Positions 1 to 64,000 of a DNA stretch of 64,000 nt are shown here, one piece after another. The notes below the pieces were generated by a model. That model did not search any database, was not told the DNA's origin, and saw only the letters and a list, made by a program, of their open reading frames with translations. The position numbers and the translations under genes are program-made. The first letter of the stretch is position 1. Each line of letters begins with the position of its first letter. Origin of the DNA: a virus (lineage: Duplodnaviria; Caudoviricetes); IMG/VR virus record IMGVR_UViG_3300034279_001754, positions 1-64,000 of that record; one strand, 5' to 3'.

Positions 1-193
1 CGGAAAGCTTCGATTGCTCCCGGTGTGGTTCCGGGGGGATAGTTGTAGGCCAATGGTTTAGTCATTGCGGTATGTGAATATGGGTGATGAATCATTTTGT
101 AGTTGGGTGTCGGATGTTTTAGTGAATGGTTGTGGATGTCTGGGGGAGAACAATGGTGGGGGCATTAGTGTTCTATGAGCCTAGGAAGGATGT

Positions 194-562
194 TTATTGA
201 GAGTTTCGGCCCCCATCATTGGCCACTTGTTTGGTACGTCCGCAAACATAACCTTTTAGAAAGGCCACAAAGGATGAACCAATTGGCGTGTCTCCCATGA
301 CCACTGTTGCAATACGCCCCGTCGATACAGAATGTGTCCCCTCGATAGATGCTGTAAGATGAGCGGTATCATCCTCAGTCATTGGCCAAATGGCCAGGAA
401 GTCTCTTAAGGCGCCATTCCAGTATATCTTGTCGGTTGCTGTTAACGGGGGCATTAAGTGGTCTGGTTTGTCTTTTTCCATGGAAGGGTCAATAGTAGCG
501 AATGGGGCGGTGGACATATAAGGTGTTAGCAAGGCCAAGGATACCAAGTATGATGGCAACAA
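194..562 (-). CDS. hypothetical protein (true start possibly MEKDK near 481)
   Basis: Minus-strand ORF; no recognised motif. Confidence 0.45.
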   Translation of the reverse strand: MLPSYLVSLALLTPYMSTAPFATIDPSMEKDKPDHLMPPLTATDKIYWNGALRDFLAIWPMTEDDTAHLTASIEGTHSVSTGRIATVVMGDTPIGSSFVAFLKGYVCGRTKQVANDGGRNSQ

Positions 563-932
563 CTGATGGAAAACCTGCAGATTTTCTAACTCCGATGGAA
601 ATTGCGAGCCAACTTACCAGACACTGCAAGGCGAAGATTACCGCCAGGATAGCCACATGGGTTTGTTTCCTATAATTACGAATTACCAAATTGTATGTTC
701 TAAAAGCTTTGGCCAGATGGCTAATGGGACAGTGAATGTAGCAGGTAACGGCAAGGAGTGTGATAGCGTAGGATACCAGAACGGAATTCACAGGAGTAGC
801 CATGACCCCCAGAAACAAAGTGACAAAAGCAATTAAACAGTGGAAAGCAAAAATAATTGTTAGTTCCAGAGTGGAATTTCTTTGCCTATAGCGGCGAATG
901 TGCCAATTTGCGTAACGGATTAGGGGGAGCAT
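489..932 (-). CDS. putative multi-pass membrane protein
   Basis: About four hydrophobic segments; ATG preceded by AT-rich leader. Confidence 0.45.
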   Translation of the reverse strand: MLPLIRYANWHIRRYRQRNSTLELTIIFAFHCLIAFVTLFLGVMATPVNSVLVSYAITLLAVTCYIHCPISHLAKAFRTYNLVIRNYRKQTHVAILAVIFALQCLVSWLAISIGVRKSAGFPSVVAIILGILGLANTLYVHRPIRYY

Positions 933-988
933 TTTATTTCAGGGGTAAACTTTTGGGCATCAGCCACCGGGTCCTTTGGGCACTGGCA

Positions 989-2086
989 TCAGCCACTCTT
1001 CTTCCCCTTGGATAAGAGCCATTCATTACTAATGGCCTTGAAGGAAAACTCAGAATCATTGGACTTAAATACTAGGCCTTCGCGTTTAACTTTGGGGTTC
1101 ATGGACGGGCCATCGGCGTACGCCAGTAGCTCATCAAGGTTGGCAAAACTATCAGTTACACACATTGCGGGGTGTAGGACGGGGGCATGAGTCAAATCGG
1201 CACCCAATGGAACTAAGTGCTCATTTAAAATGTTCATTCTGGCCCCTGGCTTCATGTAGGTCTGGTTGTCGATATCGAAAATATCAAACAGGAAAAGCCG
1301 TTGTCCCTTGATTCCTTCCTGATTGCCCTGGATGCCTTCTCCAAGGGTTTCCGACTGCAAGGCAATACTGTGACCAGTCTTCCCATTGTATGCAAGCATA
1401 GCATCGATGATACCCTGGGTCCTAGCAGCCTTCCAGAAACTATTGCCTTCGGTTTCCTTGAGATCAAGGTTACGGCTGCACACCCCAATGTCACCGTCTT
1501 TGACGTAGATAGTACATGAGGACCCGTCCAGCTTCACGGTAACTTCGTAAGTTTCCCCCTTGTGGCGCTCAAAGATTTCGTCCACAATATTTTGGGCCCT
1601 AGACTGATCAGTCCTAGGAATCCAGCTAGGGAAGTTGCCTCTTACAGTGCCAGCCAAACAAGCCGGTACAGGAGCCTCCCATTTCTGAATGCCGAGAATT
1701 TCGGTTACGTCATCACCCTCCTTTATAAAACGTAAGCAACCTTCATCATCCCTAACTTGGAAGAATCCCCCATTCAGTGTCTCCGCAAATGGCAACAGTA
1801 GACCTTGTGACAGGGTTCCCTTCAGCCGGATAGTCCGCAGCTTCTCCCCTTTAACTCCATTATACTCACGGGGTTCTTTCCCATTAGAAAGGAAGGGCGC
1901 CAACTCGTGAGGAATAAATGAGTCGGGTTCTGCGTAAATTACTAAATCCCCAACCTCATATTTCCCCACAGAGTCAACTACCCACCAGCCATTCACACGG
2001 TAGGCACAGATTCTATCGGCTTTAGGGATGGGGCGAATTTCCGCGATGCGTTGGACAGATGCAAGTTTGCGTTCGATGTTTGCCAT
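989..2086 (-). CDS. ATP-dependent RNA ligase, DRB0094/Rnl5 family
   Basis: N-terminal RKLASVQRIAEIRPIPKADRI OB-like domain; motif I KLDGSS; REGLVFK and FKAISN motifs. Confidence 0.92.
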   Translation of the reverse strand: MANIERKLASVQRIAEIRPIPKADRICAYRVNGWWVVDSVGKYEVGDLVIYAEPDSFIPHELAPFLSNGKEPREYNGVKGEKLRTIRLKGTLSQGLLLPFAETLNGGFFQVRDDEGCLRFIKEGDDVTEILGIQKWEAPVPACLAGTVRGNFPSWIPRTDQSRAQNIVDEIFERHKGETYEVTVKLDGSSCTIYVKDGDIGVCSRNLDLKETEGNSFWKAARTQGIIDAMLAYNGKTGHSIALQSETLGEGIQGNQEGIKGQRLFLFDIFDIDNQTYMKPGARMNILNEHLVPLGADLTHAPVLHPAMCVTDSFANLDELLAYADGPSMNPKVKREGLVFKSNDSEFSFKAISNEWLLSKGKKSG

Positions 2087-2181
2087 GTTGACTTCGGGGG
2101 TTTGACTCTGGGGGGGGTTTGTAGCCCGGTATTTGACTTCGGTGTTAATCTAGTAGGTACTTACGAATTGGAAGGGAAAAT

Positions 2182-2658
2182 TCAAGTTAAGGGTTTCTCA
2201 GACTTTGCGGCATTGATTCTCTCCACTTGGGCCTTGGCGTAATGACATACGGCTTTTCGGATAAGGTCAGATCTAGCGATTCCCTCTTCCTCCGCAAGAA
2301 TTTTCACTGCCTCATAAAAGGTTTTAGATACGCGAAGATCAATATTTATAAGTTTTTGGGGTTCATCTTCGGTGGTTCCAATACCTGTATCAAAACATTC
2401 GCTTTGTTTCACTTCCGTAGAAGCTCCCTCAAGCTCATTCCATTGTGTCACGGCCTTCGGTTTCTGAATCCAATCAGCTGGATTGCCGACGGTAGAAGCC
2501 GCAAAGTCAATGTCCAAAGTCATGTTATCTTTGTTGACGCGGGGGACCCCATAACGGACCACAGAGCCCCGGGGAACAGCGTAATGCTCATTGCCAACCC
2601 AGTTCCAAAACTCAACGAGATCAATTTCGATTGTTCCTTCAGATGTGAATGTGGCCAT
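2182..2658 (-). CDS. hypothetical protein with C-terminal ribbon-helix-helix (CopG-like) domain
   Basis: INIDLRVSKTFYEAVKILAEEEGIARSDLIRKAV fits the RHH pattern. Confidence 0.65.
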   Translation of the reverse strand: MATFTSEGTIEIDLVEFWNWVGNEHYAVPRGSVVRYGVPRVNKDNMTLDIDFAASTVGNPADWIQKPKAVTQWNELEGASTEVKQSECFDTGIGTTEDEPQKLINIDLRVSKTFYEAVKILAEEEGIARSDLIRKAVCHYAKAQVERINAAKSEKPLT

Positions 2659-2788
2659 TTGTGGTTTGGTGGTTGTTGAGAGGTAAAGGGATGCTAACGA
2701 GATCAGTGTAGCACGCTTTTGGATCGGTGACTGGAATCAGGATGTTGCAATCATCATAGCGCGTTATGGATGTTGCTGCTAAACGGCA

Positions 2789-3088
2789 TTAGGCTTGGGC
2801 GGGCCCTAGCCCACCGTAAATGGGGTCAATAAATGCACCCAAGTTGCCATCCGGCTGGACTACATCCGCTACCATCATAAGTGCCCTATGACAGTCCCGT
2901 CTTTGACGAATTCCGCCTAGTTTGTATGCAGATAGAGCGTAAGATTGGGCTAATTCTAGGAACGAATCGCGGATGCCTGGCGGTAACTTTTCGATTTTGT
3001 TTCGGGTTTCCTCGGGAATACCCAACCAAAGTGCTTCTAGGTCGGCTTCCGTTTTATAGTCGGGGATGGAAATCAGGATGTTGGTCAT
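2789..3088 (-). CDS. hypothetical protein
   Basis: Minus-strand ORF downstream of a TATGAT -10 element. Confidence 0.65.
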   Translation of the reverse strand: MTNILISIPDYKTEADLEALWLGIPEETRNKIEKLPPGIRDSFLELAQSYALSAYKLGGIRQRRDCHRALMMVADVVQPDGNLGAFIDPIYGGLGPAQA

Positions 3089-3144
3089 TGGGCGATGGTG
3101 ATGTGGTGGGATGATGCAGTCATCATAGCACGTTTTCTCAGGGT

Positions 3145-3510
3145 TTATGCCTGGCTAGCCTTAGCAGCTTCCACAACCTGACGCAACCGGAACACTGTTG
3201 CACGGTCTGGCAAGCGCCTACTGTGCCAATCGTAATTGAGGTCGAAATTAATATCCTCCCAAGTGTAACCATAGGCGAACGGAAAAGTACCAACCCAAAG
3301 CCTTAAGTCCCCTAACAGGATTGTGTAGACCACTCTACCATTATAACCCCGCTCCAAAATAAGGCCCGTATCAGGATCATCCAGAAGTTGATTTATTTTT
3401 TGAGAGTGAGTTTTAGAAGTCCTATAGTTGCGTATGTATGTTCCAAAATGTGTCCAATAGAGAATTTTATCCCTAATACTAGATTCGATAGCAATGTCAG
3501 AGATTTTCAT
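3145..3510 (-). CDS. hypothetical protein
   Basis: Minus-strand ORF downstream of the promoter cassette at 3557-3616. Confidence 0.7.
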   Translation of the reverse strand: MKISDIAIESSIRDKILYWTHFGTYIRNYRTSKTHSQKINQLLDDPDTGLILERGYNGRVVYTILLGDLRLWVGTFPFAYGYTWEDINFDLNYDWHSRRLPDRATVFRLRQVVEAAKASQA

Positions 3511-3618
3511 TGTTTGTCCTTCAGTGTTTGTTTTGGTGGGGTTTACGCGGTAAACCTAGCATTTTCGCCATGTAAAAACAAGGGTGCGAACCGAACCGGC
3601 TAGGCCGGTTAACCGCTC

Positions 3619-4512
3619 TCACGCCAATAGTTCCTGGCGGACTTCTTCCCTTAACGCTGCGATTTTGCCAAGAGCAGAAGTGTAAGCAGAACGAGAAGTT
3701 TTCACAGGTGAAATACCCGACACCGCCCTATAAATATCATCCAGGTCACTAAGCACTTCTCCAGCATTTTTCAGATTTGGCTTAGTCCGGTGCTTTGCGA
3801 TAAACAGTTTTACTTCGGTTTCAACTCGCTTTTGAATCCGTTCTTTTTCTTGCTTGCACTGCTCTAACGTACCGATGAAAGCATAGGCACGAGAATAATC
3901 CATGTCATTAAACCCCAGGTAAATACCATCGATTTGTGCAAATCGAATTCCTGATGAGGTAGCTCCACCCAGTGTGTAGGTTAACCCGTGGGTTTCACAA
4001 TAAGCCTTAAATTCTCGAACCGAAATTGCAAGGCGATCTAGAGAGTATAGGTGTGCCTTAGAGACCATTCCGGGTGCGTTCCATAGGGACCGGATGTCGG
4101 GGTCACCAGAGTTCGTTCTAACTTCGGTCAGTTCAAGTGTTACAGATTCTCTATCGAATTTGTCCTCAGTATAAACTGGAGTCCAGGTTTTGAGGAAACG
4201 TCTATAGGAGAACTCCTGGTCAAGATCCGAGAAAGAATAACAATCGCTGTATTCGCTGTCTTCTGTAGCTCCGACTAAAAGCGAACTCTTTTCCGACGTA
4301 TAGGATTCAACAGATTTGATCTCCCCCTGTTCATCCACGTAATGTGAGATTACGCCAGGGATTTTTCGGACGCTTTTGATGCTTAATGGGTCTGAAACAA
4401 CGAAAGTATTTGCACTTACTGGGACCCCGTCTACTTCCAGGCTGTGATAGTCCCTAGTAACAAGGTAGCTCCCCTCATTAACAAGGTGAATGGCTTTTAG
4501 ATTTACGGTCAT
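3619..4512 (-). CDS. hypothetical protein
   Basis: Long ORF; start MTVNLK chosen because the longer ORF runs through the promoter palindrome at 4611-4626. Confidence 0.75.
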   Translation of the reverse strand: MTVNLKAIHLVNEGSYLVTRDYHSLEVDGVPVSANTFVVSDPLSIKSVRKIPGVISHYVDEQGEIKSVESYTSEKSSLLVGATEDSEYSDCYSFSDLDQEFSYRRFLKTWTPVYTEDKFDRESVTLELTEVRTNSGDPDIRSLWNAPGMVSKAHLYSLDRLAISVREFKAYCETHGLTYTLGGATSSGIRFAQIDGIYLGFNDMDYSRAYAFIGTLEQCKQEKERIQKRVETEVKLFIAKHRTKPNLKNAGEVLSDLDDIYRAVSGISPVKTSRSAYTSALGKIAALREEVRQELLA

Positions 4513-4934
4513 TGGTTTGGGTTGGTGTTGTCGGGAGCCCTTGTCCACGATAATCGGGGCTTTTTCTTCGGAGTCCCCCCAAGTATAGGGCTTTTTCTTT
4601 GCTAAGAAAAGGGCGGTTAACCGCCCCACATCGCAACGAGAAGAGTTGGGGTATTTATTCAACGTCTAATTTGTATATATCGTCTAAAATAACGCTAACA
4701 TCAATTTCGTCTTCTGGCTCATCTTCCCCCTTCAACCCGAAAGTAATCATAGTAATTCTCTAGATATGTGGCCAAGTCTTCCAGTGCCTCTTCCATCGTA
4801 TGGAATCCAAACCATTTCGACTCATGGTGTTTTCTCGCAAGGTTCGAAGAAGGATTCAACTGCCAAGTCCACCGATCCCACCATTCACCCTCATCTCTTT
4901 TCGGAGCGTGGGAAATTGTTTGCCTTTAGTTACC

Positions 4935-5249
4935 TTACGAGTCAATTACAGGATACAGCAGTTTCAAGGTATTTTCCGCGCCCCAACTTTGTATTAGGGG
5001 TCCACTCTTATGGCTTGACAGTTTCTGTTTGTCCCTCCTGTAGACTTTAAAGCATTGCACCATAGCGTAACCTGGTGCGTCGGGATGAGGGAAGTACTCC
5101 TTAACAATTTCAAAAAGTTCAAATTCTAGGCCGTCACTTTTAGTAAAGTAGCATATATGTTTCGTCTTTAGTGGAGGGTCATCGGTGTTTACAAAGTAAA
5201 CATGTGTTTGCTCTTCGTTATTTTCTGTAACTTGTTTACGGTCAGTCAT
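4935..5249 (-). CDS. hypothetical protein
   Basis: ORF starting MTDRKQV, the same N-terminus as 11848..12132. Confidence 0.65.
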   Translation of the reverse strand: MTDRKQVTENNEEQTHVYFVNTDDPPLKTKHICYFTKSDGLEFELFEIVKEYFPHPDAPGYAMVQCFKVYRRDKQKLSSHKSGPLIQSWGAENTLKLLYPVIDS

Positions 5250-5339
5250 TGTTAGCGATCAGAAAAGTCGGGAGTATCCAAATAAGTATAGCGGTATTGT
5301 AGACCTATGGCAAGGTCGGTTAACCGCCCTGCCCCCTCT

Positions 5340-5585
5340 TTTACTTTCTGGGGCCGACCGCAGACCCAAACTTATTGCAAGTCTTGACATCGACCCAAGG
5401 TCTTCACGACCTCTTTTAGTTCTAAAAATTTCCAGTGAATCTACCCGTGTGCCACCCCATTCATCAATGTAAACTTTGTGGTGATCCCGTCATTGTAACA
5501 ACGGATCGTGGACCCCCCCTGTCTTTAGCCAATGGGCAGTGTCTTCGAGCCACTCGCTGAATTTTTGTTTTAATTTTTCAAACAT
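5340..5585 (-). pseudogene. possible interrupted small gene (in-frame TGA at 5490-5492); 3' end uncertain
   Basis: MFEKLKQKFSEWLED...LLQ*RDHHKVYIDEW... the frame continues past the stop. Confidence 0.35.
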
Positions 5586-5813
5586 GTTGGTAACTAGAAA
5601 GAGTCCAAGTCTATGCGATCCCCTAAAATCAGTTCCTCAGGCAACAACCCTTTGGCCACAACTTCCTGATGGTCTGTGCAACGATCAAAAGCCAAGGGCC
5701 TTGCTTTGTAACAATTCCATAACAACAGATTCCGAAACCATCCACCCGGTCGCATGTCTAGTTTGGATGCGATTTCAGGCGTTATCTTTTGTATTGGTAT
5801 CACAATGACTGGT

Positions 5814-6113
5814 TCAAGTTTCGGCAACATCACCATTGGTAACATTCCCGATGTCATTAACTTTAAGGCAATCGCCTTGGCATGGGCACCCGTAGATTTC
5901 ATTTTCCAGGGGTCGCCCAGCTTTGAGGTCACCTATGTAACAACAAGCTTCTTCCATTATGGTTGCCATATCTGGCATTACTTCCGAATAGTAATCCCCT
6001 AAGCAACCTTGAGCGGCTTTACAGGAAGGTAGCCACGTCCAAAGATCGTAGGCTTTGTCTTGTCTTTCCTCCAATTGTTTGGAGAACCTAATTAAATCTC
6101 CTTCGAGTGACAT
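5814..6113 (-). CDS. hypothetical protein
   Basis: ORF downstream of a TATACT promoter. Confidence 0.65.
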   Translation of the reverse strand: MSLEGDLIRFSKQLEERQDKAYDLWTWLPSCKAAQGCLGDYYSEVMPDMATIMEEACCYIGDLKAGRPLENEIYGCPCQGDCLKVNDIGNVTNGDVAET

Positions 6114-6235
6114 TTTGATTGAGTGTAGGGTAGCTGAGGGGGTATGGACTCACACCTAGTATAGGAGACCCTAAGGCAAATGACTAGTGGTGAAAACCGA
6201 ACATGCCACCCTGGCCAAACTCCCCCTAGCCACTT

Positions 6236-6490
6236 CTATTTGGGATGAACAAGGTTCGTCAAATCCGCAGGCTGTAGTTCTACCATGTAGATTGAATTCC
6301 GGAGGATAAACGGATTCAGCACAATTGCATTACCTTTTTCATCCTGTAAGGTATAGGAATTATCTTCCTTATGGCATCCATCCCCTAGCTCTTCCAGCTC
6401 TGTGGTTAAGACTTCGTACCTCTCCCTGGAATAAGGCTCGTGTCTTGTTGCGATGATTCCGAAATCTTTTGTAATAATTTTTACTCTCAT
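6236..6490 (-). CDS. hypothetical protein, resembles 52168..52368
   Basis: Shared MxxKxIT..G start and P.vlrNS C-terminal pattern. Confidence 0.65.
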   Translation of the reverse strand: MRVKIITKDFGIIATRHEPYSRERYEVLTTELEELGDGCHKEDNSYTLQDEKGNAIVLNPFILRNSIYMVELQPADLTNLVHPK

Positions 6491-6521
6491 TTTGCTTTCG
6501 GGTATGTGAATTCAGTAGTTG

Positions 6522-7370
6522 TCAATCTTCGTCATTATCGTCGTCATCGTCGTCATCGTTGCCATCGGTATCATCCTCGATGTCATCATCATCGTCATCA
6601 TCATCATCATCATCATCACCACCGGTACCGAACCAGCCATCGTCCCCATCGGTATCTTCCTCGATATCGTCATCATCACTACCGGCATCATCATCATCAT
6701 CATCATCCCTAAGTCTCAAAACTCTGGCTGACCTATAATTAAAGGTCTTGTTGGGGTCCCCGCCTAATTTTTTCATCCTGTTATATTGAGCTTCAATCTC
6801 GCCAAACTCTACCATTTTAGCCAACAAGTATAGCCTCTCACAAGAGGAAATAAAAGTAGTAGCCGACCCGCAGAGATAAGTCAAACGGGCTTCTTCCATA
6901 ATTTTTTCTTTATCGTCAGGGTTATCATCGAGCCAAACAAGCATCTTTTTATATGCGTCTTTGCTATTCTTGTGCCAGATCTTGCTAGATGTTTTTTCTT
7001 TTCCTTTCCAAGACGGTGATGGAACTTCTAGCCAATCTGGATATTCCCCTATGAAGCGACTTCGGACGATTCTGGTGATACTTTGAGTGTGCCTGGCCCC
7101 GGAAATTACCCTAATCTCTTCAATCAGGTCCTTGGCATCTTGAAATTCTTTGAATAGCTTTTTAAGACTCCTCATTGCATTAGGGTAGTTATCACTCCCC
7201 ATTGCTTCGGTGAAGGCATCAAGCTTCTCTTTGTACTGGGCAAGGAGTTTAAATCTGGATTGTATTACCCTAATAGCATTAATTAGAAGCTTAGTGTCGG
7301 TTAGCTTCATTAGTTCGTCTTGAACTTCAAGGAGATAAGTCCTTGAGTATTTCATATTTTGTATCGTCAT
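6522..7370 (-). CDS. hypothetical protein with Asp-rich C-terminal tail
   Basis: 282-aa ORF; the last ~60 residues are mostly D/E and contain a duplicated DDIEEDTDG/DDIEDDTDG unit. Confidence 0.8.
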   Translation of the reverse strand: MTIQNMKYSRTYLLEVQDELMKLTDTKLLINAIRVIQSRFKLLAQYKEKLDAFTEAMGSDNYPNAMRSLKKLFKEFQDAKDLIEEIRVISGARHTQSITRIVRSRFIGEYPDWLEVPSPSWKGKEKTSSKIWHKNSKDAYKKMLVWLDDNPDDKEKIMEEARLTYLCGSATTFISSCERLYLLAKMVEFGEIEAQYNRMKKLGGDPNKTFNYRSARVLRLRDDDDDDDAGSDDDDIEEDTDGDDGWFGTGGDDDDDDDDDDDDIEDDTDGNDDDDDDDNDED

Positions 7371-7510
7371 TTTGTTTCGTAGTAGTTTTGGTTTAAGGGG
7401 ATTTTACTGCTTAGATTTTACCCCTTGCTATTGGGTTAATTGCTGTTGGGACGAATGGGGTATAGGCTAACTCTCGCCTGAGTAAGATGTTCGTCTTGTG
7501 TCCAAATAGT

Positions 7511-7867
7511 TCAATCCCCGTGCCTATCACCCAATCGACCCTTAAGTAGACGCTTTATGGTATCTCCATGACAACGCTTCGGGGCGCAATGGCAGATTAG
7601 CTCTAGTGTTTGAACTTCGGGATTTCTAGCAATTGCAAGCAACTGCTGGAATTGGGCTAATTCTGCCTCTTTCTGTAACAATTTAGGTGGCAACCATTGC
7701 TCATAAGCATCACACACCCGGTCCCTTTCTGCTTGGCTATAGTCGGCCATTACGAAAGGGTTCCCCAAAGATGTGCTGCGATTTATTGCCGCTCTAACGG
7801 TACCTTTAGGTGGTGCTAAGGGTCTTCCGCTAATGCTTTTCTTATTGACTACTTTGATTTCAGCCAT
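7511..7867 (-). CDS. DUF4326 domain protein
   Basis: R..LGNPF, RD.VCDAY..W and L.CHCAPKRCHGD signature. Confidence 0.9.
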   Translation of the reverse strand: MAEIKVVNKKSISGRPLAPPKGTVRAAINRSTSLGNPFVMADYSQAERDRVCDAYEQWLPPKLLQKEAELAQFQQLLAIARNPEVQTLELICHCAPKRCHGDTIKRLLKGRLGDRHGD

Positions 7868-8341
7868 TTATGCTATGTGTTGAAAAGAACTAGGAGTGGC
7901 TACCAACAATCCCTTAAACTCACGATTGGGTGGGCAATATCGTTTTGTCAAGTCTTTGGGGTCTCCCTCATCGTAGATTACCTCTTTACCATCTTCATCC
8001 ATCAATTTCTCAACGAATACGTGACCATTATGGACACTCTGAATAAGGTAAACAGAGTGGGTTTGAATGAATACCGATTTAAGATTGGGGAAACATACTA
8101 CCATTCGCTCAGGAATAGCCCTCAGTTCTAGCAAGTTTGCCCATCGCTCGGGGTACTCAAGGTCGAATTCTTCTACGGTGAGATCCACTTCGCATTTGTC
8201 AAACATCTGCTTAAGGATGTTCATTCCACGGTATTGAAACATGTATGAAATACTGTCTCGAAGGTTCGGACGAGTAGCCACTTGAACTGTGAAGTCAATT
8301 TCTTGACCCTGGGCGTTAACATAATGTGGAGACTTTGCCAT
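7868..8341 (-). CDS. hypothetical protein
   Basis: ORF; probable start MAKSPH. Confidence 0.65.
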   Translation of the reverse strand: MAKSPHYVNAQGQEIDFTVQVATRPNLRDSISYMFQYRGMNILKQMFDKCEVDLTVEEFDLEYPERWANLLELRAIPERMVVCFPNLKSVFIQTHSVYLIQSVHNGHVFVEKLMDEDGKEVIYDEGDPKDLTKRYCPPNREFKGLLVATPSSFQHIA

Positions 8342-8367
8342 TTTATTGAGGGTTAGAAATCGGGGAG

Positions 8368-8583
8368 TCAATCCAAGGGGAACAACTCGATTGTCACGGT
8401 GATGTTTGCCTCCATCTTGAACTTCGTAAAGCCAATATTCCAATGTGCATCACCGACACGATAGTGTTTTTGATCCAGAGTTAACGTGCTTCCTTTTGCA
8501 GGGATGGCGCCCATCACTACCCGGTAGTCACATTCGATGACTTTATTTCCGAGGTGGGCGTTTGTGAATGTGATTTCGTACAT
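8368..8583 (-). CDS. hypothetical protein
   Basis: ORF; probable start MYEITF. Confidence 0.6.
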   Translation of the reverse strand: MYEITFTNAHLGNKVIECDYRVVMGAIPAKGSTLTLDQKHYRVGDAHWNIGFTKFKMEANITVTIELFPLD

Positions 8584-8700
8584 TTTTTTGGGGGGTAGAG
8601 TAGAGTAATTTTCAGACTGATTCAGTGGGGCCATAGCCGTAGACGTATGTTGGCATTGACATTTTGTAGGGGGTTGTTAGTGAGATTAGAAACCGGTGAG

Positions 8701-9306
8701 TCAACCCAAAGGCTTCCTAATCTCAAATCCAGCTACGCTCTGGAAAAGCATTAAACCCTTTGGGCAAGGTTCACCAGAAACTTTCTCTCTAAGGGACATA
8801 AACCTGACGTAATCATTATTTCGTTCATAGAAGTCCATCCAAGAATTAAATTGACCTTCACTGATTGCGAAAATTGCTCCGTCCTTATATGCCTTCATTA
8901 AGGCCCACCCATACCACAATCGGATGACCCCAAAAAGTCTAAGATCAGGGTGTGCGTTCCTTAAGAAGGCTTTTATGGCGGTTTTCAAGTCAATGCTTTT
9001 AACTTCAGGCTTTATATTATATAAGTCAAAGTCCCCATCATTGCTTAAAGTTGAATCATCAAACTGGTCTTTGAGGCTGAGGTATTGCTCTAATTGTGCT
9101 TGGGATAGAAATTTCCCTTGGCTGAGTGCAAAAACGGCCCCCGACTCAAAGGATTCTTTTAGGGCCCATTTCCCCCAAAGATAATAAGGAACCTCCCTGC
9201 TTCTTCTATCACAGCGAGTTTCCATGGCTCCCTTAAACTCCCTTGAAGCCCGGTTAAGCCCCCAGGATTGGATATTGGTGATTTTATCAAAGAGTTGGGG
9301 GTTCAT
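8701..9306 (-). CDS. hypothetical protein with internal duplication
   Basis: LW..WAL......GA.FA.S.G.F occurs twice. Confidence 0.7.
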   Translation of the reverse strand: MNPQLFDKITNIQSWGLNRASREFKGAMETRCDRRSREVPYYLWGKWALKESFESGAVFALSQGKFLSQAQLEQYLSLKDQFDDSTLSNDGDFDLYNIKPEVKSIDLKTAIKAFLRNAHPDLRLFGVIRLWYGWALMKAYKDGAIFAISEGQFNSWMDFYERNNDYVRFMSLREKVSGEPCPKGLMLFQSVAGFEIRKPLG

Positions 9307-9340
9307 CGGGCTTATGCTGTTCGTAAAAGAAGGAAGGAAT

Positions 9341-9629
9341 TTACCAACTATGTTGAAATCGAATTTTATGAACACCTTGGGGAATCTCCGAAAGGATGAT
9401 CTCATAGCCTTTGGAACCAGGGTAAGGGACAACTTCATGGACCGGGATTTTTACTTCCAGGGTACTATCTGGGTCGATACACTCGGGTCTGATACCGTCG
9501 AAATAATCCGAAGTTTCTTCCGGCAAGGACACCCCCGACTTCGCGGCAAACTTTTAGAACTTTGAGGTGTTTTTGATGCTCTGCATCGTCAGGGGAACGG
9601 TAGCCTTTGACGTAGGTTGACATTGACAT
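9341..9629 (-). pseudogene. frameshifted small phage gene (one extra base in a G5 run at 9532-9536)
   Basis: Removing one G joins MSMSTYVKGYRSPDD...VCREVG to VSLPEETSDYF...HSW. Confidence 0.6.
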
Positions 9630-9718
9630 TTTGTTGGGGGGTTGTTTTTGTAGTGGGGTTGGGGAATCTGGGCATCAATCCGGAGTCATCAACCCGAAGT
9701 CACCAATCCAGGGCCATC

Positions 9719-10828
9719 CTACCGGATCCCAAGCAGTTTGTCAAGTTGTTGGGGTCGTAGGTCTGCTAGCCACTGCCGGAAGGTAGGGTACCTGCCGGAG
9801 CGTATCGCGAAACAAGCTGCCGATACTGAGGGGGCATCTTTGAGAATTGCAATGGCGAATTCCTTTTGCGTTAAGGCTCCATACTTAAGAAGCATCAACT
9901 CACATAAAGATTGCATCGCAGGGATAGCAGAGTCTAGATAAATCGAAAACTTGTCTCTATATTCCGGGAAGTGCAATAGGAACTCATCTAGATCGTCATT
10001 AAGAAACAATTCCGAAAAGTCAGGCTCGCCATTGTTCCATGCCCGGTGTAGTTGGCAGTATAACCTAGACTTAATCTTAACCCTTCCAACCCCGTCAAAC
10101 AATACATAACCTTCATGATTTGAATCTCGCTTTTCAACTTTGGTAAGTACAGAGTCAAGGTCACTGAATTCGTAAGATGGGGCCACCACATAGCCATACC
10201 ACCCAAACTCTTCCAGATCACACTCTTCGAAGTCCCGATCTCGGTCTCGTACTGCTAGTAAGGGAAGTTTGGACGCATCGTAGTTAATAACATCTTTATT
10301 ATCTAGGTGGCACAATTCAAAGATGTAGCAAATTGACGGGTCTAGGCATTCCTTTAAGTACCCTACTTTCTCGAATACATCCCAGAATAACTCATCAAAG
10401 GTTTTTTCAGTTTTTCCTACTAGGCCATCCCCTGCTACTGAACCAGAAGTTGAAACGAGCCATTGCCCCCTATACTCAAACAATTTAATTAAGGAGCCGG
10501 AAAATTTCTCATAAACCTTGGTGCGAGACCAATCTAGTTCGTGACAGTGTCCCTCACCAATGTTAAAGAAGCGATCGAACGCATATGCAACCAGGCGATA
10601 GTACGGCGAGTGGTCACCATCGTTATCAACACGCTCGACAACCGCACCACGGCAGGCACATACTAGGGGGTTCGCCTTGTCAGCCATAATCGTGCCGTAC
10701 TTCAGGTTGAAGAGGTTCGGATACCTTTCATCGCGAGTAACACGAATGTCATACTCGGCCAGCTCGTCCAGGGCATTGTAACCCCGCTCGTTAAGCCAGT
10801 CAATCAAGTAGTGGCGCAAGTTTTCCAT
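9719..10828 (-). CDS. T4 Rnl1-like RNA ligase with altered motif I (KFSGS)
   Basis: CRG.V, AFDRFFNIGE, EKFSGSLI, FEL, EGYV and KIKS..Y motifs; ATG lies 6 nt after TATACT. Confidence 0.85.
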   Translation of the reverse strand: MENLRHYLIDWLNERGYNALDELAEYDIRVTRDERYPNLFNLKYGTIMADKANPLVCACRGAVVERVDNDGDHSPYYRLVAYAFDRFFNIGEGHCHELDWSRTKVYEKFSGSLIKLFEYRGQWLVSTSGSVAGDGLVGKTEKTFDELFWDVFEKVGYLKECLDPSICYIFELCHLDNKDVINYDASKLPLLAVRDRDRDFEECDLEEFGWYGYVVAPSYEFSDLDSVLTKVEKRDSNHEGYVLFDGVGRVKIKSRLYCQLHRAWNNGEPDFSELFLNDDLDEFLLHFPEYRDKFSIYLDSAIPAMQSLCELMLLKYGALTQKEFAIAILKDAPSVSAACFAIRSGRYPTFRQWLADLRPQQLDKLLGIR

Positions 10829-10949
10829 GGTTGTAGTATAGGTGGTTTTTACTGGCAGGGTAAGGCGGTTTACCGAACTCATTTCCAAGAAATGGTTGTC
10901 GTACAATCATAATCATCAACTTTTACTTCAAAACCTTTATTTCGTACGT

Positions 10950-11345
10950 TCATTGTGCCACCTCATTTTCTTGATTCCATTTCCACTGATAATACTTATC
11001 TAGGGCAATTTTCTCTGCGTGTTCTTTGTCCCGTGCCCAACAGTATACTAAAAAGCAAGAATACACAACATTATCATAATACTTTTCATTTGGTTCAAAA
11101 TAAACACCAAGGGAAATTTGTTGAGCCGTGAAATTAATGGTATTAGTTTTTGCGTTGATGTTCACAAGCCATGCAAAATGACCCGGGGGATGCTCGGGAA
11201 TTTCTAGTGCGTCCAATTCGTATTCCTCGATCTCAGAACAAAGACATAGCCTCTGCGCTTCTTCTGCAAGTTCACGAGTAGAATATGTTGCGATAATGTG
11301 ATAGTCGCTATATTCGCCTTGAGTTAAAATGTAGATGGTTTTCAT
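10950..11345 (-). CDS. hypothetical phage protein
   Basis: IYILTQGEYSDYHIIATYSTRELAE type small phage protein. Confidence 0.75.
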   Translation of the reverse strand: MKTIYILTQGEYSDYHIIATYSTRELAEEAQRLCLCSEIEEYELDALEIPEHPPGHFAWLVNINAKTNTINFTAQQISLGVYFEPNEKYYDNVVYSCFLVYCWARDKEHAEKIALDKYYQWKWNQENEVAQ

Positions 11346-11547
11346 TTTGTTATAGGTTGATTGAGTGAGGGGTGAATTGAATAGTCACTATAACACAAAT
11401 TGCCCTACCCACGTAGAACAGTGTGCCAGTTGGCCAAGCGTCCACAGAAAAGTCAGTCTTGTGGTTGTTTTGCCATGTTCAGTTGTGCAATATGGAGAAG
11501 TTTTTCCTTCTTTGATTTTTTCTTTAGGTAGATAACAAAAGAAATAT

Positions 11548-11664
11548 TCATTTTGCCACCTCCGAATTTATGCAAGGGCGATGAGTTTGGTTATACCAAT
11601 CTGCGTACTCTTGTTTTGCAACATCGGTATCATAAGCGACACCGCGATAGACTGCTTTAGACAT
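11548..11664 (-). CDS. DUF4278-like small protein
   Basis: MSKAVYRGVAYD (YRG motif) directly downstream of the riboswitch. Confidence 0.75.
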   Translation of the reverse strand: MSKAVYRGVAYDTDVAKQEYADWYNQTHRPCINSEVAK

Positions 11665-11697
11665 TTTTTTTTTTTCCTCTAGGGTGAAATCATGAGT

Positions 11698-11771
11698 CCC
11701 GTTCCTTCGGGCGGCGATTGCGTTTCTCGTCGTCCTACTTGCGTCCACTGTGTAAATAGTGGATGAACGAT
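11698..11771 (-). promoter_or_regulatory. glutamine riboswitch (glnA / downstream-peptide class)
   Basis: ATCGTTCATCC-hairpin-GGACGCAAGTAGG...CCGAAGGAACG upstream of a YRG peptide gene. Confidence 0.75.
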
Positions 11772-11847
11772 GGTAGTTTAGGTTCTTGCCATCTTATGTG
11801 GCATATAATTACCTATCTATTTTGAATCAGGCTCACTCATTACCCCG

Positions 11848-12132
11848 TTATCCAAACTCCTTCTTAAGTTGCTCATAAGCCATCCTGCGACTCTCTTTCC
11901 ACTCATTTTCTTTGTCGATGCGGGCGTTATATTCGGAGTCAGTTTCTGGGCGGGTTTTAGTTACCCTGACGGTATAATAATCACGATCATGGCCCCTTTC
12001 CTCTTCTAGTTCAATTCTTTCCCACCCTTCTGATTGAAGGTTCCGGAGATCTTCGATAAAAACGGAAATGTCATAGGAGTGATATTCCCCCATAACGGTT
12101 CTAAATTCATTAACTTGTTTACGATCAGTCAT
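11848..12132 (-). CDS. hypothetical protein
   Basis: R.ETD.EY..R motif shared with 45365..45733. Confidence 0.7.
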   Translation of the reverse strand: MTDRKQVNEFRTVMGEYHSYDISVFIEDLRNLQSEGWERIELEEERGHDRDYYTVRVTKTRPETDSEYNARIDKENEWKESRRMAYEQLKKEFG

Positions 12133-12224
12133 TTTATTGGGGGGGGGTCAATTACGGGGCAGATGCTCACGACGAGCTAGTTGATTTCAAGAATATGCCG
12201 AATCTGGAAGTTTGTCTACAACAT

Positions 12225-12497
12225 TTAATCACCCTTAAAAACGAATGGAACCACTGGCATTTCATAATTCCAATTGAACTTTTCTACAAGTTTGGTCATC
12301 AAATACTCAGCATCTAAAGTTTTTTTACTGAAAGTAACACCACAAGAGGTAATTTTATACTCAATTACGTCTTTATCTCTCTCCAAAAGACTGCAAAAAG
12401 ATATTAAATCGTCCATACTTGTGCATACTACTTGGGGTGGTGCATCATAACAAACTACACCAACTCGGTATTCGACTGTAAAAACTTTAAATGTCAT
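12225..12497 (-). CDS. hypothetical protein
   Basis: Minus-strand ORF in gene array. Confidence 0.6.
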   Translation of the reverse strand: MTFKVFTVEYRVGVVCYDAPPQVVCTSMDDLISFCSLLERDKDVIEYKITSCGVTFSKKTLDAEYLMTKLVEKFNWNYEMPVVPFVFKGD

Positions 12498-12548
12498 TGC
12501 TGCTATGATTGTTTACGATCAGTTATTCGTTTTTATTGAAAGAGAAGG

Positions 12549-12779
12549 TCAATTTCGGATAAGGTGCTCACGCCGAGCCAGTTCCTCCCTCATTGGGGCT
12601 AATCTTTTTTCTACTTCTTGCCTGTGTGCGCGAATATTCACACATTTCGAACAATCACAAGACCAGACCCAATCTTCCACGTAGAAGTGGTTTTGGCTTC
12701 TTTCGGACCTGTATGCCGCAAGTAGGCGAGGAGTAGGTAGGGCAAGGATAGTTTCGAGTGAGTTACGGTTGGGGTCCAT
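12549..12779 (-). CDS. hypothetical protein with CxCxxC motif
   Basis: ORF downstream of a promoter cassette; CDCSKC. Confidence 0.65.
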   Translation of the reverse strand: MDPNRNSLETILALPTPRLLAAYRSERSQNHFYVEDWVWSCDCSKCVNIRAHRQEVEKRLAPMREELARREHLIRN

Positions 12780-12885
12780 GCTAGATTTGTAGTTGCTTAG
12801 CTAGTGTAGCACCTTTCGTGGTGGAGACAAGGGTAGAAAACCGCCCTGTAAAAGTCATAGGAACTACCGGTAAACTACCGGTAAA

Positions 12886-13149
12886 CTACCAGAAAGGCAA
12901 CCAGAAAGGCAACCGGAAAGGTCTCTCGAAAACTTGACGTATTAAGGGAGAGGGCCCTGTGCGAACCATTCGGGGCGAAAAAGCCTTAAGGGGCATCCAG
13001 GAAAACAGTGTAAGGCACCCTGACGAAAAAGCTTCATCGGAATAAGTCAATTGGGATAGATCGTCCCGGATTAGCGTAACCCAACTTGCCTCATTCTCGT
13101 TTTCTACCCGGATGTTGCGTCCAAGATTCCACTAACTTTGGAGTTTCAT
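12886..13149 (-). pseudogene. paralog of 56240..56488 with in-frame TAG at 13132-13134
   Basis: MKLQS*WNLGRNIRVENENEASW... aligns to MRLKNWWNLGRNSRVENENQASW... Confidence 0.75.
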
Positions 13150-13162
13150 AATTGCTTGATTA

Positions 13163-13501
13163 TCAGGAAAGATGAGAAACTAAAAGGAATCTCAATAGAT
13201 GAGTTTCGTCAGCTTGTCTGCGAGTAGCATTGAGTGCTTCGGTCCAAAGACTGCAGGTTGAACCCGGTGGTTTAATATAGCACTCCCGGTCCCATTTACC
13301 CTGCCGTTTGCTAATCCAGCATTGGGCTTCGACTTCGTCTTCCGTTTCGTAGCAAGCTATTAGGGGGATACCCCTTTTGTTCCAATAAGCAGGGCAATTC
13401 CAGCTACTGTCGTCCCATTCTTTGAATAGTTGATGGTAGAAAAGGGATGGCATGAAGTAGAAGTCTGGACAGTGGGGGACCAACCATGCAAATTCGTTCA
13501 C
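13163..13501 (-). CDS. hypothetical protein
   Basis: ORF coupled to the upstream gene by a GTGA overlap. Confidence 0.55.
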   Translation of the reverse strand: MNEFAWLVPHCPDFYFMPSLFYHQLFKEWDDSSWNCPAYWNKRGIPLIACYETEDEVEAQCWISKRQGKWDRECYIKPPGSTCSLWTEALNATRRQADETHLLRFLLVSHLS

Positions 13502-13863
13502 GACCCGGGAAACCCCCTAGTGTCATTCACCCATTCAAGGATTGCGGCTTGCTCTTCCATGGAGAGTTTGGCCATAGCGGCATCTCTGAGGCGAGTCTTT
13601 CTCTCTTCCTGCTCACGCCGCGCTGCCGTCTGTTTGAGCCATTCACCGCAACTATGATCCGCCCACTCCTTAGTTTTGGCAACCATGGGGTTCCATAAGT
13701 AACCCTGCTGCTTGGGGGGCATCTCAGTGATTTCGGTAACAGTTTCGTCGAACTCCAACCTGAGTAGTGGTACAACAGACTCAGCTTCGTCAACGCTCTC
13801 AGCTAGTACAAAATCAAATGTGTAACGCTCTACTTTGTAGAGCCGGGGTAGGTTCTGAGTCAT
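13498..13863 (-). CDS. hypothetical protein
   Basis: ORF downstream of a promoter cassette; start MTQNLP. Confidence 0.7.
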   Translation of the reverse strand: MTQNLPRLYKVERYTFDFVLAESVDEAESVVPLLRLEFDETVTEITEMPPKQQGYLWNPMVAKTKEWADHSCGEWLKQTAARREQEERKTRLRDAAMAKLSMEEQAAILEWVNDTRGFPGS

Positions 13864-13952
13864 TGGGGGGTCTTTCCATGAACTAAGTATAGCATTTCTG
13901 CGAGGCAGAAACAAGGGTCTAAACCGGGGGTTTAGGTTCGGTTAACCGCCTT

Positions 13953-14409
13953 TCAGACTAGGTTTCTAATTACATCTTCTAAATTGCCATGGGTCATCCT
14001 AATAAACTCATAACCATGCTGTGGTTTTTCCACTTCCTTCATCCAATTATCCCAATTGTCAGAAACAAGTTGAATAAATCTATCAGGGTTCCCCCCTATT
14101 ACGGTAACGCTCTAGGAATTCTTCTTTTCTTGTTGAGTCTGGGTACACCAAGTAAAAGAAAATTTTATTATCCAACAGTGCTTCGCGTACTTCTGCATGT
14201 GAAGACACCAAAATTACATCATATCTACCCATATTCTCTTTAATGTGACTAATGTAATTCTGGGGGAAGTCCGGGTGCCTGACACGATTGGTGCCTTCAT
14301 GAGTCCAACTCCAATTAGATGAATCACTATCTAATGTTTTTTGTGGGTTCTTCTGAAAATAAACACTTTTTCCAGTTCCTGGAAAAGCTGAAATGATTTT
14401 TGTATTCAT
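13953..14409 (-). pseudogene. P-loop kinase-like phage protein, frameshifted in a G6 run (14091-14096)
   Basis: Walker A IISAFPGTGKS; removing one G gives RGNPDRFIQLVSDNWDNW...RNLV*. Confidence 0.7.
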
Positions 14410-14489
14410 TGGTGGGGGTCGAAGGTCAAGATACTGGAATTTACTTCTATCAGAGGTAGGGGTGATCTAAACCGAAGGTTTAGGTTCGG

Positions 14490-15152
14490 TTAACCGCCCT
14501 CACCACAAATAGCTTCTTGAACTTCTGTAGGAAACATGGCGATTCTTTGTTGGTTAATTTCATCAAAGTCATATCCAGCAACTTTCGTGTCCCCGTAGTG
14601 GAGCAACCAAAGGAAAGGTTGTCTGATCCATTTTTTCATGAAAATCCCCGTATCCCTGTAGTTGTCAAGACGGTGTTTAAAACCCTCCCTAGCATCAAAG
14701 TCTCCGCACCAGACGTTTTTACCGTTCGGCCCTTCAACTGCAGTACCACTAAAGCCACCCCTATATGAATTGTCACTAGCTGGCAAATAGTTAAAGAATG
14801 CTTTGGCACCATTTAGAGATCCTCTAAAAGAATCATAAACCACCAAAATACCGTCCTTCCAGTCAATAAACCATTCGTCTTCACTATTTGGAATGAATCC
14901 ACTGGCAACCGATTTGAACCCCATACTATCCATTAAAACAACAAATTCAGCAAACTCCATCCCATAATAAGAGTCTTCGTTAGCCTTCAGTAGTTCTTTT
15001 TTCTTTTGATTGTTGTCAACTGCCAAAAGAAGTCCAATACTGGAAGTTGCTATATCATGTTTGTAGCTGCGGCCTGTCATGATTTCAGCTTCTTGGAGGG
15101 GGTCAAATCCCAGAAGCTCGTCTAGGTTGTCGTTGGGGAACTGTTGGGTCAT
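14490..15152 (-). CDS. hypothetical protein
   Basis: Long ORF; start MTQQFP. Confidence 0.75.
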   Translation of the reverse strand: MTQQFPNDNLDELLGFDPLQEAEIMTGRSYKHDIATSSIGLLLAVDNNQKKKELLKANEDSYYGMEFAEFVVLMDSMGFKSVASGFIPNSEDEWFIDWKDGILVVYDSFRGSLNGAKAFFNYLPASDNSYRGGFSGTAVEGPNGKNVWCGDFDAREGFKHRLDNYRDTGIFMKKWIRQPFLWLLHYGDTKVAGYDFDEINQQRIAMFPTEVQEAICGEGG

Positions 15153-15267
15153 TGACTTTTGGGGTACTGGTTTGTAAAAAAAAAAGGGGGGGGTCAAATC
15201 CAAGGTCATCCTACACTGACTGTCTCCTGGAGTCTATGGCGGTCAACCGCCCGTTTAGTTTTGGTAA

Positions 15268-15570
15268 TCAGCTAAAATAGAAACCATTGCTTTTAAACTT
15301 TACTTTGCCACCTTTCAAGGTCACAATCCACTCTTTCTTTGTATAAGCTAGGTATTTACCATCGAATTTAAAAGACTTGATGGCAGTCAGGATGATGGTA
15401 TGGTTAGGGTTCTTGAGGAGGAGGCTCTTGGCATAAGAATGGGCTCGTTTCGAAGTGTCGAAAGTTTTGCCTATACTGAAATTTAATTCTTCAACTAGTT
15501 CTTCATTGAGATGTAAATCACCTACACTCCACCGCCCGCGTGATAGTATGTCCTTGTGTTTAATACGCAT
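15268..15570 (-). CDS. hypothetical basic protein
   Basis: Minus-strand ORF in gene array. Confidence 0.6.
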   Translation of the reverse strand: MRIKHKDILSRGRWSVGDLHLNEELVEELNFSIGKTFDTSKRAHSYAKSLLLKNPNHTIILTAIKSFKFDGKYLAYTKKEWIVTLKGGKVKFKSNGFYFS

Positions 15571-15576
15571 GTTAAG

Positions 15577-16047
15577 TCAGGAGTAATTTTCTGCCAAGTA
15601 TTCCGGGTCAAAGTCCCCTAGAGCATCATCAAAGGGTTCTTTGCACCCTGTATAGGCGTAGAGTTTGTCATTCATCACATACCAACTCACATTCAACATG
15701 TACCAAAAAGTCGCTTTGTGGCCATCATACCAGAAAAGACCCTCAGTATCACAATCGAGAGCCCAACGGGTGGTTTCATGCGGGACCGAATACCAGGTCA
15801 ACCAATGGTCGAAAATCATTCGAGTTAGTTGAATGGGGTTTGGCATGGTTCGGTCATTGTTGGTCATTTTACTTTCACCCATAGTCATTCTATAAGTAAG
15901 TGGATAGTTGCAGTTTATGTGACAGAAAAAGTCCCAGGAGGGTTGTTCGTCTTCATCGTAATAGCCAATAATTACAGCGTCATGCCACTCTTTTAAGCAA
16001 ACATGGAACCAGTATAACCCGTAGGAGAGTTTATCAAAGAAGTTCAT
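15577..16047 (-). CDS. hypothetical W/Y-rich protein
   Basis: ORF with repeated FW..LN-like segments. Confidence 0.6.
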   Translation of the reverse strand: MNFFDKLSYGLYWFHVCLKEWHDAVIIGYYDEDEQPSWDFFCHINCNYPLTYRMTMGESKMTNNDRTMPNPIQLTRMIFDHWLTWYSVPHETTRWALDCDTEGLFWYDGHKATFWYMLNVSWYVMNDKLYAYTGCKEPFDDALGDFDPEYLAENYS

Positions 16048-16192
16048 AGTTCCTCGTCAAATATCTTATCAGAAAAGTTTAGTGAACGCCAAAACCAATA
16101 TCCATCCCATGGCTCAGAAATAGTAGCTGGTAGTTTTTCATAGAGATGTGGAAACATTAAACATTCCCAATAAAAGTAAGAATATGACCAAG

Positions 16193-16504
16193 TCAGTCTA
16201 GATTTCCAAAGTATTTTAAGTCCGGTAACAGTTTTTCAAGTTCCCTAATAAGGTCCAAAATCTCGTCAACATAAACTACACTTTCTATAGAACCATACAC
16301 CATGGCGTAAAACTCGTCCATGTTAGAATCAGGGGGAAGTGAAGAAGAGTATTGGTCGATAAGTTTATTGAGTATATGAATTAAGACTTTCGGTTGTTGC
16401 AAATCCTTCTCCACATCCATATAGGAATAGAGAAATTGTTGTGCTTGTTTGGTTTTGGTGTTATGCATTTTCTTGTAAATTAATTTTATGGAAGGTTGAC
16501 TCAA
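16193..16504 (-). CDS. hypothetical protein
   Basis: Minus-strand ORF in gene array. Confidence 0.55.
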   Translation of the reverse strand: MSQPSIKLIYKKMHNTKTKQAQQFLYSYMDVEKDLQQPKVLIHILNKLIDQYSSSLPPDSNMDEFYAMVYGSIESVVYVDEILDLIRELEKLLPDLKYFGNLD

Positions 16505-16694
16505 AGATTATGTCCTCAGACATCTCCTTCGGTGAAGCGTACTCCAGAAAAACTAAGTAGCTATCTGTGGTGAAATCCTCGGATGGTATAATCTGATTAT
16601 AAGAGCAAACCTTTTTACGGGCTCGCATAAGTAGGATTTCATGCTTAGTTTCTTCATGCAACCAGAAATCATCCATATTGACATCAAGAGTCAT
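16461..16694 (-). CDS. hypothetical protein
   Basis: Minus-strand ORF in gene array. Confidence 0.55.
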   Translation of the reverse strand: MTLDVNMDDFWLHEETKHEILLMRARKKVCSYNQIIPSEDFTTDSYLVFLEYASPKEMSEDIIFESTFHKINLQENA

Positions 16695-16914
16695 ATAAAT
16701 CCCAGAGATTTTCCCGAAGGGTGCGTTCGAAATCAGGGTCCAGTTTCTTTTGGTTTTCGAGCAAGTTTAGTACCAGTGCCTCAACCACTTCACTACCTAA
16801 TCCTGAGGTGGTTCCATGTTCTATGACCCTTTCTTGGGCCATCAATTCGCAATCTTCCAGCAGACCGTCATCACTAAGGAAATCATCAAAGTTTCCACCC
16901 ATATGGCAAGTCAT
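16684..16914 (-). CDS. hypothetical protein
   Basis: ATGA-coupled to the upstream gene; HMGGNFDDFL motif. Confidence 0.6.
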   Translation of the reverse strand: MTCHMGGNFDDFLSDDGLLEDCELMAQERVIEHGTTSGLGSEVVEALVLNLLENQKKLDPDFERTLRENLWDLYDS

Positions 16915-18011
16915 GGCTGCACCCTCCGAAACCCAATAACCCACACCCAAGGATTCGCGTCCCATGACCCTTCACCATTTATGGATTCCCAGAGCCTGGC
17001 ATACACACTAGCCAAGCAATCGCCGGACAACATGCTACCGGATGAGCAACCCTCAGCTAAGGCATCCGCATCGCTAATTGCATTCAGTCGCTCCACCCGA
17101 ATATCAGTAACCTCCAACAAGATGCGGCTGGCCCAGCGGGGCATAAAGATAGATTGGCGGCAACGAAAGACACCTACACCGAAAGGACTTTTGAGATCGG
17201 CGCGATACAGCACTGGGGGCGCTTGCGACGGCCGGCCCCGGTGGTAGGTCCATTCGTCGCAGTGTCCGTCAGCCTGGCCCCATGTTTCTCGCACCCATAG
17301 TCGCTGCCTTACTCGGAATGGGCAATTGAGTACACGGACGACTGAGAGAGACCGAGAATCCGCGCTGCCGACCGTTGACTGCACAGCCCTTTCAACAGCG
17401 CCCATTTGAGATGCGCACGTTCCTCGTCCGTCAGCTTGGCGCTGTGATGCTTCTCGCCGAGCGCCACGCGACCATGGTCCCGCCTGTCCTGCCAGTTCTC
17501 CTCTTGGGTCCCCCAAGCAAGATTTGTTGGCACGTTGTTCTGTGGGTTCCCGTCGAGGTGGCGCACCTGATGGGTCTTGCTTGGCGCCTCCCCGTGGAAT
17601 GCCGAGCAGATCAGACGGTGGACACTCCGAGTCACCTTGACGTTGTTGTGACTCATTGAAATTGAGCGATATCCCTTTATTGTCACATGCCCAGACAACG
17701 GATACCAATCCACGCGTTCCTTTCTGCCAAAGCCTGCGTACTTTGTGCAGGAGTAGATCATCCCATCCGAACCTGCTCGGTAATCCTCGTTCGGCGATTC
17801 GGGGATCAATCGCAACTCTATGCCACTGGCCAGCATGATTAATTTCATAGATAGTCCTGCTATGGTCATCCTCTAGTTTATCGTCTCGGATGCGGCAGGG
17901 CAAACCCTTCACCACCCTCCGCGTCTGCGTTTTCCGGCCCTCAAGAATGGCGCGAACCATTTCGCCCTTGAATAGGATGGGCCTTTCTTTTGTTTTAATT
18001 TGGGTTGTCAT
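16911..18011 (-). CDS. ASCH-like phage protein (KERPILF family) containing an overprinted insertion
   Basis: KERPILFKGEMVRAILEGRKTQTRR, RLWVRETW, SIFMPRWASRILLEVTDIRVERL and NPWVWVI; frame open throughout. Confidence 0.85.
   Translation of the reverse strand: MTTQIKTKERPILFKGEMVRAILEGRKTQTRRVVKGLPCRIRDDKLEDDHSRTIYEINHAGQWHRVAIDPRIAERGLPSRFGWDDLLLHKVRRLWQKGTRGLVSVVWACDNKGISLNFNESQQRQGDSECPPSDLLGIPRGGAKQDPSGAPPRREPTEQRANKSCLGDPRGELAGQAGPWSRGARREASQRQADGRGTCASQMGAVERAVQSTVGSADSRSLSVVRVLNCPFRVRQRLWVRETWGQADGHCDEWTYHRGRPSQAPPVLYRADLKSPFGVGVFRCRQSIFMPRWASRILLEVTDIRVERLNAISDADALAEGCSSGSMLSGDCLASVYARLWESINGEGSWDANPWVWVIGFRRVQP
17309..17848 (-). CDS. HNH homing endonuclease nested in a different frame of the ASCH-like gene
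   Basis: VHRLICSAFHG, VRHLDGNPQNN..NLAWGTQEEN, GEKHHSAKLT and a C-terminal HTH. Confidence 0.9.
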   Translation of the reverse strand: MKLIMLASGIELRLIPESPNEDYRAGSDGMIYSCTKYAGFGRKERVDWYPLSGHVTIKGYRSISMSHNNVKVTRSVHRLICSAFHGEAPSKTHQVRHLDGNPQNNVPTNLAWGTQEENWQDRRDHGRVALGEKHHSAKLTDEERAHLKWALLKGLCSQRSAARILGLSQSSVYSIAHSE

Positions 18012-18069
18012 AGCGGGTTGGTTGGTTGGTCGTATTTGGTACCATAGGGTCAATTATTGCAGATGGAAT

Positions 18070-18342
18070 CTACCCGCCCCCAAACAACAAAGCTTCACAT
18101 ACTGGCATGGTTCGGTACCCAGTTATGAATCCTTTTGTCGTGTACTTTTTGACGTATTCAAGCATCCAACTCATGGCTTCTTCCTGAGAGTTGAAGGGCC
18201 CAAAATTCCTATAAAAGCGTTTAGGTGACCCAACATAAGATGTAATTATGTACCGGTGAGAGTGCTTCGGGTAGCTATCATTTTCTGAGACCCATTGAAG
18301 GTAGTCATTTTTTCCTGTACGATGGTCAATGTGCGTCATCAT
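18070..18342 (-). CDS. hypothetical protein
   Basis: ORF; probable start MMTHID. Confidence 0.55.
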   Translation of the reverse strand: MMTHIDHRTGKNDYLQWVSENDSYPKHSHRYIITSYVGSPKRFYRNFGPFNSQEEAMSWMLEYVKKYTTKGFITGYRTMPVCEALLFGGG

Positions 18343-18504
18343 TTTTGTTGTTTGTACTCGCAGCATCCAGCAATGACTCCACCCGAATCAATCGATTAGA
18401 AATGTTAAGCAGAATGTCCGTCAAACCTTCAATCTCCTCATGAATGTCTTGGTGGTGGAATCGTAATGGCTTTTGAATTAGCTTGTTGAATTTGGATTTT
18501 TTCA
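18326..18504 (-). CDS. hypothetical protein
   Basis: MKKSKFNKLIQKPLRFHHQDIHEE; cyanophage-like small gene. Confidence 0.55.
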
Positions 18505-18533
18505 TCGTGGCGTAGTAATAAGGATTGTGACAA

Positions 18534-19127
18534 TCATGCGTAGATATACTCACGCCATTCCTCAACTTCAGCCATGCTGATAGTCACTGTGATTTTATTG
18601 AAGGGGGCTTTAGGGTTCCCTGCCAAGGTGGTCCCACGGCTATTTACTCTGGCATCCATCATACCGACTTGAAAACTATCCCAAGTGAATGGCAATGGCG
18701 CAACATTCGTGGTTTCCTTAGCAAATACCTTCTTCAAGGCCATAGCCCATTCTTCTGGGGTACGATTATCCTTGCAATTGTTGCATTCCAGGCAGCTAGT
18801 AACGAGATTTTGCCAAGTATCTTGGCCACCTCGGGACTTTGGAATTACGTGGTCGATTGTAAGGTTTGGACCGGAATACCCACAATATTGGCAAACATGC
18901 CTATCTCTCTTCAGGATCAAGGAACGGGAGGGTTTCCCGGCAAAGAGTTTAGATTGGGGGACTTTGACATAGTGCTTTAGGCGGATAGTACGCTTGGACA
19001 CAACGTGCGCTTTATTTTTCAGCACCAAAATAGTCGCCCTCTTCCAACTCAACATCGTTAAAGGTTGGTAAGTAGCATTGAGTAATAAAATAGTCGAACC
19101 AACTTTGACAGGGATTTCTTTAGGCAT
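18534..19127 (-). CDS. HNH endonuclease (McrA-like)
   Basis: LLLNATYQPL, RDRHVCQYCG, TIDHVIPKSRGG..TWQNLVTSCLECNNCK. Confidence 0.9.
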   Translation of the reverse strand: MPKEIPVKVGSTILLLNATYQPLTMLSWKRATILVLKNKAHVVSKRTIRLKHYVKVPQSKLFAGKPSRSLILKRDRHVCQYCGYSGPNLTIDHVIPKSRGGQDTWQNLVTSCLECNNCKDNRTPEEWAMALKKVFAKETTNVAPLPFTWDSFQVGMMDARVNSRGTTLAGNPKAPFNKITVTISMAEVEEWREYIYA

Positions 19128-19194
19128 TCTTCGAGGTCTTTTTCAAATAGTGAGCATATGGTTCTATTGCGCCATTAGTCCCATGTTCTTAAGG

Positions 19195-19449
19195 CTATAC
19201 AACAGGGCCCTTAGCTTCCCCAATGTCAAGGTCTACCAGTCGCGTAAAATCATTGGCTTCCATTTGGGTAAATGGATTGAACCGAATTTCCCTACGGTTA
19301 CCAACCTCATCAATGCTGAAATGCCTGTAGTATTCAACAGAGTCCTCATACTCAACATCGAACTGATACCCATACATTGAGCCATTGCGCCCAGTAATTA
19401 CGAATTTGCAATTTGCGTAACGAAAGTTGGATACGTCTGGGATTTCCAT
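19195..19449 (-). CDS. hypothetical protein
   Basis: Minus-strand ORF in gene array. Confidence 0.6.
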   Translation of the reverse strand: MEIPDVSNFRYANCKFVITGRNGSMYGYQFDVEYEDSVEYYRHFSIDEVGNRREIRFNPFTQMEANDFTRLVDLDIGEAKGPVV

Positions 19450-19853
19450 TTGGTTGTTGGTTGGTTGTTATTGGTAGTCGGTTGTTGGTAGGTGTCTAAT
19501 AGCAATGAGTCAAAAAACCGGTAGCAATCTATTGGCGGCCACTCCCAAGGTTCCTGAGGTTCTTCAAAGCCATGGCGGCCAATGGCAAGACCATAACCCC
19601 CACAAGCAGGAAATTGACGACCGGGTCTGGCAAGTTGATAGGGTCGTTGATTGTTGTAGGTTGGATTTGGGTGGGTTGGATTTGGGCGGTTTGTTTGGTG
19701 GCCATAAGGGGTGGCTTGGGGGTTGTTTGGTGATTGCTGGAGGGGGAAGTTGCCCAGTTATGGACCCACTCTAGCCTGATGCCTTGGCAATGTCAACCCC
19801 CCCCCCGAATCGCGCCTGAATTTGCGCCAAAATGGCGGGACAGGCCACCCCAA

Positions 19854-22301
19854 TCAAGAAAGCAACCGACTGCGAATGTTCGGTAAACTGTTGGTATCTT
19901 CGCCGTAAATCACACTATTTAGAAATACGGTTTGGAGCGCACCTTGCTGTTCTTGCTCACGAGTCTGCTGTTGATAGAGGACAAAGTCATCTCCTTCTTT
20001 TTCAACACGGAGTAAACCCTTGGCCGACTTTTTGGTGCCACGGTCGGTAACCGGATCCTTCATGGTTTCAATAGGGACGCCATTAATTTGACCCCAAGTT
20101 GTTTTGTAGGCGATTCCAAAGGTGTCGCGAGTGTGATACTGGTATGTGTACGAACCGATCCCAAACACAATATTTTCGGATGCCCAACCTTGTTGTCTCA
20201 TGTGCTCCAAAATAGCTCTGGCACGGGGTAGAGTGATCGAGTCGCCGTAGATGAGACCGACACGGGGATTCAAAACCTTGAACCCTCTTTCATTTACAGT
20301 CCCACCGAAGACTTCCCACAGGAGTTGAAGGGAGCCCTTGAACTCACGGCTACCTGGCTCAGTGTCGTTGTCACCGCAAATGATTTTCTCAGGGTCGCCA
20401 CTATTCCCCGATACCAACGTGGCCCCATTTCTTCTAACTAAGACTCTACCGCTAGGAACTTGAACACAACCCACATAACCATCATAGTCCACTTCTTTCT
20501 TTTTGATGGATGATCCACCAAGTCTGTTATCTTTAAGGATGTGGAGAGTATGGACATCAGAGAATATTTCTTTCCTGTCATCCACAGTAACCGAGTGTTT
20601 GCATCCGTAACCTGCAAATAAAGATACCCTTTGAATAACTTTTACTACATCCCCATTAGTGGAATCAACCTTAAACCTGGAGTCAGATCTACGGGTGGCA
20701 TCCCAATACGAAACTTCTTCAATAAACTCCCTAGCCCAAGAAGATGAAACAACATCAGAGACCCAATTAAAGTCTTTCTGAAAATGACTTCCATTAGTTT
20801 TAACATTTATTTCCACCCTTTTGCTATGGTCGGGGTGCTTTGGATTGGGAGATAAAGAGTAAATTTTAAACTCTAAATTGCAATCCTCTAAAATTGAGAT
20901 AAGTCTGTCAATTTTTCTTTTTTTAGAGAAAGAGAATCTGATAGAGCTTTTAGACCCCGTCACATAAGAGCCATCTGCTTGAAAAGCAATTGCTAACCTT
21001 TCCATGGGAGTTAAGCTACCGTCACCTTGACCGCCGTATGGGACACTCCGTAAAAAATCTCTCCCCCAGTGGCCTACTTTAGAGTTAGAAGCTTCTTCAA
21101 TTTTTAGTCTTCCATTTTGCTTATAAACCATCCTATGATTAGGAGTGACCAATAGGTCTAATTTTCCCTTAAAGTCATGGAAATGAACCATTTTTCCACT
21201 ATACTTTTCGTAAACTAGCTTGGTAGGCTTTACAAAATTAAAAGTCTCATCGTCAGTTACTTGGGCTACAAGGGAATCTTCATTCAGCTCATTAAAGAAT
21301 TTCCACCCATCTGAAGTAAAAATTTGTGTGTCACTGTCATAGCAGTCCGGTCTGACGGTTACCTTGGCTAGTCCCAATTCATTAGGCTGACGGTTTAGGA
21401 TTTCATCTTTAAGGGCAGGGAGAATTACCGTCAGTGTATCCCAGTAATTCCAAGTGTCACTGACTACGCTAACAATCCCTTTTGGGTACACCTTCGTGAT
21501 GATCCGTCGAATAGTCTCCAATTCATTTTCCCGTCCCCCTAGGCAGGTAACACTATGCTCCGTAGCGGGGACACTACCCCCAATGAACTCGGAACCGCAA
21601 TCATAATAATCGTCAAGGTAATCAATCGAAAGGATAGTGTCAGTACCCTTAAAACTATACAAGTGCCCAATCTGGTGAGCTGCCGCATCATGAATGCCCC
21701 CTACTCCGCGAGCAGAGAAGTCGTGCCCCTGGATGTCAACGAACTGGGGACTACTACCTGTGAGTTCAGCATAGTGGTCAAACAAACGACGAAACTCATA
21801 GGCAATGGTAGCTACGTTAACCGCTTTCCAAATTTCCGAAGATTTAGCAGTTTCAATATAGTTAGTGGCCCATGGCGCCATCCACTTGAAATCTTTATGG
21901 GTGTTTTGTGCGGTCAGGAAGGGGACCCCGATGTTCACACGGCTACCTTCCGGGAGAGCTTTAATGTGAAGGGGTAGGTACCCAAGGTCGTGTAATTCCG
22001 CAAAGTGGTCAGTTCCCACTACACCTTCCCCTAGCGAAGAATCCATCCGCCGCTTATACTTATCTAGGACCTTAGCCTTAGGTTGGTGAAAGAAGGAGTC
22101 ATTCCAAAGATCCCTCAACATCCATTTCATGGTACCCTGGATATTAGCCACAACAACCTTATGGTCGAAGCTCTCAGGCATATTTGCTAGACGATCGGAC
22201 CTTGCCGTCATGTTGGCATAGATAATCTCGGTGCCTTCCGGGTTTTGAAAGGGGTGTCCGGTCTTGTAGAAGTCGGTTGCGTGGGGAGCGAAAAGTTTCA
22301 T
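19854..22301 (-). CDS. nicotinamide phosphoribosyltransferase-like protein (NAMPT/Namat) with intein
   Basis: TDFYKTGH, HDFSARG, SVPATEHSV, SVVSDTW, VRPD|SGDP, IYGDSIT, KDP.TD.GTKKSAKG. Confidence 0.93.
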   Translation of the reverse strand: MKLFAPHATDFYKTGHPFQNPEGTEIIYANMTARSDRLANMPESFDHKVVVANIQGTMKWMLRDLWNDSFFHQPKAKVLDKYKRRMDSSLGEGVVGTDHFAELHDLGYLPLHIKALPEGSRVNIGVPFLTAQNTHKDFKWMAPWATNYIETAKSSEIWKAVNVATIAYEFRRLFDHYAELTGSSPQFVDIQGHDFSARGVGGIHDAAAHQIGHLYSFKGTDTILSIDYLDDYYDCGSEFIGGSVPATEHSVTCLGGRENELETIRRIITKVYPKGIVSVVSDTWNYWDTLTVILPALKDEILNRQPNELGLAKVTVRPDCYDSDTQIFTSDGWKFFNELNEDSLVAQVTDDETFNFVKPTKLVYEKYSGKMVHFHDFKGKLDLLVTPNHRMVYKQNGRLKIEEASNSKVGHWGRDFLRSVPYGGQGDGSLTPMERLAIAFQADGSYVTGSKSSIRFSFSKKRKIDRLISILEDCNLEFKIYSLSPNPKHPDHSKRVEINVKTNGSHFQKDFNWVSDVVSSSWAREFIEEVSYWDATRRSDSRFKVDSTNGDVVKVIQRVSLFAGYGCKHSVTVDDRKEIFSDVHTLHILKDNRLGGSSIKKKEVDYDGYVGCVQVPSGRVLVRRNGATLVSGNSGDPEKIICGDNDTEPGSREFKGSLQLLWEVFGGTVNERGFKVLNPRVGLIYGDSITLPRARAILEHMRQQGWASENIVFGIGSYTYQYHTRDTFGIAYKTTWGQINGVPIETMKDPVTDRGTKKSAKGLLRVEKEGDDFVLYQQQTREQEQQGALQTVFLNSVIYGEDTNSLPNIRSRLLS
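20403..21344 (-). mobile_element. intein (314 aa) with degenerate LAGLIDADG endonuclease domain
   Basis: Begins CYDSDTQI, has block B VTPNHRMV and LAIAFQADGS, ends SGN before Ser; it splits the RPD|SGDP motif. Confidence 0.9.
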
Positions 22302-22370
22302 TGTTTGTTGGGATTTGGTTTGGTTGCGTTTGGTTGCGTTTGGCGGTAGTTGCGTCCGGGTTAATAAGGC

Positions 22371-23288
22371 CTAGTTCACCCTGAGACAAGTCAAGTTGGC
22401 GGGTAGTTCCCGATAAAAGTCTCGATTCGGCAACATGTTCGCCACATAGAAGTGATCGATAAGGCCATCAAAAACCTCAAAACCCTTCGAGAAGATTCCA
22501 TGAGTGACATACAAGTCGATGCGGGATGGCTCGTATTTTTTCAGAACCTTGGCAAGTTCAATAAAGGTCCGACCACCATCGCAAATATCGTCAACAATAA
22601 GAAGGTTCTTTCCTTTGTAATCACCGTCCTGGATTTCCGTTCGCAGGATTTCCCCATTTTCAGGGTTACGGACCTTAGTGGCATACTTGACTTCAGTAGA
22701 CCCTATAAACCTAGCAGCTACTTCTGCCCGTGGCACTGCGCCTTTATCAGGGGCAATGATTACGGTCGTGGGGTCCCACTCCATGCCTGAAGGTATCGAT
22801 TCAAACATACTCAAAAGGGAATCAACCCGCTCGCTATCAAAGTTGGTAAATTCCCCAAAGATGCTCTCAGCTACGGGGCTATGAACATCCCATGTTACCA
22901 AGCAGTCGCCCTTGCCCAAATACGGCCTGAGGGAATTAGCAAACACAGACAAGGAAAAAGCTTCGCCTTCAGCACAAACTCTATCCTGGCGGCTATAGGG
23001 CAAGTAGGGGATAAAAAGTTCCAACCCCCAGGGCTTATTGAGGCCACTTCTTGCCCTTTTAATCGCATCCAAAATAAGCAAAAGTTTCACCCATTCTTCG
23101 CCTTTGCCGTCGATGTCAGCAGTGACGAAGATTTCGGAGTATTCAGGACTATCAAGGTTAACTCCGTCTAAGATTCTAACTTGATGCTCTCCAGCCGAGA
23201 AAGTGAAGGTTGAGTAATTGATCTCTGCAGGAGGTTTCCCCTCGATTAGATCCCTCGTTAGATTGGTTGCAGTTATGTTGATTGTCAT
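22371..23288 (-). CDS. prs: ribose-phosphate pyrophosphokinase-like protein (Prs/Adps)
   Basis: FSAGE, IPYLPYSRQDR, DVHS, APDKGA, IVDDICDGGRTF, LYVTHGIFSKG. Confidence 0.92.
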   Translation of the reverse strand: MTINITATNLTRDLIEGKPPAEINYSTFTFSAGEHQVRILDGVNLDSPEYSEIFVTADIDGKGEEWVKLLLILDAIKRARSGLNKPWGLELFIPYLPYSRQDRVCAEGEAFSLSVFANSLRPYLGKGDCLVTWDVHSPVAESIFGEFTNFDSERVDSLLSMFESIPSGMEWDPTTVIIAPDKGAVPRAEVAARFIGSTEVKYATKVRNPENGEILRTEIQDGDYKGKNLLIVDDICDGGRTFIELAKVLKKYEPSRIDLYVTHGIFSKGFEVFDGLIDHFYVANMLPNRDFYRELPANLTCLRVN

Positions 23289-23474
23289 TTTGTTAGTGAT
23301 TTTAGTTGGTTTAGTTGCAATGATGTCTCAACTGGAGCAACTATAGCGTTTTTGCCCTACAGAAACAAGGGTGGAAGCCGAAGGATTAGGTTCGGTTCCC
23401 CCCATACCTCTAGTTCCTATTGGTTTGAATGATATATGAAAAGAAAGAGGGGGGTGAGGCACCCCCGGCCGCAA

Positions 23475-24329
23475 TCAGAACTTAAAGCCGAGGCCGACAG
23501 TACCAACTGGGGCGTAAGCCGTTCCAGCAACACCGTTTTCCTGGGTGGGGAACTTCAGATCGGCGAAACCAACTAGGGACGATGTAAAGGAACGCTCCAC
23601 ACCGGCAACGAATACAAACTGGGAACCTTGACCAATGCTGGTCTGGTAGTTGGCTTCCCCATCGTTCGTCAAAGCCCATTGGCCACCGGCACCGAGATAA
23701 AGGTTTGTGCTGCTAACGTAGGTGCCGCCGATGGTACGACCAGCCAGGGAAACGTCTACGGTCCCCAGAACACCGAGAGCAGAACCAATTTGGCTATCAG
23801 GGCCCGCAGCGAAGTTCACATAGGGGCGAGCTGAGATGGTAGTACCGTAGACTTCAGCCACTGGGAAACGTCCCTGAAGGGTACCACCAGCGATAGTACG
23901 ATTGTTGCTATAGGTATCGCTGCTAACGCCTTGACGATTCAGGTTGATACCTGCACCAACATAACTGCTGACTCCAACTGCTTTACGGGTTGCCGTATCC
24001 TCAAGGGCAGAAACACGGGCGTTGGTAACTGCGATAGCCGCACGAGCCTCGTCTGCAATGCGACGATCGGCTTGGCTCAAGGTGTCATAAACCCTGTCAA
24101 TGCAAGCACTCATAAGAGCTACGCTTTCGTAGCGGGCGGTGGGATTGCTACCACGGAAAGTGCCATCGGGATACCCCACGGCACAACCATACTTTTCAGA
24201 GAGATTCTGAAGTGCGCCGTAGGCCCAATTTGTCGGAGAAGAGTCCGTAAACCGTGGTGCGGCGAGCGCAGGAGTGGTAAAGGAAGCGATGGCTACTGAG
24301 GCAGCGATAATTCGATTTTTCATTTTCAT
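23475..24329 (-). CDS. SLH-domain outer-membrane beta-barrel protein (cyanobacterial porin-like N-terminus)
   Basis: Signal peptide; WAYGALQNLSEKYGCAVGYPDGTFRG...RYE SLH motif; terminal GLGFKF. Confidence 0.85.
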   Translation of the reverse strand: MKMKNRIIAASVAIASFTTPALAAPRFTDSSPTNWAYGALQNLSEKYGCAVGYPDGTFRGSNPTARYESVALMSACIDRVYDTLSQADRRIADEARAAIAVTNARVSALEDTATRKAVGVSSYVGAGINLNRQGVSSDTYSNNRTIAGGTLQGRFPVAEVYGTTISARPYVNFAAGPDSQIGSALGVLGTVDVSLAGRTIGGTYVSSTNLYLGAGGQWALTNDGEANYQTSIGQGSQFVFVAGVERSFTSSLVGFADLKFPTQENGVAGTAYAPVGTVGLGFKF

Positions 24330-24584
24330 TTTGTTTGTGTTTTGTCTGTACAGATCCGGGTTACAAATCCCGGAATGTGATTGTGGGGTTATGAACCCCG
24401 GTGCAAATAGCACTTTGCCCTCTCAGGGTTACAATCACCTTGCTATTGGGACGATTATTTTCTAGGCTCATTGCCAATTTGAAAAATTTCTAACCATGTC
24501 ATACTGTCAGAAAGATAACAACACAGTCGAAAATAAACAGCTTTTCATCGGGAGTGAAATTCATTCTAGTTTATATTGTTGAAC

Positions 24585-24803
24585 TTATTTACCGGAGTCA
24601 TAGGTGCAAAGTGCGGTGTGATTCCCGAGTTCATAACCCTTAGTCCAACTTCCCCCGGACCGAACACAGTCACTCATTCTGTACGGACTTTTACCAGAGA
24701 GCACCCCTGCAACAATTGATGTAAGGATCCCAAAAATAGCCCCACAAATTAAAAGTTCAATCAGGGTGAAGCCGTTAGGGGTTTGAAATTTTAATCGTGT
24801 CAT
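24585..24803 (-). CDS. small protein with type IV prepilin N-terminal cleavage/methylation motif
   Basis: NGFTLIELL followed by a hydrophobic helix. Confidence 0.8.
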   Translation of the reverse strand: MTRLKFQTPNGFTLIELLICGAIFGILTSIVAGVLSGKSPYRMSDCVRSGGSWTKGYELGNHTALCTYDSGK

Positions 24804-24858
24804 TTTTAAATAGTTTAGGAGAGAAGGGTGGATACCAACAGGCTACCACCCATAGCAA

Positions 24859-25203
24859 TCAGAGGCGAGAAATGCAAACGTTGGCCACACCGCTAACCCC
24901 AAGGCTCCTTGCAGCACCGTGGCCGAGATCGATAATTCGACCACCATAGTAAGGGCCACGGTCATTAATGCGAACATAAGCAACGAGTCCATTATCGCGG
25001 TTGATGACACGAACCTGACTGCCGAAGGGTAGATAAGGATGTGCAGCAGTCATTGTCCCAGGGCGATAGGTTTCGCCATTTGCTGTAGTTCTTCCGTAAA
25101 AGCCCGGACCATACCAACTGGCTTGGCCACACTGCTTGGCTTGAGCAGGTACTCCAGAAAGAAGTCCGGCAGCGAGAAGGAAAGAGGCTAATTTGAAACG
25201 CAT
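24859..25203 (-). CDS. rlpA: RlpA-family lytic transglycosylase (DPBB)
   Basis: GQASWYGPGFYGRTTANGE, TAAHPYLPFG, VRINDRGPY..GRIIDL. Confidence 0.92.
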   Translation of the reverse strand: MRFKLASFLLAAGLLSGVPAQAKQCGQASWYGPGFYGRTTANGETYRPGTMTAAHPYLPFGSQVRVINRDNGLVAYVRINDRGPYYGGRIIDLGHGAARSLGVSGVANVCISRL

Positions 25204-25328
25204 GGAAACATTAGGGTTCGACATTCGTGTTTGTTGCTTTTGGCAACCATGGTCCAGTGCCTGATTACTCGGGCTAGATACCATTGTGGTTTGTTGCAGC
25301 TGGCAAGTAAAGTTCGGGAAACCGCCCA

Positions 25329-26006
25329 TCAGCTTGCCTCCTGGCGGAGTAGCGCCAAGTTACTCTCGTAGAAGCGGCGAAGGTCCTCATACCTTTTGAC
25401 AGGCTGACCGTAATAACTGTTGCCGCTATAGGTTGGTAACGATGCCCATTCCGGAGCAAGCTTTGCAATTAGCGTAGGAGTAATCTTTCCGGAATCAGCG
25501 AGACGCAAAGCATTACGCCTTTCGACAAGGTACAAGGCTGCTTGGTCTTGGTTTCCAGGGCCAAAGTCCGAAAGGTTAAGTTTCTTGGAGGCTTCATCCC
25601 AGGTTCCTGGCAAGAACTGATAAGCCCCAGCAGCTGCACTTGTATAGCGAGGCGAGTATTGGATTTGATTTGGATGTTTTTCTAATGGGGATACCATGCG
25701 CCCCCCAAACAGAATCCGGTAGCCATCTCGGCTATTTTCAGTCCAGGTTCCTTCGGCGAAGCGAATGGTATTTAAAAGGGCTCTGCGTTCTGGCGTAAGC
25801 TCATAGGCAGGGGCCGGTAAAAACTTTGTAGGATCGCAGCCTGTGCAAATGGGGTCGAGTCCTAGTGGTAGACCTGGGGAGAGACCCCTGATTGCGACTT
25901 TCTGAGGTACAGGGTATTCCAGTCTGTTAAACTCAGTAAGTCCGTTCAGCGGGGTTGCAACAGTTCCAACCAGGGAAACAGCCACAAGTGTAGTGAGGTT
26001 AAGCAT
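25329..26006 (-). CDS. lambda R-like muramidase/transglycosylase
   Basis: RALLNTIRFAEGT, AAGAYQFLPGTW, NQDQAA, EWASLP..YYGQP. Confidence 0.9.
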   Translation of the reverse strand: MLNLTTLVAVSLVGTVATPLNGLTEFNRLEYPVPQKVAIRGLSPGLPLGLDPICTGCDPTKFLPAPAYELTPERRALLNTIRFAEGTWTENSRDGYRILFGGRMVSPLEKHPNQIQYSPRYTSAAAGAYQFLPGTWDEASKKLNLSDFGPGNQDQAALYLVERRNALRLADSGKITPTLIAKLAPEWASLPTYSGNSYYGQPVKRYEDLRRFYESNLALLRQEAS

Positions 26007-26155
26007 TTAATTAGTTAGATACAACATCCGATTAGGATAAGGAGAAGTTCCCCGTCTCAGGGGCGAATCCCTCGGCACATTTTGTTTAAGACGCTCTATC
26101 GGCATCCGATACCCACTTTGCGATTTGCAAAGAACCCCCTCATAAAGGGCGACGT
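26007..26155 (-). ncRNA. structured 5' leader, possibly manA-like cyanophage RNA motif
   Basis: Several hairpins (CTTTGC/GCAAAG, TATCGG/CCGATA, CCCCTGAGACGGGG); family resemblance is from memory only. Confidence 0.45.
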
Positions 26156-26243
26156 TTTAGGTTCCGTCATGGGTCATGCCCATTATAGCACCCTAGATCA
26201 GAAAGTCAATGGGTAAGGGCGGATGGACAAGTGGTGACGACCC

Positions 26244-26429
26244 TTACAGGAAGTCGGAGTCCGGTGTATTACCAAAGTCTAAACAATATTCTCTAAACAT
26301 CTTCTTAACTAATTGCCAATTTTCCCCGCTGGCATCTAACCCAAGTTTCTCAGTGGCTTGGGGGACGTTCCATTTTGCCCCATATAATTTTCCCATCGCA
26401 ATTTCATAGTCTCCCTTTGAAAAAGTCAT
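26244..26429 (-). CDS. hypothetical protein
   Basis: TAATG-coupled ORF. Confidence 0.6.
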   Translation of the reverse strand: MTFSKGDYEIAMGKLYGAKWNVPQATEKLGLDASGENWQLVKKMFREYCLDFGNTPDSDFL

Positions 26430-26866
26430 TACTTGTTGCCAGGATTTTTATTGTTATTTTTCCGTTTATTGTCATTTAACAAATTATTTACCATCTTAGT
26501 GAGAATCTTATTGACAGGCTCTGGGACCCGGTAAACGGGTATTTTTGGTTTTTTGCCAGGGGTTTTAACTGCTGGGGCTTTCGTTTCGGGTTTTGTCACC
26601 GAGGGCTTTGCCACTGGGGTCTTTGCTGCGGGTAACTTACGTTGGGCCAATATCTGATTAGCAACTTTGGTGATCGCTGGATTTAAAGCCCAAGGAATAT
26701 CAACCATGCAAACATGGTAGCCCGGGATGCAAGAAGCCCCGCAAGATTTACCCCTTTTGCATTTCTTTCTTTTTAGTTTGGGTAAATTGAGACCACCTAA
26801 CCTAGATATTTGACCGCGTTTAGCGGCATTAATCTGGCCCTCAGTTCTTTTCTCAATTAAAGGCAT
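26429..26866 (-). CDS. basic hypothetical protein with KKCKRGKSCGASCI Cys motif
   Basis: ORF with K/P-rich tail. Confidence 0.7.
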   Translation of the reverse strand: MPLIEKRTEGQINAAKRGQISRLGGLNLPKLKRKKCKRGKSCGASCIPGYHVCMVDIPWALNPAITKVANQILAQRKLPAAKTPVAKPSVTKPETKAPAVKTPGKKPKIPVYRVPEPVNKILTKMVNNLLNDNKRKNNNKNPGNK

Positions 26867-26886
26867 CTAGGGTGGATCGCTTGGTC

Positions 26887-27336
26887 TTATTTTACCCCGT
26901 TACCCTTTCTTTCCTTACCCTGATAATTACCCCTAAGGGCCCTGTGAATCCCATCAAACCACCCTGCCTTACGGGGATCCCCACACTTCCACAACGGTAA
27001 ATGAGATAACAAATATCGTTTTTCCTCATTAACCAAACAAGCGATTGCGCTAGGGTCATAACCTTCATAGTCGGGGTCATAGAACTTAACTACCGGTATA
27101 GAGTGGTACTCTAATGATAAGAGTAAATCTATCAGGTGCCATCTCCCCTCAACTGTTAGCCAAACGAAAGAGGGATGCTCGCCCTCAGGAACTCCCCGTA
27201 AACGGCAATACTCCAGCTGAGCATGAGCTGACTGGATAGCTTGCTGATGGGTAGGTAGATCACGCCTAGAAATGGCGTAGAAGTGTGGAGTATCCATGTT
27301 GATTTCGGTAGACATAGCTATTGACAATAATGGCAT
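26887..27336 (-). CDS. Pth2-like peptidyl-tRNA hydrolase family protein
   Basis: FYAISRRDL...QAIQSAHA, F.DPD and SAIA..LSHLPL pattern. Confidence 0.6.
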   Translation of the reverse strand: MPLLSIAMSTEINMDTPHFYAISRRDLPTHQQAIQSAHAQLEYCRLRGVPEGEHPSFVWLTVEGRWHLIDLLLSLEYHSIPVVKFYDPDYEGYDPSAIACLVNEEKRYLLSHLPLWKCGDPRKAGWFDGIHRALRGNYQGKERKGNGVK

Positions 27337-28038
27337 TTACTTAGGGGGCTTCCCACGGAAAGAAATCTTAGCATCAAACCCCCTCTGTGTCAACCGGTCC
27401 TTGTCTGAAATGTCTACTGGTGGCAAACTGTCGGGGTTATCTCTGAGGGATGTCAAAAACATAGCAATCTCCTGGTACATTTGCTCAGCAGTGAACAAGG
27501 ATGCAAACCCCAGTTCCCCCAAGTTTGGCACCGTTCGATTTAGGGTTATGTGGGATGGTTCGAGACCCCTGTAATTATCCCCTAGAGTGAAAACAGGAAT
27601 TTGTAACTTTTTGGATACTTCCACACAGGCTGAGTTTGGAACTCCAATTAGGTCTTTGATGTCTGGCTCTTTGAACCATACTCCAGGGGATCTGCTGTAG
27701 ACTAGGGCCAAGGATGGGTGAGCCTCGGTAATTAGTTTATATTTGGGGAGATACACTCCAGGTTCATAAGACACCAGTAGGTACAACTTTCCACATACCG
27801 AGCACCATTTGTATGCCCAGGGAAATGGGTCCGGTTTTCTGCCCCAGTATCCGTCGGCTTTTGGTAACGGTTTAGCTGGTATCCCTCCTTTCACCCCAAT
27901 GGAAAAATAACCACAACTGTATTCGTCCTTACTCTCTAAATCTCTACGAACATAAGTGTTAGCCGGATCCCCACCTTCTTGGCTATATAGGTATTCTACA
28001 TAGTCATAGTAGTCTTTGAATTTTGAAAGGATTTTCAT
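27337..28038 (-). CDS. conserved phage hypothetical protein
   Basis: MKILSKFKDYYD...ISDKDR..RGFD.K.SFR pattern. Confidence 0.8.
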   Translation of the reverse strand: MKILSKFKDYYDYVEYLYSQEGGDPANTYVRRDLESKDEYSCGYFSIGVKGGIPAKPLPKADGYWGRKPDPFPWAYKWCSVCGKLYLLVSYEPGVYLPKYKLITEAHPSLALVYSRSPGVWFKEPDIKDLIGVPNSACVEVSKKLQIPVFTLGDNYRGLEPSHITLNRTVPNLGELGFASLFTAEQMYQEIAMFLTSLRDNPDSLPPVDISDKDRLTQRGFDAKISFRGKPPK

Positions 28039-28075
28039 TGTTTTAATGGCGGGTTTTTCTGTAAACCAGGGTAAT

Positions 28076-28339
28076 TCAATTATTGATGCACTCTTTGTTT
28101 AAGGGTCCATCTGAATGTGATGCCAAAATAGTGAACTTATCGAGGTTATCATAGGTCTGGCTTCTACCCCATTGGTTCACCGATTCTTCAATCCACCAAT
28201 CTGTGGGCGGGTTAGTACCGTGGTTAAATTCTGTGACCAACCAGCTTTCCCTATCGTATGCCCATGGAACATTTGAAAGCTCTGCTTTCCTGGCAATGTA
28301 AGTTCGACCGTCAGGCCCCTCAAGAAGTAGGTGCGTCAC
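28076..28339 (-). CDS. hypothetical protein
   Basis: Minus-strand ORF in gene array. Confidence 0.6.
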   Translation of the reverse strand: MTHLLLEGPDGRTYIARKAELSNVPWAYDRESWLVTEFNHGTNPPTDWWIEESVNQWGRSQTYDNLDKFTILASHSDGPLNKECINN

Positions 28340-28345
28340 TTTTAT

Positions 28346-28699
28346 TCAGTCCCAGTCCCCATCCAAACGTCTGCTAACCCTATTAGCAGTTTCGACAGCG
28401 TCTTCAATTTGGTTTTTTAAACTGATTATAATGTTGGCAATGTTCGTGTAGATTATTCCATCGTTATAACTAAGGTCAAAACCGCAATTGTATTCATCAT
28501 TCTCTTCAACTCCTGAACCGTTAAAAATTTCCCTAAGAACCTTGTGGGTATTCCACTTATCCCGGAACTTGTAGTAATCTTCTCCCTTTTGGAAATCACT
28601 CCAAGCTAGACCACTGTAGTCTGGGGGACCGCACTCTGATAGGATTTTCTTAAGTTTTTTCTTACCGGTAGCAGTCAATAATTTAGGGTCGATTTCCAT
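28346..28699 (-). CDS. hypothetical protein
   Basis: Minus-strand ORF in gene array. Confidence 0.65.
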   Translation of the reverse strand: MEIDPKLLTATGKKKLKKILSECGPPDYSGLAWSDFQKGEDYYKFRDKWNTHKVLREIFNGSGVEENDEYNCGFDLSYNDGIIYTNIANIIISLKNQIEDAVETANRVSRRLDGDWD

Positions 28700-28713
28700 T
28701 TTTCTATTAGTGT

Positions 28714-28950
28714 TTGGGGCAGCAAGGGGACCGAAGCCCCCCGCAATGAGTCAGAATGCTATAGCTCAAACGGCTACGGCAGTCCTCTCGAATTTGACGA
28801 TTTTGTTAGCGTCTATGTTGTGCTTATGCAAGCGGCTTTCGGTAATTGGCTTGCTGTCGGTCGATTCCAGAGCGGACCCTCGAAAGGGAAATGGATCCGG
28901 GGCGATTCGAACGCCCGTGTCGCGCAGTAGTGACAACTACCTACACCCAG
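28714..28950 (-). ncRNA. ssrA: circularly permuted (two-piece) tmRNA; tag ANKIVKFERTAVAV* at 28766-28810; outer ends approximate
   Basis: T-arm GGGCG-TTCGAAT-CGCCC + CGGATCCA, short spacer, then GGGTCCG...TCGAC; G3.U70 and A73; cyanobacterial-type tag. Confidence 0.9.
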
Positions 28951-28982
28951 TTTTGAGCCGTATGGTAGGGCTTTAACAATTA

Positions 28983-29228
28983 TTACCCGTTACAGTTAAA
29001 AGTCGATGTAATCTCATACTGCCTAAGTAAGTTAAACAACTCAGTTTGAAGGTCTTCGAAGCCGCCCACAAGTTGACCCTGAGTGACCGCATAGCAAGGG
29101 CCCACTTTAGAGCCCGCCCAAGGTATGACTTGTTTGTGCTCTAGAATCTTGTTCCTGTACTTAAGAAGTAGGGAGTTAATCCCGGAGGCGAGCTGAACTT
29201 TATCGGATAGATCTACTTGTTTTAACAT
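28983..29228 (-). CDS. hypothetical protein
   Basis: Minus-strand ORF in gene array. Confidence 0.6.
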   Translation of the reverse strand: MLKQVDLSDKVQLASGINSLLLKYRNKILEHKQVIPWAGSKVGPCYAVTQGQLVGGFEDLQTELFNLLRQYEITSTFNCNG

Positions 29229-29289
29229 GGTTGGTAAAGGTGTTGGTAACGGTGGATTGATAACAAAAGGTGATGTTACCGGATGGGCT

Positions 29290-29352
29290 GGGTCCGGGCA
29301 TAGCCTGCGGCGCCCGTCCCTGGTCGGGGGCTACGCCCCCTCCCGAAATTTT
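29290..29352. repeat. GC-rich ~65-bp element, copy 1 (inverted relative to 58562-58626)
   Basis: Near-identical reverse complement; contains GGGGGCTACGCCCCC hairpin. Confidence 0.9.
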
Positions 29353-29464
29353 CGGGCCATACCCCTATTGTAGCGCGTTTACTAGGGGAGGCAAGGCGGC
29401 TAACCCCCCACAACCCAGCAAGCTGCCTGGAGTCCACCCATTTAACATATATGGCTAGGCAGGT

Positions 29465-31033
29465 TCACCCTTGCGGGACCATCCGCCGCCTATTTCGAGT
29501 CGATGGAACTTCGATATAAGTCAAATGCTCTTTGGCTCTTGTCACCTGGACATAACATAAGTTGTTTTCTTGAATAATTTCCCAATCTTTTCTCGCCCAC
29601 TTACTTGGGTTATAAGCATTCATACCTAGCGCATAAACGTGATCCCATTCTTTACCTTTAGAGCGATGCACTGTGGATAGGGTCAAAATGGACTGGCCCT
29701 TTGACGAATCACTATCTCCAAACAACCCTTTAATTTTATCGATCAATACACTGATTGGATCATCCAATTTACACTGTTCCATCAAAACCCTTAAGGTTTC
29801 TGCTTGGTCTTCAATATCATCACATTTTGTATAATCTTCGTCATCCCTAGCCTTAGCCATGGCTTTTATGTACCAGTTGGCTACTTTGGACTCTAGTTCG
29901 GACACCTCTTCACAATCCCAACGGTTTATTAACTTAATTAGACCATCTCCAATAGCCCGACCCTCTACCCTGCATGAAATACCCTTCTTGATAAGCTTAA
30001 AAGCCAACTCAACCAAGGGCTTCGTTACTCTGCACAAGATGGTATCGCTCGGGTTAAGGTTGGGATTCTTCAGTAGATCTTCCAACTTTAGGGAATCTAC
30101 AATGCCGTCAGGCGCACCATCAAATGCTTTAATGTGGGGCACCCACCTTTGGGCCTCCTTGACAATGAGCTTTGGACAACGAAAAGTTGTTGTCAGCGGG
30201 AGATTGATGGTGTTGAATTCTTTAGCAATCAAATCCATTGCATTGTGGTCAGCACCAGTATACGCATTGATCGACTGATGGCTATCCCCAACAGCAATTA
30301 GACGCCCATTAGGGGCAAGCATCATCTTAATGAGCTTACGTCTTACGGGGTTAGTATCCTGTGCTTCATCTAGGAGGACCCAGTCGTATTGCTTAGATTT
30401 TAACCCCAAAAGGACCGGCCCATACACCATGTCATCGAAGTCAATTATTTTAGGGATGGCCCTATTACTTTCTTTTAGGACAGCACGAGCTTCTTTGATT
30501 CCGTCACTTAGTGATGCAAACTTAGGGAGAGCCAAATCCAGGGAAAAGTGATCAACCATATGGCCCCAAGCCAGGTTATCATCAATATTTGAAAAAATAC
30601 CGATCCCAATTTGTTTGGCTTTTGATGCAGCATTTATGGCAAATGTGCGCAGATAAGGGTTTTTAACGACAGAGTCTGCAATTTTTTTGAGTTTTTTGTA
30701 CCCGTCTAGCTCTACCCTTGGGTAAGCAGAACGTAAAATTTTATACCCGAAACTATGAACGGTGCCAATATTGAGTCGATCTCCGATTTGCATTGGGCTA
30801 GATCTTACTTCAAGTTCTTTGACAATGGCTTTGTTATAGGCGCAAAAACCTACATCGCCCTTAGTTCGAGGGAGAACCCCAAGTAAAACCTTAGTTTTTC
30901 CTGACCCTGCTACAGCTTCAACAAGTGCAGATCCTTCACCTTTGACGGCCCATTCTGCTACTGCATACTGCTCAGGGGATGGGGTTGGCCCTTTGGTTGA
31001 GGTTGAATCGTCAGTAGGTTGGGGTATTAGCAT
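29465..31033 (-). CDS. UvrD/Rep-family SF1 helicase
   Basis: AVAGSGKT, DEAQD, VGDSHQSI, TFRCP, STVHRSKGKEW, YVQVTRAK. Confidence 0.93.
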   Translation of the reverse strand: MLIPQPTDDSTSTKGPTPSPEQYAVAEWAVKGEGSALVEAVAGSGKTKVLLGVLPRTKGDVGFCAYNKAIVKELEVRSSPMQIGDRLNIGTVHSFGYKILRSAYPRVELDGYKKLKKIADSVVKNPYLRTFAINAASKAKQIGIGIFSNIDDNLAWGHMVDHFSLDLALPKFASLSDGIKEARAVLKESNRAIPKIIDFDDMVYGPVLLGLKSKQYDWVLLDEAQDTNPVRRKLIKMMLAPNGRLIAVGDSHQSINAYTGADHNAMDLIAKEFNTINLPLTTTFRCPKLIVKEAQRWVPHIKAFDGAPDGIVDSLKLEDLLKNPNLNPSDTILCRVTKPLVELAFKLIKKGISCRVEGRAIGDGLIKLINRWDCEEVSELESKVANWYIKAMAKARDDEDYTKCDDIEDQAETLRVLMEQCKLDDPISVLIDKIKGLFGDSDSSKGQSILTLSTVHRSKGKEWDHVYALGMNAYNPSKWARKDWEIIQENNLCYVQVTRAKEHLTYIEVPSTRNRRRMVPQG

Positions 31034-31367
31034 CTTGGTTGCGGTTTGGTTGCGGTTTAGTAGTTGGTTGATAATTGGTTTATAGCTGGGTGTGTCAAAT
31101 TAACTTATGGCAATATGGCAATGTCCCAGTGGGGATCCCCTGAAAGATCCACCCATGCGCAGTATTTGCCGTTAACTGAAACGAAGAATATTTTATTGCC
31201 TTTCCGCTGTTCGATGTTGATATTGGGGTTTCCACCCATTGAATTTATCAGGCGGTTCCTGGCTTTGTTTGAGATTGGAATTGCTCGGGCCATTTTTCGA
31301 CTTTGGAACTTACTTCTATTATAGTACATGCTTGCTGTAAAGTCAATGGCCCCGAGGTTAACCACCA

Positions 31368-31853
31368 TTAGTTAAAACTAGGCTCTAGCAGCAGTGCCAG
31401 CATTTCCTGAATGGTTTTATAGACGGGATCTCCGGGTGAGAAGGAAAACTTTTGAGTTGCTTTATTGTCGATCCATTCGCGGATGCCGGTTCCAAACTCA
31501 GTTGACCTAGCATACCAATCGCAGACCATCTCAGCAACGTAGACTTTCGGCATGTCGTGGATGCTACCCCAGTATTCGGGGTGATGTGGGTTCACGGACT
31601 GATGATGTTTGATGACTTCAGAAAGTAAAGGGTCTGAATGAAAAAGGTGAGCAAACTCTATACCTTTGAATTTAGAATTATCATGGATTTGCCCGTTGGC
31701 AATTAGGTTGCGACCAAGCTCAATTTCGCCACGCTTCATTAGTTTGAGTCCCAGCTTATAGCAGCCCCTTTGAACATTTTGAATGTGGTTAAAAACAAGT
31801 TCGATTTTATCGATGGATTCAGTTTCGATTGTCATTTGGGGAGTGCCTGGCAT
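31368..31853 (-). CDS. HD-fold protein (DUF5662-like)
   Basis: HIQNV, HDNSKF, HHQSVNPHHPEYW, EMVCDW. Confidence 0.8.
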   Translation of the reverse strand: MPGTPQMTIETESIDKIELVFNHIQNVQRGCYKLGLKLMKRGEIELGRNLIANGQIHDNSKFKGIEFAHLFHSDPLLSEVIKHHQSVNPHHPEYWGSIHDMPKVYVAEMVCDWYARSTEFGTGIREWIDNKATQKFSFSPGDPVYKTIQEMLALLLEPSFN

Positions 31854-31887
31854 TCATCCATACGTTATTACCCTGCTTTACCGGGCT

Positions 31888-33012
31888 CTAGCAATGATAG
31901 TGATAGAATTTTTCTATGGTTTCACCACACAAAGAGTTGATTAATTCGTCATCAATTGTGCTTTGTAAAACGCACTCATTTTTCATTACGTGGTCGGCTT
32001 CGTTAAATAACTGGTTCACAGTGGAAGTCAGTTCATCATAGGAAATTCTACCGTACTTAATGTCAAGAAGGAACTCTGCGTCACCGACCAATTTCCTATC
32101 TACGAATAGCTTACCGGTCCGCATCCCTTCAATAACCATTTTCATAAGCCTCACGCAATGACTAGCATTCTTACCATCATACCCACAAGCCCGTTCAATT
32201 TCAGATCGTTTGACATTTCTATTCGTCAACCAATCTTGATAGTTGCTCCATCTTCTCAGGTCTGCCCGGTATTGCTGACTGGAGTGGAGTAATGCCATGT
32301 ACTCATCACTTGCCCTTGTGATTTTCTGTGTCTCGTCAAAGCATTGCGTTGGCAGGACACTCTGTTTCAGAATACCTTTCCAACCAACCTGTCCATTAAG
32401 GATGTCGTAAAGCTCAGTGGAGGCCTGGTAATATTCGATTCTATCTTTAATCAACAGGTACAAATACTCAATAAACGACTCGATCTGCGAGGGTGTTAAG
32501 CTCGGTGAGGGTACCCCGTAGTCTTCCCACTCTGGTTTCCTTGTTGGTGGATTCCGCAGCCATTTGCGGTGGGTTTCCATCTTTTTGATTTGAGACTTTG
32601 CATACTGGACAAATGTGCCAGAGATTCTTTTGGAGATTAGTTTTGTTCGGTTGTCGATCAGGGACTGCCCAAGGTAATCAAGGTAGATATAGCTATCGAG
32701 GGTTTGCCAAAGCATCTCCAGGATGTTGGGGTTTTGCGATCGTAATAGGCTGAGATATCGCCTGATGCCATAAACTACTGAGTCGGAATTGTCTAATTCA
32801 GGAAATCTTGTCCTAAAAGTTGGTTCCCCGGTATGCTCCCACCCCTTGTCCTTTTGTTCAAATGTTTCTAATGTAGTGTAAAATCTCCGTGGTGCAACAC
32901 AGATACCTTTAAAGTCAAGGTCTGACATTTCGGTGTTTAAACCATAGGCGTGACTACCTGATTTACAAAATAGGATCATCCCGTCTTCGATTTCTTTTCG
33001 TGTAATTGTCAT
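31888..33012 (-). CDS. predicted nucleotidyltransferase (YcgL/RlaP-like)
   Basis: GSHAYGLNTEMSDLDFKG, NPNILEML, GYDGKNASHCVRL. Confidence 0.88.
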   Translation of the reverse strand: MTITRKEIEDGMILFCKSGSHAYGLNTEMSDLDFKGICVAPRRFYTTLETFEQKDKGWEHTGEPTFRTRFPELDNSDSVVYGIRRYLSLLRSQNPNILEMLWQTLDSYIYLDYLGQSLIDNRTKLISKRISGTFVQYAKSQIKKMETHRKWLRNPPTRKPEWEDYGVPSPSLTPSQIESFIEYLYLLIKDRIEYYQASTELYDILNGQVGWKGILKQSVLPTQCFDETQKITRASDEYMALLHSSQQYRADLRRWSNYQDWLTNRNVKRSEIERACGYDGKNASHCVRLMKMVIEGMRTGKLFVDRKLVGDAEFLLDIKYGRISYDELTSTVNQLFNEADHVMKNECVLQSTIDDELINSLCGETIEKFYHYHC

Positions 33013-33035
33013 TTTTTTGGGAGGGGGAAGTCTCG

Positions 33036-33347
33036 TTAAGTAGGGTCGTTGGCCTCTAGGAGGTACTCCGATCGGATCAAGTGCTCGTCTACTTCGTAGT
33101 AAGAAGGGATATCAATTTTATCGTGAGGCCCATCAATGCGAAACTCCTCTCGTACTGCAACCATCAAAGCATTTACAAAGGAGTCTAAACAATCTAAATT
33201 ACCGCAAACTCCGGTATTTGTCCTGAGACACTGGATTTCGATGGTAGCCCTATAACGTTTGATTCTCGATGCTTCTACTGAAGCAATGTCAGCTTTTAGT
33301 TTCCGAATTTGAAGGTCGGTCAGTTGAGCTAGGTCAATCAATTCCAT
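33036..33347 (-). CDS. hypothetical protein
   Basis: Minus-strand ORF in gene array. Confidence 0.6.
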   Translation of the reverse strand: MELIDLAQLTDLQIRKLKADIASVEASRIKRYRATIEIQCLRTNTGVCGNLDCLDSFVNALMVAVREEFRIDGPHDKIDIPSYYEVDEHLIRSEYLLEANDPT

Positions 33348-33371
33348 TGGGTTTTCACTTTTTTATGTAAA

Positions 33372-33581
33372 TCATTGGGTCCATTCTCTCAAGTCAACAA
33401 TTTCATACCAAGCGCATTGCCGGGACCCGTACTCTCCGCCTTTAACCTTGAAATTATACGGAGCTACCGACTCTACTTGCTCTTTAGCTTCTTCGTATGT
33501 TGAGAAACAACCAATCCAGTCTCCAGTATCACATGACGGGTAATAATAGTCTCCAGCAATTAACAAGTATGGCTTATTCAT
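33372..33581 (-). CDS. hypothetical phage protein
   Basis: YLLIAGDYYYP...DW...WYEIVDL; ATGA-coupled. Confidence 0.75.
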   Translation of the reverse strand: MNKPYLLIAGDYYYPSCDTGDWIGCFSTYEEAKEQVESVAPYNFKVKGGEYGSRQCAWYEIVDLREWTQ

Positions 33582-33793
33582 AGTAGCACCAGATCTTCAG
33601 GGCTACAAGATTGGGATGTGGTCCCAGCCCAGCCCAGCCTCGATACTGCTTTGTTAAACTTTACAAATACGTTTTTGCCATTGTTAGATGATACGGTGCC
33701 ATGTTCAACGTCCGGGTGGTTGATTTCCCCGTGGGCGTGCCCCGGAATATAAGCCACTTTGACTCCGGGTGTTGCAAGTTTGATGTCAATCAT
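33578..33793 (-). CDS. hypothetical phage protein
   Basis: VAYIPGHAHG..HPDVEHG.VSS.N pattern. Confidence 0.7.
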   Translation of the reverse strand: MIDIKLATPGVKVAYIPGHAHGEINHPDVEHGTVSSNNGKNVFVKFNKAVSRLGWAGTTSQSCSPEDLVLL

Positions 33794-34058
33794 TGGTTTT
33801 AGTGTTATTTAATTTGATTTCTAATGATAGGACTCTCAGGGTAATTTCCTCGGTCTTGAGCGCCATTTCCTCAGCTCTGAGAGCCATGCGTTCGGCTTTG
33901 TAAGCCATCTCCTCAGCCTTGAGCGCCATCTCTTCGGCCTTGAAAGCCATTTCCTCAGCCTTGAGAGCCATCTCCTCAGCCTTGATCGCCTGAGTGCGTT
34001 TGTTTATGGGTGGCAATGGTTGTCTCATCCACAATGGCAGAAATGCTGGGCTCCACAT
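33786..34058 (-). CDS. heptad-repeat (KAEEMAL) coiled-coil protein
   Basis: About seven 21-nt repeats with synonymous variation. Confidence 0.7.
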   Translation of the reverse strand: MWSPAFLPLWMRQPLPPINKRTQAIKAEEMALKAEEMAFKAEEMALKAEEMAYKAERMALRAEEMALKTEEITLRVLSLEIKLNNTKTND

Positions 34059-34078
34059 GGGTTTAAGGTAAATTACAA

Positions 34079-34687
34079 TTAGTTTGAACCTAGGACAAAT
34101 CGAGCGAACCGCTTCATAACGATGTTTTCACCTACCGTGGCGGCAAAGTTTTTGACGTAAGTCTCAATAGTCATTGTGCTATCCTTAATGTAAGGTTGGT
34201 CCATCAGGGATAGCTCCTTGAAGCGCTTGGCCACACGGCCTTCAACGATTTTACCACGGATTGCCTCTGGCTTCTTCGCAAGGTCTTCTTTGCCCATTTC
34301 GATTCGAGTCTCGTCTAGCAGGACTGATTCTGGAATTTCTGAAATGGAGACATAACTTACAGAAGGGCACGCCGCAACTTGCATTGCCAAAGTGCGAACG
34401 AACTCTTGGAATGGCCCAGATTTTGCCACAAAATCAGTTTCGCAATTGACTTCGATGAGCACACCAATGTTGCCACCTGTATGGATATAGCTGGAGATGG
34501 TACCTTCTTTGGCAGCCCTGCCAATTTTACCATCAGCTAAGACGATACCTTTTTGGCGCAGCCAAGTGATTGCTCCGGCTTCGTCGCCTTTGGAGTTAAT
34601 AAGCGCATCCTTACAAAGGATCATGCCTGCTCCGGTCTTTTCTCGTAGAGCTTTAATTTGTGGGATTGTGGGTGGGTTGTTGGTCAT
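34079..34687 (-). CDS. tsf: translation elongation factor Ts (short cyanobacterial type)
   Basis: LREKTGAGM..CK.AL, SYIHTGG.IGVLIEVNCETDFVA, GENIV..RFARFVLG. Confidence 0.96.
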   Translation of the reverse strand: MTNNPPTIPQIKALREKTGAGMILCKDALINSKGDEAGAITWLRQKGIVLADGKIGRAAKEGTISSYIHTGGNIGVLIEVNCETDFVAKSGPFQEFVRTLAMQVAACPSVSYVSISEIPESVLLDETRIEMGKEDLAKKPEAIRGKIVEGRVAKRFKELSLMDQPYIKDSTMTIETYVKNFAATVGENIVMKRFARFVLGSN

Positions 34688-34735
34688 TTTGATTTTAGGT
34701 ATTTGGTTGGGAGGCAATGACTGAGTAGGCAATGG

Positions 34736-35071
34736 TTAGATGCCTGGGTCATGATAAAAGATGGGGATTTTCCGGTCCCTTGCAAAGGAAATTTCATCTT
34801 GAACTCCAGGAGATTCCATCCACCCTGGAAGTTGCAAGACAATTAGCTGATCTGACTTCTCAAGAATTGTCAGGCAGTAGTTTCTCCAAAACCTATAATC
34901 AGAAGGCAGTTCAACACCACGGTCAAAGCAAAAGTGCATGAGCAACGGTGAGAAGGCCACCAGTCCTTTCGAGGCAAGGTCGGCAAGTTCATAGGTGACA
35001 GCATCCATGCGGGTTTGTGTGACTGCAGGATTGCTATCACCGTATGGTGCGGCCAGATAGATTAATGGCAT
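34736..35071 (-). CDS. DUF1937 / nucleoside deoxyribosyltransferase-like protein
   Basis: IYLAAPY, FSPL..H, LPGWMESPGVQDEI. Confidence 0.85.
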   Translation of the reverse strand: MPLIYLAAPYGDSNPAVTQTRMDAVTYELADLASKGLVAFSPLLMHFCFDRGVELPSDYRFWRNYCLTILEKSDQLIVLQLPGWMESPGVQDEISFARDRKIPIFYHDPGI

Positions 35072-35086
35072 TTTGCTTCTCAGCTT

Positions 35087-35329
35087 CTAATCTTCAGGTC
35101 GGTCATAATTAACTCCCAGGAGACGACAAAGCGCACGGGCAAAGTCAATCTCACCTACCCGAGCACCATCGTTAAAGGCATCATCATAGCTACCTGCATC
35201 TATCGGGCAGTATTCACCCTCGTCGGGCGATCGGTCTAAAGCGTGTCGCTGAGATGCTGTGAATTTGATTTTAGCGACTAGGGTGTCAATTTTATCATTG
35301 GAGGCTAGAAGTTCAAGTGATGTGTTCAT
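35087..35329 (-). CDS. hypothetical protein
   Basis: Minus-strand ORF in gene array. Confidence 0.65.
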   Translation of the reverse strand: MNTSLELLASNDKIDTLVAKIKFTASQRHALDRSPDEGEYCPIDAGSYDDAFNDGARVGEIDFARALCRLLGVNYDRPED

Positions 35330-35655
35330 TGGGGAGATTGTGCTTTGAGAATGATGCCAATGCCATGTTCGGTAGCTACAGGTTCGTAACTCCGGAGATC
35401 CACAGGTTCTACGATGTCTTTCTTGAGTGTTACCTTCACGTCCTTTAGAAATCTGGTGGCAGCGATGGCGGGGAGAGCAGTTCTAGCCCTACTAATAGTC
35501 GCATTGGCTCGTCTAACTGCCTTTCTAGCCCCATAATGGTAAAGAACCCGTTCACACTCCTACAGGCTAAATAGCATGTCAATAAACAAAGAATGGATTT
35601 CCTCTGGGGTGGCAGGTTGTTTGGCCCATTCAGGCACGGAATTGGTTTCTGGCAT
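35326..35655 (-). pseudogene. 110-codon gene with one in-frame TAG at 35560-35562
   Basis: TTGACT-17-TATACT promoter, ATG, FSL*ECERV, and an ATGA overlap with the next gene. Confidence 0.7.
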
Positions 35656-35716
35656 AGCTGTAGTATAGCATGTTAGTCCCGGAAAGTCAACGGGGTTTTG
35701 GCCCGCACTAACCTTG

Positions 35717-36136
35717 TCATAAATGATCAAAAAAGTCCCAAAGCACCGTATAAATTAAATACAAGATGACACCAAGTGATGCAGCGGCTAAGGTTATTGG
35801 GAATACCGGAAAGCCTTTAATTGCTAGAGTCACTATGCCCGCCAAGGAAAGGAAGGTAAATAAGAGGTTTCTTACGCCCTTTCTTACGTCTTTCGGAATT
35901 TTCGGGAGTTCAATACGCTTCCACCATTTATCGTGGTTCCGACACCATTGACCTTTAAGGACTAGTTTTTCGTTTTGCCAGCCCCATAGCGAAGTGGTTG
36001 CAATTTGGCGACAATAACGGTGGTTGCAGTTCTCTGGGGGCATACCGTCGCTTGCAATTTCATAGAATGGGGTAGTCATTCCTGCAGCTTGCCCTGGTTT
36101 GAACATGGCTTGAGGTTGTGAGTTGGTTTCAGTCAT
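35717..36136 (-). CDS. putative membrane protein
   Basis: Start MTETNS 6 nt after TATACT; two C-terminal TM segments. Confidence 0.7.
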   Translation of the reverse strand: MTETNSQPQAMFKPGQAAGMTTPFYEIASDGMPPENCNHRYCRQIATTSLWGWQNEKLVLKGQWCRNHDKWWKRIELPKIPKDVRKGVRNLLFTFLSLAGIVTLAIKGFPVFPITLAAASLGVILYLIYTVLWDFFDHL

Positions 36137-36209
36137 GGGTGTAGTATAGCATGTCAGGCTCGGAAAGTCAACGGGGATAATGCGTGGGGTGTCATGACTA
36201 TGATAGCTT

Positions 36210-36283
36210 GTTTGCCTTTGGGTGTGGGTGCGAATTCCCGTACAAAAAGGTTCGGTAATTACACCATCGGGAGCCGAAGTCAA
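36210..36283. repeat. ~70-bp dispersed repeat (other copies at 45297-45368 and, partial, 44856-44899)
   Basis: AAAAGGTTCGGT(A/T)ATTAC(A/G)CCATCG..AGCCG(A/G)AGTCAA conserved. Confidence 0.85.
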
Positions 36284-36817
36284 TCAGAAGCGAAGGGTCT
36301 CTTCACCGGGTTGCATCGTTTGCGGTGGGGCGGGTATCGTTTGGTCCGTGCGAACTAGCTGCATTGGCTGCACCCATCACCGCCTGCGCGTCGGGGGAAA
36401 GTGGTTTGCTCATGGCCTAGCTCCAAAAACAAACCGAATGCGTTCCCACAACGGCAAAAAGCGACAAGAGCCATCATCGGCAATTCTGAGGATACCGTCT
36501 TGCTTGTGGTGATAGCGAACGTCAGAATGTTTAATTGTCTTTGATGGTGCAGAGGTGGGGTTAAGGTTGGTCATCGGGTGAGGGGTTGAATGTTGGTCAG
36601 TCATTTGGTTGGTTTTCATTGCTTATAGGAACGTTTGCTATCCATCCAAACTTTATTGAGAAGAAACCAAAGATCAACGAGATGGCTTGAACATCTTCAT
36701 CAATCGGACTTTGCAGCTTGCGCAATCTGAACCGTACTGGCTTATTGTCATCCATCCAACAGTCTGAAAGGTCAACGCGAAATAGAGTCCGTCTCGTCTC
36801 GTGATTTATAAGATTTA

Positions 36818-37606
36818 TCATCGCGCCACCTCGCTGGAGCCAGGAGATGTGACGGAATTGGGGAGCCTTAATGCCCAGTGCCCGTCCTGTCGCTGCGACC
36901 ATTCTCCAACTCTGACGCTGCGTCCGTCATCAGTTTCAACGTCAATGAACACGCAATCATTACCCGGACCAGGGGGACCAGTGAAAATTATGTTTAGTGG
37001 TTGCTTCTCCATGAGACGGTTCAGCTCTGCACCCGCCAGGCCCAGTAGGTGTTGATGCTGCTGGAGTAGGGCGGCGATGCGATCCGCTTGCTCGCTTGTG
37101 ATGGTTCTGTACTCGGGGAACGGGTCGCCGGGTTCCTTCAATGCAGCCACCAACTCCCTTACCTCCGCAGCGAGCACATCTGGCGCTGGCGGGACAGTGG
37201 GGCGCCCCCAGCGAGCGAGAACGGCGCGGGCAAAGGCGACCAGATCAACTGCTCCATAGCCTTCGGTATCCAATTCGTCTCGGAGCGCCATAATCTCCCT
37301 GTAGGTCGGACCCCCCTCCGGCTCGGACAAAGCAGCGGGCGGCACCAGCCACTCTAGGTTGCACTGCTCACACCCGGCAATAAATGCGTCCAGCGATTCG
37401 GCCCAAACGTGACCAATCCCGCGTGATTCAACCTGCACAAGCTCGGGCGACCATTCGGGTGAATGAACGGTTCTGGCTATGTCTCGGCAAGTGTCGGGCT
37501 TGCCATGGTCCATGTCAACAATGCAGACGATTGCTGCGGTATGGGCCAGTTCCCAGAGCTGGCGATAATCGCGTGAGGTTGGGTAGTTGGCAGTTGGGAC
37601 GATCAT
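36818..37606 (-). CDS. mosaic hypothetical protein
   Basis: FARAVLARWG and FTGPPGP...FIDVETDDGRSVRVGEW modules; visibly higher GC. Confidence 0.75.
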   Translation of the reverse strand: MIVPTANYPTSRDYRQLWELAHTAAIVCIVDMDHGKPDTCRDIARTVHSPEWSPELVQVESRGIGHVWAESLDAFIAGCEQCNLEWLVPPAALSEPEGGPTYREIMALRDELDTEGYGAVDLVAFARAVLARWGRPTVPPAPDVLAAEVRELVAALKEPGDPFPEYRTITSEQADRIAALLQQHQHLLGLAGAELNRLMEKQPLNIIFTGPPGPGNDCVFIDVETDDGRSVRVGEWSQRQDGHWALRLPNSVTSPGSSEVAR

Positions 37607-37830
37607 GGTGCCTCCGTGGTGGTGGTACTAGTGTCTTCAATCGTGCCGCCAATAAAAAGTTCATGGCAAGCATGCAAATAAGTGGCGCCTAGATCCAACC
37701 ATACGCCTCTCCCTATCGGCCTCTGGTAGTACCCAAAGAGTTTGTCATAGTGGGTGAGGCGCCGTAAGCCGCCGTCAGTACATCTGACTTTTTGATTTAG
37801 CGCTTCGTCCAGGGATTGGATCGTGATCAT
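37603..37830 (-). CDS. hypothetical protein
   Basis: ATGA-coupled; ends TTTTEAP. Confidence 0.65.
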   Translation of the reverse strand: MITIQSLDEALNQKVRCTDGGLRRLTHYDKLFGYYQRPIGRGVWLDLGATYLHACHELFIGGTIEDTSTTTTEAP

Positions 37831-38264
37831 GGTGCCTCCGTGGTGGTGGTTTGCTGTTGCTCTAATCCTGAGGCAATAAATGCCCCCCTCAACTTATCAA
37901 CTACATCTGTTTTGAACGTCTCAACCTGCGAACGCAACTCTTCCAAAGAGTCGCATTCAAACGGTTTCTCTTGCATTTCTTCGCCCAGGATCAATACAGT
38001 CACGGTGCCATCCCATTTTGGTCCGTAGTGGGTCTTTGGGGGATAGAAGCGACTGCTAAAGCTAACTACTGGGCCATCGTAGTCCAATTTGAAGCCACAA
38101 TCCCACTTCCAGGTCGGCTCATGTCGCTTGTAGCTATCGGTGTTGGCCTGTGATTCCCATTGGTAGGCCAGGTCCCAACTGGTTGGGCAATCTCCCAAAG
38201 GCTCACCGCCATCGAAAATAATTTGGTTGTTTGTGGTGGGCATGTCAATGTGGCCGGTGCTCAT
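37827..38264 (-). CDS. hypothetical protein
   Basis: ATGA-coupled; ends TTTTEAP. Confidence 0.7.
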   Translation of the reverse strand: MSTGHIDMPTTNNQIIFDGGEPLGDCPTSWDLAYQWESQANTDSYKRHEPTWKWDCGFKLDYDGPVVSFSSRFYPPKTHYGPKWDGTVTVLILGEEMQEKPFECDSLEELRSQVETFKTDVVDKLRGAFIASGLEQQQTTTTEAP

Positions 38265-38506
38265 GTTGCCTCCTTAATTGGAATACACAGCCAGTAGCGA
38301 TGCTGTTCATTGATGCGTTGATACTCTGGGCCGATTTCCCAGGTAGTACGAGCCTCCATCAATGGGAAGTCGGCACCTTTAAACCCAAAACTGGTAAACA
38401 TGTCGCCTTCAAATGATGCTGTGCCAAATGGCACAAGCTCAGGGTGCCGAGCGCGAATCACGGCCCAGACTTCGGGGCTGGTTTCGACTGTTCTGTAGTC
38501 TTTCAT
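38261..38506 (-). CDS. hypothetical protein
   Basis: Probable start MKDYRT. Confidence 0.6.
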   Translation of the reverse strand: MKDYRTVETSPEVWAVIRARHPELVPFGTASFEGDMFTSFGFKGADFPLMEARTTWEIGPEYQRINEQHRYWLCIPIKEAT

Positions 38507-38540
38507 TTGGCTTCTGTGGTGGTTTGCAGTGATCGGGTGT

Positions 38541-39485
38541 TCATCGGCCTGCCTCCTGGCGGAGATCATTCGCGGCACGGTTGTATCCTTCAAGATCAAG
38601 CCACGCGGCCACCTCGCGAATTGCAACCTGGCATTCGTCATCCAACAGGTATACTCCTGGTAGCTGCCGAACAGATGTGCGCAGTCGCTCCACCAACCCA
38701 CAGGCAGGCAAGACCGGTGAAGCAGGCTGGGTGGCTGAGGGCTCCTGCTCCCACCGATTGATTTCGGCCCACTCTTGGTCGGTGTATTCGCTCTCGTTAT
38801 TCACATGGGGCGCGGCCGTCGGGGAGGACTGGGCAGGCTGAGCGGCCGGGGGCCATTTCGCTTGAATTAGAGCATCGCTGAGCGCGGACTGGGTAAGGGC
38901 ACCCCGCTCTTCCCCCGGATACGGATCGCAAACCTCCAACCGTGCGCATGTCACTGCAGTCTGCTCCAGAACATTACCCCAAGGAATACCGGCGTTTTCC
39001 GTAATGCTCATCAGGACAAGCAGCACATCGGCAGCCTCGCTGAGCGGATCGCCATGCTTGCCCCGGAGGGCTTCGATCAACTCAGAGGCTTCCAGGTGAA
39101 GGTACACGCCTCGGCTAGACCAACTAAGGTCCCACCCGCGCTTTTTGCACATGGTTAGAATACGGGCTGGCAGTGCGTTTGGGGGCTGGGCGGCGACGGT
39201 TGATCGGCCATAGTCGTAGGCGGCTCGAAGAGTAGGCGCGAAGCCATCCTCTGGGCCGTTGTCGTAGGCGTCGTCGTAGACCTTGCGAATCTCCGCATCC
39301 GTAGCCACCGGGGCACCATTCACTTCGGACTGAGACAGAGCGTCAGCAACCTCAGACAAAGTCTTCTGTACGTCGAGCAACTGAGCGTGCTTGGCTTCTG
39401 CTGTGAAGTAGCAAAGGCCTCCAGACACCTGATTCAATGCCCTTTTGACCTTCTCGGAGCATAATGCCATAAGGTTGCTATTCAT
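38541..39485 (-). CDS. mosaic protein with MazG-like NTP pyrophosphohydrolase module
   Basis: LHLEASELIEA...SEAADVL. Confidence 0.65.
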   Translation of the reverse strand: MNSNLMALCSEKVKRALNQVSGGLCYFTAEAKHAQLLDVQKTLSEVADALSQSEVNGAPVATDAEIRKVYDDAYDNGPEDGFAPTLRAAYDYGRSTVAAQPPNALPARILTMCKKRGWDLSWSSRGVYLHLEASELIEALRGKHGDPLSEAADVLLVLMSITENAGIPWGNVLEQTAVTCARLEVCDPYPGEERGALTQSALSDALIQAKWPPAAQPAQSSPTAAPHVNNESEYTDQEWAEINRWEQEPSATQPASPVLPACGLVERLRTSVRQLPGVYLLDDECQVAIREVAAWLDLEGYNRAANDLRQEAGR

Positions 39486-40138
39486 GGTTTTCCCGGTTGA
39501 TGATTGGTGATTGATTGTTGTTGGTTTAATAAAGCTTTTAACTCAGCTATTTCAGCGGCCTGTCGTTGTTCAAGGGTGAGAGGTTTGGGTATCGCACGGT
39601 ACGCGGCTAGGGCGTCTTTTTTCGTGGACCAGCTGAATTTCTCCAGGAATTCTGGGTATGAAAGAGAGTTAGGCAACTCCCATTTGCTTTCCCTATTTAA
39701 GTAGTGGTCCCGGTCTCTTACTACCCACTTTGTGTTCTCACGGTCGCAGGCTTCAATACAAATTTCGCTGTGATGGTGTGTATAATGGAACCTAAAAGGT
39801 ACTGGTTCCGGTATGGGCCCTAAAAAAGAAGGCTCTTTGATCCAGCGGACTAGGCCCAAAAGGGTATCCGTAGCATCCTTTACCTCCCAATCGTCATCTC
39901 CGTCGTACCTATTGAGTCGTTCAGTGATAACCCAACGTAGTGTACCGTCCTCATTTTCCTCTAAATCACCATCAATAAGCTCATGGTTGTCCAAAAAGAA
40001 CAAGACCTCGTCGTCAGTCCTAGTATGTTTGGTACCACCAGCAAGCTCCCTTAGCAAGGCGGTTCGATACTGCCCCATTGATTGAAAACTCATAGCGAAA
40101 CCATCGTCAGCGATTAGGCTTCGAATGTCGTTTGTCAT
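39482..40138 (-). CDS. hypothetical protein
   Basis: IADDGFAMSFQSMGQYRTALL N-terminal phage motif. Confidence 0.7.
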   Translation of the reverse strand: MTNDIRSLIADDGFAMSFQSMGQYRTALLRELAGGTKHTRTDDEVLFFLDNHELIDGDLEENEDGTLRWVITERLNRYDGDDDWEVKDATDTLLGLVRWIKEPSFLGPIPEPVPFRFHYTHHHSEICIEACDRENTKWVVRDRDHYLNRESKWELPNSLSYPEFLEKFSWSTKKDALAAYRAIPKPLTLEQRQAAEIAELKALLNQQQSITNHQPGKP

Positions 40139-40284
40139 GTTTGATTCCGGTAGTACACGGTTTGTCAGAAAAGGTTTAATGCCATTGCTTGGGCCCAACA
40201 CAGGATCAGGGTCTGGAGAGCAATTATGACGTTGAGTTTATTACCAGTGGGGCCTGAAAGTAAATTTCAAAATCCGGGGAGTGT

Positions 40285-40497
40285 TTAGTTGCCATTTCCC
40301 CAAAGCTCTTCATAAGTTTGCTTGATGGTGTCCGTCTTGTTAAGTGGGTGGTCGTCGTTCCATTCGCCAATTTCTTTTGATTGAATAGACATTACCGTGG
40401 GGTAGAGGTGCTTTATGTTCTCAATGAAATACACAATATCATCTTCAGACATGTCCTCAAAACCCAATACTAAAACTTCAACTTTGTATGCTTTCAT
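40285..40497 (-). CDS. hypothetical protein
   Basis: IGEWNDDHPLN motif; ATGA-coupled. Confidence 0.7.
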   Translation of the reverse strand: MKAYKVEVLVLGFEDMSEDDIVYFIENIKHLYPTVMSIQSKEIGEWNDDHPLNKTDTIKQTYEELWGNGN

Positions 40498-40706
40498 TGT
40501 CCCCCGGTTGCTTCGAAACACCCCTGATCGTAACCTTCGTCGTACATTTCTTGGGCAAATTTTAGAAGTCCATGGAGGAGCTTAGATTTTACGACGAATG
40601 ACGATGGTTCAATTCTTACTAGGTCACCCATGCCATCTATAGCTGACCCCTTTCTGATAAAGTTGAAGTGTTGACTAGCAATCTCAAAAATTTGTTCGTC
40701 AGTCAT
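40494..40706 (-). CDS. hypothetical protein
   Basis: ORF downstream of the promoter palindrome at 40780. Confidence 0.65.
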   Translation of the reverse strand: MTDEQIFEIASQHFNFIRKGSAIDGMGDLVRIEPSSFVVKSKLLHGLLKFAQEMYDEGYDQGCFEATGGQ

Positions 40707-40794
40707 TATCGAAATAGTGTAGGTTGGTTTGGGGGGTTCCTCATGTAGCTATGGTACTCTAATCGATGGGCCAGGTAAAGGGCGGTTAACCGCC

Positions 40795-41046
40795 CTACCC
40801 GTCAAAGTCCCGGAGTTCTTTCTTAGCGGCTTCCTTCCCAAGCAACCTTTTCTCTTTGCTATGCAAGACCTTTCCATGGGAACAAAGTTTGCATCGCGGG
40901 TTTCCGCAATCGATTGGGTCAGAATTGTAGGTGCGCCCAAAGGTTATACCATTAGGGTTGATGCCGTTATTCAAACTACCAAGCAACCTTAACCATTTAT
41001 TTCTCAAACGTTCCGCATGGTGGCGTCTTCGGGCTGACTTTGCCAT
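40795..41046 (-). CDS. basic hypothetical protein with CGNPRCKLC motif
   Basis: Probable start MAKSAR. Confidence 0.6.
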   Translation of the reverse strand: MAKSARRRHHAERLRNKWLRLLGSLNNGINPNGITFGRTYNSDPIDCGNPRCKLCSHGKVLHSKEKRLLGKEAAKKELRDFDG

Positions 41047-41259
41047 TTTGGTTTCGGGGTTCTGGACAATTGATTGAGCTATCGGAGTTATGGAAGAATA
41101 AGCCAATGACGGTTAAAATGGTTCCGACAGTGAGTAGAATGTAAGGGTTGGGCATTGGGATTTGTTGAGATGGGGGGTGATCCGGTGCCATTATAGGGCA
41201 AGTTTCCCCTGAGGAAACGGTCGGTTTCCGAACCCGTGGTTAAAACTCCGAAGCCAAAA

Positions 41260-41341
41260 TACCGAATGTCGGACTCGAACCGACACGCCTTGCGGCAATC
41301 GCTTTTGAGGCGACCATGACTACCAATTCCATCAATTCGGC
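41260..41341 (-). tRNA. trnL: tRNA-Leu(CAA)
   Basis: Cloverleaf; loop CTCAAAA; long variable arm. Confidence 0.92.
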
Positions 41342-41620
41342 ATTTGCCCTGAGTAGCCAGCTCAAGGACTTTTTGGATGTTTGAACCGTCGCTCATTTCA
41401 CCCTCCATTTTGATATGGGAGATGGGATCCTTTAAGGAGTTAACTCCCGAGCAAGTTACTGATTGCTCACCGATAGAATTTTGCTAACCTAAGCTAACAA
41501 TGCACAGGTATTAATACCTGAGGGGCTATCTCCCAAAGTCTCAAGAAATCTTGAGACGCTTTTTACCCAGATATTCCGGGCACACCGTCTCTTTTTGGCT
41601 GGCCCAGAGAAGACGGGCCA

Positions 41621-41701
41621 TAGGAGCAGGGGGACTCGAACCCCCACAGCCGAAGCCAGAAGTTTTTAAGACTTCAGTGTCTACCATTCCACCATGCTCC
41701 C
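41621..41701 (-). tRNA. trnL: tRNA-Leu(TAA)
   Basis: GAAGT-CTTAAAA-ACTTC; long variable arm. Confidence 0.93.
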
Positions 41702-41847
41702 TTTGTGTGCATAGGGCTTATGACCCTAGTATAGCACCCCTTGAGTAAAAGTCAGGGCCTTTGGGATTAGTTCGGGGGGAGTTCAATTCAGGGGTCAACC
41801 CCAAAGCAACCCCCCCAAAGCAAAACCCATCGGCTATCAACCAATCG

Positions 41848-42072
41848 TTAAATACTCAAATAAGACCTAGCCTCTACAATTTCCAAGCCATCCCCACCGA
41901 AAGTAAAAGCAGTCTGGATGCCCCTGTGATTTGAAAACGGGCTAGAGATCGTCACCGTTAGGGAATTAGGGTTATCTAACTCCCCATAGGAAACTCTGCC
42001 CAGGGTCAACCAGTTAGATTGGAATCTATTGATGATAGACTCTTTTGAAAGTCGTGGGTATTGGGATTGCAT
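41848..42072 (-). CDS. hypothetical protein
   Basis: Minus-strand ORF in gene array. Confidence 0.5.
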   Translation of the reverse strand: MQSQYPRLSKESIINRFQSNWLTLGRVSYGELDNPNSLTVTISSPFSNHRGIQTAFTFGGDGLEIVEARSYLSI

Positions 42073-42096
42073 TTGTTTGCTAAGGCTGCCCCTAAA

Positions 42097-42540
42097 TCAG
42101 GCAGTGAGTACACATGGAGTAGATTTACCCAACTTGCTGAAATTGGTCGTCGTCACTAGTTTCACGGGTTGACTGGCGGACATCTTGGCATCCGATTGGG
42201 CACCAGCCAGCAATTTCATTTGCTTTAGGGTAGCCAGCATTTCGGTAGCTTCCTTGGCGCCATCACGGTTGGCGATAGCAAGTTTGGAATGGTTTTTGCG
42301 GGCAATGCCATAATCATTACCGTACTGCGCCCACCAAGCATCTTGTTGCTCGATGTCCCAATCATAGGAAAACACAGGCACATCAGAGATGGCGTGTTGA
42401 TTGGTGCGGATTTGATCTTTGCGATTGCGTTGGCCTTGACTGAGTTGGCTGTAGGCTTGCTTCCAGTCGGCAATGGCTTGAAGGTAGGTTTCCTTAGTAG
42501 TGAAAGCGGTGAAGGTGGTGAATGCGGCTAGAGTTGTCAT
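42097..42540 (-). CDS. hypothetical protein
   Basis: FTTKETYL...WKQAY..LS phage pattern. Confidence 0.7.
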   Translation of the reverse strand: MTTLAAFTTFTAFTTKETYLQAIADWKQAYSQLSQGQRNRKDQIRTNQHAISDVPVFSYDWDIEQQDAWWAQYGNDYGIARKNHSKLAIANRDGAKEATEMLATLKQMKLLAGAQSDAKMSASQPVKLVTTTNFSKLGKSTPCVLTA

Positions 42541-42576
42541 TGTTTTTGTTGTGTGTGTTTTGGTGTGGGCTATCGA

Positions 42577-42888
42577 CTAGGCTAGTGTCAATTTGGGTTG
42601 AGATGCGGGCACGGGGACACCATGCTTATTGATGTACTCAAGGACGGCTTCGGAAAATTTCTTACTGGAATAAGTGATGAAAGGATTGAAATCATCATCA
42701 TCATCTTCCCATACCCAGACCCCATTTTCATAGTAAATATCCATCACCTGGTGGGTGTCTTCCTGGCCATTGAACCTTGTTTCACTCACAGTGGCACGGT
42801 CGGTCTCGATATTGTAAATTTTTACGGTTTCCCCTAATACCTCAAAGAGATATGAGATGTGGGGAGTGTAGGGTTGAGGCAGGGTCAT
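42577..42888 (-). CDS. hypothetical protein
   Basis: Minus-strand ORF in gene array. Confidence 0.7.
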   Translation of the reverse strand: MTLPQPYTPHISYLFEVLGETVKIYNIETDRATVSETRFNGQEDTHQVMDIYYENGVWVWEDDDDDFNPFITYSSKKFSEAVLEYINKHGVPVPASQPKLTLA

Positions 42889-43106
42889 TGTTTGTGGTTG
42901 CTGTTGGCGGTTGCTGTTGAAGCGATTGAAGCGATTAAAGCTGTGGTTGTTACGTTCCCATTGTAGCTTAAAGGGGGAGCTGAGTCAAGGGGGAGGCCAA
43001 ACCCCGACCCTCATTCAATCCAATGGGGGACTACTCGGCTTGTGTGTGTTTCATTGTTGGGGGGTTTGGGGGGGGGGGGGTAAGCGGCCTTTAGGCTCTA
43101 ACCCTA

Positions 43107-43361
43107 TCAGAGTTCTGCAAACTCAGTTTCATACTGGGAAAGCTGTTCTGCAAGTTCGGCTTCAATAACGGAAAGCAACTCCTTGTTCCCCCTTTTCCTA
43201 TTAAGTCTAGCTTTTATACCAGACCCATCACTATACTCGGAGATTGACAAATTGCCGGGAATGGTCATTGAGGCGAGTTCGGATATTTGCTCAAGAGCAC
43301 TACGGGTTGTGGAAATTAACTCCAAAAGCTCTTTGCCTTTGATAATTTGTTCTTCAGTCAT
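43107..43361 (-). CDS. hypothetical protein
   Basis: Minus-strand ORF in gene array. Confidence 0.65.
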   Translation of the reverse strand: MTEEQIIKGKELLELISTTRSALEQISELASMTIPGNLSISEYSDGSGIKARLNRKRGNKELLSVIEAELAEQLSQYETEFAEL

Positions 43362-43811
43362 TGTTGTTTGTTAGGGAGTGTAATGCAATGGTACCATACG
43401 TTGGTATCATACGTTGGTATAATACAAAATTGAAACAAGATCAAGGCAATACCAATTTCAACGTCATGTACCACCATGGAGAAACTCAGCTTGGATTTGC
43501 TTGTAGGTGCAGCGTTTATTGTCCGCAGGACTAACCCTTAGCAACCCTTCAGGAAGCTCCGTATACTCGGAAAGAAGTTTGACTTCAATGTCTTTGGTCT
43601 TAATGTCAGGAATCATCTTGGTTTTAATGTCAGGAATTGCTTTTTGGACAAGCTTTTTTTAAAGCCATGATGGCGGAAAGGGTGTTTCGAACTTCAGTCG
43701 GGGTTCTGCACCACCCTAAAGCATTGGAAACTTGTTTGCGGCTGGAGCATAACTCTTCGGCCCAAAATCTAAACAGTTCGGCATCTTTGTCATCGTTGGG
43801 GGCATCCATAT

Positions 43812-44132
43812 TTAGTCTTTGTGTCCTGAATCTGCATTCCGCTCAAAACCCGAAGCAATAGATCTGATATAACTTTGAGTCTCCTCCGTCACACCGAAAT
43901 TACAGATGTTTGGAGGGGTACCTGCCGCCCAGCGTGCAATCAATTCGGCTTCCAATTCCGGGGTGTGGCGTGAGCGGGTACGCAGATACCAAACATCATG
44001 AGCACAATTCACGGAAACACCAAGTTCGGTTGCTAGGTCTCTCATGTATTGCTCCAACTCCTCGTAGTATTCGTTGAGAACGTCCTCGTGAGATGCGGTG
44101 GGAGCTTCGTTGGAGTTTTGCTCAGGTGTCAT
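43812..44132 (-). CDS. hypothetical protein
   Basis: YLRTRSRHTPELEAELI motif; start MTPEQ. Confidence 0.7.
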   Translation of the reverse strand: MTPEQNSNEAPTASHEDVLNEYYEELEQYMRDLATELGVSVNCAHDVWYLRTRSRHTPELEAELIARWAAGTPPNICNFGVTEETQSYIRSIASGFERNADSGHKD

Positions 44133-44213
44133 TTTGCGGTTGGGTGATGATTGGTTAGCTGAAGGTATTGTATTGGTTTTAAACCAGAGAGTCAAGGTTC
44201 GGGAACCCCGCTC

Positions 44214-44465
44214 TCAACATTGTTTGGCGTATTTCCCTTCGGTATAAATTTTGGTTTTGATCCCCGAATAAACAGGCATATAGATTTGTCCACCGATGAA
44301 AACCAATCTGAAATAGTCCCTAACTAGGAAATTTTCAAAGTTTGTTTCTGTTAAGGACGCTACTTGACGCATTGTTTCCAAGGTGCTGCATTGGGTTTGA
44401 AGCCGTGTGTTTTGGCACCGGAGTTCCTGGTTAAGGTTCCAGAGATCGGATTTCGTGTGTTTCAT
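44214..44465 (-). CDS. hypothetical protein
   Basis: ATGA-coupled ORF. Confidence 0.55.
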   Translation of the reverse strand: MKHTKSDLWNLNQELRCQNTRLQTQCSTLETMRQVASLTETNFENFLVRDYFRLVFIGGQIYMPVYSGIKTKIYTEGKYAKQC

Positions 44466-44728
44466 GGCTGATTGTTACGAGAGCCTATGGCAAGGATTGC
44501 CTTACCGATTTGTTGCCAAATGGTTAGAGGTTTCGGTGGCAAGGGTACCCATTGGTTATGGGCTTTGCAGCTCCAGTCAAAATCTTGATAAAGGGGGTGG
44601 TTAACTCTATTGCAATAGTCCCCGCAAAGGTTGCAAAACCTCCACCTATCTTGCAATTCTTGGGAGATAAAATCACCAGGGGTGCTGTGGCCGCATGTAG
44701 AGCAGTTTTTGATTGGGAGTTCAGTCAT
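44462..44728 (-). CDS. Cys-rich hypothetical protein
   Basis: CSTCGH and CNLC motifs. Confidence 0.6.
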   Translation of the reverse strand: MTELPIKNCSTCGHSTPGDFISQELQDRWRFCNLCGDYCNRVNHPLYQDFDWSCKAHNQWVPLPPKPLTIWQQIGKAILAIGSRNNQP

Positions 44729-44813
44729 TGTTCTTAGTGTGGGGAATCGAATGCAGGACTTTGATTGGCCCTGAAGGTTAGTGACGGGGTAAATGCTTAG
44801 TGCCTTAACTTAG

Positions 44814-45251
44814 CTACTGTAGGTTGTTTTCTCTGGGGTTACCAGGGCGGTTATCTGTACTAAAAGGTTCGGTAATTACGCCATCGTAAGCCGGAGTCAA
44901 AGACCCTGGTTGACCACATTCCTTAAGCCAACCCTCATACCAAATCTGAGCCGAACCACGGATCACTTCGTCAATCATGTCCGTCAGGATCCACTCTTGG
45001 CTATCTGGAAATGCCGTGCCCTTTAGTTGCACATACCGGTGACCTGCCCAGTAGTCTAGAAACGTTCGGTCTTCGTTCGGGAAGAGGTCAAAGAGTAGCT
45101 GACTTATGAGCGGGCGCTTCTCAATGCCTCGACTTATTTTGTCAAGCGTAACTTTGATGGCTTCTAGTTGGTCTTTGGTAAGGGTGTTTTTCGGGGTTGG
45201 GCTAGGGTTGACTTTTCCGGTGGAGGTTGTTGTCAGTGCGAGTTCAGGCAT
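44814..45251 (-). CDS. hypothetical protein
   Basis: Probable start MPELAL; the 3' end runs through a repeat copy. Confidence 0.55.
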   Translation of the reverse strand: MPELALTTTSTGKVNPSPTPKNTLTKDQLEAIKVTLDKISRGIEKRPLISQLLFDLFPNEDRTFLDYWAGHRYVQLKGTAFPDSQEWILTDMIDEVIRGSAQIWYEGWLKECGQPGSLTPAYDGVITEPFSTDNRPGNPRENNLQ

Positions 45252-45364
45252 TGACTTGGGGGCTATGGTTGAGGTGTTAGGGCTATTGTAGGTTGTTTGC
45301 TTTCGGGTGTGGGTGCGGATTCCCGTACTAAAAGGTTCGGTTATTACACCATCGGAAGCCGGAG

Positions 45365-45733
45365 TCAACGAATCCCGAGTGCGTCCCTTTGCTCAAGAGT
45401 CAATGCTTCCATTGCTACCCTCCTTGCTTCCGCCTTAACTTTTTCCGCTTCCTTTCGCTTTCGGTGGTTTTCACACCGTTTTTCATATTCTCCGTCAGTC
45501 TCCTCTCTAACTTTGTAATATTTAGTTTCACACATTGCGTACTCATGGCCGTAGTCGTTATCGATCCACTTTTCGCTATCCATGTGGGTGAAACCCTCGT
45601 TTAAGATATCTTGAAGATACGCAATAACTGCTGAAATTTCCCTACTGAAGACATCAGTGGCATTATCCGTGTATTGCTCTTTTTTAGACTGCATTTTGTA
45701 GTCAGTTACAGTTAGCCTTTTGAGTTTTGCCAT
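45365..45733 (-). CDS. hypothetical protein
   Basis: REETDGEYEKR...LTLEQRDALGI; paralog of the upstream interrupted gene. Confidence 0.75.
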   Translation of the reverse strand: MAKLKRLTVTDYKMQSKKEQYTDNATDVFSREISAVIAYLQDILNEGFTHMDSEKWIDNDYGHEYAMCETKYYKVREETDGEYEKRCENHRKRKEAEKVKAEARRVAMEALTLEQRDALGIR

Positions 45734-45784
45734 TTTGCCTTTGTTTTTGTTTTCAAAAGAATTCTAAAGGGATGCCCTAACAGA

Positions 45785-46144
45785 TTATTGACTAATACCC
45801 AAAGCCTCTCTTTGCTCCTGGGATAGTCCCGCAATAGTCACCCTCCGTCTCTCCGCTTTTTCTTCCCTTTCTAATTCAACTTTCAGTCGTGCCTGATACT
45901 CTGCCTCAGTTTCCTCTCTTTCTTTGAAAAAGGAAAGATAAGCTGTACCGGACCCCTACCATCCAGAGATGTTTACGTCTAAGGTTGTAAAACCTTCGTC
46001 TATGAGAGACTCTATATAGTCCGCAAGTTCCCTAAGGTTTGTGGGGAGGTACTCCATGTCATCTTCAAGTTTTTCTTGTCTGTTGATGTTGTGGGTGAAT
46101 AACCCTAACTTGTATTCTTTAATTAGTTTCTTTGTTTTTTCCAT
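45785..46144 (-). pseudogene. 120-codon gene with one in-frame TAG at 45956-45958
   Basis: SGW*GSGTAYLSFFKEREETEAEYQAR...QEQREALGISQ matches the neighbour's C-terminus. Confidence 0.8.
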
Positions 46145-46424
46145 TTTGGTTTAGTGATTTGTTGTGTAGGGAGCCTATCCCTTTGTGTCCCAACCAGTGT
46201 AAAGCACCCTGTACATTACTCGATGGGAACCTAGTGACATGCAACTTTAAGCAACCAAATGGAATGCACAATGCCACACCAATTAGTCCACTGACCCACC
46301 CGACCCTGCGCTCATGGTCGCGAATTTTGGTGTCCACAATCTCGTTGGCAATACGGGTGATTGCCTCCAGGGTTTCAGGGTCTAGGTGTGTCATTGGTTG
46401 CTGGTTTAGCGGTCGGGTTGGCAA

Positions 46425-46679
46425 TTAGCATCTCATGATGAGGTCATTTCCTGGGGGTCTTTGGGCCGGGTTTGTTGGTGGGACGGGCACTGAAGACCCT
46501 GAGTGAATCTCATTCAAGGCACCTTGAACTTCAGGACCCCCAAAGCTCGGGTCAATCTCATGGTAAAAAACCATGTTGAGGTGGTTGCGAATAGTTTGAA
46601 TTTGCTCCGGAGTGAGGGATTCGGGATCCCCAAGCTCAAAGAGCCCTTGTAGCCAATAGCAAAAGTCGCGTGATGTCAT
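46425..46679 (-). CDS. hypothetical protein (F..WLQG family)
   Basis: MTSRDFCYWLQG. Confidence 0.75.
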   Translation of the reverse strand: MTSRDFCYWLQGLFELGDPESLTPEQIQTIRNHLNMVFYHEIDPSFGGPEVQGALNEIHSGSSVPVPPTNPAQRPPGNDLIMRC

Positions 46680-46715
46680 TTTGGTTTCGGTGGTTGATGG
46701 TTGGGGGTGTAGCAA

Positions 46716-47118
46716 TTAATTAGTGGCTATTACTGACAAAGGTGACTGTGATACCCCTGGGGGGCCAACATGCCCTTCCTTACCTATGGGCCCCAGCGGG
46801 TTGCCTACTCTAACGATCCGCCATGTGGTTGTACCATCGGGTTGTCGCTGCTCGATCTGAATGGCTTGATCTGGGTCAAACCCGTACTTGGCTATGAATG
46901 CCTGAAGAACCTCTTCGCGCTGAGACAGGATTGGGTTTACCATGTTTTGTGAACTGTTGTGAAACACTTGTAGTCCCTTATTGTCTGGGCTCTGCCTCGG
47001 TACCTCATACGACCCGGCCACGGCGGCGATGACTTCAGTTTGGTCCGAATTGAGTTCGGTCCCAGTAACACCTAGAATGTAGCCTTGCAGCCATGTTACA
47101 AAGTCAGTTTTGTTCATT
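46716..47118 (-). CDS. hypothetical protein (F..WLQG family); start approximate
   Basis: MNKTDFVTWLQG. Confidence 0.7.
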
Positions 47119-47137
47119 TTGTGAGTGGGGAGTGAAA

Positions 47138-48115
47138 TTAAGAGAGGTAGTGGGGCCAATTATCGTTACTGAGGGAATTTTCTTCGTAGTCGATGACACC
47201 TTGAACAACAGAGAGGAGAATCTTGTGCCCATCAACATCAGTATTCTGACTACCTTCGTGACCTCCGGGGGTCCACAGTTTTCGGGTCCTATCCATGAAT
47301 ACGCCAATAAAGATTCCCTTTAGGCAATCGGCAAGAAGCCCCTTGAGTTGTTCCTTCTGAGAGTGGACAACAAGGTTGGTTACAACTTGGTTGGTTACAA
47401 CTTGGTTCAAGTTGATAAAAGATGCTGTCCTGTCCCTCAACGACCCCATCAACCTCGGAGTGAAGTTTTCTGAGGACCGACAAAGGAAAAGTAGGTCTCT
47501 AAATATATACTTTGAAAAAGCCGCATTAGCATCGTTTTTACGTTCACCCTCTAAGTGGTTGAGCGACCCCTTTATGGCAGCAACCTGCCCAATTAGTGTG
47601 GAGGCTAAAAGACTTTGCCACTCTTCAATGACTATGTCAAGTTCTTCGAGACAGTCGGCATAAGTTAAATCTCTTTTCGTCATATAGTCGTGTAAAGTAA
47701 ACTTCTGAAGAACCCCATCTACGACATCCTTACGCATCATTGTAAATTTAACCGGGATCTTGCGTGGAGAACCTACAAAGAGTCTATCCTCATGACAAGC
47801 CTCAAAGAATTTGTCAATGTTAAAGTCGTCTCGCTTAACGGCAATGTCGTGGTATCTATTGTCACCGAATTCTAACTCCACTAAGTTTTCACGGAGAGCG
47901 TCCAAAATGAACGGCAAACCAACTCCGGAGGAGTTCTCTCCGCCGCCATAATCGTCGTACTCGCTACTAAAGGGGAGAAGACAAGGTTTGAAAAGGCATG
48001 TTGAGTAGCAGTAGTCGCTTTTATTGACATTTTCCTCTAGCACAAACACATAGACCGGTTGCCCAGCATAGATGTGAAGGTTGGAAATTCCACAAGTTTT
48101 GTTCCAGCAGCCCAT
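47138..48115 (-). CDS. conserved phage hypothetical protein
   Basis: MGCWNKTCGISNLHI...YDDYG...GSQ pattern. Confidence 0.8.
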   Translation of the reverse strand: MGCWNKTCGISNLHIYAGQPVYVFVLEENVNKSDYCYSTCLFKPCLLPFSSEYDDYGGGENSSGVGLPFILDALRENLVELEFGDNRYHDIAVKRDDFNIDKFFEACHEDRLFVGSPRKIPVKFTMMRKDVVDGVLQKFTLHDYMTKRDLTYADCLEELDIVIEEWQSLLASTLIGQVAAIKGSLNHLEGERKNDANAAFSKYIFRDLLFLCRSSENFTPRLMGSLRDRTASFINLNQVVTNQVVTNLVVHSQKEQLKGLLADCLKGIFIGVFMDRTRKLWTPGGHEGSQNTDVDGHKILLSVVQGVIDYEENSLSNDNWPHYLS

Positions 48116-48180
48116 TTTGAAGTTGTTTTGGTTTTAGTATTGGTTTTAGTTGAAGGTAATAGATGATGGTCGCAGGGCAA

Positions 48181-48516
48181 TTAGCAATTTATTGCCGGGG
48201 GCCACAACCTACCGGGTCCCTCTGGCTGATAGTGAGGGTAGCGACCAGGAATGGGGGGACCTTCGTAGGTCCATTTTTGGTGTTCCCACAACTTTTTCAA
48301 AATCTCATCAGGGAGTTGCCGACCGATATCGGTGGTTGGGTCAACCTCAGGCCGCTCTGTCAGTATAGCATGATCGGGGCCAGGCTCAGGGTGGGTGAAA
48401 ACCGTATCGAGCTTTGCCTTCAGGGTAGTTAGTTGCCCCGGGTTTAGGCTGGTACCGCAACCTTCGAGGAAGCCTTGTAGCCAAATGCAGAATGTTGCTG
48501 GTGTTTGTGTGGTCAT
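48181..48516 (-). CDS. hypothetical protein (F..WLQG family)
   Basis: TFCIWLQGFLE. Confidence 0.7.
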   Translation of the reverse strand: MTTQTPATFCIWLQGFLEGCGTSLNPGQLTTLKAKLDTVFTHPEPGPDHAILTERPEVDPTTDIGRQLPDEILKKLWEHQKWTYEGPPIPGRYPHYQPEGPGRLWPPAINC

Positions 48517-49022
48517 TGTGTTGTGAGGTCTGGGAATTTAAAGACGTTTTTAGAATCCATACGGATGGATTTCAGAAATTTACAATGCTTTACATATTCA
48601 ATATCGAAGCCTGTTGCATAGGTATCAATATCATTTTGATCGGCCACAAGGAGCCAACCTTCCGGGTCTATAATCCCTTTTCGTAGAGCAGCCAACCTCC
48701 ACCATAGTGATGGGTATTTCGCCATGAACATCGCCCAATGGTATTTAATGAAGTATTTACCTTCTTCGAGACTAATTCTTTCAACTCTACCGAAACCGCC
48801 AACTGTTTCGCTACGGTCACCGGCCGTAACAGAAAATGTATTTTGTGGTTCTCCGTGGGGGATGTTGTTAGGGGTCAAAAAGCCAACTCCGAAGCAAGGG
48901 TTTTTAAAGTCCATAGGGCAACCTTCTGTAGTTGAAGCTAAAACATAGTCATCAATTTCTGGTATGGTTGTGCCTACGGGGTGTTCGTGATACCAACTTT
49001 CTGGGTTCAAAGGACCATTCAT
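48513..49022 (-). CDS. hypothetical protein
   Basis: ATGA-coupled ORF. Confidence 0.7.
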   Translation of the reverse strand: MNGPLNPESWYHEHPVGTTIPEIDDYVLASTTEGCPMDFKNPCFGVGFLTPNNIPHGEPQNTFSVTAGDRSETVGGFGRVERISLEEGKYFIKYHWAMFMAKYPSLWWRLAALRKGIIDPEGWLLVADQNDIDTYATGFDIEYVKHCKFLKSIRMDSKNVFKFPDLTTQ

Positions 49023-49252
49023 TTCTCAGTGGCAACTTTGATCGTAGGGTGACCATGCTCACCTTGGTAGTTCTCCCTAGTTCCCTCAAGGATGTAACGA
49101 GCTTCCTCAAGGTAGACATCCCAGGGGGCTTCCCCTTCAAGCGTATCAGGCGGGCCGTTAATGCGGTCAACGAGCATATTCTGATACGCCGCGATTGGGA
49201 TCGCTTGCTCAAGGGGCAGGAAGAGTTCGGGTGTATACTCAGGTGGTTTCAT
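49019..49252 (-). CDS. hypothetical protein
   Basis: ATGA-coupled ORF. Confidence 0.65.
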   Translation of the reverse strand: MKPPEYTPELFLPLEQAIPIAAYQNMLVDRINGPPDTLEGEAPWDVYLEEARYILEGTRENYQGEHGHPTIKVATEK

Positions 49253-49273
49253 AGTGTTTGAGGGGTGGAAAGG

Positions 49274-49996
49274 TTACAATGACCCTGTCACGACTGCTAG
49301 AATGTCTTCTTCACTTCCAAATGGGCACTTACCGTCAGCGTAAACGGAAATACGATTGTAACCTTTGTAATCATTTCTATAAGAAATTTGCCACAAGTCA
49401 CCATCCCAGCTTACCTCGTGAACGGTGGCAATCCTATTGTCTCGAAGAATTAGGCGGTCTCCTTGCTTGACGACATGGCCGTTAATGGTTACGGGAGTGT
49501 CTGAGGTAGTCTTTTTATGCGTGTTTGCCGATGTCTTTGTCGGGATTTCGGTTGGAATCAATGCTACAACACGACGAAGCAAAGCAACTTGCTCAGAACT
49601 GAGTCCTGCATCTCCGTCATCTAAGACGGTTGGCAGGATTTGGTTAAGTAATGCCGCTCCTTCTCGCTTCAAGGCCAGCTGAGGATTGGGAACCCAGTCT
49701 GGTGTATGCAACCATGGGGAGCCGCGCTCAGCGACGAGTTCCCAACCCTGCAAATACCACCATACTGAGCCGTCGCCGCTTGAGTTCAAACACTGAACAT
49801 AACCACCTTTGTTCGCATCTTCTGCGGTCGGCGGCCTATGACTGATGCCATTGGTCGGCATTTGGTGCCGCATCGCCTCGAAGGCTTGGGTAGCGCCCCA
49901 TCGGGCAAAGAATTTGTAGTTGTTTTCGTCAGTAAAGTAGCTGCGCTCTTCTATCAAATCTTTCGGCGGTACGACGCTGTTGGGATCAAATGCCAT
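49274..49996 (-). CDS. hypothetical protein
   Basis: RPPTAEDAN..G.V module; downstream of a promoter cassette. Confidence 0.75.
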   Translation of the reverse strand: MAFDPNSVVPPKDLIEERSYFTDENNYKFFARWGATQAFEAMRHQMPTNGISHRPPTAEDANKGGYVQCLNSSGDGSVWWYLQGWELVAERGSPWLHTPDWVPNPQLALKREGAALLNQILPTVLDDGDAGLSSEQVALLRRVVALIPTEIPTKTSANTHKKTTSDTPVTINGHVVKQGDRLILRDNRIATVHEVSWDGDLWQISYRNDYKGYNRISVYADGKCPFGSEEDILAVVTGSL

Positions 49997-50169
49997 AATA
50001 GGTTCTTAGATGGGAGAGGGTTGGTAACAAAGCAACTATACTGCGTCTGCCACGCAGAAACAAGGCTGAGAACCGAACCGGATAGGGCGGTTATCTGACT
50101 TTGCCGTGTTGGTAAAAAAGTTTTTTACCATTGCGTTCATACTTTTTGAAATTTTTCGAGTGTTAAAAA

Positions 50170-50239
50170 TCCCCTAGACAGAATTGAACTGTCGTCTCTC
50201 GCTTACAAGGCGAGTGCATCACCACAATGCTTTAGGGGC
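50170..50239 (-). tRNA. trnT: tRNA-Thr(TGT)
   Basis: CTCGC-CTTGTAA-GCGAG cloverleaf. Confidence 0.9.
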
Positions 50240-50364
50240 AAGCATCCCCATTATAGCATGGCTTGGCAAAAAGTCAATGCCCCCAGAGTCAGGGTGCCGG
50301 TTTTGACACCCCGCGCCTCTAGATTACGGACTGTAAGGGCCAATAAACGGGATGCCCCCCTCTC

Positions 50365-50796
50365 CTACACCACAACCAAGTTATCACGAACCCAATCAGA
50401 TGAGTAAGAATACACTTCATCATCAATGCCAATAGCAACATAGTCAGGGTGTGAGACCGTTGCATCACCCTCCCTCATCTTAATGGTTACGGTATACCCA
50501 GCAGGGACAGGGACAAATTTGCACAGGGCACTGCGGCGATACAGGCCAGAATTGGGCTCAGTTTCTTCCCAGGAGCCAGGAAAAATATCAACCTTACACG
50601 GGTACGGCTGTGACCCATCGACCGGCATCAGTACATAGTCAATGCCTTCGACGGCAGTTAAATCACCCCTTTCTCGGGGGAAGACTTCGGTACCGACCGT
50701 CGGGCGAATGCGGACCAGGGTTTTTCGCTTTGCAGTCAAAGGTTGCCCGAAAGCTGCGATGACTTCGGTTCCGGTTGTGAATGTGAGGGTTGTCAT
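50365..50796 (-). CDS. hypothetical protein, PGDYG-like tandem beta domain
   Basis: Two RE(R)GD...DY...G..Y repeats. Confidence 0.6.
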   Translation of the reverse strand: MTTLTFTTGTEVIAAFGQPLTAKRKTLVRIRPTVGTEVFPRERGDLTAVEGIDYVLMPVDGSQPYPCKVDIFPGSWEETEPNSGLYRRSALCKFVPVPAGYTVTIKMREGDATVSHPDYVAIGIDDEVYSYSSDWVRDNLVVV

Positions 50797-51020
50797 TTTT
50801 GATGTTGGTTTGGGTGGTGGGTTTAGGTTTGGAGCTAGACGGTTAGACCCCCGTAGTTTAGCAGACCACTAAGGCAAAGTCTTTCGCTTCGCCTTTTATG
50901 CTAACGGGGGCCCGCATCAACGCATGGCCGATTGTTTCGCCGGGTTGCACGTTGACAATCAAAGGTGGTTTTGGCGGTTGAGCCATATGCTTGTAGTTAG
51001 GCGAATTAAGCCGAGTGCAA

Positions 51021-51437
51021 TCAACCCCGGTTGGTTGGAGCAGTCAGGATAGGCAACCCACCTTGGTTAGGGGCTACGAAATAGGTTTTGTTTCCCTTTT
51101 CTGCCCCTTCCTCAATGTGTTGAATTTGCAGGAACGTCAAATACTCGGGGTTATCCTTAAGGCTAGCACCAATGATTTTATTGGATTCTGCGATACCTTC
51201 AGCTTCTTTGATGCGAACTTCTTTCAGCTTTTCGGCACTATCTAGTTTAGCTTGGGCTTCCAGAACTGCGACTTGGCGTGTATATTCGGCCTTTTGCAAC
51301 TCGGCCTTCCCTTCTAGTGACTGCTGCCAGACTCCGTATTGGGGAAGTACAAACATTGCAGTTGCAATGATGGCCGCCAAAAGGAATGCCAGGATGCCAA
51401 AAATGATGCCGCCAGAATAGCTATCGTAGCTTTTCAT
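51021..51437 (-). CDS. membrane protein, SPFH/band-7 C-terminal-like phage family
   Basis: TM segment, PQYGVWQQSLEGKAEL, AEGIAESNKIIG.SL..YL, GLPIL. Confidence 0.75.
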   Translation of the reverse strand: MKSYDSYSGGIIFGILAFLLAAIIATAMFVLPQYGVWQQSLEGKAELQKAEYTRQVAVLEAQAKLDSAEKLKEVRIKEAEGIAESNKIIGASLKDNPEYLTFLQIQHIEEGAEKGNKTYFVAPNQGGLPILTAPTNRG

Positions 51438-51487
51438 CTTTTAGTTGTTTGGTAGTTTGAATCCATTGGGATAATAACCCTTTGGAA

Positions 51488-51560
51488 AGTTCCAGGCCGG
51501 ATTCGAACCGGCGTTTCAGGCTTTGCAGGCCCGCGCCTTAGACCACTTGGCGACTGGAAC
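51488..51560 (-). tRNA. trnC: tRNA-Cys(GCA)
   Basis: Loop CTGCAAA; U73. Confidence 0.92.
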
Positions 51561-51822
51561 GGATGGGCCTGGGGTTGCCAGGGTTTTGCCATTTCTTTTC
51601 AAGAAAATCGGTGTCTTGCTGGGTTATCTTGTGAAGCCTTTCGTAAAATTGTTCTAACTTTTGATCGACCTCTTCTCTGTTTACTGTCATTGGCATGTTC
51701 AAGCGGGCGTCTTCTAATGATGACAAGGCATCACGAACTAAAGTTTTGAGGGACCCTACTTGTTTTCCAAGATGGTGCATCTCGTCTCGCTGCTGTTCTA
51801 GGGGGGGGTCAATGTTTGCCAT
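51538..51822 (-). CDS. hypothetical coiled-coil protein
   Basis: ORF; its stop falls inside tRNA-Cys. Confidence 0.55.
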   Translation of the reverse strand: MANIDPPLEQQRDEMHHLGKQVGSLKTLVRDALSSLEDARLNMPMTVNREEVDQKLEQFYERLHKITQQDTDFLEKKWQNPGNPRPIRSSRQVV

Positions 51823-52167
51823 TGTGTTGGGAATTTGAAGCCGTGGATACTATAGCACCTTACACAGAGTAAGGCAAGCCCCTCACTCGTTTGTAAACCT
51901 CCCCCCTCACTACTACTTGTTCCTCTTCACTGAGGGCAAACCAAATCTTGTCTAGTTCTTCCAGGATTTGATCTTCGACATCTTCATTCCCTTCGGCAAG
52001 GGCTTTCAAAGATTCTTCTAGCTTTGATAGGTAAATCTCTACCATGGCATTAAAATTGAGAGAAAAAAAAAAATCAGCGTTTTGATAATCCATGGGAACT
52101 TGTAAGGCAAGTTTACAACTTGGGTGCGTATCTTAGTGTGATGGGGGATATCGGGCTTGAACCGATC

Positions 52168-52368
52168 TCAATCCAAGACAATAAAGACGGAATTTTGTAT
52201 CACATTGGGGCCAAAATATAAAGAACCTTCCTCAGTTACACAATAGTAGTACTTAAGATCTTCCAAGTTAGTAGTCAACATTTGTTCGAGTGCTTTCCTT
52301 TCGGACTCCGTTAAGGGTTGCTCCACAGAGACGAAAGTTCCAAGAGGGGTGATTGCTTTGATTTTCAT
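52168..52368 (-). CDS. hypothetical protein
   Basis: Resembles 6236..6490. Confidence 0.65.
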   Translation of the reverse strand: MKIKAITPLGTFVSVEQPLTESERKALEQMLTTNLEDLKYYYCVTEEGSLYFGPNVIQNSVFIVLD

Positions 52369-52377
52369 GGTTGGGGG

Positions 52378-52749
52378 TTAGGGGGAGATGGGCGGGCTGG
52401 GGAGGGGGTGCCAGTGAGTGTCTCGGGGGCGGTAGCACACTTGAGGCAGTTCAACCCGCATTTCATACCCATCCCACACAAGAATCTCAGTCGGAACTTC
52501 AATGCTTCCCTTGCCACCCCGTGGCGCTGTTTCAATCGGCTGCCAGGGGTTGCGCTGGTTCCATGCAGCGATAGCTTTATCAATGCTGCCAGTTTCATCA
52601 TAACTGAAAGCCGGTCCAGCTGCTTCACAGTTGCCGCATACAACAAAGTTGTAAATGCCATCGTCGTGAAAGCTGACATCAACGCTGCCACAAAACGGGC
52701 AGGGTAGGAGGTTAGGGGTGGTGGCGTCAGGCATGGGTTTGCCTTTCAT
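52378..52749 (-). CDS. Lar-family restriction alleviation protein with DUF551-like C-terminus
   Basis: LLPCPFCGS, CGNCEAAGP, AIAAWNQR, WQPIETAP, THWHPLP. Confidence 0.8.
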   Translation of the reverse strand: MKGKPMPDATTPNLLPCPFCGSVDVSFHDDGIYNFVVCGNCEAAGPAFSYDETGSIDKAIAAWNQRNPWQPIETAPRGGKGSIEVPTEILVWDGYEMRVELPQVCYRPRDTHWHPLPSPPISP

Positions 52750-52842
52750 GGGTCAATCATAGCGTTTCTGCGCGGCAGAAACAAGGGAGAGAACCGAACC
52801 GGATAGCACGGTAGACCGACCCTCACTAGAGCAGTGACCGCC

Positions 52843-53442
52843 TTAGATAGCAACCGGTGTAAATACCCCATAGTATGCCCTGCCATAACAGCCGGATTCA
52901 GCCAACGTAGTAACACAACCGGGTTGCCCTATCCACTCATTAAGAGCATTTTCGGTAAGTTCATGGGGGTGGCCATCATGAGCAGGAATGTTGACCCACT
53001 CGAAAATTCTAAAAATCGGTGCAGCTTTCAGGGCGTTATGAATGATTTTAGCAGGGTCTACCGTATGTTGTAAACAGTTATACATCCATACTTCATCCCA
53101 CCCTGTGTCTTCAATTTCTTCACCCATCGAAACTGAAACTGAGACGTTATTACTTGCGTACCGATCAACGGTCCATTGAGGGTAGGATATCGGGTCTACG
53201 ACTTTTCCTTCGGTTAAGTTGATGGCTTTAAGCAAAAGGCTGCTGGGACCGCCACCGATATCAAGGATTCTTTTGCCCCCCACATCAAAACTATAATGGG
53301 TCCGATGCAACCCCATCAATTTTCCGTAGACGAATTGCTTCTGTTCCTCGTCAAAGGTATTGCAGCAGTTACCCCAGTATGACTTTTCAAAGTCGTAGTC
53401 GTTGCTGTGATCGTTATGGTTGTCGTGGTCGTTATGGCTCAT
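52843..53442 (-). CDS. class I SAM-dependent methyltransferase
   Basis: RILDIGGGP, VVDP, NCLQHTVDP. Confidence 0.8.
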   Translation of the reverse strand: MSHNDHDNHNDHSNDYDFEKSYWGNCCNTFDEEQKQFVYGKLMGLHRTHYSFDVGGKRILDIGGGPSSLLLKAINLTEGKVVDPISYPQWTVDRYASNNVSVSVSMGEEIEDTGWDEVWMYNCLQHTVDPAKIIHNALKAAPIFRIFEWVNIPAHDGHPHELTENALNEWIGQPGCVTTLAESGCYGRAYYGVFTPVAI

Positions 53443-53482
53443 TTCAGTGGGTTAAATATGTGATATTTGCGCTAGCAAAACA

Positions 53483-53556
53483 TGGCGGACCGGAGAATTG
53501 AACTCCTATTCCTCTGGGTTATGGGCCCAGCGTGACTACCGTGACACTCGTCCGCA
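53483..53556 (-). tRNA. trnM: tRNA-Met(CAT), initiator-like, C33
   Basis: CTGGG-CCCATAA-CCCAG; 1:72 mismatch. Confidence 0.8.
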
Positions 53557-53622
53557 TTAAGGTCGGGGCATTTCACCCCCGCTAGGGTTAATACAAACCG
53601 TTTTTGTTTGCCAAAAGGGCAA

Positions 53623-53705
53623 TGGGTGTGGCAAGGATTTGAACCTGCGTGTGCTTAACAAACCGGTTTACAGCCGGTCCCCTTCGACCACTCGGGCACA
53701 CACCC
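53623..53705 (-). tRNA. trnY: tRNA-Tyr(GTA)
   Basis: ACCGG-CTGTAAA-CCGGT. Confidence 0.92.
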
Positions 53706-53750
53706 TTTGAGATGGGGTTTTAACCGTGGGGTTATAGCCGTGAAGTTGTC

Positions 53751-53802
53751 AAGATGGTTGTTTTTCTTTAGCAAAGAAATTTGTAAATTGCTGAACCATC
53801 TT
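53751..53802 (-). ncRNA. CAGCRAT hairpin RNA, copy 1
   Basis: AAGATGGTT/AACCATCTT stem; inner loop TTGCTAA. Confidence 0.65.
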
Positions 53803-53822
53803 AGTTTTGCGCCAGCAAAACA

Positions 53823-53894
53823 TGGCGGAAGCTGGATTTGCACCAGCGATCTTCAGGGTATGAGCCTGACGAGATTCTACTTCTCTACTCCGCG
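53823..53894 (-). tRNA. trnM: tRNA-Met(CAT), initiator-like
   Basis: TCAGG-CTCATAC-CCTGA; C1 mismatch. Confidence 0.85.
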
Positions 53895-53922
53895 TTATTG
53901 TACCGTGTGTTAATTACGGTAA

Positions 53923-53993
53923 TCGGGATGGAAGGTACTGCCCCTTCTATTCTGCTTCCCAAAAGCAGTGTGATACTTTTCTACTACACCCCG
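53923..53993 (-). tRNA. trnP: tRNA-Pro(TGG)
   Basis: CTGCT-TTTGGGA-AGCAG; atypical T-loop. Confidence 0.8.
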
Positions 53994-54024
53994 TTTTCTG
54001 AATAATCAAACCGTCAGGTTTGAA

Positions 54025-54097
54025 TGGAATCATGGAGACTCGAACTCCAAACTCTCTGCTTGCAAAACAGATGCTCTTCCAATTGAGCTATGACCCC
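54025..54097 (-). tRNA. trnA: tRNA-Ala(TGC)
   Basis: Loop TTTGCAA; G3.U70. Confidence 0.92.
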
Positions 54098-54213
54098 GTG
54101 TTCACCTAATGCTTTCTAACATGTAGGTTTTACCCTTGAGTGTGACAGTGAGCGAAGGGTTAGCTATGGCAGCAGCCAGTTGCTTCCTTGCTTCAGGGTC
54201 GTTTAGAATTTCC

Positions 54214-54462
54214 TTAATTAGCTTGGTTGGTTTTACTTTCACTCCAAGACCTCATAAGAGCCTGATACTTAACTTCATCTTCTTGAGCTTGCTTTTGAAT
54301 TATATCGTAAGCTTGCTCCACTCCCGCCGCTAAAGACTTGTATATGTATTCATTCTCAGGTTTACCCTGGATGAAGGTCTCTGGGCACTTCCCCAGGGAA
54401 ATTAAAAGATTGTACATACTCTCATGCACGTACTCTTCTTTAGTTTGTTCGATCTTTTGCAT
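54214..54462 (-). CDS. hypothetical protein
   Basis: ORF within the tRNA array. Confidence 0.6.
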   Translation of the reverse strand: MQKIEQTKEEYVHESMYNLLISLGKCPETFIQGKPENEYIYKSLAAGVEQAYDIIQKQAQEDEVKYQALMRSWSESKTNQAN

Positions 54463-54493
54463 GGGTTTACCTAAAAAAAAAATTCACTAGGGC

Positions 54494-54547
54494 AAGATGG
54501 TTGTTTTTTCTACCAAAAAGAAAGTTTTTAGATTGCTGAACCATCTT
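54494..54547 (-). ncRNA. CAGCRAT hairpin RNA, copy 2
   Basis: Same closing stem as copy 1; inner loop TTTTGGT. Confidence 0.65.
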
Positions 54548-54568
54548 AGTTTTGCTATCGCAAAACAA

Positions 54569-54645
54569 CCGGAAATCGCAGAATCGAACTGCGGACCTCT
54601 CGTTTTTCAGACGAGCGCTCTCCACCAAGACTGAGCTAATTCCCG
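54569..54645 (-). tRNA. trnF: tRNA-Phe(GAA)
   Basis: CTCGT-CTGAAAA-ACGAG. Confidence 0.9.
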
Positions 54646-54706
54646 TTTTTTACCAGGGTTTGATCTCCCGGTAGTTATTACCCCTAGACTTTCACCTGAG
54701 GGCAAA

Positions 54707-54778
54707 TTGAACGCACGGGACTCGAACCCGCATCCTCCACCAACCCGGTGGCGCTCTACCACTTGGAGCTAACGTCCA
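54707..54778 (-). ncRNA. tRNA-like RNA with a 5-nt loop in place of the anticodon loop
   Basis: Canonical D and T arms; CCACC-GGGTT-GGTGG; G3.U70 and A73. Confidence 0.75.
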
Positions 54779-54943
54779 AATCTTTCTATTATAGTGTCTG
54801 CAAACACCATTTTAAGAAGGGACTTAGGCGATTGCAGTCGCTTTGGCCTCTAGGGGCTTTCACCCTTTACGTTGAATTCGCCAAGCAAACGCAGTGGCGC
54901 CAATTTCAACTATTGCTACCCCTTAAGTATCCTTAAGAAGTAA

Positions 54944-55017
54944 CGACTTCGAGGAGATTCGGACTCCCGGTCTCTGCCGTGACAGGGCAGCGCTTTAGGC
55001 CGCTAAGCTACGAAGTC
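54944..55017 (-). tRNA. trnD: tRNA-Asp(GTC)
   Basis: CTGCC-CTGTCAC-GGCAG; G73. Confidence 0.9.
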
Positions 55018-55084
55018 ATTTGCCCCTGCCCTGACTCACTTGCTTGTTCCGAAGAACCGCACTAGCAAACCTGCTTGGAGCAAG

Positions 55085-55157
55085 CGCCCAATGAGGGAGT
55101 CGAACCCCCGTATTCTAGTCCGTAGCCAGACGCTCTAATCCACTGAGCTAATTGGGC
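55085..55157 (-). tRNA. trnR: tRNA-Arg(ACG)
   Basis: Loop CTACGGA. Confidence 0.9.
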
Positions 55158-55199
55158 AGTTTTCTGACGAAGTTTTCGTAAGTTTTTCGTAAGAAAAAG

Positions 55200-55280
55200 T
55201 GGCCCCCAAGGGACTTGAACCCTTACAGCTTTCGCCGGGAGTTTTTAAGACTCCTGTGTCTACCCTTCCACCAGAAGGCC
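55200..55280 (-). tRNA. trnL: tRNA-Leu(TAA), second copy
   Basis: GGAGT-CTTAAAA-ACTCC; long variable arm. Confidence 0.9.
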
Positions 55281-55403
55281 ATTTGGTGTCAAATTGTCAA
55301 GTTGCTGTTGGGTTGAAGGGCTTTGTGTCCCTTACCTTTGTATTATAGGTTGTCAGCCCTGGCAAGTAAAGGGCGGTTAACCGAACGTTTGCCGAGCAAA
55401 CGA

Positions 55404-55474
55404 CACCGGAGAGAGGGATCGAACCCCCATCTACTGGTTTGGAAGCAGTGGTCTTACCATTAGACGACTCCGGC
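55404..55474 (-). tRNA. trnW: tRNA-Trp(CCA)
   Basis: Loop TTCCAAA; C31.C39 mismatch; G73. Confidence 0.8.
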
Positions 55475-55505
55475 ATTTTATCTTAAATTTTCTCGTGAGA
55501 GAAAA

Positions 55506-55577
55506 AGCGGGTAGGGGTAGTCGAAACCCCGTCTACTGTTTGGAAGACAGTCATATTGGCCGTTATACGATACCCGC
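55506..55577 (-). tRNA. trnG: tRNA-Gly(TCC)
   Basis: ACTGT-CTTCCAA-ACAGT; U73. Confidence 0.92.
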
Positions 55578-55690
55578 ATTTTGTATGTTGCTTCGGCAAT
55601 GTTTACGTCAGCAAAAGGGTAATGAGACTTTAAGGTGATGGTCTCCCATTTCCACCCTAAGTCATATTACCCACACTCAACCTCAAGCAA

Positions 55691-55845
55691 TGCCCCAACC
55701 AGGGAATCGAACCTGGAGGCAACAGAATCTATTTTCAATAAGAAGGTGGGTTTTCAAGTCACACCTTATCAACGTAGGTTCAATACGTCTATCAGCATTT
55801 ACTTGTAGATTTGAACCCTAATGCCTGTTCCAACTACTTTGGGAC
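55691..55845 (-). ncRNA. 155-nt tRNA-like RNA with large structured insert
   Basis: GTCCCAA/TTGGGGC acceptor stem, CCAGG-TTCGATTC-CCTGG T-arm, internal helices. Confidence 0.65.
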
Positions 55846-55880
55846 TTTTTGTGTTTTGAACATTCCTAACAAAATTAGGC

Positions 55881-55929
55881 TAGATGATTGTTTTTCCAAT
55901 TTTGAAGGAGTTGATCGCTGAATCATCTA
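55881..55929 (-). ncRNA. CAGCRAT hairpin RNA, copy 3
   Basis: TAGATGATT/AATCATCTA stem with two compensatory changes. Confidence 0.65.
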
Positions 55930-55949
55930 CTTTTCTGCAGAGCAGAAAA

Positions 55950-56022
55950 TGGCGGATCGAGGAATCGAACCTCTATTCCTCCAGCTTATGAGGCTGGCGT
56001 TACATCCCTATTATAGGGATCT
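55950..56022 (-). pseudogene. tRNA-Met(CAT) with degenerate or replaced 5' half
   Basis: Intact CCAGC-CTCATAA-GCTGG, T arm and 3' strand; 5' acceptor/D region does not match. Confidence 0.65.
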
Positions 56023-56054
56023 CTTAAGAAAGTAAACTCTTTCCCGAAGGGAAA

Positions 56055-56129
56055 TACCCGCGATGAGACTCGAACTCACACATAACAACCTTCTCAGGGT
56101 TGCCCCTCTTCCAATTGGGGTACGCGGGT
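56055..56129 (-). tRNA. trnL: tRNA-Leu(GAG), short variable loop
   Basis: CAACC-CTGAGAA-GGTTG; A73. Confidence 0.8.
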
Positions 56130-56151
56130 GTAAAATTCCCCTAAAGGAAAG

Positions 56152-56222
56152 TTCCTAAGATAGGATTCGAACCTATATAAACTCCTTCAAAGGGAGGTGT
56201 CCTACCGTTAGACGACTCAGGA
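56152..56222 (-). tRNA. trnQ: tRNA-Gln(TTG)
   Basis: Loop CTTTGAA; U1-A72. Confidence 0.88.
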
Positions 56223-56239
56223 TTATAGAGGGGGGCTTC

Positions 56240-56488
56240 TCAGAGAAAGAAGCGAAGAGGTCTCTCGAAAACTTGACGAATCAAGGGAGAGGGTCCTGTG
56301 CTAATCATCCTGGGGGAAAAGGCCGAGAGGGGCCTCCAAGACAACAGCGAGGTGTGTCCTGACAAAAAGGCTTCGTCAGAGTGAGTTAGTTGAGACATAT
56401 CATCTTGAATAAGAGCAATCCAGCTGGCTTGGTTTTCGTTCTCTACTCGGGAGTTGCGACCGAGATTCCACCAGTTTTTCAGTCTCAT
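56240..56488 (-). CDS. hypothetical protein (intact paralog of 12886..13149)
   Basis: Codon-level similarity to the interrupted copy, with many third-position changes. Confidence 0.75.
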   Translation of the reverse strand: MRLKNWWNLGRNSRVENENQASWIALIQDDMSQLTHSDEAFLSGHTSLLSWRPLSAFSPRMISTGPSPLIRQVFERPLRFFL

Positions 56489-56520
56489 GCGATCGGTGAT
56501 GTTGCTTTCCATGTGTCTAC

Positions 56521-56739
56521 TCAGACTACTTCGTTGGTTTCCTGGAGAGGAAGCTTGTTACTCTCTTTCAGAACGTGAAGCGCGAAAATCTCGGCTTGGG
56601 TAAATTGATCGATGCCTGCCTTCACGAGGAAGGCTTTATTCATCAACTCCTTAACAACTTTCTCGATAAAGGGAGTGTTGTAATAATGGCCGTCGATACA
56701 AACCGCTTCGTATGAGTGCCAGGCGGGAGTGCTTTCCAT
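56521..56739 (-). CDS. hypothetical protein
   Basis: ATG 6 nt after the -10 element of a promoter cassette. Confidence 0.6.
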   Translation of the reverse strand: MESTPAWHSYEAVCIDGHYYNTPFIEKVVKELMNKAFLVKAGIDQFTQAEIFALHVLKESNKLPLQETNEVV

Positions 56740-56914
56740 AAATCTAGGATAGCGTTTCTGCACTGCAGAAACAAGCCGGAGAACCGGCCTTGGCGGTTCG
56801 GGTAACCGTCCTTTGCGTAGCAAAGACCGAACCTTTTGCTGAAGCGAAAGACCGAACTTTCTCGTGAAGGGAAGCCGCTAAACGATTCCACATTGGTCCC
56901 TGATTAACAGGGGA

Positions 56915-57004
56915 CGGAGAATGAGGGATTTGAACCCACGGGTGCCCGATGAGGACACCACCTGCTTTCCAAGCAGGCACCATAAGCCACTCGGTCAATT
57001 CTCC
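56915..57004 (-). tRNA. trnS: tRNA-Ser(GGA)
   Basis: CCTGC-TTGGAAA-GCAGG; long variable arm. Confidence 0.93.
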
Positions 57005-57007
57005 AAT

Positions 57008-64000: not shown

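Follow-up and report, generated by a model that had tools for sequence, protein, structure and literature searches.

A complete gene for an HNH homing endonuclease lies nested, in another frame of the same strand, within a gene for an ASCH-fold protein whose own frame stays open across the insertion. We consider it highly probable that the nested gene is a mobile homing element that uses neither an intron nor an intein and through which the host frame is read. Directly observed are the anatomy of the locus, selection on the openness of the frame, the predicted fold of the host protein and the uncoupled history of HNH and host gene. In the mechanism that we propose, an I-HmuI-like HNH gene would have inserted into the hypervariable linker of the ASCH-fold gene, between ...TQTRR and CP[YFW]..RLWVRETW, and the element would be built to exclude stops from the frame that lies one base upstream of that of HNH. 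Since that frame lacks stops, ribosomes starting at the host ATG would read straight through, giving a full-length ASCH protein with a mostly disordered loop of ~190 residues, and this loop-bearing protein may remain functional. For the endonuclease, ribosomes would initiate internally on this same mRNA, at a Shine-Dalgarno site and ATG that belong to the HNH gene. The enzyme would cleave empty alleles, and recombinational repair would spread the element, dragging flanking host sequence along.

Anatomy of the nested HNH gene

All coordinates refer to the window, that is, the whole stretch of 64,000 nucleotides that was analysed. The locus comprises the following features:

16911..18011, minus strand: host gene for a phrog_874-family protein with an ASCH fold; 366 aa when started at the ATG at 18011
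17901..18011, minus strand: N-terminal ASCH segment (TTQIKTKERPILF...TQTRRVVKGL), phrog_874 profile positions 49-95
17849..17900, minus strand: 5' part of the insert, all of it upstream of the Shine-Dalgarno-backed start at 17848 and most of it upstream of the ATG at 17869
17309..17869, minus strand: ORF of the I-HmuI-like HNH homing endonuclease, offset +1 from the host frame; the ATG at 17869 gives 186 aa
17697..17753, minus strand: stretch of the overlap with extra host-frame conservation, host residues 101-119, LLLHKVRRLWQKGTRGLVS
17495..17560, minus strand: HNH catalytic core (RHLDGNPQNNVPTNLAWGTQEEN), HNH residues 104-125
17324..17422, minus strand: helix-turn-helix module at the C-terminus of the HNH protein, about residues 150-182
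17316..17324, minus strand: CPF motif in the host frame, equivalent to CPYG of insertion-free homologs (alignments A1 and A2)
16911..17308, minus strand: C-terminal ASCH segment (RQRLWVRETW...NPWVWVIGFRRVQP and the stop), phrog_874 positions 126-258, E 5.6e-47
17160..17911, minus strand: tract without nucleotide similarity to the insertion-free syntenic relative L002 (blastn of the window against L002)

In the ORF list the host frame appears as a 380-aa ORF at 16911..18053 on the minus strand, the open frame extending upstream to a TTG at 18053; the likely start is the ATG at 18011, which matches the starts of the homologs P0002 and P0007. The host protein begins with KERPILFKGEMVRAILEGRKTQTRR, and its C-terminal part runs from RLWVRETW to NPWVWVIGFRRVQP. 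Both halves match the phrog_874 profile (positions 49-95 and 115-258), a family that carries the name 'morphogenetic protein' in some NCBI records. Insertion-free homologs of 196-220 aa connect the same two halves through a linker of only 25-45 aa, so that the insert of about 190 codons is real. At the 3' junction, the bases of the host CPF motif double as the last codons of the HNH ORF, and host-frame constraint at residues 245-246 reaches z values of -12 and -6.7. A blastn search of the stretch against cultured phages returned short matches only, of ~100 nt, to ASCH genes.

The HNH ORF ends with a TAA at 17309-17311, two codons before RLWVRETW. Initiation at the Shine-Dalgarno-backed ATG at 17848 would give a protein of 179 aa, identical in extent to the called protein P0266. 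The ORF matches Pfam HNH_3 with 53.5 bits (cut-off 24.8, E 1.9e-14) over HNH residues 83-125 and phrog_59 with 8.6e-32, in line with the original prediction of a complete HNH protein inside an ASCH-like gene. Asp106, Gly107, Asn111, Asn116 and Asn125 are invariant and His104 is at least 90% conserved (alignment A3); we take these residues to have catalytic roles. In an AF2 model of the HNH protein (mean pLDDT 86.5), helices are present at 148-183, where Pfam HTH_28 scores 18.8 bits on the C-terminus, below its cut-off of 25. A profile search with PDB 1U3E (I-HmuI) gave E 1.9e-12 over 127 positions, the alignment reaching profile position 177, and Foldseek aligned the AF2 model to I-HmuI with E 3.6e-7 over 180 columns (TM 0.49-0.52). 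The HNH protein matches I-HmuI in overall fold and in module order: N-terminal strands, HNH and C-terminal helix-turn-helix.

The 5' part of the insert contains a Shine-Dalgarno-like AGGA at 17855-17858 and, read in the host frame, CRIRDDKL, a diverged version of the YxLTDDRI motif of the long forms (alignments A2 and A4). Among related loci, 46 of 66 place a Shine-Dalgarno-like motif 4-12 nt 5' of a start codon that closely precedes the conserved HNH core, compared with a rate of 22.5% at internal in-frame start codons. The remaining 20 of the 66 have no such motif, and the AGGA of the locus studied here is weak.

Selection on the open host frame

Across the HNH ORF the host frame contains no stop, as originally predicted for the insert, versus 14 stops in the third frame of the same strand; each antisense frame has 4-7. 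When the HNH codons were permuted synonymously, 17 of 20,000 shuffles retained an open host frame, the commonest outcome being 5-6 stops; shuffling the codon order retained it in a single one of 20,000. To extend the comparison, related loci were gathered by HNH peptide patterns only, a procedure that is blind to the host frame. The resulting sample comprises 78 distinct loci with an HNH identity of at least 53%, which are related to one another and not independent. In 75 of the 78 the host frame is stop-free across HNH, against an expected 0.44 loci (summed per-locus permutation chance); the expectation that related HNH genes keep this frame open more often than shuffled controls is borne out. 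The permutations predict about 1.8-9.5 stops in the host frame per locus, and the other alternative frame, with 2-16 stops (median 8), is never open in the 78 loci. Host-frame stops occur in three of the 78. In L097 the N part lies in another frame. Where both ASCH halves were detected, they form one ORF with the insert in 60 of 62 loci.

Natural controls behave differently from the nested copies. Two members of the same HNH clade that reside outside an ASCH gene, L155 and L181, have 11 and 9 stops in the corresponding frame, L100, whose ASCH gene is truly split, has 25, and distant HNHs have 3-7. Conversely, L096 and L131 carry a stop in the HNH frame, yet their host frame is open. At four-fold sites the HNH codons vary almost freely (mean 1.63 bits), and host-frame openness is therefore not simply inherited. 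The GC content of the HNH genes ranges from 0.41 to 0.65 across the related loci; we rejected high GC as the cause of the open frame, because loci at GC 0.42-0.50 are open as well, although 7-9 stops are expected there. A frameshift or assembly error behind the two frames was likewise rejected, the same frame relation recurring in 71 of the 78 distinct loci. On these sequence comparisons, the open host frame across HNH is kept by selection and not by chance, a selection that is measurable because many diverged copies exist.

Predicted fate of the insert in the host protein

The AF2 model of the host-frame protein, built with 74 sequences, shows pLDDT values above 90 at residues 21-50 and across the bulk of 241-380, whereas most of 62-238 stays below 50. 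Block means from residue 241 onwards are 84-96, with dips to 60-74 in blocks 261-280 and 291-300. Structural comparison by VIA-align matched the model to E. coli YqfB with Z 11.9 and rmsd 2.2 over 101 aligned residues (chain of 102 aa; model range 22..378). Further ASCH proteins followed, namely L. crispatus ASCH (Z 10.7), PH0355 (Z 10.7) and EF3133 (Z 10.2), with ranges that cover both halves, and the top Foldseek matches are the same proteins. At the level of sequence families, Pfam assigned no family to the 380-aa host-frame protein at E<=0.1, including no ASCH, intein or Hint, and no ASCH family to the separate halves at E<=10; the only match listed for them was Rbx_binding (E 0.17), below its cut-off. 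The designation 'ASCH-like' of the original prediction holds for the fold, but has no counterpart in a Pfam ASCH match. In the model, the two ASCH halves form one ASCH fold from which the insert emerges as a low-confidence loop. The low pLDDT of the insert is compatible with a tolerated loop, though no proof of tolerance, and the insert is probably translated as a floppy loop rather than spliced out.

Part of this loop appears to be constrained. In a test whose baseline is the conservation predicted from HNH coding together with stop avoidance, the sliding mean z drops to -5.3 in 17697..17753, compared with about -1 elsewhere in the overlap. The codon of HNH Val53 is GTG in 53 of 54 sequences, which yields Gly115 in the host frame (z -20). 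Hence the loop suggested originally finds support in the model, but the notion that it is junk throughout does not, as a short stretch seems to be constrained in the host frame; the constraint could instead reflect an RNA or DNA signal.

The overlap might even be truly dual-coding, in that the host-frame YxLTDDRI hairpin and LW..G.RGLVS form a selected peptide, carried by the element, that aids folding of the host protein around the insertion or adds function; the element would then amount to more than a loop that the host passively tolerates. Host residues 101-119 are conserved beyond the requirements of HNH coding and stop avoidance, and codon choice is biased at individual positions (Lys50 AAG in 55 of 58, Tyr52 TAC in 37 of 38, Phe47 TTT in 42 of 58, giving host Trp109), whereas sites at which either synonymous choice encodes the same host residue, such as Asp54 (host Leu), vary freely. 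Furthermore, YxLTDDRI lies upstream of the Shine-Dalgarno-backed HNH start, and in the loci inspected its residues are kept while third codon positions differ. The AF2 model has a helix at 95-110 and short strands at 53-62 and 118-131, but with pLDDT of only about 40-57 in these elements. The test of this region gives a modest result (Mann-Whitney P 0.019), the larger part of the overlap is free of constraint (mean z about -1), and a nucleotide-level signal would produce the same pattern. We regard dual coding as possible but doubtful; it refines the read-through explanation and does not replace it.

Other explanations dispense with the continuous protein. The N-terminal 50-60 and the C-terminal 130 residues might be made separately and then assemble, the open frame being incidental or otherwise used. 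Such a split gene is evidently viable in L100, where separate N and C ORFs each end or start beside a free-standing HNH, C-terminal-only proteins (P0001 and P0004) are called on related contigs, and a GTG at Val254 could act as a start. However, P0001 stems from a 1023-nt contig and is maybe truncated, the window and 60 of 62 relatives have a single ORF, and the split layout is confined to L100 with its 25 stops in the corresponding frame. As this explanation also leaves ~180 stop-free codons in 75 of 78 loci unaccounted for, we consider it improbable. Removal of the insert from the mRNA as a self-splicing intron, of group I or an unrecognized type, that carries the HNH ORF is suggested by the closest solved relative, I-HmuI, which lies in a group I intron. 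HNH genes are moreover common in phage group I introns (PMC11855218). Yet Rfam gave no match at E<=10 for positions 16000-19000 of the window and no intron family at E<=1 in 20 related loci, although ORF-bearing or atypical introns can escape its models, as would an unknown ribozyme. Within the insert, only about 40-60 nt 5' and none 3' lie outside the HNH ORF. An excised intron needs no open exon frame, nor would an intron be expected to maintain one for about 180 codons in copies that have diverged; splicing is consequently disfavoured, and we judge it very unlikely.

Ribosomal bypass of the T4 gene 60 type combines a take-off codon directly followed by an in-frame stop with a short gap that is left untranslated. 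That bypass element is linked to a homing endonuclease cassette, and a frameshift to an ASCH-N::HNH fusion, the related option, is conceivable in view of Aeromonas phage ST4, in which HNH is in frame with an ASCH gene. Here, however, the gap would measure about 575 nt instead of the 50 nt of gene 60, no in-frame stop exists anywhere in the insert to trigger take-off, and frameshifting is unneeded, since most HNH copies have their own Shine-Dalgarno motif and ATG. Bypass, which the original prediction had offered beside the loop, is not supported, given that a gap to be bypassed could do without an open frame, and we give either variant next to no credence. Direct read-through of the host frame remains our preferred explanation.

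Signs of mobility and relation to known elements

Pairwise identities of HNH and of the C-terminal ASCH segment are uncorrelated (Spearman 0.008, 1710 pairs); for instance, L123 and L132 share 96% identity in HNH but only 53% in ASCH-C. Relative to L002, the flanks of the dissimilar tract are 83% identical in nucleotides over 17912-18028 and 86% from 17159 downward. The positions 17160-17308 represent ~150 nt of putatively replaced host sequence 3' of the element, a candidate co-conversion tract. A metagenome contig (run X5) shares 17112-17994 with 18 differing letters, its flanks being replaced or more diverged. The insert has a GC content of 0.51-0.63, versus 0.35-0.46 in nearby genes, most ASCH homologs are without it and its distribution is patchy. 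The uncoupled divergence of HNH and host gene and the replaced tract, both read from sequence, fit homing. As to an empty allele, no contig joined across the insert in four partly matching DNA sequencing runs, and contigs can miss variants. A search of sequencing runs listed no RNA run that contains the stretch.

I-HmuI (Bacillus phage SPO1) shares with the nested protein an HNH core followed by a helix-turn-helix tail, but identity is about 22%, and in our case the gene shares its bases with host coding sequence and shows no detectable intron. Inteins with a homing endonuclease are similarly mobile elements in protein-coding genes that leave the host frame open and use host translation; they differ in that their endonuclease shares the host frame and the element excises itself through protein splicing, whereas here the nuclease is out of frame and the insert presumably stays in the protein. 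Free-standing endonucleases can also leave genes in pieces, as in Aeromonas phage Aeh1, whose nrdA is split by mobE, and in T4 with gene 39/60, mobA and the 50-nt bypass. There, too, a homing endonuclease gene interrupts a phage gene with no intron involved, and the host function is believed to persist, but through separate ORFs or a hop, in contrast to the one ORF found here, L100 being the only relative found split. Among cultured phages, the best tblastn match of HNH among those listed is to Aeromonas phage ST4 (41.6% identity), and none of these is close. ST4 gp051 (OR261032.1, 30983-32089) is one annotated 'hypothetical protein' in which ASCH N and C parts flank a related HNH_3 and helix-turn-helix module; in contrast to our locus, the HNH is read in the same frame as the ASCH parts, and no WVRETW segment is present. 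ST4 gp051 is a fusion protein and not an overlap.

The nearest precedent is the ShiLan domain, a 'hidden' out-of-frame HNH insertion in actinophage DNA methylases (Arsenault, Gosselin and Gogarten 2025, PMC11855218). There too, an HNH gene on the same strand but in a different frame lies within an insertion in a phage gene that codes for a protein; the host frame is stop-free, signatures of an intron or intein are absent, and the HNH stop coincides with the end of the insert. Read in the host frame, that insert is predicted to form a loop; its occurrence is patchy in a manner that resembles homing, and the HNH is I-HmuI-like (PMC11855218). The two systems differ in host (methylase there, ASCH-fold here), in HNH frame (third there, second relative to the host here) and in initiation, for which the ShiLan authors detected no ribosome-binding site and proposed a leaderless GTG, in contrast to a Shine-Dalgarno motif and ATG in most copies here. 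They also differ in distribution (mycobacteriophages as opposed to environmental phages and MAG contigs of many phyla) and in testing: for the 78 loci analysed here, frame openness was compared with shuffles and natural controls, and the portions of the ShiLan report considered here present no such test (PMC11855218). The splice-free invasion by an HNH gene that was originally predicted is supported, but the idea is not new, the ShiLan element being of the same kind (PMC11855218). The papers listed by our literature search include no description of an HNH nested in an ASCH gene, although the survey accompanying the ShiLan report might include ASCH-like hosts (PMC11855218). The family described here is a second, much larger one of the published ShiLan kind, with measurable selection on frame openness.

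With respect to annotation, gene callers report either the long ORF that contains the shadow or the HNH, rarely both, and ~100 of the best 150 database matches are long proteins whose middle third is the shadow of an HNH gene. Homing endonuclease genes have been thought to enter useful or essential genes only together with an intron or intein, and otherwise to sit between genes. A third way was put forward in the 2025 ShiLan report, namely out-of-frame insertion that leaves the host frame open (PMC11855218). Our results imply that this third way is no oddity of one mycobacteriophage methylase, but that a separate, widespread family uses out-of-frame insertion. We tentatively suggest, while leaning against it at present, that the element is a splice-free counterpart of an intein that carries a host-frame 'adapter' peptide (the YxLTDDRI hairpin and LW..G.RGLVS, HNH codons 39-57). 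If so, the adapter would let the invaded protein fold around a 190-residue loop, and one stretch of DNA would be under purifying selection in two frames for two beneficiaries, the element and its host.

An HNH gene nested in an ASCH-fold gene

The window comes from an IMG/VR virus record of 134 kb, and runs labelled lake water and freshwater metagenomes contain the stretch. Two overlapping ORFs make up the locus:

16911..18053, minus strand: outer (host) ORF, 380 aa (ORF listing)
17309..17869, minus strand: inner HNH ORF, 186 aa, within the outer ORF at an offset of +1 (ORF listing and frame check)

The inner ORF can be identified firmly as an HNH. It matches Pfam HNH_3 (53.5 bits, cut-off 24.8) and phrog_59 (8.6e-32), a profile from 20 of its homologues finds I-HmuI (PDB 1U3E) with an E value of 1.9e-12, and its AF2 model (mean pLDDT 86.5) is matched to I-HmuI by Foldseek (E 3.6e-7), all in agreement with the HNH protein originally predicted in another frame of the same strand. 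The phrog_874 profile aligns to the outer ORF as two separate pieces: residues 5-51 correspond to profile positions 49-95, and residues 240-379 to positions 115-258. In insertion-free homologues of 196-220 aa, which number in the thousands, these pieces are joined by a 25-45-residue linker (one such junction reads TQTRRIAKEFDGFQNMDKLLARFPNQEGCPYGKPGDRLWVRETW); some carry the NCBI names 'morphogenetic protein' or 'ASCH domain-containing protein'. In the alignment, homologues begin at ATG 18011, the start predicted for the host gene. Pfam does not recognise the host protein; both halves of its AF2 model can be aligned with ASCH proteins, and the label 'ASCH-like' is therefore correct at the level of fold. 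Of the ASCH proteins, E. coli YqfB scores highest (Z 11.9, rmsd 2.2, 101 residues of the 102-residue chain; model range 22..378). Two genes upstream lies a second, unrelated and free-standing HNH-type ORF (18534-19127, minus strand, 197 aa), recognised by eye from the motifs CQYCG...DHVIPKSRGG...N.

Openness of the host frame

A nested HNH gene with an open host frame is confirmed in the window: stop counts over the HNH ORF are 0 in the host frame, 14 in the third same-strand frame and 4-7 in each antisense frame. Synonymous permutation, which swaps synonymous codons among HNH positions and preserves protein and codon usage, left the host frame stop-free in 17/20000 trials (commonest outcome 5-6 stops), and shuffling of codon order in 1/20000, so openness is not expected by chance. 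The codon before each of the 44 HNH codons starting AA, AG or GA (44/44) has G, C or A as its last base, never T; T-ending codons amount to 31/187 in the gene overall.

A phmmer search with the 380-aa host protein against 1.8 billion cluster representatives returned, among its best 150 matches, ~100 of 308-435 aa; most align in one stretch including the supposedly junk middle, at roughly 30-48% identity. The host-frame pattern GR...EQ...KS.VG...GELDG arises as a shadow of the HNH motif, DGN..NN...NL.W.T..EN, read in the shifted frame. Homologues in the HNH frame are much closer (61-71% identity), which points to this frame as the strongly selected one. Many database proteins of 308-435 aa (P0121-P0204) have such a shadow as their middle third, and in entries of this type the nuclease is masked, gene callers having chosen the long ORF.

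Because database proteins are biased toward open frames, DNA loci were sought in viral contigs, species-representative genomes and metagenome contigs with HNH peptide patterns as the sole criterion. This recovered 110 loci, 78 of them distinct and at least 53% identical in the HNH. The host frame is stop-free across the HNH match in 75/78, where per-locus synonymous permutation yields 1.8-9.5 expected stops and openness probabilities summing to 0.44 loci; related insertions thus keep the frame open, in line with the original prediction. The other alternative frame contains 2-16 stops (median 8) and is open in 0/78. The host-gene part after the insert (ASCH C) continues in the host frame in 71/78 loci, and a single ORF runs through both halves and the insert in 60 of the 62 loci with both halves detected. 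Base composition as the reason for the open frame is ruled out, because GC across the 78 loci ranges from 0.41 to 0.65. This comparative evidence, new here, supports selection on the open host frame.

Several loci depart from this layout. The same HNH (62-65% identity) lies outside any ASCH gene in L155 and L181, with 11 and 9 stops in the corresponding frame. In L100 (1244-2485) a free-standing copy truly splits the ASCH gene into N and C ORFs, and the frame open elsewhere has 25 stops. The part before the insert (ASCH N) is in a different frame in L097. Two loci undetected by tblastn queries were assigned by eye: in L091 (1317-2936) a divergent ASCH gene contains the nested HNH and has a zinc-ribbon-like CxxC...CxxC insert in its N-terminal part (ORF >541 aa), and in L095 just the final residues of the ASCH C-terminus remain. 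The HNH match regions of L096 and L131 have one internal stop in the HNH frame and an open host frame; they have the appearance of decaying nucleases within an intact host gene, suggesting that host-frame selection persists during nuclease decay. Beside another nested locus, a Y RNA-like (YrlA) match (L094:412-517, minus strand) scores 42.7 bits, short of the gathering threshold of 69, and overlaps with a weak tRNA match.

The predicted loop and probable expression route of the nuclease

In the AF2 model of the host protein (74 sequences), pLDDT is <50 for most of residues 62-238. The third base of conserved four-fold HNH codons is near-free (mean 1.63 bits; 22 columns, 59 loci), and T is absent or rare where it would make a host-frame stop. 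Observed host-frame residues were compared with a null in which synonymous codons were redrawn with stops forbidden; mean z over the overlap is about -1, close to neutrality, apart from two places. One is residues 245-246, a CP[FW] motif that is the counterpart of CPYG in insertion-free proteins; the last HNH codons therefore overlap genuine host sequence. The other is residues 101-119 (G115, W109, G112, R114, S118), where z reaches -20 at G115 and the V53 codon is GTG in 53/54 sequences. This suggests a short selected host-frame peptide (regional Mann-Whitney P 0.019, modest) and hints at a small dual-coding stretch within the overlap, although a nucleotide-level signal may instead underlie the constraint. 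The original reading is supported in the form of a tolerated loop; the loop is mostly junk, with residues 101-119 as a possible exception.

In 46/66 loci a start codon (ATG, GTG or TTG) immediately 5' of the conserved HNH core is preceded at 4-12 nt by an SD-like motif (GGAG, GAGG or GGAGG in 26 of the 46), compared with 135/599 (22.5%) at internal in-frame start codons. In the window, AGGA at 17855-17858 precedes ATG 17848, where the called protein P0266 begins. Internal initiation is thus the likely route to the HNH.

Familiar systems for comparison are the I-HmuI intron and two phage genes associated with endonucleases, T4 gene 60 (mobA) and Aeh1 nrdA (mobE). A group I intron is unlikely at this locus because Rfam gives no match in 16000-19000 (E<=10) and no intron family in 20 related loci (E<=1), there is nearly no space outside the HNH ORF, and the exon frame would not need to stay open if an intron were excised. 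Against an intein speak the out-of-frame position of the nuclease and the lack of any Pfam Hint family in the host-frame protein; the original reading likewise saw no intein motifs and no flanking group I intron core. Ribosomal bypass, also proposed originally, is not supported, nor is frameshifting: either is unnecessary and leaves the open host frame unexplained. A host gene in two pieces exists in L100, yet cannot explain the other loci.

Mobility and related elements

The insert has a GC content of 0.51-0.63, versus 0.35-0.46 in neighbouring genes. The syntenic relative L002, which lacks the HNH, has no nucleotide similarity over 17160-17911; its nucleotide identity is 96% in the upstream region, 83% across the 5' end of the ASCH gene and 86% at 17159 and below. 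The replaced tract therefore extends ~150 nt into host sequence beyond the HNH stop on the 3' side, which would be expected from co-conversion. At the insertion place this closest insertion-free relative (2016-2828) has a different linker of ~100 residues (VAKMRVCGG...QPGDMLWVRETW), and the ASCH linker seems to be a general insertion hot spot. A contig from a lake-related run has 17112-17994 in common with the window (18 differing letters) between replaced or more diverged flanks. Pairwise HNH and ASCH-C identities are uncorrelated (Spearman 0.008; 59 nested loci, 1710 pairs); L123 and L132 share 96% and 53%, respectively. Among the best 80 ASCH loci in viral contigs, of which L002, L003 and L032 were checked, one (L003) has the HNH.

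Database protein P0005 joins the N-terminus of a homologue of the window's upstream gene (MLRVQTTKMMTHIDHRT...) to an ASCH C-terminal part, suggesting recombination or deletion in a relative:

18070-18366, minus strand: upstream gene, homologous to the P0005 N-terminus

The 'hypothetical protein' gp051 of the cultured Aeromonas phage ST4 (OR261032.1, 30983-32089; L192, 1210-2340) has a related HNH_3 and HTH module between ASCH N and C parts in the same frame, and the WVRETW segment is missing. Here the association that is out of frame in the window takes the form of an in-frame fusion.

In the ShiLan domain an HNH lies out of frame within an actinophage DNA methylase; the host frame is stop-free, there is no intron or intein signature, the insert is predicted as a loop and the history is homing-like (PMC11855218). 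The main text of that article, as far as consulted, does not mention ASCH; its supplements or repository may list further hosts. The window locus is of the same kind, but differs in its host gene (ASCH-fold, not methylase), relative frame and recognisable ribosome-binding site, and its family has far more diverged copies, which permits the selection test. This kind of element has been described recently, and what is added here is evidence for selection and a hint of dual coding.
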